Positions 1-63,735 are shown, counted from the first letter of the whole stretch. The stretch: DNA of 63,735 bases, filler included, from Licmophora abbreviata (GCA_900291995.1; 12 parts of 12 records of this genome joined end to end with filler, not necessarily neighbours in it), one strand, 5' to 3'. Numbers and translations are program-made. Notes: generated by a model not told the origin, from the sequence alone.

Positions 1-589
1 ATCTACTGCGGTTCTCTCACTGCGTTCTTTCCTTTTGCTTCCCAGAGAGCTGTCAGATAGTAGAGCCCCTGAAGACTGATCCCTTCGTCGATGAGATACC
101 ACCTTGGCTGTCGTTGTTCCATTGGCATATTACCAGGTACCGGTACCGGACGCAAAGCCGACGTCGCGCCAAAAACTTCAAGGATTGACTTCATCTGTCC
201 GTCACACGGCTGAGTCGTGATTGACCCACTCGACTACGAGCGTACAGGTCGTACTTCATTCGTTCACGTTCATTCCCGGAAACAAAGCATCAAACGCGTG
301 GAAGAGTGCTTTCTGAATCTTGGTTTTGATCAACCACATTTTTGCCCTACGTGGCTTCTAGTACAATGTGAGCGCGCCTGGCCAGCCGCTCCACGAAGAA
401 TAATACAGCATGAGTAGAATGCTACATAGATTCTGTGTTGCTCAACGATCACGATCGACCCAAGACTTTGACATGGATTTTCCACGATTGATGCTTCTTG
501 CGATGGCCTTCTCGTCTCACATTTCCATTGCTGGATCAAACACGAACAGAGAACTTTCAACTATTCCCGCACCTCAACTATCCAAGAAC

Positions 590-1126
590 ATGATTCACGA
601 AGGAGTTCGAAGACACGATGTCCTCTGTGGAAGAGGAGGAGCCACAAACAACCACTACGGAAACAGAATTTATCGAGAACTCGTTCGTTCTCATCAACCA
701 CGATATCTGATCGTCAAGAAGAATGACAAGTCCAAGATTTCCAGAAAGATCGTCTCAACAATCCGCGAACGAGGAGGTCGTTTCCTCCGAAGGGATACGG
801 TCACAGACTCGTGGGTAGATGTCGGAGACAAGAGGGCCGCGGAGAAAACGAGCCAGGCACTACGCGAGGGACTTGATGTTCGGAGTCGTACGGGAGTAAG
901 GCAACGCCGAAACAGCGAGTCCTCAATTGAAGACGGCCCTGTCTTAAAGCGACGCAAGCTCACAACCTGCACGTATGATGACTCCCCAGCTCTAGTGAGC
1001 CTTGCAGGAGATAGCCTGGCAATGCCCGATTTGGAGGAAGAAATCAACGAAAAGATAATGCCCCAGTTCATCTACCATTCGCCCCCGGTTTCGACCGACG
1101 ATTGCGACGATGTTGCTCAGGTCTGA
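590..1126 (+). CDS. DUF6824-domain protein (diatom-expanded 'DVLCGRG' family)
   Basis: The motif HDVLCGRGGATNNHYGN...YRELV...KSKISRKIVSTIRERGGRFL...W..VGDKRAAEKTSQALRE is typical of DUF6824. The ORF opens at 410; ATG 590 lies just before the domain. Confidence 0.8.
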   Translation: MIHEGVRRHDVLCGRGGATNNHYGNRIYRELVRSHQPRYLIVKKNDKSKISRKIVSTIRERGGRFLRRDTVTDSWVDVGDKRAAEKTSQALREGLDVRSRTGVRQRRNSESSIEDGPVLKRRKLTTCTYDDSPALVSLAGDSLAMPDLEEEINEKIMPQFIYHSPPVSTDDCDDVAQV

Positions 1127-1877
1127 GAAGTTCACTGTATAGTTGCTCGTGAAGAAAATATGTGGGGCAGGGGCTTTCGATTGATTCATAGATGCTTCGA
1201 CAACGCCAGCAGTTTGTCTACTGCAGGTCTCTTAAGATGACCATGATGTTGCGTTTACGTGTTGGTATGAGTAAAAATATTAAAGCTTATATCATGGCTA
1301 TTGACTCGTAGATTTGATTGAGTCGGGGAAGTTAACGCACCAAAGACCACTCGACATTCGTCATTCATCGGTATGTTCCACGAACAACCGTTCGTATCTG
1401 TAGTGTAGTATGCCAACCTTTTCAGATTCCGGAAAACAGCGAGAACCGTTCGACTTACGCAGTCTCTGGCTCTCTCTCTAGAGTCACGGCTGTAACTTAT
1501 GTCTGAAGGTAGCACTCCGCCCCTTGTCCTGTTATACTGTTACCTGGTAGACCTCAGAGGTCACTTCAATAGAGATGTACTCCGCGTCTTCCTCTTTTCT
1601 TCATCAAGAGCAAAATGCGATCTATTCTAAGCGCTCGAGCCATGCATTACCTGTGCTATGTTCAATAAATTACGAGCTATGAGCGCTAGAGTTTGGCGCC
1701 TTTTCCCCTACGTCGTGTGTGATGTTGGATGGGGTGGGGTGCGCTCCAGGTTCACGCTCACAAAGCTGCGGACTGTCTACTTTGAACTTGCTGGTGCCTC
1801 CGTTCCTGGCCTCACGCCCCACCTCGGAGCGAGAGGAGTTTCTGCAATCGATACCCTGTCCGGAACTTGGTTTGAGC

Positions 1878-3551
1878 ATGATATCCTACTGGTCCTTTCG
1901 ACTGCTCAGCCGTGCTTCTTTGATAGCCTGTTTACTTTGGCCACTGACTGTAGAGGCTGACAAGCAACCGTCTGACTTTCTCGTGGAAGGCCTCGAAGAT
2001 GTCGAACCTGCGTTTGAGCAGTTTCAAGGGAAGATGTACAGTGGACTCTTGCCCATAGACAATCGGAACCGTAACGGGGAGCTTATGTTTTGGCTATTTG
2101 CTCCAGATCAAGCCGTAGCTGATGGCACTTTGACCGTCTGGCTAAATGGAGGGCCAGGCTGCTCGGCCTTCTTTGCCGGTATATTCTTTGAACATGGACC
2201 CGTCACTGTCCCTCTGAGTCCAGCTGGTAGCTGCTGCGTTGGGCAAAACGAGCCCTTTGTCTATAACCCGCACACTTGGGCCACCGCGACTCACATGCTG
2301 TATGTCGAACAGCCCGTCGGTGTTGGATTCAGCACGGGCGAACCGGAACCCAGCGACGAGGCGGATCTCGCCAGCGATTTCTATTCATTTTTGCAAAGCT
2401 TTTACTCTGTCTTTACTCGATATGGGACCTATGAACTCTTTTTGTTTGGAGAATCGTACGCAGGCATGTACGTACCGTCAATAGCACGCGAGATCTACAA
2501 TCGAAACAACAACGACCCCGACAACGGGCCCATCCCACTGGCCGGAATCGGAATTGGCAATGGCTTGCTGGACTCACGCGTACAAGGCAAAATCCGCACA
2601 ACATGGGCTTACTATCATGGTATCATCGACTCTTATACGCATGACATGCTAAATGAACTGTGGGATCAATGCATGGAACAGAAGCCAATGCGTGAACCAT
2701 TTCATTCCTTCAATGTTCCTGACGATTGCGGCATGCTTTCGGCCATTCCCCTAGCCGCTGGCAAGAACGCCATACCTGAGTTTCCGTTCGGACCCAACGT
2801 TTATGACATGTCAACTTGGGATCCATATGCAATTCTTTCAGGAGACAACAGTATCAGTCGATTCTACAACAATCCTGCTGTGAAAGCAAAACTACATGCG
2901 CCAACAGACACGCTTTGGCTGGGGTGCGTTCCCGGCGCAGGTCGAAGGCGACTACGAGAACGAGATCTAATGACGTCTTTGTTGATTAATGACAAGCCAG
3001 TTAGTACTGTCCCTTACATTTCCGAGCTCTTGGACGGAGGCGTTCGCGTCATCATGTACAATGGCGATCGCGACATGGCTTGCAACGCTGCAGGCACCGA
3101 ACAACTCTTGAACAATATGAAGTGGAACGGTGCTAGCGAGTGGTATACGACGGCAAGAGGCTTGTGGTCTATTGGCAAGGAGCCCGCGGGCTATGCCAAA
3201 TCGCACAAGAACTTGGACTTCGTCGTCTTGTACAACAGCGGGCACCTTGCGCCCTACAACAAACCAGCTAACGCACTTGATTTGATCACCCGATTCCTTA
3301 CAAACACGAGCTTTTACGACTATGAACTCCCCAATTTTGGAGAGTTTGTGACACAACCAGAGAAGAAGACAATCACAAGGCTTTCGGAAGATGCGTTGCT
3401 TTCTCAGTCCTCGATACAAGAATCAGTGCGCCAATCTACAACATCGGTTTTCCATGGATCTGATGTGCTCCCTTTGCTTTCGGCGTTTCTGATTGGATTT
3501 GGCGTTGCCTACGCATGGCATCGGCGTAGAAGCGATTATCGACAAATCTAA
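1878..3551 (+). CDS. Serine carboxypeptidase S10 (Kex1-like, signal peptide + C-terminal TM)
   Basis: Motifs WLNGGPGCS, GESYAG (catalytic Ser), NGDRDMAC (Asp) and SGHLAP (His). Signal peptide from ATG 1878. C-terminal hydrophobic helix followed by RRRSDYRQI. Confidence 0.92.
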   Translation: MISYWSFRLLSRASLIACLLWPLTVEADKQPSDFLVEGLEDVEPAFEQFQGKMYSGLLPIDNRNRNGELMFWLFAPDQAVADGTLTVWLNGGPGCSAFFAGIFFEHGPVTVPLSPAGSCCVGQNEPFVYNPHTWATATHMLYVEQPVGVGFSTGEPEPSDEADLASDFYSFLQSFYSVFTRYGTYELFLFGESYAGMYVPSIAREIYNRNNNDPDNGPIPLAGIGIGNGLLDSRVQGKIRTTWAYYHGIIDSYTHDMLNELWDQCMEQKPMREPFHSFNVPDDCGMLSAIPLAAGKNAIPEFPFGPNVYDMSTWDPYAILSGDNSISRFYNNPAVKAKLHAPTDTLWLGCVPGAGRRRLRERDLMTSLLINDKPVSTVPYISELLDGGVRVIMYNGDRDMACNAAGTEQLLNNMKWNGASEWYTTARGLWSIGKEPAGYAKSHKNLDFVVLYNSGHLAPYNKPANALDLITRFLTNTSFYDYELPNFGEFVTQPEKKTITRLSEDALLSQSSIQESVRQSTTSVFHGSDVLPLLSAFLIGFGVAYAWHRRRSDYRQI

Positions 3552-3703
3552 CTTGATTAAGGTGCAAATGTACTAAACTAACCAATCGTAATTGCTAAAC
3601 TAACCAATGTAAACTAAACTGCACTTACCAAGAGTGAGACGAACTCCGTAAGCATCTACCCTTTTGACCCTGCTATTGTCCGATCACCGACCATCACAAA
3701 TTT

Positions 3704-5027
3704 TCAGGCTTTCATGGAGACTTCCGCGTCTTTGAGATCGACAAATGAAGGCGCGCGACCGAGGCCGTTCGCCTGCATCTCGGGGCAAACTTCGATTTCA
3801 TTGTGGCTGTAGGCTTCATTGTACCAGTCCACGGTGCGGCGAATGCCGTCCTCGAACGACACTTTGGAACGGTATCCCAAAAGGCGACTCGCCTTGGTGA
3901 CGTCTGCGCAGGTGTAAGGGACATCGCCCGGCTGATCGGGCATGACACGAATGACCGCCTTCCTGCCCGTGTGCTTCTGGACTAGGTCAATAAACTCTTT
4001 GAGGGAGGTGCCACTTCCCTTGCCGAGATTGAAGATCTCGTAAGGGTGCGGGCGATCAACGGAACGAACAATACCATCGACGATATCGTCAATGTACGTG
4101 TAGTCACGAGAGGAAGAGCCATCGCCGAACTGTTGGATTTCCACCCCACGACTCACACGATCAATAAACTTGAAGGGTGCCATGTCGGGGCGACCACGCG
4201 GGCCGTACACAGTGAAGAAGCGAAGGCCAGTCACATTGAGCTTGTACAGATGATGGTATGTGTAGGCCAGGAGCTCACATGCTTTCTTACTGGCAGCATA
4301 AGGAGACACTGGATTATCCACACACTCCTCCTCGGAGAAGAAGGTCGACTTGGACCCGCCATAGACGGAAGAAGAGGATGCAAACACAAAGTTCCGAACA
4401 CCAAACCTGCGCGATAGTTCCATCAACTGAGTAGTTCCCTTGATGTTTGAGTGAATCTAAAGTAGTGTACAAGTCAAGTCGAGTTGAAGTATGAGCGACT
4501 TGACACAACGGACACGATGCGGCGTCAAGGCGATGGTCACTTACGTATACATAGGGATCCTGAATGGAAGGACGAACACCGGCGCGGGCAGCCATGTGAC
4601 ACACCCACTCAGGTCGTTCCTTCTCGAAAAGTGTCTCCATGAGCTCTGCATCACAGATATCACCACGATAAATACTGAGACGGTCATTCGAGGGGTAGCG
4701 CTTGCGGAGGAGGGCCAAATTTCCTTCCTTAATCTTGACGTCGTAGTAATCATTCATCTCATCCACGATGACAACGTCGTCACCTCGTTCCAAGAGGAAC
4801 TGAGCCACGTGACTTCCTACGAACCCAGCTCCCCCCGTCACTAGAACCTTCTTGTACCCCACGTGCGGCTTCACTTTGGCTTCCGACTCATCATCGGACA
4901 AATCCGAGAGGCAGATGGTGCTCCCACTGCGGGCCATGGAGGGCACATCCGTGCTCTCGTTTGAGCTCTCGTACTCGGGGAGAGCGTTATGAAGAACGGG
5001 CATACTGGGAACGTGTTGAATAGTCAT
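3704..5027 (-). CDS. GAE: UDP-glucuronate 4-epimerase-like NAD-dependent epimerase (2 exons; intron 4457-4544)
   Basis: Motifs VLVTGGAGFVG, HMAARAGVRPS, ASSSSVYG, YAASK, RFFTVYGPRGRPDMA. A GTAAGT...TAG intron joins PYVY|IHSNIKGT in frame. Confidence 0.9.
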
Positions 5028-6818
5028 GTTGCAGGTTTCGTAAGAGAGTTTGCGTGTCGTGCTACGATTTCAAGCTAGAGAGCTTTGGTTCCGCCTGAGG
5101 AGACGAGCAATGACCGCAATCAGTTGTGTGAGAGAAAATTGCCGCCTTGGTCAAACGTGGACTTGTTGCTGAGATCGGTAGCTGCGTCTTGATCCTTGTA
5201 GAGTCGAGACAGGTAGAGGAGACGTCCATCCAGAAGGCGCAGTGCATACGAATCGACGCCAAGAAAGCAGGACACACGACCACATTCGAAAACGAAGCCT
5301 CACCTTTCACGCAAGATTGTCTAAAGCCGCTGTGGGGGAAAATTTTGACTGATTTCAGTATGTCCCTCTTGATTTCGAGGAACGATACGAGTGGATGAAC
5401 GAATGGAACTCAACGACAAGCTCCGCTCTTTTACAAATCGAGGACGCTTTGTGTATTGTGGGTGATGGCTCACACAACTTTGATGAGAACGAGAAGGTTG
5501 CGGGCGAGACGCAAGAGAAGTTGAACCCGCGCTGACGAGGTTGTGACCCAAAACCTGTCCGAGTCATCGTAGAAACCTACGCAGTTCCCCAATGATGAAT
5601 CAGTCATTTCCGAGATCTCTTACGTCACCGACCCGCGACTCTTGAATTTTGGCCAATCAGAATGAGAGCTGAAGGCGCACGAACTCGAACCGACAGGCTT
5701 CTTGTTCATCCGAATTCTCAGGGGAGTTAGACCAAACATGGGTGGCTACGTGCGCAGCTCTTGCTGCTTACCAAGGTTACTCTACTTCTCTAGCTAGAGT
5801 AGCCAGGTCACCTTGGATGCGTGAGCCAATATTGGAGGGGCAACTCAAAGACCAACCTTATCCTCAAACAGGAATTGCCTTATGTAGCAATTATCTGCTC
5901 ACGAGTACGGTGATCTAGCCGCTAGTTCGAAGACTACACGGGGGCTCACTGTCCCGTAATGTGATCTAGGAATTCCGCTTCATGCAATTTGCGGCATTAG
6001 TCGAGATAGGGGAGACAACACACATGACTGAGGAGCCTATAGAGGTGGCAAACCCGGCTGGCGGATTGCTGTGGAAGCTGCAGGGCACGATAGATCATAC
6101 GCATACTACTTGTACCATGTATATCATACTGGTGCTTCGTAACATGCAGAAGGAGAGCCATCCTTCCGGACATGTCATATGCAGATGGTATCGGATGAGA
6201 TATCACGTCTCGCCGACGAGCCTGCCATTCTCCGTTCTGGGTTGTGTGACCACAATCGGAGATTAGAGGAAAGCTCAGCCCACGTGCCATAAGTACCAGC
6301 TGCATCACGTGACAGTACAGAATTTTTGTCTGAACGCTCAGAAGCTTGCAGCAAGGTTGCTTCCTACCGGTATTGAAGTCTTGGTCCACTAGAGCTGACC
6401 GCAACAGCAGCCGGAACCCACGCCTTCGCGGATCGAGCAATGCAACGAAACGATGGAGACTTGCTGGCCCGCATTCCCACACAGGGGGCTCAATACGGTC
6501 CAGCTCTGGTAGCCAAGATCCCCGGACCGGGGAAGGATACATGTCCACAGCTAATAAGGCACCCTCCAATGACCCATTGGGCACGTACGGAAACGGAAAT
6601 TGGAAACAGAGAAGCTACTCAACTCAGCGGAAAGAACAGTTAACCCATATGGAAAAGATCGCTATCCGCACCAATTCCATTATCGCTATCCGCGCCTCGA
6701 TCGCTCTCATCTGAGCAACGCCTTCGGGCATAATCAGCTTGCGCCGACATTTAGTCTTGAGGACATCATCATCATGTGAGATGCATTCTTGGTTCATGGC
6801 GTGGTGTTCGAGCGATAC

Positions 6819-8997
6819 TTAGTACCGCTCGTATCCTCCACCGCCGCCTCCGTATCCACCGCGATCGTCATAGCCCCCGCCGCCTCCTCCTCCGCCGCCT
6901 CCATATCCACCTAGTGAAACAAAACATACAAAACAGTGAGGTCATTATGCTGGCATTGGGTCTCTAGTAGAGAAGCGTTCGGCCGCGCAATCAGTCGTTC
7001 GCCCTGGCAAGAGGGTCTCGGAGGACATTGTACACTTGGAGAGCGTCAAATTTGGCATGGTGAAGGTGCGTCAAAATGTGGACCAGCATTTGGGTTCATG
7101 GACTCTTCGGGGACAACCTTCAGGCGTTAATACAACGTCGAGCATCCGCCTGGCCGCCAGCGCAGAATCACTCAGCACGGAATGTCTTCGAGATTAATCG
7201 ACGTCGGCGAGTTTGTCAAAACCGTCCTTCGCGAGGGGAGCCAGATTGTGCAAAAACCAAGTCTGCACTGAAGGCAAGCTGGGGACAGGACCGGGGATCT
7301 CTTGGACGTACCCTTTAGGAGAAGTCGAGAATGGGACCAGGAGCATTCACGGTCGAACCAAGAGATCGCGTCAAGGTGCTCAAGCTGAGATAGGAGCATG
7401 GTGGAATATGTCTCTCCGCTCTAGGTGCAAGGAGAAAGATCAATCACTGGACTTCGTCTTGGGGAACACCACAACAACCAGAAGGAAGGCGAAGTGGACT
7501 TGGGGCCACCTTGGGGTCGTCTTGCCTCGCGAACAACTGCCTTTCGCCTCTTGCCAGCTAGCCAATCTGAACGCTGTTCTTGTGCGCGGCCTGCATCACC
7601 AGGACACGAATGGGAGATTTCAGGACACACACCATATATCACTTACCACCACCGCTTCCGCCGCCGTAGCCGTCATTGTACGAGTCGTAGCGTCCTCCCC
7701 CTCCGCCACGCCCTCCACCATAGCCTCCACCGCTGTAGCCTCCTGTTGAAATGGAAGAAGCGAAAGAATGTTAGCTCAATCCATAACTCGAAAATGAAGG
7801 AGCAGCAAGCAAAGTCGAAGACGGCGCAAAGATGCAGGGCAGTTTGCGCTTCTTTGTCACAATAAGTCGAGACCATCACTCTTGCGACAAAACACCATAT
7901 AACTTACCACCGCCGCCGCCACCATAGCCATCACTGTACGAGTCCTGGCGTCCGCCGCCGCGGCCTCCATAGCCACCGCCGCCGCCTCCACCACTGTATC
8001 CTCCTCCTGTTGAAATGCGAGACAATCGAAATGGTTAATGATGATCCAGAGGCGAAGGATTGAAGTGGGCGACGAGGAGTAACATTGTAAAAGCTCCAAG
8101 AGGCATTTTCTAGACATCATGCCTCAACGCCAGATCACTTACCACCACTGTAGCCTCCACCATAGCCGCTGTCGTTGTAGCCTCCTCCACTATATCCGCC
8201 GCCACCTCCATATCCGCCGCCACCACGGCCGCCGCCACCTCCCTTGGGCTGGGCCTCGTTGACACGCAACGTACGACCATCAAGTTCTTGGCCGTTGATC
8301 TTCTCACAGGCTTGTTCTGCATCCGCAGCCGGCATGGTGATGAACGCGAAACCACGAACCTTGCCCGTGTCCCGATCAGTCGGCAAGAAGCAGTCACTCA
8401 CAGTGCCATACTGTTCAAAGAGACGGCGCACAGCTTCTTCGGGAGTATCGAAAGCGAGATTCCCGACGTAGAGCTTGACACTTTCGTTGCCGGCCGAGTT
8501 AAAGCCACCTGCACCTCCAGGTCCTGCGCCCTTCGGGCGACTCTCATTAACGCGAATGGTACGGCCATCCAACTGAGCCTGGTCCATCTTGCTAATGGCA
8601 GCCTCGCCCTCGGCACGGCTGGCGAAGGTCACGAATCCAAAGCCGCGAGGACGGTTCGTGGCCCGTTCCACAGGGAGAAAGACATCTGTGATGCTTCCAA
8701 ACTGACCAAACTCCTGACGGAGACGGTTTTCGTCAGTAGCTGCGACGGTAGAAGAACAGGAGACAAGAAGTGCGGGTGAGATTGGGCTACTGGGTTGAAG
8801 ATACGATTGCTCCGTAGAAACAATACTGAGTGCCACGATACGATCATTGGCATCAACTTGTCGCCCACGCGCTTTCTTCCGCACCGATGATCTCATCCGT
8901 CGCTTCAGAAAGCACCACCACCACACCGAGGATTCACTGGTTCAGACTTCGACTTACAGTAATCGAGATTGCCAATGTAAAGCTTGCACTCATCGCC
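6819..8997 (-). CDS. Glycine-rich RNA-binding protein with two RRMs; exons 8958-8997 (5' cut by gap), 8143-8739, 7908-8006, 7647-7742, 6819-6910
   Basis: RNP2/RNP1 motifs KLYIGNL...RGFGFVTF and KLYVGNL...RGFAFITM. All four introns are GTAAGT...YAG and phase 1, giving a continuous GGY/RGG tail that ends GGGYERY*. Confidence 0.9.
7312..7420 (-). other. Candidate poison (PTC-containing) cassette exon in the last intron of the glycine-rich RBP gene
   Basis: Minus strand: TGATTGATCTTTCTCCTTGCACCTAG|109 nt|GTACGT. In the incoming phase 1 it reads [13 protein letters not shown], with TGA at 7382-7380. Confidence 0.55.
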
Positions 8998-9097
8998 NNN
9001 NNNNNNNNNNNNNNNNNNNNNNNNNNNNNNNNNNNNNNNNNTTAATTAATTAANNNNNNNNNNNNNNNNNNNNNNNNNNNNNNNNNNNNNNNNNNNN
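8998..9097. other. Artificial contig spacer N44-TTAATTAATTAA-N44 (also at 10126, 14852, 18127, 23937, 30996, 38341, 46403, 48699, 54536, 62096; each 100 nt)
   Basis: Identical 100-nt blocks with a stop-in-six-frames linker. At two of them the flanks overlap exactly (23888-23936 = 24037-24085; 38310-38340 = 38441-38471). Confidence 0.98.
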
Positions 9098-9246
9098 AGA
9101 AACTGGAACAGGGTTCGTTTTCCGTTTTCAGTTTTCAAACAACAAACCAGACCAACACAGACCATGAAAAGGGATGTTGACTGCTTCGTAAGACTCATTG
9201 TAGAAATAGAGAAGAGCGAGTACAAGCTGCCAATCACTTGGAAGCC

Positions 9247-9780
9247 ATGACTTCACGCTGCAACGATCAAACAGATACCGCGGACGAGTCATTGGTCGCA
9301 ACGAGGGTCGCCTTCTTCGAAAAGACCGAGTTACCGATCACACCAACGCATCATATCGAAGTGTCCATGGGACAGACCAAAGAATCTTATGTGAAAAACG
9401 ACGAGACGAGTTTCAAGCTGTTCCTGCAGGCAATCGGTGAAGATCCTTCGCATCACTATCGATTGCTGGAGGACCCCAAGTTCCTGCAGCTGACCGTGGC
9501 TTGGTCCGAGTGCCTTGAGGAGAGAACGAATCAACGACAAAAGGACGAAACATATTATCATATTTCTGACGATCTGGATATCCTAGACGCCTTCGTATAC
9601 GCAGATAGTCATCGCAGCTGCTCCCTGGAGGCGAGTGCTATTCAGCTGCTCACTTCTCCACGCTCATTTGAGGACGAGGGAGACTGCGACTGGTTTGGCA
9701 ACCCCAAAATAGAAGAGCTCAGTTCCAGGATAAAAGCACTGAGCAGTATGGTCGAATCTTGGACTTTCTGGGCATCTTGA
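9247..9780 (+). CDS. Hypothetical protein
   Basis: 177-aa ORF from ATG 9247 with protein-like acidic composition and no recognised motif. Confidence 0.5.
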   Translation: MTSRCNDQTDTADESLVATRVAFFEKTELPITPTHHIEVSMGQTKESYVKNDETSFKLFLQAIGEDPSHHYRLLEDPKFLQLTVAWSECLEERTNQRQKDETYYHISDDLDILDAFVYADSHRSCSLEASAIQLLTSPRSFEDEGDCDWFGNPKIEELSSRIKALSSMVESWTFWAS

Positions 9781-10225
9781 TCGATGGAGGGCTAAGACGT
9801 TTGACGAGACTTTTACATCAATATTGAACTAAAACATAAACTTTATCATCTCATGCAAACCAATCCCGCAGCGCATTTGTCGAATAGCATAGACAGTCTG
9901 TGCACCCCTAGTGCCCAGGTGGGACTCGCATGAACCCTTCAGCGGCGCCACTGCTTCTGAAAGCACAGCCCACCAGTCGCTCCGCTCATCATCATCATGG
10001 CGATATCCGCGCATCCTGGTTGTGGGAGGTACTCAGTCTGTTCATACTCCCGCGCCGCATGTCGTCGCGGCTGCATATTTGAGTTCAACAACACATCGTC
10101 GTCATCCTCCGGATCAGGGCTCGTGNNNNNNNNNNNNNNNNNNNNNNNNNNNNNNNNNNNNNNNNNNNNTTAATTAATTAANNNNNNNNNNNNNNNNNNN
10201 NNNNNNNNNNNNNNNNNNNNNNNNN

Positions 10226-10723
10226 CTGAGTCGAAGGGTGGCGTCCCTCGCGGCTATTGGAAGGCGCGCCGCCAGGGCGACTGACTGGAGAGCTCGGCGG
10301 GTAGCGATAGTAGCCTGAAGGCGGGGCGTGGCGGTTCGTCGGCGCAGGGCGAGGAGGCCTGGTACTGCGCGGTGGAGAGTCATCCTTGCGACTGCCATGG
10401 TTCGGAGAAATCACATTGATGTCGTCTCCGGGATATCCAGCAGGCTGAGAATACTGCACGTGAGGGCTGTAGTGCTGGTTCTGGTTATATCCTTCCTCGA
10501 AAGATCCTGAATGATTACTGTACGGCACCGTCATCGGATGAGGCGGGTACTCTCCTCCATAAGGTACTGGGGGACCGTAGCCGAAGGAACCACTGCCATG
10601 AGTGGGGGGAGGGCCTCCATACGAGGGGGTCCTGGCAGCATCACGAGAGCGACCCCGGGATGAGTTTGCGTCACCGCGAAAGACATTTTGAGCAGTCGCT
10701 TTGTTTCTGGATTCGGCAGACAT
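10226..10723 (-). CDS. Pro/Tyr/Ser/Gly-rich low-complexity N-terminal fragment (3' end lost in gap)
   Basis: Open frame MSAESRNK...YGPPVPYGGEYPPHP... running into the spacer. Composition resembles disordered regions of regulatory proteins. Confidence 0.5.
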
Positions 10724-11662
10724 AAGCACCTTCGGGTTTGATCCCTCGGGCCCGAGCACGATTTCTACGCCCTCATCATCAGAGTATTGACCAGAGGAGT
10801 GTCGCGGACCCCAGCTGAGCGATGACTGTCGTTCCCATATGCACCTTCGTAGTGCAGTTGGGGTTCACCCGGAGGCAGAGCATGAGAGACTTCTTCTCTT
10901 CCCATTCTTTGCTTTGTACGTCTCTTTCTTTTTTCGTTCGTCAACAAGAGTCTTTCCTTGACGAGTCTTGGCAAGAAGGGTTTAAACAAGATGCAATAAC
11001 GTCCTCAACACAATGCCCACACCCCAAAGTGCTAGTCGAATGTGATGAAACGGCAACGCCCTCTGGAGGTGGCCGTGACGCTGTAGATTCTACGTGCACA
11101 CTGGTATTGATTTCTCCTGAATAACCTGCGGAAAAGCCGGGAAAGAAAATTTTGGTTCTCAACGGACACACTCCTTCAAAAAGACAGAATATGCATATAT
11201 ACATAGCGTAATACATATATGAAATTGTTGCTATTCAGCTTGAATAGAGCATTTACTCAACTCCAGAAAGCGGGAATTGCACTCAAGTTCGAAAGTGCGC
11301 TGAGCCAGACGGGCGCGCCAATTTTGTAAAAGCATCAGTTGGGTTTCTACTATAGAGATCAAGTTTTTTGATGCATTTTTTTAAAAGTCATCGCAGACCT
11401 CACATTGCAGCTACCAGCTACTCGTACTAGGGTTACGGTGCCCACTACGATAATGACAGTCACGGTAGGGACTCACAGACCCTGTCAGCATACCAACATA
11501 TCGTTGTTTAGCCTTTCTCCTTCGCTCTCAGACCCCAAAAGACGTGGAGTACTAGACTCTACGTACAGGTAAGGGTTTGATACCGGGTCACATCCAGGTC
11601 TCAATAGGGTAGCTGGTACCAGGTACACATTTTCTGACACTTAAGTGGAGTGCACTCATGCC

Positions 11663-14568
11663 TCACTCTATGACTCTATGTGCGCGCTTCAAGCATAGCA
11701 TTGATTCTTCCAGTTCTTTTAAATAACTCGAAGTACAGGTTCCGACGCAGAGTCGCAGTCTCCGTAATCGTCGACAAGAGTCAAGTCGATGCAATCTGGT
11801 GATCCCGTGGGCTCCGCGTGCCCCCTCGATATTAAAAGTCCGACGGCTATCCGGTCTCACTGGGCTTCCGGAAGTACCGGCTTTTCGAGCCAGCGGGACA
11901 GTGATACGCAGCGAACAAAATGGGTCACTACCCTCCTCCGACGACGCATATGAGTTGTCAGGGGCGTGCCATGGGTGACTCCATCTCTGTGATCCCGCCC
12001 TGGAGACCGTCGCGGCTAGCGAAACTGACGAGGAGGCATCGGACGAAACAGCGGGAGCGTGCGTCCCACTATTCGACGAGGCTGCGGAAGTGACCTCTCT
12101 AGAAGTCTCGGAGACAACGGTCCCGTCAAGGTGAACCGGCTGTCCTGCATCTGCAGTAGCAGGCGGCGGCGAGCCAAGCACCTTGACGATGGCCTCCCTC
12201 TTCACCCAAAACTCATTATACCGATCTCCGGTGATCTTATAGAACGTCCCACAAGTGGTCGCTTTGACGACAGCTCTATACTCCTGAATCCAAACAAAGA
12301 AAAGCAAGCCGCACAGTCAGCGGAATTGAGTGCATACACAAGAGATCGACGACTTAACCTCACCTCACTAGGTGCCCCACATCGATTTAGTACAACAAGC
12401 CCCGGCTTCACGTCCCCAGCTCTTACTTCTGAACTGAGCTCACCGCTAAGGGGTCTTCGCAGCTTGCTGAAAGGCACATATTCACTGCAGAGCTCGGGGT
12501 AATCTTCATAACTAAGATAGGCCGCATGCATATCGTGCTCCACTCTCAACACTTCTCCCTTGATCTTTTTATTGCGAAAGCGAACGACAACGTTGCTCCC
12601 TATGCATACAGCAGCTCCTCTATCGCCCAATCCATATGCTACAAGATGTGTAGGGGGTTCGACCATAGAATCAGACCTCACGGCCTCCCTAGATGCAGCA
12701 GCATTCTCATCTGTCGTAGAAAGTGGCATGCGGGCGCGAGTTCTTAGTCCTAACCGAGGGGAAAAGCTAGGGGCATTAACTGCTCCCCTGTGTCGAAACT
12801 CATGCAAGCAAAGGTCAACATCATCGACAATCTTGTCCCAAACATTTGCATCGCTACCTCGCCCCTTGCCGCCATCTTTGTTTCTATGGGTTTCCCATCG
12901 TCGACGGGCTATTTCGCGACACACATTGCGAAGAGATCGTACAGTGTCGATCGTCTCAACCATACCATCCTCGAGCGGCGGTAGCGAGGGTGACAACGTT
13001 CCAACTGTCTCCCTTATGTGATCGACGTATCTGTCAACTTTTCGAACAAGTTCGAAAGTGGCGTTCCATAGCACCTCTTCGTGGTCAATCTCTGGGGCAT
13101 CGCCGTCAAGCATAGAGTGCAAGAACGCCACCAAATTTACTGTATCCAAATGAAACCGCGAATAAGACAAGCATGGAGAAGTATTTCGGCATTGGTGGTA
13201 TGTGCCTTGTGGCATCAAGAGGATTTCCCCAGGACTGACAGTGCATCTCCACACGCGAGCATTTCCAATCAGGGGGTGAGATTGCAAGTCAATCTTTTCT
13301 AGGTCCGCGTTCAGGTGATACAGACACGATGCTCCATCAGCCCTGTGGACAAGGACACACTCCTTTTCGCCCACGATTGGAGCAATCGTAATGGCCAGCC
13401 CCCCTAGGTCTCTATGCAATTTTGAGGCGGTACCCTCCCTCCCCATGAAGATGTACTGAAACGGGCTGTCCTCTTGACACGATGACAAATCTTTCCAGTA
13501 CTTGAGCAGATCGTCACCAAAAATATTACCAGGGAGAGGCATGTTCTTGTGACAGAGCTTTCTCCCAGCCTTGTCAGAAAGAGGGAACTGCCATTGGTGT
13601 AAATAAAGGCGACCGGTGGGGGTTGAGGTACGCGACACGGCAGCTGGAGGCCAGCACAATTTCAGAAACTCTTCCGCTGGTATGTTGCGGTCTATCGGGT
13701 TCTCTTCGTCATAGTCTTTTTTGACCACCGGGACACTCTCACTTCCAACGTCTTCAATCATGCGGGTGGTATCGACTTCATGAGGCTTGGAGAGATCCAA
13801 ATCGAGCTCTTCATCGTCATCGTAGTGACGTCCCTCCGGTGTCTTGAGCCATCTCTTCGCGAAATTGGCCCAGCCGATGGCCCCTACTAGCACAACCGGA
13901 ACCCCGTATACTCGCGCATCAGTCACTCGCTTCCTAGCATTGGCACAATTGACGTTGATACGCTCCACATCTTGAAATTTTACTTGCTCCTCATCGGTCC
14001 ACTTCCATGGCGAATCGTAACCACATGAGGACTCTGCTGCGTGGCATTCAGCCCGTTTCTTTCGTGGAGTCAACTTTGTATCCAGAGTTGACTGTTCTTC
14101 CTGCTTTCGAGTCGGAGTTTCCTTCTGCACCTCCAGGCACCGTTTTTCTTCTTTCAGCTGCTCCTCTCTTCGAGTCTTTCCCCTGGAGAATCGCTGTGCA
14201 TCAGAAAAAGCAGTATCGCACAAGTTCTGACATGGCTCCCAAGAATTCATTGTATCTGGGCAGTTTTTCCAGCCAATCAGATACTCCACTCTTCCTTTGC
14301 GTACTCTCTTATCCATTATCGTCTCGATTTCCCAGTAGGAATTCTCTCCTAGCTCAACAACACATTCAGCTCCCAGCTTCTTTTTCGATCTCCTGCTCCA
14401 CTGTCGCCTTCTTCGAGGCCGGCTCAATGACAACGGATTCTCTGGCGGAGGTCTCTTCTTCGCAGCTGTACAAGGGGCTGCATTGTCTTCTTTCTTGTCA
14501 ACAGGGGGCGTTCCTTGCAGGCGCACGTGCAGCGGGTGGTCTAGCACTAGACTCTTCTTGCTGACCAT
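11663..14568 (-). CDS. Chromodomain + JmjC (JMJD4/JMJD6-like) + Tudor-like protein (intron 12284-12363)
   Basis: Chromodomain: YWEIETIMDKRVRKGRVEYLIGWKNC...NSWEP. JmjC: YLHQW, FMGREGTASKLHRD...GEK...PGEILLMPQGTYHQCRN (HxD...H triad). A GTGAG...CTGAC...CAG intron joins the 12202-14574 and 11663-12307 ORFs. The N-terminus is uncertain. Confidence 0.82.
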
Positions 14569-15481
14569 CAGCACCGACGGTCAAAAACTCAGGGCTCTTG
14601 ACCTTGTGGCGAAGAGTCCTGCTGACCGTGCCTCTGCATGGCACTTCTTTCTTGACTCTCCGCATCCGGCAGACTCGAGTACGAGTACCGTGCTGATAGC
14701 GGGTGCTACCGTAATACCATCAGCTAGATCGAGGACTTGCTTACAGCGGACTGCCATCACATTGTGATGGAGCGAGGGAGAGAGGCACAGCGACAGCAGC
14801 GTGCAACATCACGACGCAACGCGCAACACGCCGCGCGGCGTGCACGTAATCNNNNNNNNNNNNNNNNNNNNNNNNNNNNNNNNNNNNNNNNNNNNTTAAT
14901 TAATTAANNNNNNNNNNNNNNNNNNNNNNNNNNNNNNNNNNNNNNNNNNNNGAGTCGAACCAGTCAATTATTTCATGCGCTAAGCTACTACTACGAACGT
15001 ACTCGTAAACCTAGTCTACTTTTCTTCATAGAACCGGTACTCGTACAGGCTGAAGCTGGGGTGAAGTAAACCATACCTAGGTACCTACAGGTAGACAATA
15101 ACGGACACACCTGGCACCCATCACGGTGCCTTTCACCGGATACCAGTTTCCAGTCACTTTTGGAAACTCCTTGCTTGGTTAACGCCAGCAATAGTAACGT
15201 ACCGGTACCTAGTACACTCTTGCTGGAACTGTACGGTTCAGTTAGACCTTTTACCCCGTACTCTCTACGGCCATTTTAAAGTACCTCTCCCTCGACGAAT
15301 TGATTGACTTGCCTACAGTGCTTGTGTTACTGTACTGCTTCTCTACGTACCGTCACACCAGGTACGGGTACGTCTACTCTTAGTTGACAAATCACTATTG
15401 CCCACACGGACCCATCCGGTATAGCCTCTCAACTCTTTCTAGTAGAACATATGCATCGATTGATTGGACGGGAAAAATCCA

Positions 15482-17413
15482 TCAGCACCAATTACCGGGA
15501 GGCTCATATCGTAGGCCCACTGGTACATTGCAGTGATTCCTCCGAAAGTACCCGAGAAGTTGCCAGCTTGGTCGCGCACTTGGAATCGACCCATGACAAA
15601 CATATGGTCGAAACGGGTCGGCATGGCTCTCTCGAGGCGGCGCAAAGTGGTATTGGTCAGGTCCCACATACGACAGATTGTCGCAGGTAATGAAAAAGAG
15701 AGGTGAGAGCTGATGCGAGGGAACAGAAGAGCCAATGCATTTTACTGTTCCTTCGGGGCAGGTCTCATTTCCAACTACCAATGTAAACGATGTGTTGGTC
15801 GAGCGGAGTGTTAGTTTGCGTCCCCTGCCGTGATCTTCAGGCTTTCTCATGAGCTGCTGCGTTTTTGGAACAATTGCCTTTGCACGCTCCTCCATGCCGG
15901 AGAGTTCCCCGGTGACAATGAACTGACGGTTCACGTAAGAACTTCCAGATTCAACATTACCAAACACGTTGACGGTGTATACGAGCGCATCTCGTTCCAC
16001 AGCCAGGACCCCGCCATATCGCAAGCGGCTATGCCTCAGAAGCCAGGTATTGCTTGGGTCCGAAGATTCTGGATCGACGCCGTGAACAAATGTGAGAGCC
16101 ATGCTATCGTCAAATTCCATTCCGCCCACCCCAAAGCGGACTTCAATACCATCGTCCTTAGAAAATTGAGAATTGATTTCCGCGGCAGTCATGTTGGGAG
16201 CAAAATACAGAAATCGTCCATGCCAAAGCCAGTGAACCACATCCTTCACTTGAATTGCAACACCGGTCCGATTGTTGACAAATAGCAACCCATCGACTGA
16301 CCCACACCACTTTCGACATCCCTCAATCGTGGGCCTATACGGTTCAAAGTCAAGCAAGTGCATCCGTACAATGGCATAGCCAAAGCGACTGGAAAGACCG
16401 GCGATAGACTGAGCAGAGTCGTTTCTGGCGACGACCAGCCGAATCGGTTCCGCCCCATTTGCATCACAGTTGGCTGTGAGCCCATTCCCATCTACACAAG
16501 GGACCTGAAACGCGGCATTTTCGGGTGGCGCTAGTCCCTGTGCAAATGTGGTAAAGCCACCCGTATCCTTCAGATCGGGAATCAAGTTCTTATCCTGACC
16601 AAACAGCTGCATGGGAAATTCGCGGTGCAATGAGCCATTGACATCCGTTAGCATAACATCGTGAAAGGTCGAATGCCGCAGTCCCGTCCATGGCACATTA
16701 AGGTACGTCAAGGCATCCGTCGGATCGGACGCGGCATTGTGAATGACCTGCGTCACTTCCAGAACTCCTTCACCACAGTCTTGATAACGAGCGTAATAAA
16801 TGACATCGCTTCTGTGAATGCTTGGAATATGAGCTTGCTGTCCCCAGGACGCGACATCGCAGTGAGAGTCGCCACATCGCATGGCCAGCGTGGGAGAATA
16901 GAAAGGAGGCGGCACCCCAAACGACTCATCGGTCATGTATGTTCCTGCTTGATGAATATAGTACAAGTCATTCTCCGGTGGGTCGTTCCGATCAAGGTTC
17001 ACAGCCACCATCTGCAACACCGTATCCATCCATGCAGCATTCTGGTTTGCCTGAGGCGGCATGGCTTCGCCGTAGGATCCTCCACGGAAGCTATACACCT
17101 GACCACCCGTACCCAGTCGCAGCGTCCACGTCCGGTTCGGATTCTCATCGTCATGATGCATCTCGGCCAGGAATACGAGTGGTTCATAGGGAGCGGTCTT
17201 ACTGCTCCAGACCGAGGGCGACGGCGTAAAGTTGAACGTAAATGAGGTCGCATTGATGTCGTCGCACATGCTCGACGGAAACATATCATTGAGAAGTGCT
17301 TCCTCCAGTAGCGTCACGCCATTACAGGTCCGTATGGACACCTGGGCCTCCAAAAGTAGAAGGATGAGTGCGACGGTAGCGGTCAAGAAGAAGAAGGGGA
17401 AGCGGCGAGACAT
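15482..17413 (-). CDS. Hypothetical secreted/signal-anchored protein (about 640 aa, intronless)
   Basis: Long ORF with an N-terminal hydrophobic segment (FPFFFLTATVALILLLL), several N-x-S/T sequons and an aromatic-rich, beta-like body. Confidence 0.8.
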   Translation of the reverse strand: MSRRFPFFFLTATVALILLLLEAQVSIRTCNGVTLLEEALLNDMFPSSMCDDINATSFTFNFTPSPSVWSSKTAPYEPLVFLAEMHHDDENPNRTWTLRLGTGGQVYSFRGGSYGEAMPPQANQNAAWMDTVLQMVAVNLDRNDPPENDLYYIHQAGTYMTDESFGVPPPFYSPTLAMRCGDSHCDVASWGQQAHIPSIHRSDVIYYARYQDCGEGVLEVTQVIHNAASDPTDALTYLNVPWTGLRHSTFHDVMLTDVNGSLHREFPMQLFGQDKNLIPDLKDTGGFTTFAQGLAPPENAAFQVPCVDGNGLTANCDANGAEPIRLVVARNDSAQSIAGLSSRFGYAIVRMHLLDFEPYRPTIEGCRKWCGSVDGLLFVNNRTGVAIQVKDVVHWLWHGRFLYFAPNMTAAEINSQFSKDDGIEVRFGVGGMEFDDSMALTFVHGVDPESSDPSNTWLLRHSRLRYGGVLAVERDALVYTVNVFGNVESGSSYVNRQFIVTGELSGMEERAKAIVPKTQQLMRKPEDHGRGRKLTLRSTNTSFTLVVGNETCPEGTVKCIGSSVPSHQLSPLFFITCDNLSYVGPDQYHFAPPRESHADPFRPYVCHGSIPSARPSWQLLGYFRRNHCNVPVGLRYEPPGNWC

Positions 17414-17905
17414 GGCTTGAAAAGGCAAGAAAGTTCGACGTCTGGTTCATCTGCAGACACGTTAGGGGAGATCAAGACCTCGGGCACTTGGAGACTTTGG
17501 ACGGGGTCATACTGGGAATATGGTCCGCAGCATGGTTGCTGCTTGCTATGCGGTGATCTTCGTTGCCATGATTGTTGAACCGCGATGCCGTGTCGGAACA
17601 GGTCTCGCCGCGTCATTGGCGAGATATCGCCGGCCAGACGCCTCAACTTTCAAATTGGAAATTTGAAATTTGAAATATTGAAGGAACCCGGAGAAGAATC
17701 CAAATTCCAAATTCATCCCGCAGGTCGAACTCAAAACTCCACGCGCTGCTCGTTCGCACGCACCTCTCGCACAGCGCAGCACTGTGCGCTGGAAAAAGGT
17801 GGAAGGTGAACCTCTGCGACGTTTCTTGATCGCGTTGCTGTTCCAGCATTGAAAGAAGTCCCTCTGGAATCGACACCCATACGTCTCGAGCCGACGAACG
17901 CTGAA

Positions 17906-19339
17906 ATGGGAATCTACTCGAGGATGGCTCCCCAGCGATTGCCGCTCTTGACGCTACTGCTTTGCCTCTGCTCTCATTTTCAAATTGGACTCTCCTTTCT
18001 GCCGGCGCGTCCCGCTGCTACAAGTTCTTATCCCTCATGGTCCCTCTATTCTACTGCCAGCAGCCCCGGATCCACGGCTCCCCCTTGTATCATTAAAGTC
18101 ATGGGAGTAGGTGGCGGGGGTGGAAANNNNNNNNNNNNNNNNNNNNNNNNNNNNNNNNNNNNNNNNNNNNTTAATTAATTAANNNNNNNNNNNNNNNNNN
18201 NNNNNNNNNNNNNNNNNNNNNNNNNNCAGTGCGGTATTGAGGGCGTCGAATTCTGGGCCCTCAATACAGACGCACAAGCCTTGTCGCGCTCGCTGGCTTC
18301 CAACAAACTCAACATCGGACGGAGGCTCACACGCGGCTTGGGAGCCGGAGGAGATCCAAGAGTCGGAGAAGAAGCGGCCATGGAGAATCTTGGGGAGGTT
18401 CGAGATATCTGCCGTGACACTGACATGCTGTTCATTACAGCCGGGATGGGAGGTGGCACTGGGAGTGGAGCTGCCCCGATTGTAGCGGAAGCTGCCAAGT
18501 CACAGGGGTGTCTGACTGTGGGGGTTGTAACCAAGCCATTTGCGTTTGAAGGGAGAAAACGTATGCAACAGGCGGAAGCGGCGATCGTTGAACTAAGAAA
18601 GCACGTTGACACCTTGATTGTCGTGAGCAATGACAAACTGCTTCGCATTGTTCCCGATAACACTCCTGTTACCGACGCATTCTTGGTCGCAGATGATATT
18701 CTGAGACAGGGTGTCGTCGGAATATCGGAAATCATTCTCAAGGCTGGAATTGTCAACGTCGATTTTGCCGATATTCGGAGCGTCATGAAAGATGCTGGGA
18801 CAGCGTTGATGGGAGTTGGAACCGGGGCGGGCCGCACGCGCGCTGCAGATGCTGCTATCGCAGCCATCTCGAGCCCGTTACTTGACTTTCCGATTCAGAA
18901 AGCTCAGCGTATTGTCTTCAACATTGTCGGCGGTGAAGATATGGGACTCCAAGAAATCAACGAAGCAAGCGAGGTCATCTACGAAAATGCCGACGAGAAC
19001 GCCAACATCATCTTTGGTGCCCTGGTGGACGCTAACATGAAGGAAGAAATTAGTATTACGGTACTGGCATGCGACTTTAAGGGCATGACGCCTGGGGAAG
19101 AGGATATGTCGTCGGACAATGACGAAAGGAACCCGAACTACTACAAGGAAAGACGACAACTAACAAAGAGTCCCCTCGGGCCAGACGCGACGGTAGAGGA
19201 GACACGCGTGGCTATTACCCGTGGTTTTAAGAAGCCACCAGCTTCGCCCGCGTCACAACAAGTGGAGGCAACCCCGTCAAGAGAGAGAAGCCGGGGAGTT
19301 GGAGGATTCTTTAGGAAAATGATGGGCGGAAGCAAGTAA
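17906..19339 (+). CDS. ftsZ: Plastid division protein FtsZ (interrupted by spacer 18127-18226)
   Basis: IKVMGVGGGG before the gap; NTDAQAL, GLGAGGDP, AGMGGGTGSG and NVDFAD after it. Bipartite presequence (...IGLS-FLP). Confidence 0.95.
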
Positions 19340-19551
19340 TGTGTCAAGAGATAGCTAACCGTTTATATACGATAGTGTTTCTTTGGGGATGTACGACGAC
19401 GAACCATCTGTGCGCCTTTCATTTGCTTCTTGTCTCCTGCAAAGCAGCGGGGTCTCCACGAAGCAACTTTACTTCACGGCTCATGCAGATACACACCATG
19501 TTCGTATCTGTAGTGATTCAGTCTGGATTTAGTCTTACTGATGATAGTACA

Positions 19552-19995
19552 CTAAAGTGGGATGAATCGAGTCTGATGAGCCGCCGACACACCAGGACGT
19601 CCATGTCGCACTGGCTTGTAGGTGATGGCAAACTCTCCCAGATACATGCCAATCATTTCTGGCCTCATTTCCACACCGCAGAACATCTTTCCATTGTAAA
19701 TACCAATGATGGATCCAATCATCTCCGGAACGATAATCATGTTTCGCAAGTGCGTCTTGACACCCCGAGGCTTCTCTCCTGGAGGGGCTTCCTTCTTGGC
19801 CTGACGAAGGCGCTTGATCAGAGCCATGGGCTTTCGCTTGAGTCCACGGGACATGCGACGGCGAGCGCGGGACGAGACAAGGTCCATGAGCTCATCATTG
19901 GTCAAGTCCAGAAGCTGATCGAGTTCAATTCCACGGAACATAAATTTCCGGAACTGGCGCTTCTTGCGCAGTTCGGCAACCTTTTCTGCATCCAT
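19552..19995 (-). CDS. RPS15: 40S ribosomal protein S15 (uS19)
   Basis: [15 protein letters not shown]...[17 protein letters not shown]...[10 protein letters not shown]...RFIPL. A pyrimidine-rich acceptor at 20031-20032 suggests a 5'UTR intron. Confidence 0.97.
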
Positions 19996-20915
19996 TGTGT
20001 AAAATTAATTGTTCAAGATGCGATAGACTACTGCAGGGAACAAAAAGAGACGGTGTGTGAGAGACGATCTCCCAACGAAACAGCAGTGAGGCCCGACGGT
20101 CAAGATGGTCCGAGGCGACCCTCTCGCAACTGGGCGAAAATAAGACTGATTCCATACATTACAGTATCCCAGTACACTATCGTCGTAGAACAAGGAATTC
20201 AGCGTTCGACCATATCAAAAACGCCATCGTCAGGTAAACATTGCTTGACGCCCATGGTGCTCGTAAGCTACGCTTCTCCAAAGGCGATGTCGTATTCTCA
20301 TTACCAGACCCTCTCACTGAGCCCTGCACACGATGAAAGACCGACTGGAACCTCCAACAAGGCGCCATCATGGACAACGCCAACACGCACCTGCAACAAA
20401 AAGTTGTCTGGTTGAGATCTTGTGCGGCGTTCAAGCGAGCACCGCGCACGTCGTACCGGTTCTACATCATGTGACACGATAGTAGTAAGCGGTAAGTACT
20501 AGGAGCATACGCGAGCTCTGATCAAGAGAGAGAGCTCGAATCGCGTCTAGACTCATTCGACTCGAATCAATTATGTTGGCGGAAGTGAAGGTCAGCAAAG
20601 AATGCACACTCTGCCCATCCTAGACCTATGATACGTCGTCTAGGACGTGCTCTCTGCAGACGGCATGTATATTTCATGTATCTCTTGCGAACTTTTAAGT
20701 TTTCTGCAATGGATGCTCTCGATTTGGGCGGGCCGTCTCTACGAGTACTGTCCGGAACTCGTAGCGTACTTGAGTCTAGCACTATCAAAGTCCTTAGTCG
20801 TACACCATAGGCAACGATTGGTACCAGGACACGAGAGCTATCAGATCACGAGAGCTATCGGCTTAGCGTTGTACAGGATACTTTATCAGAATTCCTCCCA
20901 GGTTTGCTGGCTAGT

Positions 20916-22193
20916 CTATGATGCCTTTCTTGGTCGCCCGACCGTCCCGTCCCATTCAAAACCAATCTCTTCTAGTCGGTTTATGCAGTCTGGTGTCATG
21001 CTGGACAACTCCCCTTTCTTCCATTGCTTGTATTCCTTTCTCTGTCTTAGTATCCATCTGTAAAGAGATGCATTCTGACTTTGGAGAACCCTCGTGTGTC
21101 CATGCACTCTTTCAAACTCAACCAAATCCTGAAACCGTGGCTCCCAGCGATGACCAGCCTCCAACTCGAAGCCAATCTTTCGCAATAGTTCTTCTCGTCG
21201 TTCGGTAAGAGAAGATACCTTGTATTTCAATCGATCCCGATAGGCCTTGCGCTGATTGGCCGCCCACGGGCCCAATGGTTTGTGATGCCCCGCAACACGA
21301 CAGTGACCATGCGCGAGTTGAAACTCACACATCTCCTCATATCGCTGCATCCACTTCTCATCATGCTTCGTGGCACTGCTGCCACGTGCATCCCAAACCA
21401 TCCCGACACTTTCTAGTAACTTAATGCGCTGAGGAGTCATACTGCACGGCTTGACACCTCGTTGCAATCGTTGGTATTGATAGCGTTGATTGGAAAACCA
21501 CTTGCCAAATGAGCCATGCTCTGACACGCGCACTTGCACATGTCCATGCTCCTCACGAAAGCGTTCGAGGTTTCGAAACTGTATCATCCATTCTCGGGTC
21601 AGTCCCCCTTGAGTATTCTCCTTCCAGTCAAACTGTAGCTTGTTCAACTGTTGAATTCGAGCAGGGGTCAATAAACTCTTTTTTCGCTGCAACTCTCTTC
21701 TGTATTCATATCGCTGGGTCGATACCCAATTGGACAACCCAAAGTCGTACTTGCGAGGAACATCAAAGTGGCCATGGGACTGATGAAACAATTGGAGCTG
21801 CTCCAGGCGATACTGAAAGCGACCATCGGGTGGCAAACTGCGAATCTGAGCAGGAGAGAGCTGCGCCGATGATGGGGTATGGTGGCGAGTGGGGGATGGA
21901 AGCGTAGCATGTATCGCAGATTCTTGATCTTTAAGTATCGTCCGATGATCTTGTTGTTTTACATCAGTGGACAAGAGCCTAGCTGCTGAGATACGCTGCG
22001 ACTGCTTTCGCCGTCTCTGTACTCCATCATTGACTGCAGACCAGCCAGAGATCGACGCGGAAAGCACGCCAGCCTGGCCATTTCTGACCCCACCTTTCCG
22101 CGATCGGACCCTTAACACGCTTTTTGGTGAAAGTGACAGTGAATAGTTCCAGAATATAAGGCACAATAGCGCCCACAGGGATGATTTCATCAT
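20916..22193 (-). CDS. Helicase-associated (HA) repeat protein, 4 repeats, with N-terminal signal peptide
   Basis: Four copies of W/F...L..F...HGH..V.....L..W...QR..Y......T..R...L...GF.W. The N-terminus MMKSSLWALLCLIFWNYSLS is followed by a basic, Ser-rich stretch. Confidence 0.85.
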   Translation of the reverse strand: MMKSSLWALLCLIFWNYSLSLSPKSVLRVRSRKGGVRNGQAGVLSASISGWSAVNDGVQRRRKQSQRISAARLLSTDVKQQDHRTILKDQESAIHATLPSPTRHHTPSSAQLSPAQIRSLPPDGRFQYRLEQLQLFHQSHGHFDVPRKYDFGLSNWVSTQRYEYRRELQRKKSLLTPARIQQLNKLQFDWKENTQGGLTREWMIQFRNLERFREEHGHVQVRVSEHGSFGKWFSNQRYQYQRLQRGVKPCSMTPQRIKLLESVGMVWDARGSSATKHDEKWMQRYEEMCEFQLAHGHCRVAGHHKPLGPWAANQRKAYRDRLKYKVSSLTERREELLRKIGFELEAGHRWEPRFQDLVEFERVHGHTRVLQSQNASLYRWILRQRKEYKQWKKGELSSMTPDCINRLEEIGFEWDGTVGRPRKAS

Positions 22194-22370
22194 GGTTGGT
22201 GCTGTGTGCTGTGATTGTCACACAAACGGCTTATAGAATGTTGGGTTGAAACGGACCACAGACAGACAGAATGGGATCGGGTTATGGGTCACTACTGCTC
22301 GCCACCGGATATTCTCAACTTTCAACTTTCGAAAATCGAAAATCGCCCCACAGAACAAATTCTATCGACC

Positions 22371-25300
22371 ATGGGGGATAGCAAACGAAAAGGCAGCGGG
22401 AATGGCTTTCAAGCCCTCGGCTTGTCCGAGCCTGTCTATAGGGGTATTGTGCGCATGGGTTTTCGAGTGAGTTTGAGTGATTGAATACATGATGGAGGCG
22501 CTTCTGTCGATTTCACGCATGACGACAACTCGACTTTCAAACGCTCACACGCTCTTCAATTGCTTCTTTCAGATGCCAACACCCGTTCAGCGCAAGTCAC
22601 TGCCCATCGTTCTCACAGGAAGCGACACAGTAGTGATGGCCAGGACGGGCAGTGGAAAGACTTGTGCCTTTCTCATTCCTATTCTGGAAAAGCTCGCGGT
22701 GAACGAAGCCGATCACTCGACGTCGTCTTCTAGTCCCTCCGGTTGCCGGGCAGTGGTGCTGTCGCCCACCAGAGAACTGTCACTGCAGACGCTGCGTGTA
22801 ATGGGAAAACTGTCTCATTTTTGCAATATAACCTTCTATCGGCATCCACGGAGGCGAAGGAATGGAGAAACAGTTTCACCTGCTGGCCAGCAAACCCGAT
22901 GTCATTGTCGCTACTCCGGGACGACTGGCGCATCACCTTTCTGAAATCCCCGACTTTGATTTGAAGCAGTGCAACATCTGCGTCTTGGACGAAGCAGATC
23001 GATTGCTGGAAATGGGGTTTTCAGCTCAGATTCGACAAATTGGGAGTACGCTTCCGGAACACTGCCAGAAACTCCTATTGAGTGCAACGATGCCCAAAGT
23101 ACTCGTGGAGTTTACCAAGTCAGGCTTCTGTACTGATCCACAAGTCGTGCGGTTGGATCAAGAGGCCACGGTAAGCGAGGAACTTCGTATCGCTTTTCTT
23201 ACTTGTCGGAGTACAGACAAAGATGCCTCGTTGCTACACGTTCTGCAGCATATTGAACAAGATCAAGAAGATCACACAGGGAATCGAACGGGACTCACCT
23301 TGATCTTTGCAGCGACGAGGCATCATGTGGAGTACATTACAGCCTTATTGACGGCGTCGGACATTCCCGCGACCATGATTTATGGAACCCTGGACCAAGA
23401 AGCGCGGAAAAGCAACTTGTCGGCGTTTCGGTCAGGAAAGAAGTCTGTTCTGGTCGTTACTGATGTGGCTGCTCGAGGAATTGACGTCCCGTTGATTGAT
23501 CATGTCATTCACTATGCGTTTCCATCGAGTGCGAAACTCTTTGTTCATCGAAGTGGTCGTGCGGCACGAGCTGGTCGCATCGGATACTGCTGGGCACTTG
23601 TCGAGCCCGAGGAGATGCCCTACATGGTGGACTTGCACTTGTTTCTCGGTCGAAGGTTAAGCTCAGGAGAGACTAGTGGGAAGGATGAAGATTGTACGTA
23701 TACTTTAGATGATATGACACCTGATATGGTGCACTACGGCTCGCTTCCTGAATCAGTCTTGACCGAAGAGGTTGAAAACGTCCGGCGCATCATGAACTCG
23801 GAGCTTGCGGGCTCAAACGAAGCCGAGTCACTCCGAGCTCTAACCAAGGTGTGCAACAATGCCATGAAGCAGTATCGTCGAACGCGACCGGAAGCATCAC
23901 GCGAAGGAGTCCGTCGCGCCAAGGCCATTCTGGAGGNNNNNNNNNNNNNNNNNNNNNNNNNNNNNNNNNNNNNNNNNNNNTTAATTAATTAANNNNNNNN
24001 NNNNNNNNNNNNNNNNNNNNNNNNNNNNNNNNNNNNCCGGAAGCATCACGCGAAGGAGTCCGTCGCGCCAAGGCCATTCTGGAGGGTGAACGCCTTGAGA
24101 CGGGTCAGCGTATTGGTGGCGGATCGATCGACCCTCACCCATTACTACTGGGCATGGCAAGAAGGCGCTTACAGGAACGCAAGGAGAGGGGAGCTGTAGG
24201 TGGTCTAGAGGATCTAGAGAACACGAAGAAGCGTGAAGACTTCTTACGAGCTATGGCGAATTTTCGACCAAAGGAAACTGTCTTTGAGGCGTTTGCTACT
24301 GGAGGAGGAAAGGACGTTGGAGTCGTCAGTCACATTGATAAAGGTCGAACGACGTCCAAGAACAAGAATGATTCGAGTGCTGCGCTATCAGCTATGAAGA
24401 GTATGCGCCGGCAGATGAAAATTGCCCGCGACAAGGGTTCGAGTCTGGTCGTCGCGGGCAGTGCCACTGCCCACGCTTTACACGGGGATGATGGCCCGGA
24501 ACAGCTGCCTACAAGTATAGACGTGGAAGAAGACTCAAATGGCGAGAATAACTCGATACAAAAGCAACAGTCTGAATCGCAAAGACTCTCGGCCGGGGCT
24601 CCGACTGTGCTTACCACAGGCAAGAGACGCCTCTCCAAGGCAGAACGAAAGAGGATCAAGAATAATCCGAGTGCTGTCGAAGATCTTCGCACTCGTTCGT
24701 CGGCACAAGAAGGCGCAAGGAAGTCAAAGCAACGAAGAGGGACGGACTTTCGTGACGAATCTTTCTTCATTGACAATGACTTCACTTCAAACTCAGCCGA
24801 AGCAGCGCGATCTCGACAGATTGAAGCCGCAATGCAGCCGTCGGCATCTTCGAACCAGAGAGGGTCGGTAGGTGCTGCGCTTCGCATCGAGGAAGCCATG
24901 CTGGACATTGTGGGGGACGAGCAAGCAGACCTGGCGCAGAAGCAGCGTATGATGCGCTGGGACAAGTCCAAACGAAAGTACGTTCAGACAACAGTGGGAT
25001 CTGAGCTCAGCGGCGACAGTAAGAGCAAGAAGCTAAGACTGGAAAGTGGCCAGCTGATCAAGAGCGACAAGATGAAACTGGGCGAGCTATACGAGAAGTG
25101 GCAGAAGAAGACTAACAGAAGCATCGGTCGGGTGGGCGTATTTGATGACGTTACCGAAGGGGACAATGGTCCTCCAGCACCACGCAGCGCTGACAAGAAG
25201 ACGAGAGGCAAGGGCAAGGGCAAGGGCAAGGGTACTGCTGGCGAGAAAGCAAAGTCAGCATCCCAAATTAGAAAAGAACGAGATGCAAAGCAAGATATGG

Positions 25301-25449
25301 CAGTCAAGAACATGAAGAAGTCCGACCGAAAACGTATAGAGAGAAGGGACGAGGGAAACAAGAGGGAAAACTCGAGTACTACCAAGGGCTACCAGGGTAG
25401 GAAAGGTTCTAGCGGTCGTTGGAACGCCGGTTCTAATAGGAGGAAGTAG
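22371..25449 (+). CDS. DDX54: DEAD-box RNA helicase DDX54/DBP10 (intron 22467-22572; apparent +1 indel about 22834; split by spacer)
   Basis: Q motif (FQALGLS...PTPVQ), ARTGSGKT, SPTREL, TPGRL, DEAD, SAT, ARGID, HRSGRAARAG and the DBP10 C-terminal WDKSKRKY...LESG...GELYEKW. Confidence 0.92.
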
Positions 25450-25613
25450 AAGTCTAGTCAGAGCATAGAGTTCCTTGATTGCGTCCGAGGTATCCCGCCA
25501 GCGTTCGAATGTTCTTTCTCTAGGCCTATAGCGATAATTATAAGCCATGCGACAGGTAAGAGGTGGAGGCACTCTATCTCTATCTGTACAACCTTTCTGT
25601 TTAGGCTTCTTTG

Positions 25614-26189
25614 TTATGCGACTACCTGTATTGCCCCGCCTTCTTGCCCTTGCATCAGAATTGTCTTCCGCTCTTCAAGGAACGCAATCCACGTCTCCCA
25701 ATGCTCCCGGCGCGCGTAGTTAAATGGGGTATGTCCTCGTATATCCGGCGATAGTAATAATCGCTGTCCTTCCGGTGCTCGCAGGAGTATGTCCATCAGC
25801 TCCGTCTGCGGCATGGTGGTCCAGCACGCATCGTGCAGTGGCGTCCTCCCATAGTCGTCCCTAGCATTGACCCTCACCCCGGCTTCCTCAACCAGAAACC
25901 GCACCACGTCAACGTCCCCCCGTCGGCACGACATGTGCAGTAGCGATTCTCCAAAGCGATTGCAGGCATTCAGCGACCTCCCGGCCATGTGAAACTCACG
26001 GAGTCTATCAATGTCTTTCGATTTAACAGCAGCTAACATCTCTGAGTCGTAAGAAGCGAGTTCCTCCTCGGACGGCTTTTGGAAGAGCACTTCATACTGT
26101 CGTTGTTGCTCTTCTTTCAGCGGCGCAGACATGATTTTGCGAAGGAATGAGGCTGGACTCATGTCTATGGACTTGGAAGAGTCGCCCAT
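25614..26189 (-). CDS. Ankyrin-repeat protein
   Basis: Ankyrin repeats NRFGESLLHMSCRRG, DDYGRTPLHDACW and DIRGHTPFNYA. Confidence 0.88.
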   Translation of the reverse strand: MGDSSKSIDMSPASFLRKIMSAPLKEEQQRQYEVLFQKPSEEELASYDSEMLAAVKSKDIDRLREFHMAGRSLNACNRFGESLLHMSCRRGDVDVVRFLVEEAGVRVNARDDYGRTPLHDACWTTMPQTELMDILLRAPEGQRLLLSPDIRGHTPFNYARREHWETWIAFLEERKTILMQGQEGGAIQVVA

Positions 26190-26702
26190 GGTTGCAGACG
26201 AGGTTCAAGGTGATGCAGTGATGTGGCGACATAGTCTAACCTTGTGAAAAGAGCCAAGCAACACATGACAAGATCCGATGTCTTCAAGAATGGGACGACG
26301 CATGCAGTGTGCTGACGCATGCGTGCCGCACGGATAAAGTCCTCTATCGTTAGATACAGAAAATTTCGTCGTCATTGAATACAGATTTTGGAGACGATAT
26401 GGTAGATGAAATACGGGAAACCCCGCGATGGTGAGAGCACCAGAATCAATCCCGGGTGACTTTCTTGTGAGAAAAAACAGCAAAAATGATAAAATGATGT
26501 CAGCATCGGATGACGATGCAGTTCAGCCGAGGACCATATGCTGCTTTCTGCGAAGAGAAGATCGCAAGGCAGCCCCAAAGTGAACCAACTGTGTGTACGC
26601 TGATAGATAGAGCCTATGTATGGCACTCGAGCAAGGCCGAGGGTGAATCAGTGCTGAACGAAAAAAATTGAAACAGATTTGACTTGACTACGACTTGCGA
26701 GC

Positions 26703-27308
26703 ATGTTTCGAAACTCAGAAAAAGATACCATTCGAGGAGCCGCGTCGATGGAGTGTGGCACTTCAACGCCGCGGATAGACTTCCCAGAGCTCGTCCCTGC
26801 TTCCTCTTCTGAAGAGTCCTCACTCTCACCCGTGGGCTCCCCAGAAGATTTAGCGAAACCACGGACTATATTTGGTTCGTACTGGAATATGGGAGAGAGT
26901 TCTGCCAGATCCCCGCCAATCACGAGCAGAAGGCTTTTTCTCCCGACCGATATTCAAGAAGAAGAAGAAGAAGGCAAAGAAGGCAACGAAGTAAGCCAGA
27001 TGGATGGGTCTATCCGGTCTACACGATCTATTACAGAGCTAGAAGCGGACCTCCGACTCTGTCCTCGGACGAAGGCGTCGCTGCGCTGCACACGTTCCAT
27101 TTCGGCACCAAACCTGTGGAGTCGCCTTGAACTTAGATCGTGCTTGCGCCAATCTTCTCTGTTGAATGGAGAAAATGCAGAAACACCGAGTGATCTCCGG
27201 CGATCCAAATCATCGGTCTCATTCTCCAATGAAGTCCGCGTGACAGAGTTCAGGCTCCATGGGGAGCAGTGGGCTCCCTCTGGCTGGTCCAAACATTTCG
27301 CTCGCTAG
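26703..27308 (+). CDS. Hypothetical Ser/Arg-rich disordered protein
   Basis: 201-aa ORF divergent from the ankyrin gene. It ends in SCLR...SVSFSNEVRV...WAPSGWSKHF; SVSF resembles an RVxF-type motif. Confidence 0.6.
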   Translation: MFRNSEKDTIRGAASMECGTSTPRIDFPELVPASSSEESSLSPVGSPEDLAKPRTIFGSYWNMGESSARSPPITSRRLFLPTDIQEEEEEGKEGNEVSQMDGSIRSTRSITELEADLRLCPRTKASLRCTRSISAPNLWSRLELRSCLRQSSLLNGENAETPSDLRRSKSSVSFSNEVRVTEFRLHGEQWAPSGWSKHFAR

Positions 27309-27321
27309 TATTCACAAGAAG

Positions 27322-29487
27322 TCAGTCACAGACATTGCACGTCTCGCCGCAAAGCTCAAAAGCGTCAAACCCTGGCCGACACAGCTCTTCCTTCATTGTT
27401 GGACGAAGCGAAAGCCAAAGACAGTTGCGCACCGCGTTTCCAATGGTAAACTTCGTCTCGCTATCCTCGCAGCTGTCGCTACAGGACCCGCAAGTTTCGG
27501 GACATACGTCTCGCGCCGCAGACGTATTCCCCTTCTCGCAGAGAGTCCGAATGAACTCGGGACGCGCTCGCAGCCACACGCAGGTTTGGGGTTTGCCCGT
27601 CTCTTCTACGAAAAATGACCCACCGGCGTCGTCGCATATTGTGGGGCCGTCTGTCAGCTGGCTTTGCATCGCAGAACCTCCCAAACGCTCCGCGGGGCTG
27701 TTTTCTCTCTGCGCTGGAGGCTGCTGCTTTCGTGGTGCACGGGAATCGATGACTCGAGTATGGGAACTGATCACCTCTATTTCTTCCTTCCGTGGCACCT
27801 CTTGTTTTTCTTGCTGCTCTAGCTTTTCAAGAATACACTTGCGCTTGTCGCTCTCGCTGCGTTGGATGCGTTCATCTTCGCATCCCTCTACCTCGCACAA
27901 ACCACACGATGAAGGACAAATATTTCTAGCACCGGAAGAATGAGAAGACTCGCAGAGCTCGTCGGTGTAACGCTTTTGAAGTCTCAGCCAGGCGCAGTCC
28001 ATTTCGTAGTTGAGTTCCTCGACGAAGAAGGTGCCTCCAGTTACATCTTTGCATTGAGCCTCTGATACGAACTTCCGCTCAGACGGTTTCCGACAGGCAG
28101 ACTCATCCGTATCGAGGTGAATACTCAAATAGGCATACCCCTCGCTGAAATCTTGCTTACATACTTCAATCACAATTGTGGCCGCTGCCTGATAGCCAGC
28201 GACCCTGAAGATGTATTCATCATGCAACAAACTAAGGGACGCGACTCTCCTGGAGTCGTAGTGCGACACATCGCGGCTCCGTGTGATTGTGACTTGATCT
28301 TCCTTTCCCTGTGTTTCACGATTGGCCCGCACGGCTAGATTGAATTGAATGTAAAGATCATCGACAATCAGAAGAACTGCATCGTCTGTTTCGTCGTAGT
28401 TCGCAAACCCACTGAGTCTTCCTCCCCACGCGCCCTCCCGTGGATCGACGACTACCTCTCTCCTCAAGTACCAGCCTAGTACATAATTCTTGTAGCCATT
28501 GAAGCATTGTGCCGGTGCGCCGGGTGTTCTATAGCCGTAGCCCATGTAGCCTGTTTGGTCTGCATACGGATTGTCACCAACGCCTGAATGGCCAAGGCCT
28601 AAACTGTGACCTAGCTCATGCACAACAGCGCTCAAAATCCCGCCAAACTCATCGTTGTAGTACGATATGAAGTATCCAATCCCTGTATACGCACTCCAAT
28701 CGCCCAATGTCCCAGGGGGGATACAGAATAATACAAAATCGAACCGAGAGATGTCGCCGAACTTGTTTCGTACCGCAGTGATAATGGCTTGCTCGATCTC
28801 ATAGGTCATTTTTCTGCCTGTGATCCTCAAACCAACTTCGATCTCACCAACCCCGCCATTTATGTTGGCCCCACTTGCCGGAGCCAGTCGAAACTGACCG
28901 AAAGAGCAATCTTTCAATACGGAAGCAGGAGTAACGGGATCCGAAAAGAGTCGCCGACGGAGGCGATCCGCGCTCAAGGACGGCGTGGAGTCGAGAGATG
29001 TCACTCTAACCATGAGCGCCGTATGCCTTCCAACCATGGGCTCTCGTGTAACTTGCTGTGCCAAGAGTCGCTCGCCAATCTTAAACAGAGTTGATGTCTC
29101 GGATGTCACCAATCGAGTTGATTCACCGCCATGTCCCTGTTCTATGTAGGCATCAGATATCGAGACATAATCATGCAGTCCCTTCACTTCGTAAGAGTCA
29201 ATGAGATCTAGGGGCAACGGAAACATGATCTGACTTTCGTGTCCATTCACTACAGGAATGCATTTTTTCACAACACATCCATGCCGTTGGTCCATCGCAG
29301 CAATGTCCACCTCGATTAGACGACATGTCACACTCCTCTGTGACAATCCTCGCTCGCTTCCGCCGCCACGAAGTTTCGCCTTGTCACCGGCATGAGCCCC
29401 AAGTGCAACACCTCTCAGCCAAATACCCAGACAAATTGCAACATGCACTGCATGCTGAACCATTCCCTTCTTGCCACCGTGACCCAT
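27322..29487 (-). CDS. Secreted metalloprotease, peptidase M11 (gametolysin) family, with three C-terminal ShK-like Cys repeats
   Basis: HELGHSLGLGHSG zinc motif, YADQTGYMG Met-turn, CFNGYKNYVLGWY and a signal peptide. Repeats C.D....F.......C.WL........C........CP..CG.C. Confidence 0.88.
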   Translation of the reverse strand: MGHGGKKGMVQHAVHVAICLGIWLRGVALGAHAGDKAKLRGGGSERGLSQRSVTCRLIEVDIAAMDQRHGCVVKKCIPVVNGHESQIMFPLPLDLIDSYEVKGLHDYVSISDAYIEQGHGGESTRLVTSETSTLFKIGERLLAQQVTREPMVGRHTALMVRVTSLDSTPSLSADRLRRRLFSDPVTPASVLKDCSFGQFRLAPASGANINGGVGEIEVGLRITGRKMTYEIEQAIITAVRNKFGDISRFDFVLFCIPPGTLGDWSAYTGIGYFISYYNDEFGGILSAVVHELGHSLGLGHSGVGDNPYADQTGYMGYGYRTPGAPAQCFNGYKNYVLGWYLRREVVVDPREGAWGGRLSGFANYDETDDAVLLIVDDLYIQFNLAVRANRETQGKEDQVTITRSRDVSHYDSRRVASLSLLHDEYIFRVAGYQAAATIVIEVCKQDFSEGYAYLSIHLDTDESACRKPSERKFVSEAQCKDVTGGTFFVEELNYEMDCAWLRLQKRYTDELCESSHSSGARNICPSSCGLCEVEGCEDERIQRSESDKRKCILEKLEQQEKQEVPRKEEIEVISSHTRVIDSRAPRKQQPPAQRENSPAERLGGSAMQSQLTDGPTICDDAGGSFFVEETGKPQTCVWLRARPEFIRTLCEKGNTSAARDVCPETCGSCSDSCEDSETKFTIGNAVRNCLWLSLRPTMKEELCRPGFDAFELCGETCNVCD

Positions 29488-30103
29488 GACTTATCCGCGT
29501 ATGCTCATCGGCTCGATATCGTGACTGCTGCGGCCTGATGAGAGGCATGCCGTGAGCAAAATGTGAGGTAGGATTCCAACAAGGGGTTTGAGATAAAAAC
29601 CAACGTCGCAATGACCCTGACAAAACTATCTAGTACGATATGCACGTACAAGGTCATTGAAACACACCCACGACATTTGCAATCAATCGTGCCAATCGAA
29701 TTTCGAATCTGAGTTGGTGCCCGCGTAAAAAGCATGCTTCATATCGCTCCTCCACGAAGGATACCTAACCAAGTGACTAAGATTCTGTACTCTCTAGGAG
29801 CAAGCAGTTTCGCCGACAAAACAGCTCGAAAGCTTTGTCCGACAACCTTTCTTCGATTTACCCTTAAATATTACACTAGCCGTCCTGCAGAACATCTATA
29901 CAGACTGACGTTTCCCCAGTCCCCATAAAACTAAATTTTCGAAAACATGCGGGAAAATAAAACCGTCCGACGAACCCCCGCGCTTTCCGGCGACTGTGAC
30001 TCGTTCTCTGATGACCCGATCGAAAGCCTATGTTTCAATAGTACTTGCCGGTCCTGGTTCTCAGACGACAAGTCAACTGTTCCGGGAGTGCCCCCCGGGC
30101 ATC

Positions 30104-30877
30104 TCAGATATATTTCACGTCTTTCGTATAGTGATACATGATCTGATCCTCGCCAAACCGATACCCTTCTTTCCCTCTCTCGACGCAGTCTCGAAGCCGA
30201 ATCAAAGCCCGGTAGAATGCTATGTGACTCTCTGCTGGTGCTGACTCAATAGCATTGCCGGAGTAACTTCGCAAAGTCTCCATAGCTCGCTCAACACATT
30301 CATGCTCCTCAGTACTAAACAAACACGCTGCAACAGCCGGTGCCGGAGCGGCTGCGGTTGAATCGCTCGTACCGTGCAGGACCACAACGGCACGATATGA
30401 GTGCCATGCCCCATAGACAGGATGGACAGTCAAGTTTGTAGACGAATCGAAGTAGGCAAAACCGCTGACCATAGCTACTCGCTGCATAGACACCAGTCCA
30501 TCTCGAGATGTTGTATGCGACCAAAACGTGGAATGACTAGAGGGAAAATGCCTCTCGATAGTGGCATGTACGTGCTCTTGACAATACGAGTCCAGGGGAT
30601 TCACCATCAGGAGCGAAGAATCACCCTGTGCTTTGTACCATGCCTGGAAGATCGGCCACAATCGTTTTGTGTTTCCAATCAGAATAGCCCGTCCTGTCTC
30701 CGGGAGTCGAATCAGCTCGTCCTGTAGACGGTCCTGCTCCACGGACTGGTTGTACCACTCTGGAAGAAAGCAATGACAGATATCAAACCCATCATCATAC
30801 AGCTCTCTTCTCAGAGCAGTACCAGAAGGATCCTTAGCCTGAGAAGCACTCATGACCGCGACCGGAGCGAGAGGCAT
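30104..30877 (-). CDS. MMACHC: MMACHC/CblC-like cobalamin-processing protein
   Basis: GFDICHCF...ILIGNTKRLW..F...NPLDSY...VSMQRVAMVSGFAY...HPVYGAWHSYRAVVV...QIMYHY matches the MMACHC family pattern. Start is 30877 or 30853. Confidence 0.75.
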   Translation of the reverse strand: MPLAPVAVMSASQAKDPSGTALRRELYDDGFDICHCFLPEWYNQSVEQDRLQDELIRLPETGRAILIGNTKRLWPIFQAWYKAQGDSSLLMVNPLDSYCQEHVHATIERHFPSSHSTFWSHTTSRDGLVSMQRVAMVSGFAYFDSSTNLTVHPVYGAWHSYRAVVVLHGTSDSTAAAPAPAVAACLFSTEEHECVERAMETLRSYSGNAIESAPAESHIAFYRALIRLRDCVERGKEGYRFGEDQIMYHYTKDVKYI

Positions 30878-31309
30878 TCAACATGCACCCTCCTCCTCAC
30901 CACATCGTCGCGTGTCGCCGTCACCGTCACCAACCATCACTTACAACAACCTCGCCAACCTTCAACAGAAAAACCGAAAGATGCAGACTCCCCAGNNNNN
31001 NNNNNNNNNNNNNNNNNNNNNNNNNNNNNNNNNNNNNNNTTAATTAATTAANNNNNNNNNNNNNNNNNNNNNNNNNNNNNNNNNNNNNNNNNNNNACTCG
31101 ACTCACTCGACTCAATCACTAGCTCAAGTCGAATGAGTTGAGAGTTAGAATGACTTGACTCACTCGACTGAATTGATTGATGCTTTCGACGTGCCTGCGA
31201 TGCTAATCAGAAATCGATACTCTGCCACAGTCTGCTCCACCATGCCTGCTCTATTAAGGGACTCAGCAGTGTATGTACGCATTGTTTTAATAGTACGATG
31301 CTTTATCTT

Positions 31310-33179
31310 CTACCTCTCCTTCAGTCGGTTTTGCATAATGGCGAGACCCAGCTCGTAAATAGTCGATGATAATAGACGCTCTTCTCTCTTCTGCGCCGTC
31401 TTTTCCGATGAGCTCCGACTCTCGAGTGCCTCGATCTTGTCTTGCTTCTCCTTAAGCTTCGATTTGCACTCCTGGAGGGCCACGAGATACTTCTCCTGGA
31501 ATTTGGCTAGCGTCCGCTTAGTATAAGCCTCGAGCTTGTCCTTGTCGGAGCCAATCTTGGCCTTTTCGGCTTCTTTGTCGGCCAGCTCGCCCTTGAGTCG
31601 AGAGAGCTCGGACTGAAGATTATCCACATCTCCATCCGACACAGAGCTGGATACCTGTTCAGTTCCTTGAGACTTGAGCTCATCAAGATCGTCTCGCAGC
31701 TTTTTGTTCTCAACCTCCAGTCGCAAAGTCTTCTCCCTGGCTTCACTGATACTGTCGGCGCTGGTAAGAGACAATCCCTTCATGGCGGATCCCACTTCGT
31801 CATCCAAATGTGCCCCATCGTCATGCTGTGCTTTGAGCTCTCGCAATTCCTCTTCGTACAGTTTCTTGGCATTGTCCGCAGCGGCAAGTTTGCTCTTGAA
31901 CTCGGTCGTTTCGGTGGTCGCTATTTTTGCCACTGAGCCCAACTCTTCGTTCTCCTTTTCGAGTTGCGCAACCTTGGACTGCAAACCTTCTACGCTTTTT
32001 TGCAGCTTCGGAAGTCTCTTCACATCATTCTCCAAGTCCATAATTTGACGAAGATAGGATGCGGCTTGGTCTTCCAGTTCCGTCATTTGCTGGTTCATGA
32101 CCCCAACCCCTTCGAGCTTCTTGCGATACGACAAGACCGTCGCTTCCGCCTTTCGCAACTGCTCCACCTTGGCATTGGCAACATCCAGTTCATCCGCCAT
32201 CTGATCTTTCGAGTCCTCCAGCTCGAGAACTTTTGCCTTGTGATCGTCCAGTTCCGACGTTGCATTCTGCAACTCTTCCTCGGCCGTGATGAGTTCATCT
32301 TGGCGTTTGACCAACCGATCCTGAAGATCCTCGACAAGTGCACGGAGTTTCTTTTGTGCATTCTCGCTGTCTTCAGACTGTAGCGCTGCCTGAGACTTAA
32401 ACGACGCCAGTTCCCGCCGCGCATCCATCAGAGCCTTTTCCAGCTCTTCACGATCACCAGCCGAGAAACCGTCATGAGCGAGCGAAGTCGGGGTTTCGGC
32501 TGCATGATCGAAGACCATTTCATTATCATCACTGTCTGACCCATCTTCATCTTCCTCGTGCTCGTAATCGCTCAAGCGAGCCAAGGATCGTTCGAGAATT
32601 CCCTTCATTTCGACTTGATTCTCACCCGACATGGTCATGATGCGCGAGACGAACTCGCCCCGATGTTCGCACGTCACGGCAGCCGCCGCCACCAATTCGA
32701 GCAAACTTGCAACAGCAGCCTTGTCCCCACTACGCGAAATACTGTTCACATGATCCGACTGTACGTCAAAATCGGCGTCTTTCTGCAAAACGTCATGAAA
32801 GAAGGTTTCAAGATTGCGTAGGAGCTTTCGAATGTTGGAAGCCTTGAGGGCCCAGTTGTCACCGAGGTGACGAGCAATCGTCGTAGGATCAAAGTAATCT
32901 GGAGCGCTGAAGTAATGTTGTTGGAAAAATGAGGGAGAATGGAAAGAAAGGCCATGATGTGAGCAGAGGTCACGACTCACAACAGAGCAGAAGTGACATC
33001 CGATTGAAGTTCCAGAATTCGCCAAAAACTCCCACGTACATTTCGGACAGAGCCTCAAAGATGGCCACTCCATCACTCATTCCTTCTAGAGTATCCGGTG
33101 GATTTTCGGAAAGAGTCGGAAAGGTCCCGAGGAATTCAATCATGGCTCGATAGCGAGCTTCATCTTGTTCGGTAGCCAT
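31310..33179 (-). CDS. HOOK: HOOK-family coiled-coil protein (intron 32907-33039)
   Basis: N-terminal Hook/CH-like domain MSDGVAIFEALSEI|APDYF...NWALKASNIRKL, a long heptad coiled coil and C-terminal REERLLSSTIYELGL. Intron GTACGT...CAG. Confidence 0.8.
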
Positions 33180-33661
33180 GCTGGCGAGCAGCGAAACGCT
33201 CTGGTGTCGGCGCGGTTTTCGACTAAATTCACACCAGAAATTTGACTCTCACTCTTTCGTAGGATGAAAGTTAAGAGAGACCCTGCGATTTTAGTTTGAT
33301 GAAAGAAATGACTGCCACGCAATGTCAAGCCCCAGATGAGCACAGAAACTACCGGTACGACGACAAGAATGACAACAGAGGCGTGTCCACTCGACCGCTA
33401 TTGGGTCTCGGTCGGAGTTTGGCATGCGCGCTCTCGCTGTTGTCGACTGTGTTGCCGGCGCATGCTTTGTCTAATCTTATCAAATTAAAGAGTATGCATA
33501 CATATATGAATTTTGGACACTACTGTATGTATACAAACTAAATGATTAGCGAACACTAATCAATACTACTTAGGAGACTGGTCACATTGGAGTTCGCACA
33601 TCTCCTGGCCTCGCCGTTGAGCGAAAAAGTCACTTCTCCGAGCGGAGCGACCACCACCACC

Positions 33662-34395
33662 ATGTCGAGTTCGGACGTTTGTACTTCGGAGTTCTGCAAT
33701 GCGGGCTGGTCCGAGGTCCTCACCCACCTTTCACCCTATGGGTGGGCGAATTTTGGAGTTGCTTTTGGCCTCGGATTGTCCGTTGTAGGAGCAGCCTGGG
33801 GCATTTGGCTCACGGGATCCAGTCTGGTCGGTGCTGCCGTCAAGGCGCCGCGCATTCGAAGCAAGAACTTGATCAGGTACGTAAAAATCACGTAGAAATA
33901 GTACCAGCCGGAGTCCTGGCGGTCGACGGCAAGAAATATTTCTTCCTCTCTTTTGTTTGCTGTTGTATCGGACCCCGCCTTGATGACTGACCCCCCTTGC
34001 ATACTCTGTTCCACCCTTTGTCGTCCGTCAGTGTTATTTTCTGTGAAGCAACTGCGATCTACGGCGTCATTATGGCAATTATCTTGACCAACAAGGTCAA
34101 GAGCCCCGAAAGCGGGGACTATTACCTGGACGAAAACTGGGACTTTGCAGGTTACTATTACGCTGGATTCGCCATGTTCTCTGCTGGATGTTCTGTTGGA
34201 CTGACCAATATTGCTTCAGGAGTATCAGTGGGTATTGCAGGTTCCAGTTGTGCCATTGCAGATGCACAAGATGCATCCTTGTTTGTCAAGATTTTGATTG
34301 TCGAGATTTTCGCATCGGCCTTGGGTATTTTCGGAATCATCGTTGGGATCATTACCAGCAACTCGGCAGACTTTCCCATTGCGGCGTTGGAGTAA
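33662..34395 (+). CDS. VMA16: V-ATPase proteolipid subunit c'' (intron 33877-34031)
   Basis: GLSVVGAAWGI..TGSSLVGAAVKAPRIRSKNLIS|VIFCEATAIYG...LFVKILIVEIFASALGIFG. Confidence 0.95.
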
Positions 34396-34604
34396 GAGAG
34401 AGGAACGATTCTATGCGACTGTGCTATCGTAGCAGCAGTGCGAATTGTAACTAAACCTACGTTGTATAGAACGACAATGAGATGCGTGTGCCCCCGTTAG
34501 GAAGGTAGCAGAGCAGGTAGCTGGCTCGATAGAAGTATATTCATTGTGCGTAATTTTTGCAGAAAGATGAAAATAGGAGCAAGACTAGATCCGATGGAAC
34601 ATTG

Positions 34605-35328
34605 TCAGCAACACGAACTCGTTGCAGATGCTTCACCCAGCTCTCCAAGATTGACGACACCTTGCAGCGCGTTCGTGTCGAACGGAATGCGCCTTCCAAC
34701 TTCCTGGAAGAGTTCCGTCACATTCTTATCATCGCGCGCCGACGCTTCTATATACAATGCTCCAACAAGTTCAGCATATTCCATTCCTTCCGTATACGAG
34801 ACTTGTCGATCTAATACAAGATCAAACTTGTTCCCACATACCGCCAATACGAGATCCGATGGGCCATTCGCTCTGACTTCCTTCACCCAATGTTTGAGTG
34901 TATCAAAAGAGACTCGACTGCAAATATCATAGACTACGATTGCTGCGGCAGCACCGCGATAGTACATGGCTGCCAGTGAGTGATACCTGTGAACGATGAG
35001 AAGACAAAATGTGAGCGTGGAGACACACTTACCAGGTACATACTGATGTTCACATTGTGTGTTTTCGAAGACGATGTGTAAGTCAGGAAGTCACTTACTT
35101 TTCCTGACCAGCCGTATCCCAAATCTTTAAAGCAACTTTCCGAGGCGCGCCCTCCTCACTACTTCGCACTTCAATGGTTTTGGAGAGAAAACTGGCCCCA
35201 ATCGTGGATTCCGAGTAGGGACGAAATTCGTTCATGACGAATCGAACGGCGAGAGATGATTTTCCCACCCCACTTTCGCCGAGTAAGACAATTTTGACAG
35301 GGTTCTCGTCGAAGTCATGAGAATCCAT
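34605..35328 (-). CDS. RAB5: Rab5-family small GTPase (intron 34987-35098)
   Basis: GESGVGKSS, effector [37 protein letters not shown] and a C-terminal CC prenylation motif. Confidence 0.9.
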
Positions 35329-35831
35329 TCTGATGGCTATGTACTATATAAGCTTGTTGTCAGTGTCAGTGAGCATGCAAACAGGGCAGAGGGCGACCGT
35401 CCAGCACGGCATGATCTCTTTTTCGAAGAGAACATCAAAGTGACTGCGAGACGTCGAGAAAAATTCATCACCAGCAGGATTAGTGGAAAAATGGAGCTCG
35501 CGAGCTCGCAATTCGTATCCGATCGAGGGCAGGACGTCGTCACCGTGGAAAGTGTACCGGTAACTACCGCGAAAGGACGGCACAGATCTGCGATGGGTCC
35601 GCCGCGCGATGACACCCTTGATTGTCGCCGTTCGAGAGCGCCTGTACTGGACTATCCATTGATCAACTGGGTGTTAGGAGAGACCTTGCGGGGAAAGAAA
35701 AGTGGAAGAACCAATTAACAAGTCGGGTATTTTTGAACGATCTCAGGAAAAGAAATCTTGGTCACGAAAATTCGAAAATGAGAAAGGTGTCACTCCGCTC
35801 CCGTAGAGCAACAGCCATCAGCAGCAGCAGC

Positions 35832-36752
35832 ATGTTGAACTGCCTTCTCTCACTACTTTTAGTCTGCCCAAGTTCTCACGTCCTAAGTTTCACACCGATT
35901 CCGGCCTTTTCAGTCGCCTCAAGTAGGAGCCCAATAGCAGCTCAGATACGCCAATGGCCAGCTCTCCACGTATCTTCGGCGACCGCCGATGCAACTCCTT
36001 CCAGTACCAAGACTACGACGGAACCCGATGCAGCACCAAAGGGAAGCAATAGTACCGAGGAATCTACGAGCCTCAAAGCAGCCTTGCCCTGGTCCAACTT
36101 TCAAGAGTGGGCTCTACGAGACAACCTGCCTCACTACTTGGTTTCGATCCCCACCAGACAGCCCAACGGCGACACTCAAGACGAAATCTACGGCTTGTGG
36201 AGAACCCTGTGTCGTGAAGTGACGGAACTAAGTGGCTATTCGGTCGAATTTCTGCAAGAAATGAACGAGATGCAGGTACAGGGGAACCGGACGGATCTGA
36301 TGCTCTCTCCGAAACTTCTGCCATTGCTAGATGAGTTTGAGTTTGCAGCCGCCGGCGGACTTTCGGGACGTGTCTATGGCGTGGCGGGCCTAGCTGATGG
36401 ATCGAAAGTGGAAACGAGTTCGGTCGTCAATGTGGAAACAACAGTCCCAAAAGGGTACGTTCAGACCGAAGATGGTTCCGTGGCATATGAGCTAGGTATA
36501 CCTCTGCGCGACGCTTTCTCGCTCGAGATTGGAGCGACACAGAACGGAGCTAGAGCTTTGTCTCGCAGTGCCGTGGAGACAGCAGCGGGACTGGCCAAGG
36601 GTGTTGTCGATGGCGTTGCCACGTCACAGCAACAGGAGGATCCGGACGCCATGCTGGTGAGGCTGGGAGCATCTACGGCTCTTCTCTTGGCGGGAGCAAC
36701 GGCGGCCAATATGCTGTCGCACCACCTCACGGTCAATGTCTTTTGGGTATGA
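35832..36752 (+). CDS. Hypothetical plastid-targeted protein with C-terminal TM
   Basis: Signal peptide MLNCLLSLLLVCPSSHVLS-FTP, then a Ser/Thr-rich transit region. C-terminal hydrophobic helix and ...HHLTVNVFWV. Alternative start 35778. Confidence 0.7.
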   Translation: MLNCLLSLLLVCPSSHVLSFTPIPAFSVASSRSPIAAQIRQWPALHVSSATADATPSSTKTTTEPDAAPKGSNSTEESTSLKAALPWSNFQEWALRDNLPHYLVSIPTRQPNGDTQDEIYGLWRTLCREVTELSGYSVEFLQEMNEMQVQGNRTDLMLSPKLLPLLDEFEFAAAGGLSGRVYGVAGLADGSKVETSSVVNVETTVPKGYVQTEDGSVAYELGIPLRDAFSLEIGATQNGARALSRSAVETAAGLAKGVVDGVATSQQQEDPDAMLVRLGASTALLLAGATAANMLSHHLTVNVFWV

Positions 36753-37194
36753 TCAAGTAGCTTTGTAGAAGTGTGCAAGGATAACAAAATTCAATTCTAG
36801 CATGCGTAGGCAAGCAACAGACTACATTAGGTTGCTTATGCATGCATACAGCCAGTCACAAGAGGTGCAAGGAAAAGGCTGTTTCGTGGGGCGTGGGGCC
36901 ATCCCGCGTCTCCTGGGCGAACTCTCCAAGGAAAAAATGGAGTCCAACTTCCGGGTGCTTCATCAGGTGGTACGTAAAATCCAGTACTGAAACGACGTAG
37001 AAATGCGGGTCATCTTGCTCTCCAGTCCAAGTCATCCCTCCACACTCCGCACTCACACTCCCGACAGGCGTTATTAGCGACGACCGGGCCGTTTGTTGTC
37101 CCCTTGTCGCTTTTTGTTTCCCTTGGATCGTCCCCTGGTACTGGTCTGAGTCTATTGAGCGTGGCGCCGTATACAAAAGAGAAAAAAGGATAAA

Positions 37195-38780
37195 ATGGTG
37201 GCATCGGCTGTTTTTATCACCGACATGTCGGGCAAGGCCATTATCAGCCGCAATTACCGTGGCGACGTTCCCCTGACCAAGGCTGTGGAGCGATTTGCCA
37301 GGTACCTGATGGATACTGAAGAGGAAGCAAAGAAACCTGTCTTTCACGTCGACTCCAGCGGCGATGTCTCGGAAGAAGTCGGCTCCACGGGACCAGGCGG
37401 CGAGACCTTTGTTTACGTAGCGGTCAGTACACGCTCTACGGAGGAAACCAGAATGCTGTTTGCAAGCCAATGGGCCCGTCTCACATGAGTACTTCTCCTC
37501 TCTTTCTCCTCGCTACAGCACAACAATCTGTATCTATGCGCCGTTACAGTAAGAAACTCCAACGTGGCGCTGGTTTTGACGTTCCTGTACCGATTGGCAC
37601 AGGTCTTCAAGGACTACTTTGGCACACTCGAGGAGGAGTCGATACGCGACAACTTTGTTGTCATTTACGAACTGCTGGACGAAACCATGGACCACGGACT
37701 GCCCCAAAGTCTCGATTCAACCATCCTCCGTAGTTTCATTACGCAAGACGCCAACCGCATGTCAGAAGATAGCAGGTCCAAGCCTCCTGTCGCTCTCACC
37801 AATGCTGTCAGCTGGCGTGCCGAAGGCATCAAGCACAAGAAGAACGAAATCTTTCTGGATGTCGTGGAAAAACTCAATCTCTTGGTTGCTGCCAATGGAA
37901 CTGTCCTACATAGTGAAATTAACGGAGCCGTCAAGATGAAGTCCTTCTTGTCGGGCATGCCCGAACTCAAGCTTGGCCTGAACGACAAACTCATGTTTGA
38001 AGCCACAGGACGAGCCAGTCAGAATCGCAGCGGCAAGGCTGTCGAACTTGAGGACATAAAGTTTCACCAGTGCGTCCGTCTGGCACGATTCGAGAACGAT
38101 CGTACGATTAGTTTTATCCCACCAGACGGTGAGTTTGATCTCATGACGTATCGTCTCAATACGCACGTCAAGCCACTGGTGTGGGTCGAGGCTGTCGTGG
38201 AACCGCACAAGGGATCACGCATTGAGTACATGATCAAGACGCGATCGCAGTTCAAGTCGCGCAGTGTCGCCAACAATGTCGAAATCATCATTCCCGTCCC
38301 GCCCGATGTGGATAGTCCGTCCTTCAAGTCTAGTGTCGGTNNNNNNNNNNNNNNNNNNNNNNNNNNNNNNNNNNNNNNNNNNNNTTAATTAATTAANNNN
38401 NNNNNNNNNNNNNNNNNNNNNNNNNNNNNNNNNNNNNNNNGGATAGTCCGTCCTTCAAGTCTAGTGTCGGTACTGTCACATACTTGCCGGATAAGGATGC
38501 CGTCGTGTGGACGATCAAACAGTTTCACGGAGGAAGGGAGTACTTGATGCGGGCGCACTTTGGACTCCCATCGATTAGTGCCAGCGATGTCGAGCATGAC
38601 AAAAAGAAAGGAGAAAACTCGTGGAAGGCACCGATTCGAGTCAAGTTTGAGATCCCGTACTTCACCGTAAGTGGCATACAGGTGCGATACTTGAAGATTA
38701 TCGAGCGAAGTGGCTATCAGGCTCTTCCATGGGTGCGGTACATCACAGCGAACGGGGACTATCAGTTGAGAATGGCATAG
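37195..38780 (+). CDS. AP1M: AP-1 complex mu subunit (intron 37423-37518; split by spacer with 31-nt overlap)
   Basis: GKAIISRNYRGDV, LEEESIRDNFVVIYELLDE, AVSWRAEGIKHKKNEIFLDVVE, FHQCVRLARFENDRTISFIPPDG and ALPWVRYIT. Confidence 0.95.
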
Positions 38781-38953
38781 TGTGATAGTCTACTAGTTTC
38801 ATCTTCTTGCGCCGCCGCCTCATCGCGTACATCTGATCTTGCTCATTACGCACACCCAACTTTTCAAACGCGTATACGAAACGGAAAAATGCCAATAGAG
38901 TCTATGCACCGGACAGTGCCAATAGAGTCTAGCCACCAGACCTGGTAGCATAT

Positions 38954-41754
38954 TTAATCCTCTCCGATAGGAGCACTGTCGCTAGCTAGCTCGACAATGA
39001 TTTCGGGTTCGAAACTCTCTTGGTCTTCCCCAGATACCGGCACCTCAATCTTCTCCTCTTCGTCCTTCCCCACACTTCCGGGACAGTTCGCCTCGATGAA
39101 CTCGGCGACCATTGGGCTCTTCTCCTCTATGTCGTGCACAGCCTTTGCTGCGATTTCTTCCCGTGTTGTAGGTTTCGCCTCCTCTGCGTTGGCGATACCA
39201 CTATCTTCATCTTCTTTCTCCAGCGTAATCTCAACAACAGGGGGAGGCTCTTCTTCATTTTTGATGACGCCCAACTGAAACAAGGCGTTGGCCTCTTCGT
39301 CTTTTTCCAACCCCACCTGCCCAATCACTTCTTTGCGCTTCGTTTCGAGAATTGCGTTCACTTCTTCCGCAGGTGCACCCAAACTCTTCAGGACAGCACC
39401 ACCAAAAGGCAAGGTCAGTAGTAAGTTGTCCTCCGGCAATATGGGAACCATGGCGGCAACGTCTAGTGTCTTCTGCAGTCGCTGCGCATGATCAGCATCG
39501 CTGGCACGAGCGAATATCTTCTTGTCTGGATAGAGTCGTCTCAGGGCAATGACAGCTCGATTACATTGGGCCTTGTCAGCAATGCATACAACAACAGCCT
39601 TGGCCTTTTCAACTCCAAACGCTTCTGCCACCTCAGGTCTGCCAATGTCTCCGTAAAACACCGGAAGGCCCTTGTTTCGAGCTTCGATTGCCTTGTTCGG
39701 GTCAATCTCAAGACCAACGTACTTGATAAGCTTGCGATCGAGCAGGTCGCAGACGACCCTACCCACAGCACCATATCCCACCACAACGACAAAGTCATCA
39801 CTCTCTTTGATCTCGTTCGCGTCGCGATCCTGCCCGAGGTAATGCGTGAAGTCACTCTCCTCCTCCAGCCGTTTTGCGATTCGCGTACCCATCTGTTCTA
39901 GTAATGGAGTCAGCGCCATGGTCAGACTCACACTTGTGAGCATGAGCTTCGTTGTGGGCTTGTCGAGAATTCCCAGAGAGCGTGCTAGCCCGAACGCGAC
40001 GAAAGCGAATTCTCCGCCCTGTGCAAGAATCAGTCCAGTTTGCTGAGAGGTGGACAAGCTCAAGCCGAACGCCAATGATACCGATGTCAACACCGCTGCT
40101 TTGATAGCAATAATACCAAGCACAATAGCTCCTACCGTCGGGAGGTTGGACAGGATCAGGGCCAGATCGATTTCGAACCCAACGGTCACAAAGAAGAGAC
40201 CCAGCAGGATACCGCGAAACGGAGCAATGTCGGCCTCAATCTGGTACCGATACTTCGTTTCAGAGAGTAACACTCCTGCCAAGAAGGCCCCCAGCGTATT
40301 GCTCAAACCCAGCCCCTCCGTCATAAAGGACATGCTGAGTACTGTCAGTAGAATGACTCCCAAAAAGGCTTCTTGCGAATTCGCCCCAGCAACAACCTTA
40401 AACAGAGGATTGAGCAGGACCCTTCCCGTAAACGCAATTACGCCGAGCGCCATGGCAGCCTTGAGAACAGCACTTCCGAGCGCCGCTGCTAAACCTGTTC
40501 CATTTCCAGCCAGAATAGGAGTCACGACCAGAAGTGGTACGACAGCCAAATCCTGAAAGAGCAGGACACCAAACGAAGCCTTTCCGTACCGAGTCGCTAG
40601 CTGCTCCTTGTCCTTCAGCAGCTGAAGGACAAAGGCAGAGCTCGACAGAGCCAGTCCACCTCCAAGGACCACCAATGCAGGACCAGGAAGACCAAACAAA
40701 CTTCCAGCGCCTGCCACCGCGAGGGCAGTCAGCACAAACTGACTAAGACCCAGCCCGAAGACATCCTTGCGCATCTGCATCAAACGTTCCACGCTGAGCT
40801 CGATTCCCATCTCGAAAAGAAAGAACACAATCCCAAGCTCCGCTAGGACCTCTGTGGTATGAATTCCGCTGATGAGACCACATCCCGTGGGACCCAAAAG
40901 CATTCCCGATGCCAAGAATCCGAGAATTGGAGAAACACCGATACGCTGGGAGAGCGGAGTAATGAGTGCCGTCGTCAAGAGAAGAATCAAGGCGTCAGAC
41001 TTGTTACCCTTCATATAGTCTCCCAAGTCTCCTAAGGCTTCTTGGAGAGTCCTTCCCGTATTCCGAGACGCACTCCGCATGGAATCCTGAATGATTTCAG
41101 CAGTCGTCTCTTGCTTTTTGAATATAGATGACGAGACACGAGCTTCGCCTCCGCGGGAAACACGCGGAGCCAGCTGATGAATCTCTTCACCCCCACTGTA
41201 CGGCTGATACTGCGTCTGAGGCTGCTGTGTCGTTGTGAAGACAAAAACTGACAGTGCAAAGGCGGCCGCCGCAAGCAAACTTCGCCGTTTTCGTCGCTGC
41301 CAACACACGACCTGCTGGACCCAGACACCGGTCCTCGACGCCACTCTTTGACAGACCCTCAGGACACCATCTTTTTCATTGGAATTCTCCGGTACATCAG
41401 AGCTCTAAACAGAATCACGTTCAAGGAGAAATTAAACGAAAGAAACAATCAGGAAACAAGACGAAATAGAGCCACGCATGGCTGTGTCAAGCGTGATGCC
41501 ACGTGGGCCAAGCGCAAACGTACTTCTACATCGATCGCGTCGTCACTTGCTGCACCTAAAATCCCGCTATTTCGATCCGTTCTGCCCGCTGAGACGATCG
41601 TTCTATGCTTCAGGATAGTAGCACGTGGCGCCAGAGATCTAGAGCGGACACATCGAAATTGTGATTTCGGAGCTGGGTTCAACAACGCCTCTGAATCGTC
41701 CCACCGGAGAGCCAAGCATAGCACCAATGCATTTAAACAAAGCAACCCCCTCAT
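38954..41754 (-). CDS. KEA: Plastid K+/H+ antiporter, CPA2/KEA family with KTN (TrkA-N) domain (intron 41405-41523)
   Basis: SPILGFL, ELSVERL..MRKDVFGLG, LLFQDLAVVP, QGGEFAFV and KTN GYGAVG...FYGD. Exon 1 (ATG 41754) encodes a signal + transit peptide and splices GTACGT...TAG in phase 0. Confidence 0.9.
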
Positions 41755-41956
41755 ACTCTTATTCTGGGACGTCAAAAGTGGATTCAATTGCACTTCCTTT
41801 GTAATTGCAGTGTGGTTCCGGCTCCGATCATGTTCACAGTTGTGATGTCGCCATTCACGGGCACGGTGTTTCGAAACTGGGTTTTCACGTTGAGCGCAGT
41901 ACATATTCTACGACAAGACGAGCTTCTACTCGCGCACGCGGTGAAGGGTGATCAAT

Positions 41957-41972
41957 TGAGTGACGTCACTCA
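41957..41972. promoter_or_regulatory. Perfect 16-bp palindrome TGAGTGACGTCACTCA (bZIP CRE/Aureo-box-like)
   Basis: Exact palindrome with a TGACGTCA core about 200 nt upstream of the KEA ATG. Confidence 0.45.
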
Positions 41973-42276
41973 GTGTACCGGTATGCCAGGAAGTCTGTAC
42001 CTGGTACCTGTACTAGCTGTTTCACAATACAATTTAGGACTGCGATATCCTACCGGTAGGTACCTACGAGTACTACTTTCCAACAGCCACGGTGCCGCCT
42101 GCTTTAGAAATTCGCGGAATCAACTCCCCAAAGAACAGAACCAAACGGAGGTTGCAATCGAAGCTAACCGATTAAAAAGTATGAACCTAAGGTCTATCCT
42201 ATCTACACATCCCAATCCCAACTCGCTCAACGTGATGCATGTTGACCACCGGAACCTGCGGAAGGGCCACCTTTTC

Positions 42277-44885
42277 CTATTCAGACCGCGGAATAAGAGA
42301 CAGCACATTCTTCGCAGCGTCGGTGATGCGAGTACCTGGACCGAAGACAGCACTGCAGCTTTTGGTGGTATTCAACAGAAATTCATAGTCCTGCGGAGGA
42401 ATCACACCGCCGGCGACAACAACAATATCTCCAGCACCACGCTTTTCCAGCTCCTTCTTCAAGGCAGGAAGCAGTGTCTTGTGTCCAGCCGCCTGAGACG
42501 AAATGCCGATGCAGTGGACATCTGAGTCGAGAGCCTGCATTGCAACTTCCTCGGGAGTCTGAAACAAAGGGCCAACGTCGACATCGAAGCCAAGGTCTGA
42601 GAAACCCGACGCAATAACTTTGGCACCACGGTCGTGCCCATCCTGTCCCATCTTGGCCACTAGTATGCGAGGTCGACGTCCTTCGACCTCCTCAAACTTC
42701 TCTACCTCTCGGAGGATGCCTTCGTATTCATCTTTTACTTTGTCGCCGGCTCCCCCCTCGCCACCAGCTGCACTCGTAAACGAGGCACTGTAAGCGCCCT
42801 GAACCACACTGGACGACGGAACATGTCGGCCCCAGGCCTTCTCAAGCGCGAGTGACATTTCGCCGAGTGTGCATCTGTCAAAGAAGAACGACCAGAACAG
42901 ATCAGATAGGATAAGTCGACCACTTAGAACCATATTGATCACCACGCCATGCCACTACCTGACTTACCTAGCGCGAGCGGCATCAATACACAACTGCATT
43001 AGATTCTCCGGATCGTCTCCTTGACTCGTACTGCGATTCAAACGGGCGCTCGCCTCCAAGCGAGACAGTATCTCTTGCGCAGCCCCCTCGTCACGATTGG
43101 CCTTGAGCTCTTCAATCCGGCTAATCTGTTTGTCGCGCACCGCCGAGTTGTCAATCTGCAGAACCTCAGTCATCTCTTCCCTTTCTTCTTTGTCGCTAAG
43201 CCTGTACTTGTTGACGCCAACAATAGTATCCTGTCCAGAATCGATTCGCCCCTGCTTGCGAGTCGCACTCTCCTCCACGCGAAGCTTGGCCATACCGCTA
43301 TTGATATACTGTGTCATGCCACCTGCCTCCTCTACTTCATTGATAATGGTCATGGCCTTGTCTGCGAGCTCGTCTGTAAGACTCTCCATCATATAACTGC
43401 CTCCCCATGGGTCAGCGACATCACACACGCCCGTCTCATCTTGCAAGATGAGCTGCGTGTTGCGCGCTACGCGAGCCGTCTGGACCGTCGGTAAACCGAC
43501 AGCTTCATCGTACGAGTTGGTGTGCAAACTCTGCGTACCACCTTGAACGGCAGCCAGTGCTTCGATGGTGGTCCGGATGATGTTGTTCATGGGCTGGGCT
43601 TCAGTCAGCGAGTAGCCAGAAGTCTGACAGTGTGTTCGCAAGAGAAGGGATTTATTGTTCTTGGGATCAAAATTCTTCTTGACGAGAGTCGACCACAGAC
43701 GACGCGCGGCTCGCAGCTTGGCAATCTATGGAAACAAACAAGAGAAGTGAAATGAAATGATAGACTGTATACAGCGATTCACGAATCCATTGTTACCGAA
43801 CGCACCTCGGTGTAAAAGTTCATGCCTACACCCCAAAAGAACGACAACCGTGGTGCGACATCGTCCACGTCAAGTTTCGCAACATCGACAGCCGTCCGCA
43901 TGTACTCGAGTCCATCGGCAATTGTGAATGCCATTTCCAACGCACAATCCGCGCCCGCCTCTTGCATGTGATACCCTGAGATGCTAATACTGTTGAACTT
44001 GGGCATGTGCTTTGCGGTGAAGCCCATAATATCGGCAATCACACGGTTGATAGATGGCTCGGGAGGGTAAATGTAGGTGTTTCTCACCATGAACTCTTTG
44101 AGAATATCATTCTGAATTGTCCCACGCAGTGCCGCCATGACCTTTGCCGGGTCTTCCCCGGGATGCTGTTCCAGTGCTGTCTGTACATACATGGCCATGA
44201 CGGGAAGGACAGCTCCGTTCATGGTCATACTGACAGACACTTTGGTAAGATCAATGTCATCGAACAAGATATTCATATCTTGCAGGCTATCAATGGGAAC
44301 TCCAGCCATACCCACATCTCCCACAACACGATCATGATCACTGTCATACCCACGATGAGTTGGCAAGTCAAAGGCAACGGAGAGTCCCTGCTGACCTGCC
44401 GCGAGATTGGCCTTGTAGAACTTGTTGCTCTCTTCGGCTGTACTGAATCCCGCGTACTGTCGGACCGTCCAGGGACGGTACGTGTACATGGTGGCGTAAG
44501 GGCCACGAGTGTAGGGAAAGACTCCCGGCATTTCGGGAGTTTCGTCGTCCAAATCGTAGTAAACGGGCTGAACAGGGACACCTTCCGGGGTCAGTCGTTC
44601 TGTTCGAAGAGTATCGACTGTGACACCACCTTTGGAACGTGAGAGTTCCTTTCCGGCGAGGCGTTCCCATTCAGAGACCGAAGCCGGTGGGACGTATTCA
44701 GAGAAAGAACTCGACGAGAAGGAACGAAGTTCGCCTTTTGACGGTATGAAACCGAGTAAGGCATGGGCAGTCGAAGAGATGGAAAAGAGTGCGTTCTTGT
44801 TGGAGGACAACGACAAGACCCTCGGTCGTCTTAGGAGAGAGGTACATCTCAGAGAAGCTCCTCCCTTAATCATGGAGAGCGTCAT
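42277..44885 (-). CDS. MUT: Methylmalonyl-CoA mutase, mitochondrial (introns 43726-43805 and 42875-42967)
   Basis: [50 protein letters not shown] and the B12-binding [13 protein letters not shown]. Arg/Ser/Leu-rich presequence. Confidence 0.96.
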
Positions 44886-45358
44886 TGAAATAGAAGCTTC
44901 AGCTTCGTGACGAATGCTGTATCAGAGTTAGTTTTTATGAGATCACAGTTGTGTGGGTGCAGCTGCTTCCTTTGACTTAAAACGAAATGCGATCCTCCAG
45001 CGGAGCGTGATGCGAACCCCAATCGTCGTCTTTCCGAACCCAATCGTGGTTGAGTCGAATTGATCATTTGTGTGCACAGTTACGTTGCTGGGTTTCTGAA
45101 CCTACGAGTACAAGTTCGAATCACCCACCCTACGGTACCGTGCCAGCATGCCGCATAAGGACCGGTAGGACATAAGCACTACCCTGCGGCCCGCGGGAAC
45201 AGTCCGTTCGTCACAACAGAGTTACGGATGTGCTAGTATGGGAAAGGATTACAGGGATGGGTTGAGTGCTGACCACCAGCATGATCGCCAGGATTTGAGA
45301 AAGAAACAAAAATGCTCTATGAAGCAAAGTAGCGTTTGCGCAAAAGAATCTCCCCTCT

Positions 45359-46135
45359 TCAGTAGCCACAGTCTGACTGGTCCACATCATTCAGAATCGT
45401 CAGGTCAAACCCCATCGCCTTTGCCTTCGCCCGCACCTTCTTGATCAACTTTTCATCTCTCTCAGCCTTGCGGGTGAAGATCCACAAACCGCCCGAGCTC
45501 GTGAGAAAGCTGTTTCTCGTTTGACATCCATTATCCGTCTTGATATCGGGCTGACCTCCGCTAATGAGCGCGTAGCCGTCCTCGCCCTCCTCGTACTCAA
45601 TGATCCAGTACGGGCCCGCGAAGCGCCTTGGCAAAAAGCCGGGCGCCACCTTCAATTTGGCTGGGTCACTTCCGGAATCGTAAGCAAAAAGCCCAATGCC
45701 TCCGCCGAACTCATCTCCTTCTGCATTGCGCGCACTGTTATCGACGCGAATAGTGTACCTCCAAGGAAAGGTCGGCTTGTCAAGGATGGAGTAGTTTGCC
45801 GTCACGCAGAAATTGTTGCTTTCCGGTAGATATGTCGTCGGCGCCTGTTGCTGGACATACCAAGTCGCGGATACGTATGACTCCAGGTCGAAGTTATCGA
45901 CCGTCCGGAGCTTGGGACATTCGTCTTCAAGTTCTCGTCCAAGTCGTGCATGGGAACTTTGTGCAGAGGGCAAAAAGGGACGTCGTCGTGTCAGTTGACT
46001 GTATGTCCAGAGGTGCCAAGCAACGAGAAGCAAGGACGGAATGACAAACGAAAACAGAACAAGAAGGATTGATTCAATGGCCTACCTTCCCAGAAGAGAG
46101 CACCACAATGCAATGAGAAGGCTATTGGTCTTCAT
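45359..46135 (-). CDS. Secreted lipocalin (Blc/ApoD-like; intron 45957-46085)
   Basis: TVDNFDLESYVSATWY, GPYWII.Y, GLWIFTRK...GFDLTIL. Exon 1 MKTNSLLIALWCSLLG is a signal peptide; the intron has a CTGAC branch and an AAG acceptor. Confidence 0.85.
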
Positions 46136-46970
46136 GATGCTGTCTCTGGTATACTTGCAATGTGTTTCAACGTTGATGTGGTACGAAAGATGAAAGGTGT
46201 GCAGATTGGAAACTGTCTTGGATAACTGAGTCAGTCAGATGCCGACACGCAATCGTTCCAAAGAAGTCGTACTTGTCGGGTCATCAATCCCGGATGCCGT
46301 CTTTCGACTCACTCGACTCGGAATCATACTTCTTCGTCCATGCGCCGCCCCCCAGCCGGGAGAAGCCAATGATGATGAGAAATACTCGTACGAGCTCCTT
46401 TTNNNNNNNNNNNNNNNNNNNNNNNNNNNNNNNNNNNNNNNNNNNNTTAATTAATTAANNNNNNNNNNNNNNNNNNNNNNNNNNNNNNNNNNNNNNNNNN
46501 NNCGCTTCTGTTTGAATAGTGGTCACTTTTCGTCACATCATCGCCACCTTTCGTTCCTGTGAGACTGTACAATTTCGCTTCATTTCATTGTCACTACAGA
46601 GCACTGTACCAGGCGGTCTTGCGCACTGTTCCCACAGTACCGGTAAACCACGAATTAGATAGACTTTCAGAAGGTATCAGGTACTAGTACGCTCGAACTT
46701 AATGTGCAGTAGAGTAATCACATGCCATTATGATAGAACCTGCTTGAGCGTGAACCATATTTATTTACTACTGTAGTATGCCTAGCCGGTCCCCAGTCAG
46801 GTCGCCTACCAGATGCGAGCAGTGCGTCGGTACCCAGGAATCGGTACCCTGATAGTTCACCGGGTTAACCCTGCACCAGATAGACTATCATGGTACCAAT
46901 TGTATCAGCGGTTGTGTGGTCCGGATGATACGCTTTGCCAATGAACTGTTGTAATAGGTCTACAGCTCGC

Positions 46971-48142
46971 TTAGATATCGCCGGACTCGTCCGCTGGACC
47001 TGACTCCTCGACATCGTCGGACTCCTCTTCACCCTCCTTCTCCTCTTCCATTCCAACGTCCTCGGCGCCGGCATCGACAAGCTCCTCGGCCGCGTCGTCG
47101 ACGACATGAGCCTCGACAGTTTCTTCGGCTTCGATGTCATCCTGCACTTGACTTCGCACAAAGACGCGGAGCTGATCCACCACACCGAGCTTTCCACGAC
47201 TCACCCGGATCTCGTCGTCCATGTATGTGGTCTCAAAAGTTCCCGAGTTCAAGAATTCTCCGAACGGAAGGTTAATGCCCAACACGTCGGCGCCGGAGCC
47301 GTCCAAGAACTGACTGTTCCCAGCCACAGAGACTGTCATTGAAAAGAAATGTCGAGGAGACAACTCACGTCAGCAGACTACGTCGTAGAGAACACAGCAG
47401 CATTTCATGCTTCAACTTTTTTGCCTCTCTCTGTCACAACACTCTTTCACGCTACTTACAGACAATGCCGTCCAGACCCAGTTTCGTCTTCGGCACGGGC
47501 GTGACGCTCTCCATGCTAGCCTTGTGCACTACTCCACTTGCCTTCCGTCACGTGAAGAGGATTGATGTTGAGCGTCTTGAGGCCCTCGGGTAGATTGTCT
47601 AAAATCTCCTTTAGCGTATCCGGTGGCTGGTATTCCAGCACGTGGTCAATCCGGTCGACCTTGCCGTCGCTGTCCATGTCCCGAATGCGTTGTTTCACCA
47701 CCAAACTGCGTTTCAATAGGGCACTGATGCTCTTGATGGGACCTGTACTCATGAGTGGAAACTTCGTCGTGTCGAATCCTGCAGTATTGGTCGCAGTGGA
47801 GCAGAGCAGTGTCCAGTCACCGATAAACTTCTCGTCCAAGTCTTCTTGGGAAGGAGGAGTCCCAACAGCCTCGAGTTCCTTCACGGCATCTTGCAATGCA
47901 GTCTTGGAAGTGGAATCGACCAACAAGACGCCGTCGATCTTCTTTAGGCGTTCCGCTGTGTCCAACAGGCTGTCTCGTGCATCGAGGGCAGTCGGAAGAG
48001 AGAACACAGCCGTGGTGGAGCTCTGAGAAACAATGCGCTGTGCCACGAATGGAAGCTTGGTGCTGTGCTGAAAGGCGTCGCTGTTGCAGATTACGAGGGT
48101 TGCAAACAGAGCAATCGAGGTCCGGTGATAACGGTTCATCAT
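46971..48142 (-). CDS. Plastid lipid-associated protein / fibrillin (intron 47333-47459; apparent frameshift about 47530-47540)
   Basis: Presequence ...[17 protein letters not shown] and [15 protein letters not shown]...QLRVFVR PAP-fibrillin motifs. The frame shifts between TEGK and VHKA. Confidence 0.82.
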
Positions 48143-48338
48143 GATGGCTGGGCGCTCTCTACAGGTGGAGTGCTGTCGCTGATGAAGAACTGTGATGGAT
48201 GGTAGAGACTATCGGAAACACTGAGAAGTGATGAATGGGTCAAGGTCGCACCTCTTTACCAGGATGACGATCATCACGACTGACACTGACTAGACTTCTC
48301 GAGCGAACGACGGCAACACAGAGGAAGGTTCTCCGCGC

Positions 48339-48346
48339 TGACGTCA
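48339..48346. promoter_or_regulatory. TGACGTCA bZIP-type site upstream of fibrillin
   Basis: Exact 8-mer about 200 nt upstream of the fibrillin ATG (48142). Confidence 0.35.
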
Positions 48347-49861
48347 TCGCTTGGCACACAGTGTTTTGATACGTCTGTCGGTCAGCACGTCAGGGGCCCA
48401 AGAAACGAAGAGAATGTGATCCGGAAGATGTGTGCACTGGGAGAGAGAGAGAGAGTGAATGGAGTGGACAATTTAAGCAATCAGGGCAAGGAAGTGAGCG
48501 AGGACGACAAGCGATACACGCAGCTCACGGTGTAAGGTGATTGACAAAATCGTCCGCCGTCCTAGCTATCTATTCATTCTTTCTAGTGGTACGGCGACGC
48601 AGACGATTGTATGCTGGGACTACATAGTTCCAAGACGGATACGGGTTCTTTGAACGTTTTGTGGACATGAAAATGTCCTGTTGTTGTTTGATTCACGCNN
48701 NNNNNNNNNNNNNNNNNNNNNNNNNNNNNNNNNNNNNNNNNNTTAATTAATTAANNNNNNNNNNNNNNNNNNNNNNNNNNNNNNNNNNNNNNNNNNNNAG
48801 AGCGCTCGTAAACACAATACGATGCTCGCCATCCAAAACCTAGGTCTTTTCAGACCTACAAACATGTTCAAAGAAAAAGACGCACTTATTTCTTCTTCTC
48901 TTACTATCTTCAAGCATCCTCTCATCCCAGTTGATTGCTAATTACTACCGGTGTATTGAAACAAACATTACCGGGCAAATAGGGTCGACTCCTCCTTGAC
49001 TTCATCTTCCAAATAAATGGGACGCCCTTTTTGTTGGCTCTTCCTCCTCCTTAGCGTCCATCGAGCTTAGTCTGTGGGTACCGGTAGCTCCGTTTGTCCA
49101 TTTAGACTACGGCACCGACGCAACGAAAGTATGTACCAGGTACCTAGTCTATAGATTACCGAATCGAATCAATCCCCGCCTTCCTCATCCATCCATCGTT
49201 TTCCGATTCGTCAGAGGTTGACGAGCAGACCTTCATACTCCGTAACTTCATAATACTCCATAAACACGTATATATAACAATATATGTACCAGGCGTTATT
49301 TCCTTTTTCTCTTATTAGAAGCCGGTAATCAAGATATCAACCTACTCCTACACCTCCAGAATCTAGGTCTACCTAGAATTACTCATATACAGATCTGAGG
49401 CATGACAAGACACCCTAAACATCCCACGAAACATTGCGCAGAGCCAGCCCGCACGTCTCTCAGAGTTCACGACGATGGCGCCGGTCATCGTCAACGCAGC
49501 CATCCTCATATTCATGTGCATTGGCGTTGGCACCAGTCCTCACAAAAGGTGTATACAGAAGGCGTTTGACTCTGCAGGAGACAGTGCGCATTCATAGAAA
49601 ACATTGAGAAACAGCAAGAGATTGCCTTTTGAGCTAGACCAGTCGTGTTAGTCTGAGTTTGGTGCGTGACGGCTCACAGCGAACCCACAGCAGCATCCTG
49701 GTCACTTTGCATTCCCGGCCGCTATCCAAGACGAATCCATTGTCATTGGGGGCTGGGGTTGGTCGCACGCGACTTACGGACAATTTCAGGGAGTCGGTCT
49801 CATCGCCAAGTTGTGCGAGCGAAGCGGTCACTAGAAAAGTATATCGCTGTGAAATTCGGCC

Positions 49862-51982
49862 ATGGGTCAGGAAGCATCGCTGCCGCAGGATACGACGGGG
49901 GCGCAACCTGGTCTCGAACCGCCTTCCCAGATTCCCCCCACATCTTCGGATTCTCAAGGAACTCATGGAAGTAATCGGCCAAGAAATCACCCGAGACCGG
50001 GAAAGGCATTGAAACAAATTTTTAATCGCGGCGGCGAAGCCAGTCATGCACGAGATGCAGCACGGGCCGCCGCCGAGGGCGGGCATTTAGACCCTTCCGC
50101 CAAACCGGCGCGGCAAGCTCAGCAAAACCAACAATATTACGGTGACTTGCCGCCCCCGCCTCCAGCGAGTGCTCCCACGTCGCCTCCGCAGTACCCAGTG
50201 ATTGGCGTCATGTACTCGTCCGACTCATCCCGAACCAACAATAGCAGCGGCAGCGGAGGAGGGAGGAAGGTCGGAAAAGCATTAATGAATTCAATGCGCA
50301 ATCTTTCTATTGGGTCACGTCCCGCTGCTACGCCCACGGGCCCGGAAGATGATGGAATTTACAAGACGACGGGTTTGCCTCCGACTGCAGTATCGCCTCC
50401 GCGGGGAGCTGTTCGCGATTGGGAAAAGCAGTGGGATGAAGACGATGAGGACGAATCGGATGACGACGACGAAGAGAAAGATCCAACGAAAGAGAAACCT
50501 GTCAGGGCAGTCAGTGGAGATTTGCTTGGTTTGACTGAAGCTAGACCTGGGATGGATGTTGCTCATGCGAGCGCCACGCTTGGGTCCCCGGAAAACTCCG
50601 GGCAGCAAACGCAGCCGATGTCACCGAAATCACCAGCCAAGCCGCTGTTTACTCAACAGACCGATGCTGAAGTGATAGCAACTACAGAACCTGTGAGACA
50701 AGATGAACTCCAGCAGTTCCAAGAAGAAACCGTAGCTTGGGAGCAAACTAGAGAAGAAGAGCCCTATGAAAAACCGAACGTGGAAATGTTTTTGCCCATG
50801 CTGCGAGTTCTTGGAAAAGGCTCCTTTGGAAAGGTGTGCTATTGTTGTGTATCTTTTGTTTCTTGTTTGGAAATGGGGCACTCGACTCACAACCTCTCGT
50901 TCTGTGCATCGACGTAGGTGGTGCTAGTGCAAAAACGACGCGGCAATGAGACTGGACAGCTATACGCAATGAAAATTTTACGAAAAACACACTTGCTCAA
51001 ACGGCGGCAGATTGAGAGAACACGAACGGAGCGCAAGGTTCTTTCTGTAGTGGACCACCCCTTCATTATGAAGCTACACTACGCATTTCAGTCGGACGAC
51101 AAACTCTATCTTGTGCTGGATTATTGTCCTGGTGGTGAACTGTTCTTCCATTTGTCACGATTCCGACGGTTTCCCGAGCGAGTAGCACGCTTCTACGCAG
51201 CTGAATTGTTGTTGTCGATTGGGCATTTGCACAAGCGTGGAATCATTTATCGTGACTTGAAGCCCGAAAATGTTCTATTAGATGCCGACGGCCATGTCAA
51301 GTTAGGCGACTTTGGGCTGGCCAAGGCGGGAATTCGACATCCATGCGAAGGAGCTTTGTCCATGTGCGGCACTCCTGAGTACATGGCACCTGAGGTGCTG
51401 AGTCAGACGGGACATGGCTTTTGTGTGGACTACTGGGGTCTAGGAATGCTGGTCTACGAGATGATGACTGGACTTCCGCCGTGGTACACCACTGACAGAG
51501 CCAAGCTCTTTCGACGGCTCAAGAGCGCGCCTCTGGACGTCCCCTCCTATTTTAGTCCTCATTCCGCCGACTGCGTCGGCGGCTTGCTAGAGCGCAATCC
51601 AAGAAGAAGGCTCGGTGTGAGCGGTATTCGATCCGCCATGGAACACCAATTTTTCCGCAGTATCAACTGGAGAGCACTGTACGCCCGACGAGTGGAAGCC
51701 CCTATCAAGCCTTGCGAAGGCTGGAAGCCTCAGGATGTGCTTGCGGAAGAGGAACCCGGCCATGAGACTTTGGAACTTGCCACTGCCAATTTCGACAATA
51801 CGTTCACTCGAATGCCAGTGGAGTCGGATCACGCCATCGAGAGCAACCCTGACGAGGAAGGCGACTTCCACGAAGAACTGCACGCCAACACGTTTGTCGG
51901 ATTCACATACGATGAGCAAACGGAAGAAATGGATGATGCTGCGAAGGCCGCCCGACCTCGAACAAAACACACCACGGAATAG
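49862..51982 (+). CDS. AGC-family Ser/Thr kinase (AKT/S6K/SGK-like, no PH domain; intron 50834-50917)
   Basis: GKGSFGK|V, YAMK, YRDLKPEN, DFG, CGTPEYMAPE and the hydrophobic motif FVGFTY. N-terminus MGQEAS. Confidence 0.93.
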
Positions 51983-52100
51983 ACTAATTGAATCTATGAT
52001 AGACTACTACAATCTCTGCACGCTACAGCGAAGAAGAAATGTGGCAGACAGGTGTTCTATTGGGCCCGAGAAGAGCAGTTTTCTTTATACACGATGCACA

Positions 52101-52956
52101 CTATTCAGTACCCGCATTGTTGGTGCCATCCTCCTTTGCTTCGAGAACGAATATGTCGGTTCTGCAATAGGGACAGGCCCCATTGGTCTGTGCCCACTGG
52201 ATTATACAGGCGTAGTGAAATATATGCTCACATGATCTAATGGCTACGACCTCGTCTCCAACACCTTCCGATCGATTGCATGTACGGATAGAGTGAAAGC
52301 ATGGTTAGACATGCGCAAACTTGATGCAAACAGTTTAGCCAGTCACATTGACGCGACTTACCTAGATCATGAAGACAGATGGAACATGTCATGTCATGTG
52401 CATCAATTGAGTTCTGAACAATGCCCTCTTGTATTTGTACATCTGAGGCATCGGTATCGTGATGGTGTCGTTCTCTCCAATGAGCAAGATCGTCCTCTGT
52501 TATGGTCTACGGGACGTACGAAGAATCGAGAGGTAAGGAGTATGCAGACGAAGCACCAAGCCAGGTCTCCCCCATCATTCGTACCTTTTTTACTAACATT
52601 GACTCCAAAACAGATTCCCGTTCAACAGGAGACAGGGTCGACAGCATACCCCCGAAACTTGAAGTTCCAATTTCCACCTCAATTCCCTCTTCATTCGCCG
52701 GTCTCTGTTCTTCTTGTGCGACGTCGTCTCTTCTTCGTACTCGCCGACAAGGAAACAAAAAGTCGAGGAAGTCCTTGAACTGCTGTCTTGCAGAGTCAAA
52801 ATCCCGCAAGATGAAAATGTCAATCACGAGAATGTTGAACCAGTATCGACACGCCATGAGCACCACAAGCAGCGCACACACGGCAGCCGCGACAATGAGA
52901 CCCTTGCGCAAATCGATCTGGTCCGTTTCGGGAATCTGTTGCCTGGGATCCGACAT
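52101..52956 (-). CDS. Single-TM RING-H2 E3 ubiquitin ligase (ATL-like); exons 52585-52956, 52362-52506, 52101-52264
   Basis: Splicing (GTACGA...TAG; GTAAGT...AAG) assembles CSICLHDLGVGDEVVAIRSCEHIFHYACIIQWAQTNGACPYCR, a complete C3H2C3 RING. N-terminal TM GLIVAAAVCALLVVLMAC. Confidence 0.85.
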
Positions 52957-53502
52957 GCTTATAAGTATAAAAATGGAATAGGCGCTTATTTAGAAGATGC
53001 AAACATGGCGACGGCTTGGCAGTGTTCTGGTACCAGTAGGTCGTCGCAGCCGACGCGACGATGGGAGGAATGGTAGAGAAGAAGTCTTTCGAACAGTGAT
53101 GATCGAGAGAATACGCTTGGGGCTTGGGGGAAACACAGAAAAGCTCGACGTGGCGCGCGCTTTCCGCTGTTTTGCGCTCTTGGAGCTCTTGCGCCTTTTG
53201 GGTTGCAGGATTTCTATGCACGATACCGTTACACATCAATCAGTGAAGTACCGGCTCACGAGTATCTTTCCTAAATCACCAATAAGACCACTCAAAGGAA
53301 CTCGTCTACTCATATGGGATGGAATGTCAGAGATCTCCGCTCACGGAAAAAGTCAAATGTCACCAGCTTAATTTAATCATGCATGCATCAGCCAACAAGG
53401 GACGGGCTCTAAGCCTAGCTATAGTTGCGCAATGCCTCACATATGCGCGCCTTCTTCCCACACATCCACAGCCTACTTCCACTTATTGTCCATATCTCAT
53501 TC

Positions 53503-54516
53503 TTATCCGAACAATTCGTCAGTCAAATCATCAGAGCCCAGTAGCTCATCTAGTGAAGACGACAAGTCCCCTGAGTCCTCGTCGTCCTCATCGTCACGGA
53601 TGTTGATGGAATCGAGAAGATTGCCTACTTCACTGCTCGGCTGCTCCACCACAGCTACTCCTGCTCCATCCTCCGCAGATTCATTCTCTCGAACTTTTCT
53701 CTCCTCCTTCTTTTTCTTCTTTGCTTTTTCGTCAGCTCGCTTCTCTTCATTGATTCGCTTCAAGACATCCGGTTTGGGAGACAAGATCAAAGACAAGTTT
53801 CGGCCTTCACGCTTCGCCTTGCCTTCTCTTTGACACAACTTCTCTAGATCACTCGATAACCGATCCAACAATTCAAATCCTAGCTGATCGTGCTGCACTT
53901 CCCGCCCACGAAACATAACGGTACATTTGACGCGATTTCCCTGATTGAGAAACTTGGAGGCATTCTTCTTGCGCACATCGTAGTCATGGACGTCAATCTT
54001 GTACGACATTTTGACCTCTTTGATTTCCGTTGCCTTGGCGTTCTTCTTGAGTTCCTTGGCCTTCTTTTCTCGTTCGTATCGCCACTTGCTGTAGTCAACA
54101 ATCTTACATACGGGCGGATCCGAGTTTTCGTTGATCAAAATCAAGTCGAGACCACCGAGCTCTTTGGCTTTGGACAAGGCATCACCTTTGTTCATGATTC
54201 CAAGAGCTTCGTCCTTGCCACCATCGGGGTTGGGAGTCACAACGCGGAGTTCGCTGTACGAAATCTCGTTGTTCATGGTGGGTTTTTTCTCAATCGTCCG
54301 CAGCGGGCCTTTGGGACGGCCTCTTTGCTGCGCCATGGACAACTCTGTGACAGATTTCTCGACACAAAGACCACTGCACCTCTGAGACAAAGGAACAAAA
54401 GCAGCCGGCAGCGACGGCGCAAACGCCGATGAGCTCGACATGCTTACGACGAGTACTAGCAGCATCGTGACCTGCCCTATCCGCCCGCCAAACGGTCTCG
54501 ACTGACTTGTTGCCAT
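53503..54516 (-). CDS. infC: Plastid translation initiation factor IF-3
   Basis: LDLILINENSDPPVCKIVDYSK, KEVKMSYKIDVHDY...KFLNQGNRVKC..MFRGRE and presequence ...SSSA-FAP. Confidence 0.95.
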   Translation of the reverse strand: MATSQSRPFGGRIGQVTMLLVLVVSMSSSSAFAPSLPAAFVPLSQRCSGLCVEKSVTELSMAQQRGRPKGPLRTIEKKPTMNNEISYSELRVVTPNPDGGKDEALGIMNKGDALSKAKELGGLDLILINENSDPPVCKIVDYSKWRYEREKKAKELKKNAKATEIKEVKMSYKIDVHDYDVRKKNASKFLNQGNRVKCTVMFRGREVQHDQLGFELLDRLSSDLEKLCQREGKAKREGRNLSLILSPKPDVLKRINEEKRADEKAKKKKKEERKVRENESAEDGAGVAVVEQPSSEVGNLLDSINIRDDEDDEDSGDLSSSLDELLGSDDLTDELFG

Positions 54517-55038
54517 GTCCTCTGATATAGTAGACNNNNNNNNNNNNNNNNNNNNNNNNNNNNNNNNNNNNNNNNNNNNTTAATTAATTAANNNNNNNNN
54601 NNNNNNNNNNNNNNNNNNNNNNNNNNNNNNNNNNNCACTACATACACTCTCAACGCATCGAATTCGAAATGAAACGTATTAAAGCGTGTATGTTGATATT
54701 ACTTTTTTGGTATACAAATTCGTGGTAATATATTTACAACAGTGAAGTGTATCCCGATCCCTCTTCTTCCAGTGTAAACTGGGCTCTGACGCCTCGCTCA
54801 CCAGTGCAGTGACTGTGAATGCCTTGACTGAACAAGCGGGCTTGGGGGTGTAGAGCTAGAGTGGCATGCGTTTGTTAGCGGTAACGAAAAGCAACCAAGC
54901 CTACGCATTTATTTTAACGCCAAGGGCGGCTATTTCTAGATTAGTTAGATCAGATAGAGTGACACAGACGAGTGAGCTTCGTGTCTCCCGAAGCAAGGCT
55001 TGCCGGCAGGCCACGAAAAATCACCTCTCCGCTGCTCT

Positions 55039-55782
55039 TCAAAAATCATCATCAATCACAAACACACGATCCACTCCGACAGGAGAGCTGTTCTCCAAAA
55101 CCTTCGTCGTCAGTGGCAGCTTCTTTTCTGACTTGCCAGGCGATGGAGTCACGGGCATCACCATTACGTCTTTCGGGGGCACATTTTCTTTGTTGTCGTC
55201 GTTCGAAAACACCGGAACGACACTCGCCTTCTTTACCATTCCAGGAATCTTGTCGAAATCGACACTCTTACTGTTTCCCTTCATGACAATTTCTCCCCGA
55301 TCATTCAACACGACATAGAAGGGAACCGCCTTGAAACCAAGCACTTGTTTCGCGAGCTCCTTGTCGCTGTGCTCCATGAAGTAGTGATGGATGTTCTTCC
55401 AGCGTGGCTCGTCGGTCTCTTCGATGATTTCGCGGGCACCATCGAGCTTGTCGCAGCAAATGGACATAAATTGGACATTTGAGTATGCAGCATCGTTGGA
55501 AGCCATGTCGTTCAGTTTATCGAGAGCGGCAGGACAGCGCGTGCATTTCGTCGTCCATAGGTCTGTATTGAAAAGGTGTAGAGAGAAGCAAGGGAACAAG
55601 GCGCGAGTGAGGGGAAGAGACCGTCAAGGAACTAGGATCCCAGGGTCGCCCCCCGACGACGTACCGATGACAGTGTGCTTGCCGTGAACCACCCGGTGCG
55701 TGCTCGTGACTTCGGCAGTCTCCAGGCACGTCAGGGGTAAGTCCGGAAAGTCAGTGGATTGAAGAGGAGCTGAGAGAGTCAT
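55039..55782 (-). CDS. Thioredoxin-like (TlpA/redoxin-type) protein (intron 55563-55664)
   Basis: Spliced KHTVID-LWTTKCTRCP (CxxC), cis-Pro-like AVPFYVV and a GTACGT...CAG intron. Confidence 0.8.
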
Positions 55783-56215
55783 GTTTCGAAAAGGGGGATG
55801 GAACAATGAACGACTTCAAGACGAACAAAGAGTGACGATGTCCTGATGAGACCTGTTGATGGATGATCCGCGCCGAAACTGAAAAATGAAAAGTGAGAAA
55901 CGACGACTTCGTGCACTGTGTACTGCAAAATGCGCATGTGTGACTTTACGTGCACTCAAGTACAAAAAGATGGCGCAGAGACGGGTCATAGGCAGACGCT
56001 CCAGGATGGTGCGCGGATGTGTTTCGTGGCGCGCCATGACGCGAGGGCCGGCGATGGGGACACAAAGATCGCATTGGGATGAACCGTGTCGACGATCGAC
56101 AACAAAAGTAAACAGCAAGCTATTCAAACACCCCCTCCTGAGCAGACTAGCATCGCAGTGCCCTGACTGTGCTGTCCCTACCCAATCTATTTTTCGGATA
56201 TCGCCATTGAGAGTC

Positions 56216-57146
56216 ATGGAAAATACTGACGCTCCTCCCGCGCCAAGTGCTTCAACCACCGGAGCCGCTCCCGGTCGGGCCAAACGCGATCGCAAGACCG
56301 CTCAAGCCTTTGCTCCCGACGACTTTCCGCTATCAAGAATCGAGTCACCATCACGGAAGGCCGCGGAACACAGCTCTCCGACATTCCTAGCGTCCAAGAG
56401 AGCATCCACGCATTTTCACGAAACTCTGAAGAAATGGCCAGGGCACATTCGCTCGTCTTTGGAGGTCGAGCGGCTCGCAAGTTTCTCAAGGAAGACCTCT
56501 TGGCCTTCAGTGGCTTTTTGCCTCCCAAGGCTGCCGGTCAGAGCAAGGAAGACCTCGAAGAGATGGAGGAAGAGGTGGAGGTCAGTCGTGTTATCACGAG
56601 CTCGTGTTGTTTCGCGTTGCTGTCATCTCGCATTGTCACCTCTCATTTGTGTGCGATATCTCTGCTCTACAATTTTAGACCAAAATGTCAGAAAAGGCAT
56701 TCAAGCTGACCATTCCAGAACTCAAGATGCTCTGTGATTTCTTCACGATTGATCGAAGCGCCCACGACGGAGAGACCATTACCAAGGATGTCTTGGTAGA
56801 TCGGCTGCTCGATTTTCTCGGTGCTCCTGCCAACAAGCTGACCAAGGACGGGGTCGCGGCGGCCAAGAAGCGGAAAAAGCAAGCGGAGGAATCACCAAAG
56901 AAGACAAAGAAGACGAAGCAGCAGAAGGAAGAAGAGGAAGAGGAAGAGGACGCTGTGGAGACTGTGGGCTCGGATGGCCTGCCGACGGACAAGGCGCTTC
57001 GCAAGTGGGTCCGTGCCTACATTGTCTGCTTCAATCTCGAGAAGGCCACGACCAAACATGCGCTGGAGACGGCATCGGATAAGTTCGGGGTCGATCTGTC
57101 CACCAAGAAGGCTCTACTCAAACAGATGTTGACCGAGGAAATGTGA
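56216..57146 (+). CDS. DEK: DEK-like chromatin protein (intron 56581-56678; apparent 1-nt deletion at 56324-56326)
   Basis: After frame repair it reads EGRGTQLSDIPSV...HSLVFG...LLAFSGF, then LKMLCDFFTIDRS...LVDRLLDFL and the DEK-C domain PTDKALRKWV...FGVDLSTKK. Confidence 0.8.
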
Positions 57147-57491
57147 GGAGCGAGGAATGGAGAAACTCGACGAAGGGGAGATCGACAGAACCTTTTAAAG
57201 CGGGTGAATCGATAGTACCAGGAGGTCAGGGAGTGAAAGCCCGTCAAGTCGTTCGAGTAGTAGCTAATAAGCCAGCGCAGCAGGGATGACCCGTACTAGA
57301 TCTGTCTTCATAGAATCGAAACATGGCTATACACCTTTTTAACAAGCAGAACTTCCACTCTGGCGAGCTGGGCCAAGTTCTACCTACTAAGCTATCAAAT
57401 AAGAGAGAATCCGAACTTTCGGCCAAGAAGTCGACAAGCTGAAAATACCACCTCGCCACCTCCATCTCATCTCACAATCGTCCGTCGCGAT

Positions 57492-57909
57492 CTATTTCCA
57501 GTATCCCTGCTTGTACTGTTGATGCGCCATTCCGTAAAACATCGTTCCATAGCCAAGCGCCAGGACTGTAAGGACGGCGATGCCCGACTTTAGGGGATCG
57601 TATGGCGGTTCAAAGACATTCTGTAGGCATGAAAACAAAACGACAGAAGATGACGGTGTAAGCGAGAAATGGAATGAATAGAGATAGTCTTTGAATATAT
57701 AAAAAGCACACTCATTTTCGTATTCAAATCATTCCACACAATAGAACACTCACGTGGGGATGATGGTCGTGCGGACGTGTCGCCTCCAGATCCTTCCAAA
57801 CATCCTTTGCGCGATGCATCTTTGGCGTATCCGACATGGATCGCCTGGCACCTGCGCGGGCCGCCACAGATCGTGATGCCGCCAACGCCGTTCGAGACAA
57901 CATGGTCAT
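57492..57909 (-). CDS. Small (94 aa) mitochondrial single-TM protein, possibly COX7c/Cox8-like (intron 57621-57753)
   Basis: Presequence MLSRTALAASRSVAARAGARRSMS. Spliced exon 2 reads NVFEPPYDPLKSGIAVLTVLALGYGTMFYGMAHQQYKQGYWK*. Intron GTGAGT...CAG, phase 0. Confidence 0.7.
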
Positions 57910-58300
57910 GCTGGTGGGTGTGCGTGCTGGAACACAATGGCGAGGCAAGTGAGGTATCGCACGCCCGTAGAAAGTATACGCAGTTCTACGAGAAGGGGCC
58001 AACCCGAAGTCTGTGAGAACGTGTGGTAGAATTGGGTAAACGGTGACCGTGTGGAAGACGCTGAACAGCCCACAACTCATAACCCGTCCGTCTGTGACTT
58101 TAAGAAGAAGATCGAACGTCAGACCCGAGACCCGAGATGGCAAAGCACCGCGACAAGACTCTCACTTCGGTTGCCCTGCAACTATCGCTGCTCTGTTGGA
58201 CAAGCCGCAGCTTCTTAGATGCACGGAAGGACCAAGTAGAGGAATTAATTTCTGCATTCAGACATTTATTTCGGACTGATCGTAAATCACTTCATCGATA

Positions 58301-59863
58301 ATGTCCGCGGCAGGATCCCTCCGCGTGGCTTATTGCACCCCTCGTGGATTCACGTTCAAGCGTTCCCTCTCGACTCTTGCCTTTGATCTATTGGATTCCG
58401 CACCACCGAAGCCTCCCAAGTCGGTTTATTCTATTCCCGTCCAAGCGAACGACTCCGTCGAGGACGCCGGAGCTGCTATTCGACAAGTGGGCACCACGAG
58501 ACGCGTCTTTTTGTTGAAACCTCACTTGACCTCGCCTGAACTCGAGGGACTTGCCTATCGCATTCGCGCCTTGACAAAGAACGAGGGCCTCTCAAGCGTA
58601 CTGATCGCCACCAATGACGATGACGATGCCAAAATGGGGGCCTTGCCGAATTCCGCCCGCGATGTTGATCGAGACAAGGTCGATGTTGCAGATTTTCAAT
58701 TTCCCAATTTTGAGAAAGTCTGGCATGTATCTGGCGGATATAGTCCATTGGAAGTTTACAACAGTGGGTTATACAAGGATCCTGATGAGGTCGACAAATT
58801 GCTGACGGGCGTTCAACGACTCGCCATGGCGACACGAGGACATGCGGTCGACACTCGCGTTCCTGTTATTACAATCCCTCACGGACTCATCAATGATGCT
58901 GGCTACTCACTCTGCATGGGAACCTACGTTCTATCCACTCCCGAAACGTGCTTTCGCATTCAGAATGCTTCGCGGGGACTCAGCTTTGATCCGGTGGGGT
59001 TCTCATACATTTTGCCTCGACTCGGATGGGAATTCAACCTACCCGTCTCGAATTATCCTGGCGCCGGTCTACTCCTAGCGTTGGCAGGCCTTGAAGCGAA
59101 TGCCGAAGACATGGTGGAGACAGGGCTAGCTACTCACTACCTTGACTCACTAAGTACGCTGGGATATTTGGAACGGGCCTTGGCAGAGACCGAGCCGTGG
59201 AATCAGCAAGGCATCTTGAAAAAGAAGAAGCACTATTTTGGACACAAGGAAAGTAGACTGGATGTCAACAAGAAATACCGAAATGTGCAAGTAGCAGAGC
59301 TAATGCACGCGGCCACTACATACCATGCATCTGGCCTTGATATCTTGAGCGTCGACGATGAGGTGCATTCGGAGCTTCTCGGGCGGGACGATGATCCTTC
59401 CCTCGAGCTGGATCACACTCCGTGGCTAGAAGATCGCCAAAGTGATTTGGTCAACTACGCTGCCACCTTTGAGTCTATTTTTCGCACGGAAAACTCAGTA
59501 GAGGGCATCTTGGAACGTTTTAGAGAGATTTCTATGCGGCATACAAACAACAAGGACGAGCAAGTGGGGATCGACGTGGCTGCTGATATTGTACAACGAA
59601 TGGAACTGCAATCGCCCTTGGCGCTCAGAGTCATGTACCGCCTCCTCCACATCGGACAAATGCCCGATCAAACTTTGGAGTCATCGATGGAACGAGAAAA
59701 ACATGCCCAAGCGAAGCTTCTTGCTATGCCGGACTTTGAGAACTGGGCCAAGCATGCAAGCAAGTATGACGAAGGATCGGCACCGCCGTTCACCGGATGG
59801 AAGCACAAGAGCATCAGGACAGTTTCAACAGATGAAGTGACTGAGATTATATTCCCTGAGTAG
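58301..59863 (+). CDS. Divergent 3-hydroxyisobutyryl-CoA hydrolase-like (crotonase fold) protein, mitochondrial
   Basis: GLSFDPVGFSYILPRL, LALAG....EDMVETGLATHY, SVEGILERF, MELQSPLALRV, SMERE...DFE...WKHKSIRTVS..EV follow the HIBCH layout. Presequence-like N-terminus. Confidence 0.75.
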   Translation: MSAAGSLRVAYCTPRGFTFKRSLSTLAFDLLDSAPPKPPKSVYSIPVQANDSVEDAGAAIRQVGTTRRVFLLKPHLTSPELEGLAYRIRALTKNEGLSSVLIATNDDDDAKMGALPNSARDVDRDKVDVADFQFPNFEKVWHVSGGYSPLEVYNSGLYKDPDEVDKLLTGVQRLAMATRGHAVDTRVPVITIPHGLINDAGYSLCMGTYVLSTPETCFRIQNASRGLSFDPVGFSYILPRLGWEFNLPVSNYPGAGLLLALAGLEANAEDMVETGLATHYLDSLSTLGYLERALAETEPWNQQGILKKKKHYFGHKESRLDVNKKYRNVQVAELMHAATTYHASGLDILSVDDEVHSELLGRDDDPSLELDHTPWLEDRQSDLVNYAATFESIFRTENSVEGILERFREISMRHTNNKDEQVGIDVAADIVQRMELQSPLALRVMYRLLHIGQMPDQTLESSMEREKHAQAKLLAMPDFENWAKHASKYDEGSAPPFTGWKHKSIRTVSTDEVTEIIFPE

Positions 59864-59952
59864 GTTGATATCTCCATAATTCGAAGTAGCCTACACGGCT
59901 GTGTATTCCCCTCGACAAAAATACGCAAAGAGATCACCTGTCCTTTGCACTA

Positions 59953-61828
59953 TTACTGAAAACTACTATCATCCTCTAGCAACTTGTCGAATTCGTCGAA
60001 CGCAGACTCTTGTCTCTTTTTTTCGTTTTCGACCATGGACTTTCGGGTGTCAAACACAATATCTTCGGGACTCGCACCAATCTGCTCCATCTTGGTACGC
60101 ATCTTCTTCGCGGCCTTCAACTTGCGCGCCACATCGCCCATCCCAGCTCCCAAGGCCTCCTTCCATTCTCGACGAAGCGTATTTCGTTTCTGAATCTTCG
60201 CGTTTTCCGATCCGATCCAGAGCGAGCGCGCAAGCGGAATGGCATTGAAAAGGACTGCGTACGATAACAAGAACGGAAATCCCGCCTGAACAGCTCCGAA
60301 ATACGAAGGAAGGCGTACTCCGTACATGGCGTAGGTACTTAGCATGTTGCCGAGGTAGAGCGCTCCGCCAAGGTTCAAGACGCCCAATCCGCCAGCCAAG
60401 AATCGATTTTGATCGGGCGCCAAGCTGAACTTGTATTCCCGCTCCTGCAGCATGGATGGATCATCCACCATAGAATCTTCCTCTTCTTCTGCAGTCATGG
60501 GAGGGAGGGCCCGTTCGAGAATGCGCATCAGATCCTTCTTCTCCAAGGCACCCCGAGTGTTAATTCCATTCAACGACAGCAACTGCTTGATCTCTCCTGT
60601 GGTCGCCTTCGGACTGAGGCCCGCTCTCTTGAGAATCATGCTCGAAGAAATCGCGGAAGACGCCAGAGACGCCCCGCTCTTTGATGCCGATTTCTGAAGC
60701 TCGGGAAATACGTACACAATGTCCCCGTCGTCTGTCACCCGAGGTTCTCCGTTCAATTGAGTGACAATGGGTAGAACAAAGCTCTAGTGAAGCAAAGAAA
60801 ACAAGGTCAGAGATCCATATATCAGATACTCAAGAACTTCTTCAGGAACAACAACGTTCGCTCACCTCATCGACATATCCAGACTCTCTGCTGTTCTTTA
60901 ACAGCGGTAGATCGTCACAAAACGGTGCCAACTGTTCGGCCGTCACCGAGCCTTTGTTCTCGCGGATCACACTGGCTGCCAGACTCAACCGTTTCTCCTC
61001 TAAGCCGCGGTTCGGATCTCCATCTCCAAAGATGTAAGAAAAGATAGACTCCAGAAATCCCATTTCTTCGGGATCTCTCCGTTCTTCTCCCGGCATGGCG
61101 TAGTAGCCATAATAAGGTCTATAGTAGAAGAAATCGAACGGCGAAGGACCCCAGAACGGATCGTATCCGATCCCTCCCCCAAAACTCATCCTGTTACCTC
61201 CAAACCCCCTATCTCTTCTTCGATCATCATCGCTATTTCCCGACTGACTGAGAAAGAAGATGGTACTAAAGATGGCCGCCAACGATGCCAGCAGTACGAG
61301 TCCAAACGAGACTCGGATTACATAAAAGACAGAGGGCCAGGCCTTCTGGAAGACGGAAAGTACCTTGAACTTCAACGAGTTCGAAGACAGGACTCCTCTC
61401 AGGTTCTGAGGAAATGAATAGATCAATTCTCCATCATTCGATACGGCAATGTCTCCTCGCGTGAGGGACGCCAGGGCGGTCAGATCCTTTCGCGCCTGCG
61501 ATAGACTGACCCCGGCCGCAGCCGATACGTCAGAGGCAATGACTTTGCCGTCCTTGGATTTCTCAACAGCATCCATGACGGCTGGGGAGGGCAGTTTTTC
61601 CATCAAGTCTTGATATGACGCCATATGCAGTGAAGAAGAAGAACAAGAAGCTGGTGAATTACCTCTGGTTGGAGGTTCAACATGGTAAGAGCCAGATGGA
61701 CTCCTTCTCGTCGGTCCATGCTGTTGATGTACTACTCGCACTCGAGGGGGAGGCGGAACAACAAAGGCATGACTTCCAACATGATCATACACCGCTACGA
61801 GCAGAGTAAGATACACTGCGGTCCTCAT
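59953..61828 (-). CDS. Conserved plastid membrane protein (At5g03900-like; intron 60784-60865)
   Basis: Presequence ...GSHA-FVV, DVSAAAGVSLSQARKDLTALASL..GDIAVSNDGELIYSFP, FLESIFSYIFGDGDPN, and DE|SFVLPIV..LNGEPRVTDDGDIVYVFPEL. Confidence 0.82.
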
Positions 61829-62195
61829 AGCGCTTCGATTCGTGAGGAAGATCACCATGGTCGTCGCCTTCCACCAAGATTCCAAATTTGCCAGGTGTCG
61901 GTTTTCGATATTTTGGAATTTTTGGATTTCCAATTTTTTCGAAATTCGAGGATTCCATGCGAGCTCTTGCGCGCGCTCCATTAGGTTGAAGCTGATGATG
62001 TTGATGTTGAAGGCGGGGCCGGGCCAGGCAGTCTCGTCGCATCTCGTCAATCATCACCACTAAACTTCTGACACGGCACTCGTTGTTGTACTTTGNNNNN
62101 NNNNNNNNNNNNNNNNNNNNNNNNNNNNNNNNNNNNNNNTTAATTAATTAANNNNNNNNNNNNNNNNNNNNNNNNNNNNNNNNNNNNNNNNNNNN

Positions 62196-62821
62196 AGGAA
62201 GAGTCTGTCGACAATCCAGTCTCCCCATACGCCGCCAGCAAGAAGGCCTGCGAGCTTTTGGCCTACACCTACCACCACCTTTACAAGCTCAACGTGACTG
62301 GACTCCGATTTTTTACTGTCTATGGACCCAGAGGACGACCTGATATGGCACCTTTCAAGTTCATTGACCGGGTCAGTCGTGGAATCGAGATTCAGCAGTT
62401 TGGAGATGGCTCATCATCCCGTGACTACACGTACATTGACGATATCGTCGATGGTATCGTTCGTTCGATCGACAGACCCTACCAGTACCAGATCTTCAAC
62501 TTGGGTAAGGGATCAGGGACTTCTCTGAAGGACTTTATTGGTTTGGTCCAGGAGCACACGGGGAAGAAGGCGATTGTTCGCGTCATGCCTGATCAGCCGG
62601 GTGATGTGCCCTACACATGCGCAGATGTAAGCAAGGCCAGTCACATGCTCGGATACAAGTCAAAGGTGACCTTTGAGGAGGGCATCCGACGAACTGCCAA
62701 ATGGTACAAGCAGGCTTATGCTGATCAAATCATCGAAGAATGCCCAGAGAGACAAGCGAATGGGCTTGGACGAGCTGCGTCACTTGTCCAGCTTAACGCC
62801 TTCGCTACAGTTTCAATTTGA
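62196..62821 (+). CDS. GAE: Second UDP-glucuronate 4-epimerase-like paralog (5' part lost in gap)
   Basis: Highly similar protein to the C-terminal half of 3704-5027 (VDNPVSPYAASKKACELL...GRPDMAPFKF) with many synonymous differences. Confidence 0.88.
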
Positions 62822-63318
62822 GTGCCTAGGTTGTCTCGAACGAATAATCTATAGTCAACGCCGACAGGCTGTACATATATAAAAAAACTTGTGTGCGATG
62901 ATCAATCAACGTTTGCTAGTCTCCGTAGAGCATTCATCGTCGTTCCTGGTCCTCTAACGTTTTCCGCTAGTCTATCATACCGTTCTCAGAATCTTGGACG
63001 CAGCTCTCGAACTGCCCTGATGTGACTGATGACTGACTCATCACAGATGCGCGCGCGTGTTCGCGAGATTTCTGACTTCTTCTCGCCAACACATCCCCGA
63101 CAAGCATCAGTCTACCATGCCGGTCCTCTCTACAATCCTTCCGCAAGTAACGGTGTCAGACAGTACACCCTCCTCCTTGGACTCCTTGGAGCAGTCAAAT
63201 GAGCAGTAGCCCCGATGCTGAGCAGGAGAGAGGATGATGGCCTTGCCTCCCACATTGGAATGGTCTGACTGACGTCGCACCTTCGCTGCCGACAGTTTGA
63301 AGCGGCACAAGCGACAGC

Positions 63319-63735
63319 ATGAACCGGTTTGGGGAGTCCGGCTTCCGCAAAGCTGGACAAGCTTTTAGCGGTACATCTGGAACTGACTCGTTATGGTATG
63401 GGATCTGTGGCGTGGCTCTCGCAGCTTCCGTGAGATGGGGGCTCGGGAGAGACCAGGAGGAGCAAATGTTGGGCCCCGATTCTTCCGCGCAGAGCTACTG
63501 TCTCAAGAGGAACACCGAGCGTCATCTTGGGATGTCGAAATGGAAGTCCTTTTATTCATTTCAGCCTATGAGGACATCCGCAATGGCGACCGTCCAAACC
63601 TCAACGTATGATTTCGTTGTCTTAGGAAATGGAAACGCTGGTCGCAGCGCTGTGGAAACACTTCAAGATCAGTGTCCATCTGCAAAGATAGCTCTGGTGG
63701 ACCCATTGCGACCTAGCAACTCGTCTTCCCCTCAG
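63319..63735 (+). CDS. N-terminal part of an FAD-dependent oxidoreductase (AIF/pyridine nucleotide-disulfide reductase-like); runs off the window
   Basis: Open frame containing YDFVVLGNGNAGRSAVETLQDQCPSAKIALVD (Rossmann GxGxxG). The start is uncertain. Confidence 0.6.
   Translation, partial: MNRFGESGFRKAGQAFSGTSGTDSLWYGICGVALAASVRWGLGRDQEEQMLGPDSSAQSYCLKRNTERHLGMSKWKSFYSFQPMRTSAMATVQTSTYDFVVLGNGNAGRSAVETLQDQCPSAKIALVDPLRPSNSSSPQ

Follow-up and report, generated by a model that had tools for sequence, protein, structure and literature searches.

The last intron of a two-RRM, glycine-rich RNA-binding protein gene of Licmophora abbreviata is anomalously long, the same intron is oversized in several other diatom lineages, and in one clade of these relatives it is under non-coding constraint. 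The gene lies in a stretch of 63,735 nt (hereafter the window), in which 12 records of the genome assembly GCA_900291995.1 are joined end to end with filler. Regulated, unproductive processing of the last intron in this family of genes may be the most economical explanation of these features, and for the copy in the window this explanation is held tentatively, at close to but below even confidence. These results strengthen the broader notion that the last intron is regulatory; unproductive splicing of the window gene itself is a candidate, and the form proposed in the initial annotation, a specific cassette exon coupled to NMD and closing a feedback loop, is putative.

The gene occupies positions 8997 to 6819 on the minus strand, with two RRM_1 domains in its main exon and a Gly/Tyr-rich tail distributed over four exons (Table 1). 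Exon 2 matches Pfam RRM_1 (PF00076) in two stretches, with an E value of 6.7e-35 and a score of 119.2 bits against a gathering cut-off of 20.7. The surviving fragment of exon 1 agrees with the N-terminal KLYIGNLDY of a Fistulifera solaris homolog (P0030), and the C-terminus encoded by the last coding exon agrees with the ..YDRY end of mRNA contigs from relatives. Homologs are diatom proteins that share as much as about 78% identity with it (entries from Odontella, Fistulifera, Synedropsis and Thalassiosira), relatives being labelled nucleolin at JGI and the F. solaris entry PUF60 at NCBI, and homologs of the RRM protein are plentiful in marine metatranscriptomes. Many of 120 homolog C-termini represent donor read-through (..GGK..); these are mostly gene calls on genomic contigs and therefore cannot reveal isoforms. 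The mRNA-like contigs L002, L003, L005 and L027 finish in the normal ..Y-D-x-R-Y stop, that is, in the productive form only.

Table 1. Features of the RRM gene and its last intron, in window coordinates.
Feature	Position	Strand	Description
Exon 1 fragment	8958..8997	-	5' portion of gene lost to N run just upstream
Intron 1	8740..8957	-	218 nt, GTAAGT..CGCAG
Exon 2	8143..8739	-	Two RRM domains and beginning of Gly/Tyr-rich tail
Intron 2	8007..8142	-	136 nt
Exon 3	7908..8006	-	Gly-rich tail
Intron 3	7743..7907	-	165 nt
Exon 4	7647..7742	-	Gly-rich tail; phase 1 end within Gly codon
Last intron	6911..7646	-	736 nt, GTAAGT..CACTAG, GC 0.53
CCCCAAG, three copies (sense)	7458..7516	-	Starts at 7516, 7505 and 7464; upstream of candidate exon
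Branch-like motif	7439..7446	-	TGATTGAT
Candidate cassette exon	7312..7420	-	109 nt; acceptor AG at 7422-7421; in-frame TGA at 7382-7380, 68 nt before exon 3' end
GTACGT donor-like site	7306..7311	-
Last coding exon	6819..6910	-	Ends ..GGYERY, TAA; then 3' UTR

The anomalous size of the last intron, pointed out in the initial annotation, is borne out: its 736 nt compare with 218, 136 and 165 nt for the other introns of the gene, and ten other credible introns in the window, where introns outside this gene were chosen by an ORF-joining heuristic, measure 80-155 nt, with one further unverified candidate of 346 nt. The intron parts ..GGSGG from the terminal exon, and its normal splicing gives a translation ending ...GGYERY-stop. 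If the donor at 7646 is left unused in silico, translation meets an immediate TGA at 7640-7638 and reads ..GGK-stop. The poison cassette exon that had been described inside the intron has the anatomy attributed to it, with the branch-like motif, a pyrimidine tract followed by TAG, the GTACGT donor-like site and the proposed reading of the exon all recovered, the last by translation. The claim that this donor type is in use elsewhere in the window also holds for the HOOK gene (intron 33039-32907) and the KEA-like gene (Na_H_Exchanger+TrkA_N; intron 41523-41405), and GTACGT was found in addition in a V-ATPase c-subunit gene (intron 33877-34031). The distance of 68 nt from the TGA to the exon end exceeds the 50-55 nt NMD distance, a rule that derives from mammals and whose transfer to diatoms is assumed; the stop itself is weak evidence at best, since nearly any 109-nt non-coding insert would contain one. 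Were the AG at 7386-7385 used as the acceptor instead, the exon would shrink to 73 nt but keep its frame and its TGA.

The internal splice signals were scored with a small PWM built from 14 window introns (four of them from the RRM gene itself), against 2000 dinucleotide shuffles of the last intron, and with a larger PWM built from 48 diatom introns, including tail introns of relatives, against 1000 shuffles. The GTACGT at 7311 is the sole strong internal donor, scoring 9.35 with the small PWM (real donors 7.6-13.1; next best GT 4.7) and 10.5 with the larger one (next best 3.7), and an equally good donor arises in 10% of the 2000 shuffles and in 34 of the 1000, respectively. The proposed acceptor at 7422-7421 scores 3.9 with the small PWM (real sites 3.4-16.1), ranking third among internal AGs, and 2.7 with the larger PWM, ranking sixth, against a real median of 10.5; it is out-scored by AGs at 7313, 7268 or 7385, the AG at 7386-7385 being the top internal acceptor under the larger PWM. 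An equally good acceptor is present in 95% of the 2000 shuffles, and an equally good acceptor-donor pair spaced 40-300 nt apart in 5.5%. With the acceptor at chance level and the stop expected, the sequence alone thus gives one notable feature, the lone strong donor, at roughly the 3-10% level; this donor and the size of the intron are all that is notable there.

A more general pattern, a lone outstanding internal donor in every long intron of the family, was considered and rejected, as it is not significant against shuffles or the antisense strand. The best-donor score is matched by 3.4% of shuffles for the window and by 32%, 60%, 33% and 37% for the other long introns; the antisense best donor equals or exceeds the sense one in two of five long introns (L018 and L023), and the antisense strand of the window's last intron carries a donor-like site scoring 10.0 against 10.5 for the sense strand with the larger PWM. 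A strong donor-like site per kilobase is common.

Two small-share contig runs touching the locus (shares 0.09 and 0.05), each of which may be DNA or RNA, gave no splice joints. One piece of run X1 exactly matches 7396-7480 (85 nt), continues unbroken across the proposed acceptor and has adaptor letters on both sides; as X1 may be DNA, this piece is given no weight. Other exact pieces cover 8380-8552 (X1) and 8493-8644 (X2), and the rest are short or of low likeness and fall in Gly-rich repeats.

A scan of metagenome contigs yielded 80 loci. Among them, L001-L035 resemble diatom relatives, and collapsing near-identical contigs left 12 genomic lineages with a visible tail, the window included. 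Alongside the window, the last intron measures 918 nt in L011 (other tail introns 95 and 99 nt), 1121 nt in L018 (91 and 97 nt), 1257 nt in L020 (97 and 123 nt) and 1414 nt in L023 (108 nt), so that in five of the 12 lineages it is at least 4.5 times as long as the other tail introns, and the terminal intron is 5-13-fold oversized in several. L029, in which the contig end cuts the last intron after at least 278 nt (other tail introns 95, 71 and 84 nt), is probably a sixth oversized lineage, and L006 has a last intron of 271 nt beside tail introns of 104-149 nt. An oversized last intron is not universal, since it is short or ordinary in L001 (78 nt; others 94-227 nt), L017 (80 nt; 63-91 nt), L025 (70 nt; 86-87 nt), L033 (95 nt; 86 nt) and L031 (330 nt; 327 nt). 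The intron boundaries of L006 and L033 were set by eye. The position of the last intron is constant, in phase 1 within a Gly codon and before a terminal G-Y-G..Y-x-R-Y exon. The L011 last intron contains a 216-nt tandem duplication at 83% identity. In Phaeodactylum, the mean intron length is given as 142 bp in the excerpt available of PMC5859163.

The relationships of these loci were approximated with a quick RRM-core tree of 23 rows, in which ten of 20 inner branches are open; it was built without the near-duplicates L012, L013, L019, L021, L022, L024, L032, L034 and L035 and without L010, L016, L026, L030 and L036-L080. L018, L029, L020 and L023 group with the mRNA contig L027 in one clade (SH-aLRT 97), L011 pairs with the short-intron L033, and the placement of the window is not settled. 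An oversized last intron thereby appears at no fewer than three separate places on the ortholog tree, a pattern that implies a long intron that is either old and repeatedly shrunk or repeatedly expanded.

Within the clade of L018, L029, L020 and L023, the long intron is conserved, and a short intron of the same gene cannot be aligned. The RRM coding DNA is 71-74% identical across the clade (about 74% for L020 vs L023), and short intron 1 of L020 and L023 aligns no better than shuffles (z -0.7), whereas the 3' 400 nt of their long introns align with z 51.6 (283 of 360 aligned columns identical) and the 5' 300 nt with z 10.5. The 5' 278 nt of the long introns of L018 and L029 give z 11.9, and the 3' 400 nt of L018 give z 3.7 and 8.2 against L020 and L023; one short-intron pair, L018-L020, also rises above shuffles (z 3.7). 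Coding potential of the conserved blocks is ruled out, as tblastx matches occur in all six frames on both strands, and the conservation is therefore non-coding.

A three-way alignment of the clade introns reveals an invariant 12-mer, ATGTGAGTCTCA, which contains a GTGAGT donor consensus closely preceded by TAA/TGA. The distance from this element to the real acceptor is 209-238 nt, and a conserved GCTCCACA block follows it. The 12-mer is the top internal donor in all three introns under the larger PWM. A second element, the 22-mer GTGGAAGTTTCGAGTACCATGG, occurs in one to three copies per clade intron; at 0-2 substitutions all 11 of its 11 matches are on the sense strand and within the last intron, and one further match, at 5 substitutions and in Gly-rich coding sequence of L003, is probably fortuitous. 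The 22-mer is predicted to lie in a small hairpin of weak energy that contains a single compensatory pair. A positionally conserved acceptor was not found in the long introns of the clade, which fits an alternative 5' site as well as a cassette exon. Judging from this conservation, the last intron plainly has a function in the clade, whether as RNA or as DNA, with a splice-donor-like core.

The window intron itself gives chance-level matches only (E of 1.2 or more) to the long introns of L011, L018, L020 and L023, the clade 22-mer is absent from the window with up to five substitutions allowed, and none of the conserved blocks of the clade is detectable in its last intron. At about 70% protein identity the missing blocks are unsurprising, and the relatives consequently support a function for the window intron by analogy only. 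The expectation in the initial annotation that the long intron would be kept in orthologs therefore stands in part: the intron is oversized in five of 12 lineages and constrained in one clade, but the internal sites of the window have no detectable counterpart in any relative.

One lead concerns a CCCAAG motif. The three CCCCAAG copies of the window intron lie within 53 nt, and a comparably clustered 7-mer arises in 15 of 2000 shuffles, a count made post hoc. The long introns of L020, L023 and L011 (here within the duplicated segment) each carry sense CCCAAG twice, against a background of 0.26 per kb, and the motif is found in none of the last introns of L018, L006, L029 and L031. The motif was picked after seeing the data, and its clustering is only a lead.

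A transposon origin of the intron was considered and rejected: positions 6700-8200 are free of inverted repeats, and the intron neither recurs elsewhere in the window nor contains a repeat of its own. The intron might instead owe its size to a hosted functional RNA (snoRNA, miRNA-like hairpin or other ncRNA) or a nested gene. Genes for RNA-binding and ribosomal proteins frequently carry snoRNAs in their introns, and the clade 22-mer with its compensatory pair would suit such an RNA. Against this, Rfam returned 0 matches at E up to 1 for window positions 6000-9000 and 0 matches at E up to 0.1 for six ortholog loci (33,192 nt), none of four segments around the candidate exon folds more stably than its shuffles (z +0.4 to +1.2), and there is no coding signal, and a hosted RNA or nested gene is considered highly implausible.

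The regulatory reading takes the 736-nt last intron of the window as a module for unproductive processing and not as neutral filler, a view to which we give nearly, though not quite, even weight. A fraction of the pre-mRNA would be processed unproductively at this intron, by one of three routes. In a cassette route, the GTACGT at 7311 would pair with the AG at 7422-7421 or that at 7386-7385, with the TGA at 7382-7380 entering the message either way. In an alternative 5' splice site route, the donor at 7311 would replace that at 7646, with no internal acceptor required and the stop at TGA 7640-7638, a stop that retention of the whole intron would also produce. All three routes would lose the conserved ..GGYERY end, and both routes that use the 7311 donor would set a stop codon upstream of a splice junction. 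A stop in this position marks an mRNA for NMD in animals and plants. The output of productive mRNA would thereby be tunable, possibly by the encoded protein itself.

In the exact model of the initial annotation, exon definition would bring the 109-nt exon 7420-7312 into the mRNA, the TGA of this exon would set off EJC-dependent NMD, and the protein would favour inclusion, closing a negative feedback loop. The model is counted within this reading and appears improbable. Its anatomy is as described, its donor is of the GTACGT type of real window introns, its stop lies 68 nt before the junction, and exon skipping is reported beside intron retention in Phaeodactylum (PMC5859163, in the portion available). 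Its acceptor, however, is weak and out-scored by the AGs at 7313, 7268 or 7385, and is conserved in no relative. A cassette built on the 7385 acceptor takes a smaller share of the regulatory reading still, and the remainder of that reading falls to the alternative 5' site or retention. A wider version, in which the last intron is an ancient, diatom-wide and autoregulatory unproductive-splicing module, coupled to NMD or nuclear detention, with lineage-specific cis-elements (an internal 5' splice site, the hairpin-borne 22-mer, CCCAAG clusters) and the window as a divergent copy, is doubtful.

Set against the regulatory reading is a neutral long intron, grown by insertion or slippage, in which AG...GTACGT is a chance decoy pair in 700 nt of non-coding sequence; this is considered nearly as likely as the regulatory reading, and likewise somewhat less than even. 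Shuffles reach the pair (5.5%), the acceptor (95%) and the donor (3-10%), and a donor-like site of equal quality exists on the antisense strand. The intron also shows no similarity to the introns of relatives and no stable structure, its GC of 0.53 is near the window mean of 0.51, and five of the 12 lineages have a short or ordinary last intron. Neutrality fits less well with the same intron being oversized at three or more places on the ortholog tree, with the demonstrable constraint in one clade, and with the rarity of the CCCCAAG cluster in shuffles (15/2000, post hoc), and the intron has neither terminal inverted repeats nor a second window copy as marks of a transposon.

RNA-binding proteins in animals, plants and fungi steady their own levels through unproductive splicing. 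In the literature searched, no account turned up of poison exons, or of AS-NMD acting on RNA-binding proteins, for diatoms or stramenopiles. The consulted part of PMC5859163 makes no mention of NMD or premature stops, a term search of Lareau & Brenner 2015 (PMC4379411) finds stramenopiles, diatoms and protists unmentioned, and one of an NMD evolution review finds no mention of stramenopile or diatom-type taxa. If true, the regulatory reading would add a major group of phytoplankton to those with AS-NMD homeostasis and would open a way to study how RNA-binding proteins are tuned in diatoms, for instance with temperature or the light cycle; the wider, diatom-wide version would be the first AS-NMD feedback circuit reported from stramenopiles. 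The gene family provides a concrete test case, with a terminal intron of excessive size in several lineages and exon-like conservation in one clade.

Unproductive splicing is well known for GRP7/8, SR proteins and hnRNPs. In Arabidopsis, GRP7 and GRP8 autoregulate through an alternative 5' splice site inside an intron, leading to a PTC and NMD, and GRP7 has one RRM and one intron. The diatom gene resembles this system in encoding a Gly-rich RNA-binding protein, in carrying a donor-like site inside an intron, in the immediate stop that follows when the normal donor is unused and in the predicted unproductive mRNA. In contrast to GRP7, the diatom protein has two RRMs, its gene contains four or more introns, the two proteins are not orthologous, and use of the internal donor and feedback are putative in the diatom gene. 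With two RRMs in place of a single N-terminal RRM, the diatom protein falls outside the AtGRP7/8-type class IV glycine-rich RNA-binding proteins, and it may work like GRP7 without belonging to that class.

In SR proteins and hnRNPs, poison cassette exons with conserved flanks are described in the available part of Lareau & Brenner 2015 (PMC4379411). As far as that part allows comparison, these and the diatom family share an RNA-binding protein gene, an unusually long intron with non-coding conservation (in the L018 clade) and stop codons before a 5'-splice-site-like core; they differ in that the diatom conservation lies in a clade other than that of the window and that a conserved acceptor was looked for there and not found. 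In Phaeodactylum, intron retention features prominently, with exon skipping also reported (PMC5859163, excerpt). Detained or retained introns acting as expression valves provide a likeness in the form of a long, probably slowly spliced intron in a highly expressed regulator, where retention leads to a stop after GGK. Unlike in such a valve, intron-retention genes in Phaeodactylum are more highly expressed (PMC5859163, same excerpt). Mammalian CIRBP, according to the portion of PMC12795684 available, has temperature-controlled terminal exons coupled to NMD; it has one RRM, and its event is a choice between alternative terminal exons 7a and 7b/8. Within that portion, CIRBP is nevertheless like the diatom gene in encoding an RRM protein with a Gly-rich tail and in having its regulated event, putative in the diatom, located in or beyond that tail, at the gene's 3' end.

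In a post hoc test against a background density of 0.26 per kb across the whole window, the motif CCCAAG was found to be enriched on the sense strand of the last intron of the RNA-binding protein gene, with three copies (7516-7458), and of the last introns of three related diatom loci from metagenome contigs (L011, L020 and L023), with two copies each. As a candidate arising from this test, CCCAAG is possibly a shared cis-element of these last introns. A 22-mer, GTGGAAGTTTCGAGTACCATGG, is found solely on the sense strand in the long last introns of one diatom clade at one to three copies per intron, and lies within a small predicted hairpin in which the modelled pairing includes one compensatory pair (CATCAC/GGTG versus CATAAC/TTATG). 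Upstream of the coding region of the same gene, L018:1569-1608 and L023:45-84 share a 40 nt stretch at 95% identity, compared with about 73% identity between the coding DNA of these two species; this stretch is possibly a conserved element of the 5′ UTR or of the promoter.

Positions of assembly gaps, neighbouring genes and the clade-specific 22-mer
Feature	Position	Remark
N runs	window about 8998-9045; about 38430	assembly gaps
HOOK-domain protein gene	window 31313-33039	GTACGT intron
V-ATPase c subunit gene (ATP-synt_C)	window 33560-34392	GTACGT intron
KEA-like K+/H+ exchanger gene (Na_H_Exchanger+TrkA_N)	window 38957-41907	GTACGT intron
22-mer	L018:3691; L020:2114; L023:1776/2016/2256	sense
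22-mer, twin contigs	L019, L021, L024	sense

Tandem duplications were observed in this gene family. In the window (7648-8022), the duplicated units are tail exons 3 and 4, each including the 3′ end of the intron that precedes it, with matches of 84 nt (73%) and 20 nt (90%) at a spacing of 258-264 nt, and the 918 nt last intron of L011 contains a 216 nt duplication at 83% identity (L011:5215-5690), both copies of which terminate in a pyrimidine tract and CAG. The first N run truncates the 5′ end of the RNA-binding protein gene. An 85 nt piece from sequencing run X1, which could be DNA or RNA, is identical to the last intron at 7396-7480, has adaptor letters at both flanks, and has a depth of 10.6. 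The neighbouring genes each contain a GTACGT intron of 119-155 nt.

The deposited model of the annotated Fistulifera solaris homolog, P0030, has a C-terminus of ..GGGKFRER that corresponds to read-through of a GTAAG donor, and therefore the small terminal exon of the gene is probably absent from this model, an omission that a long last intron would produce.
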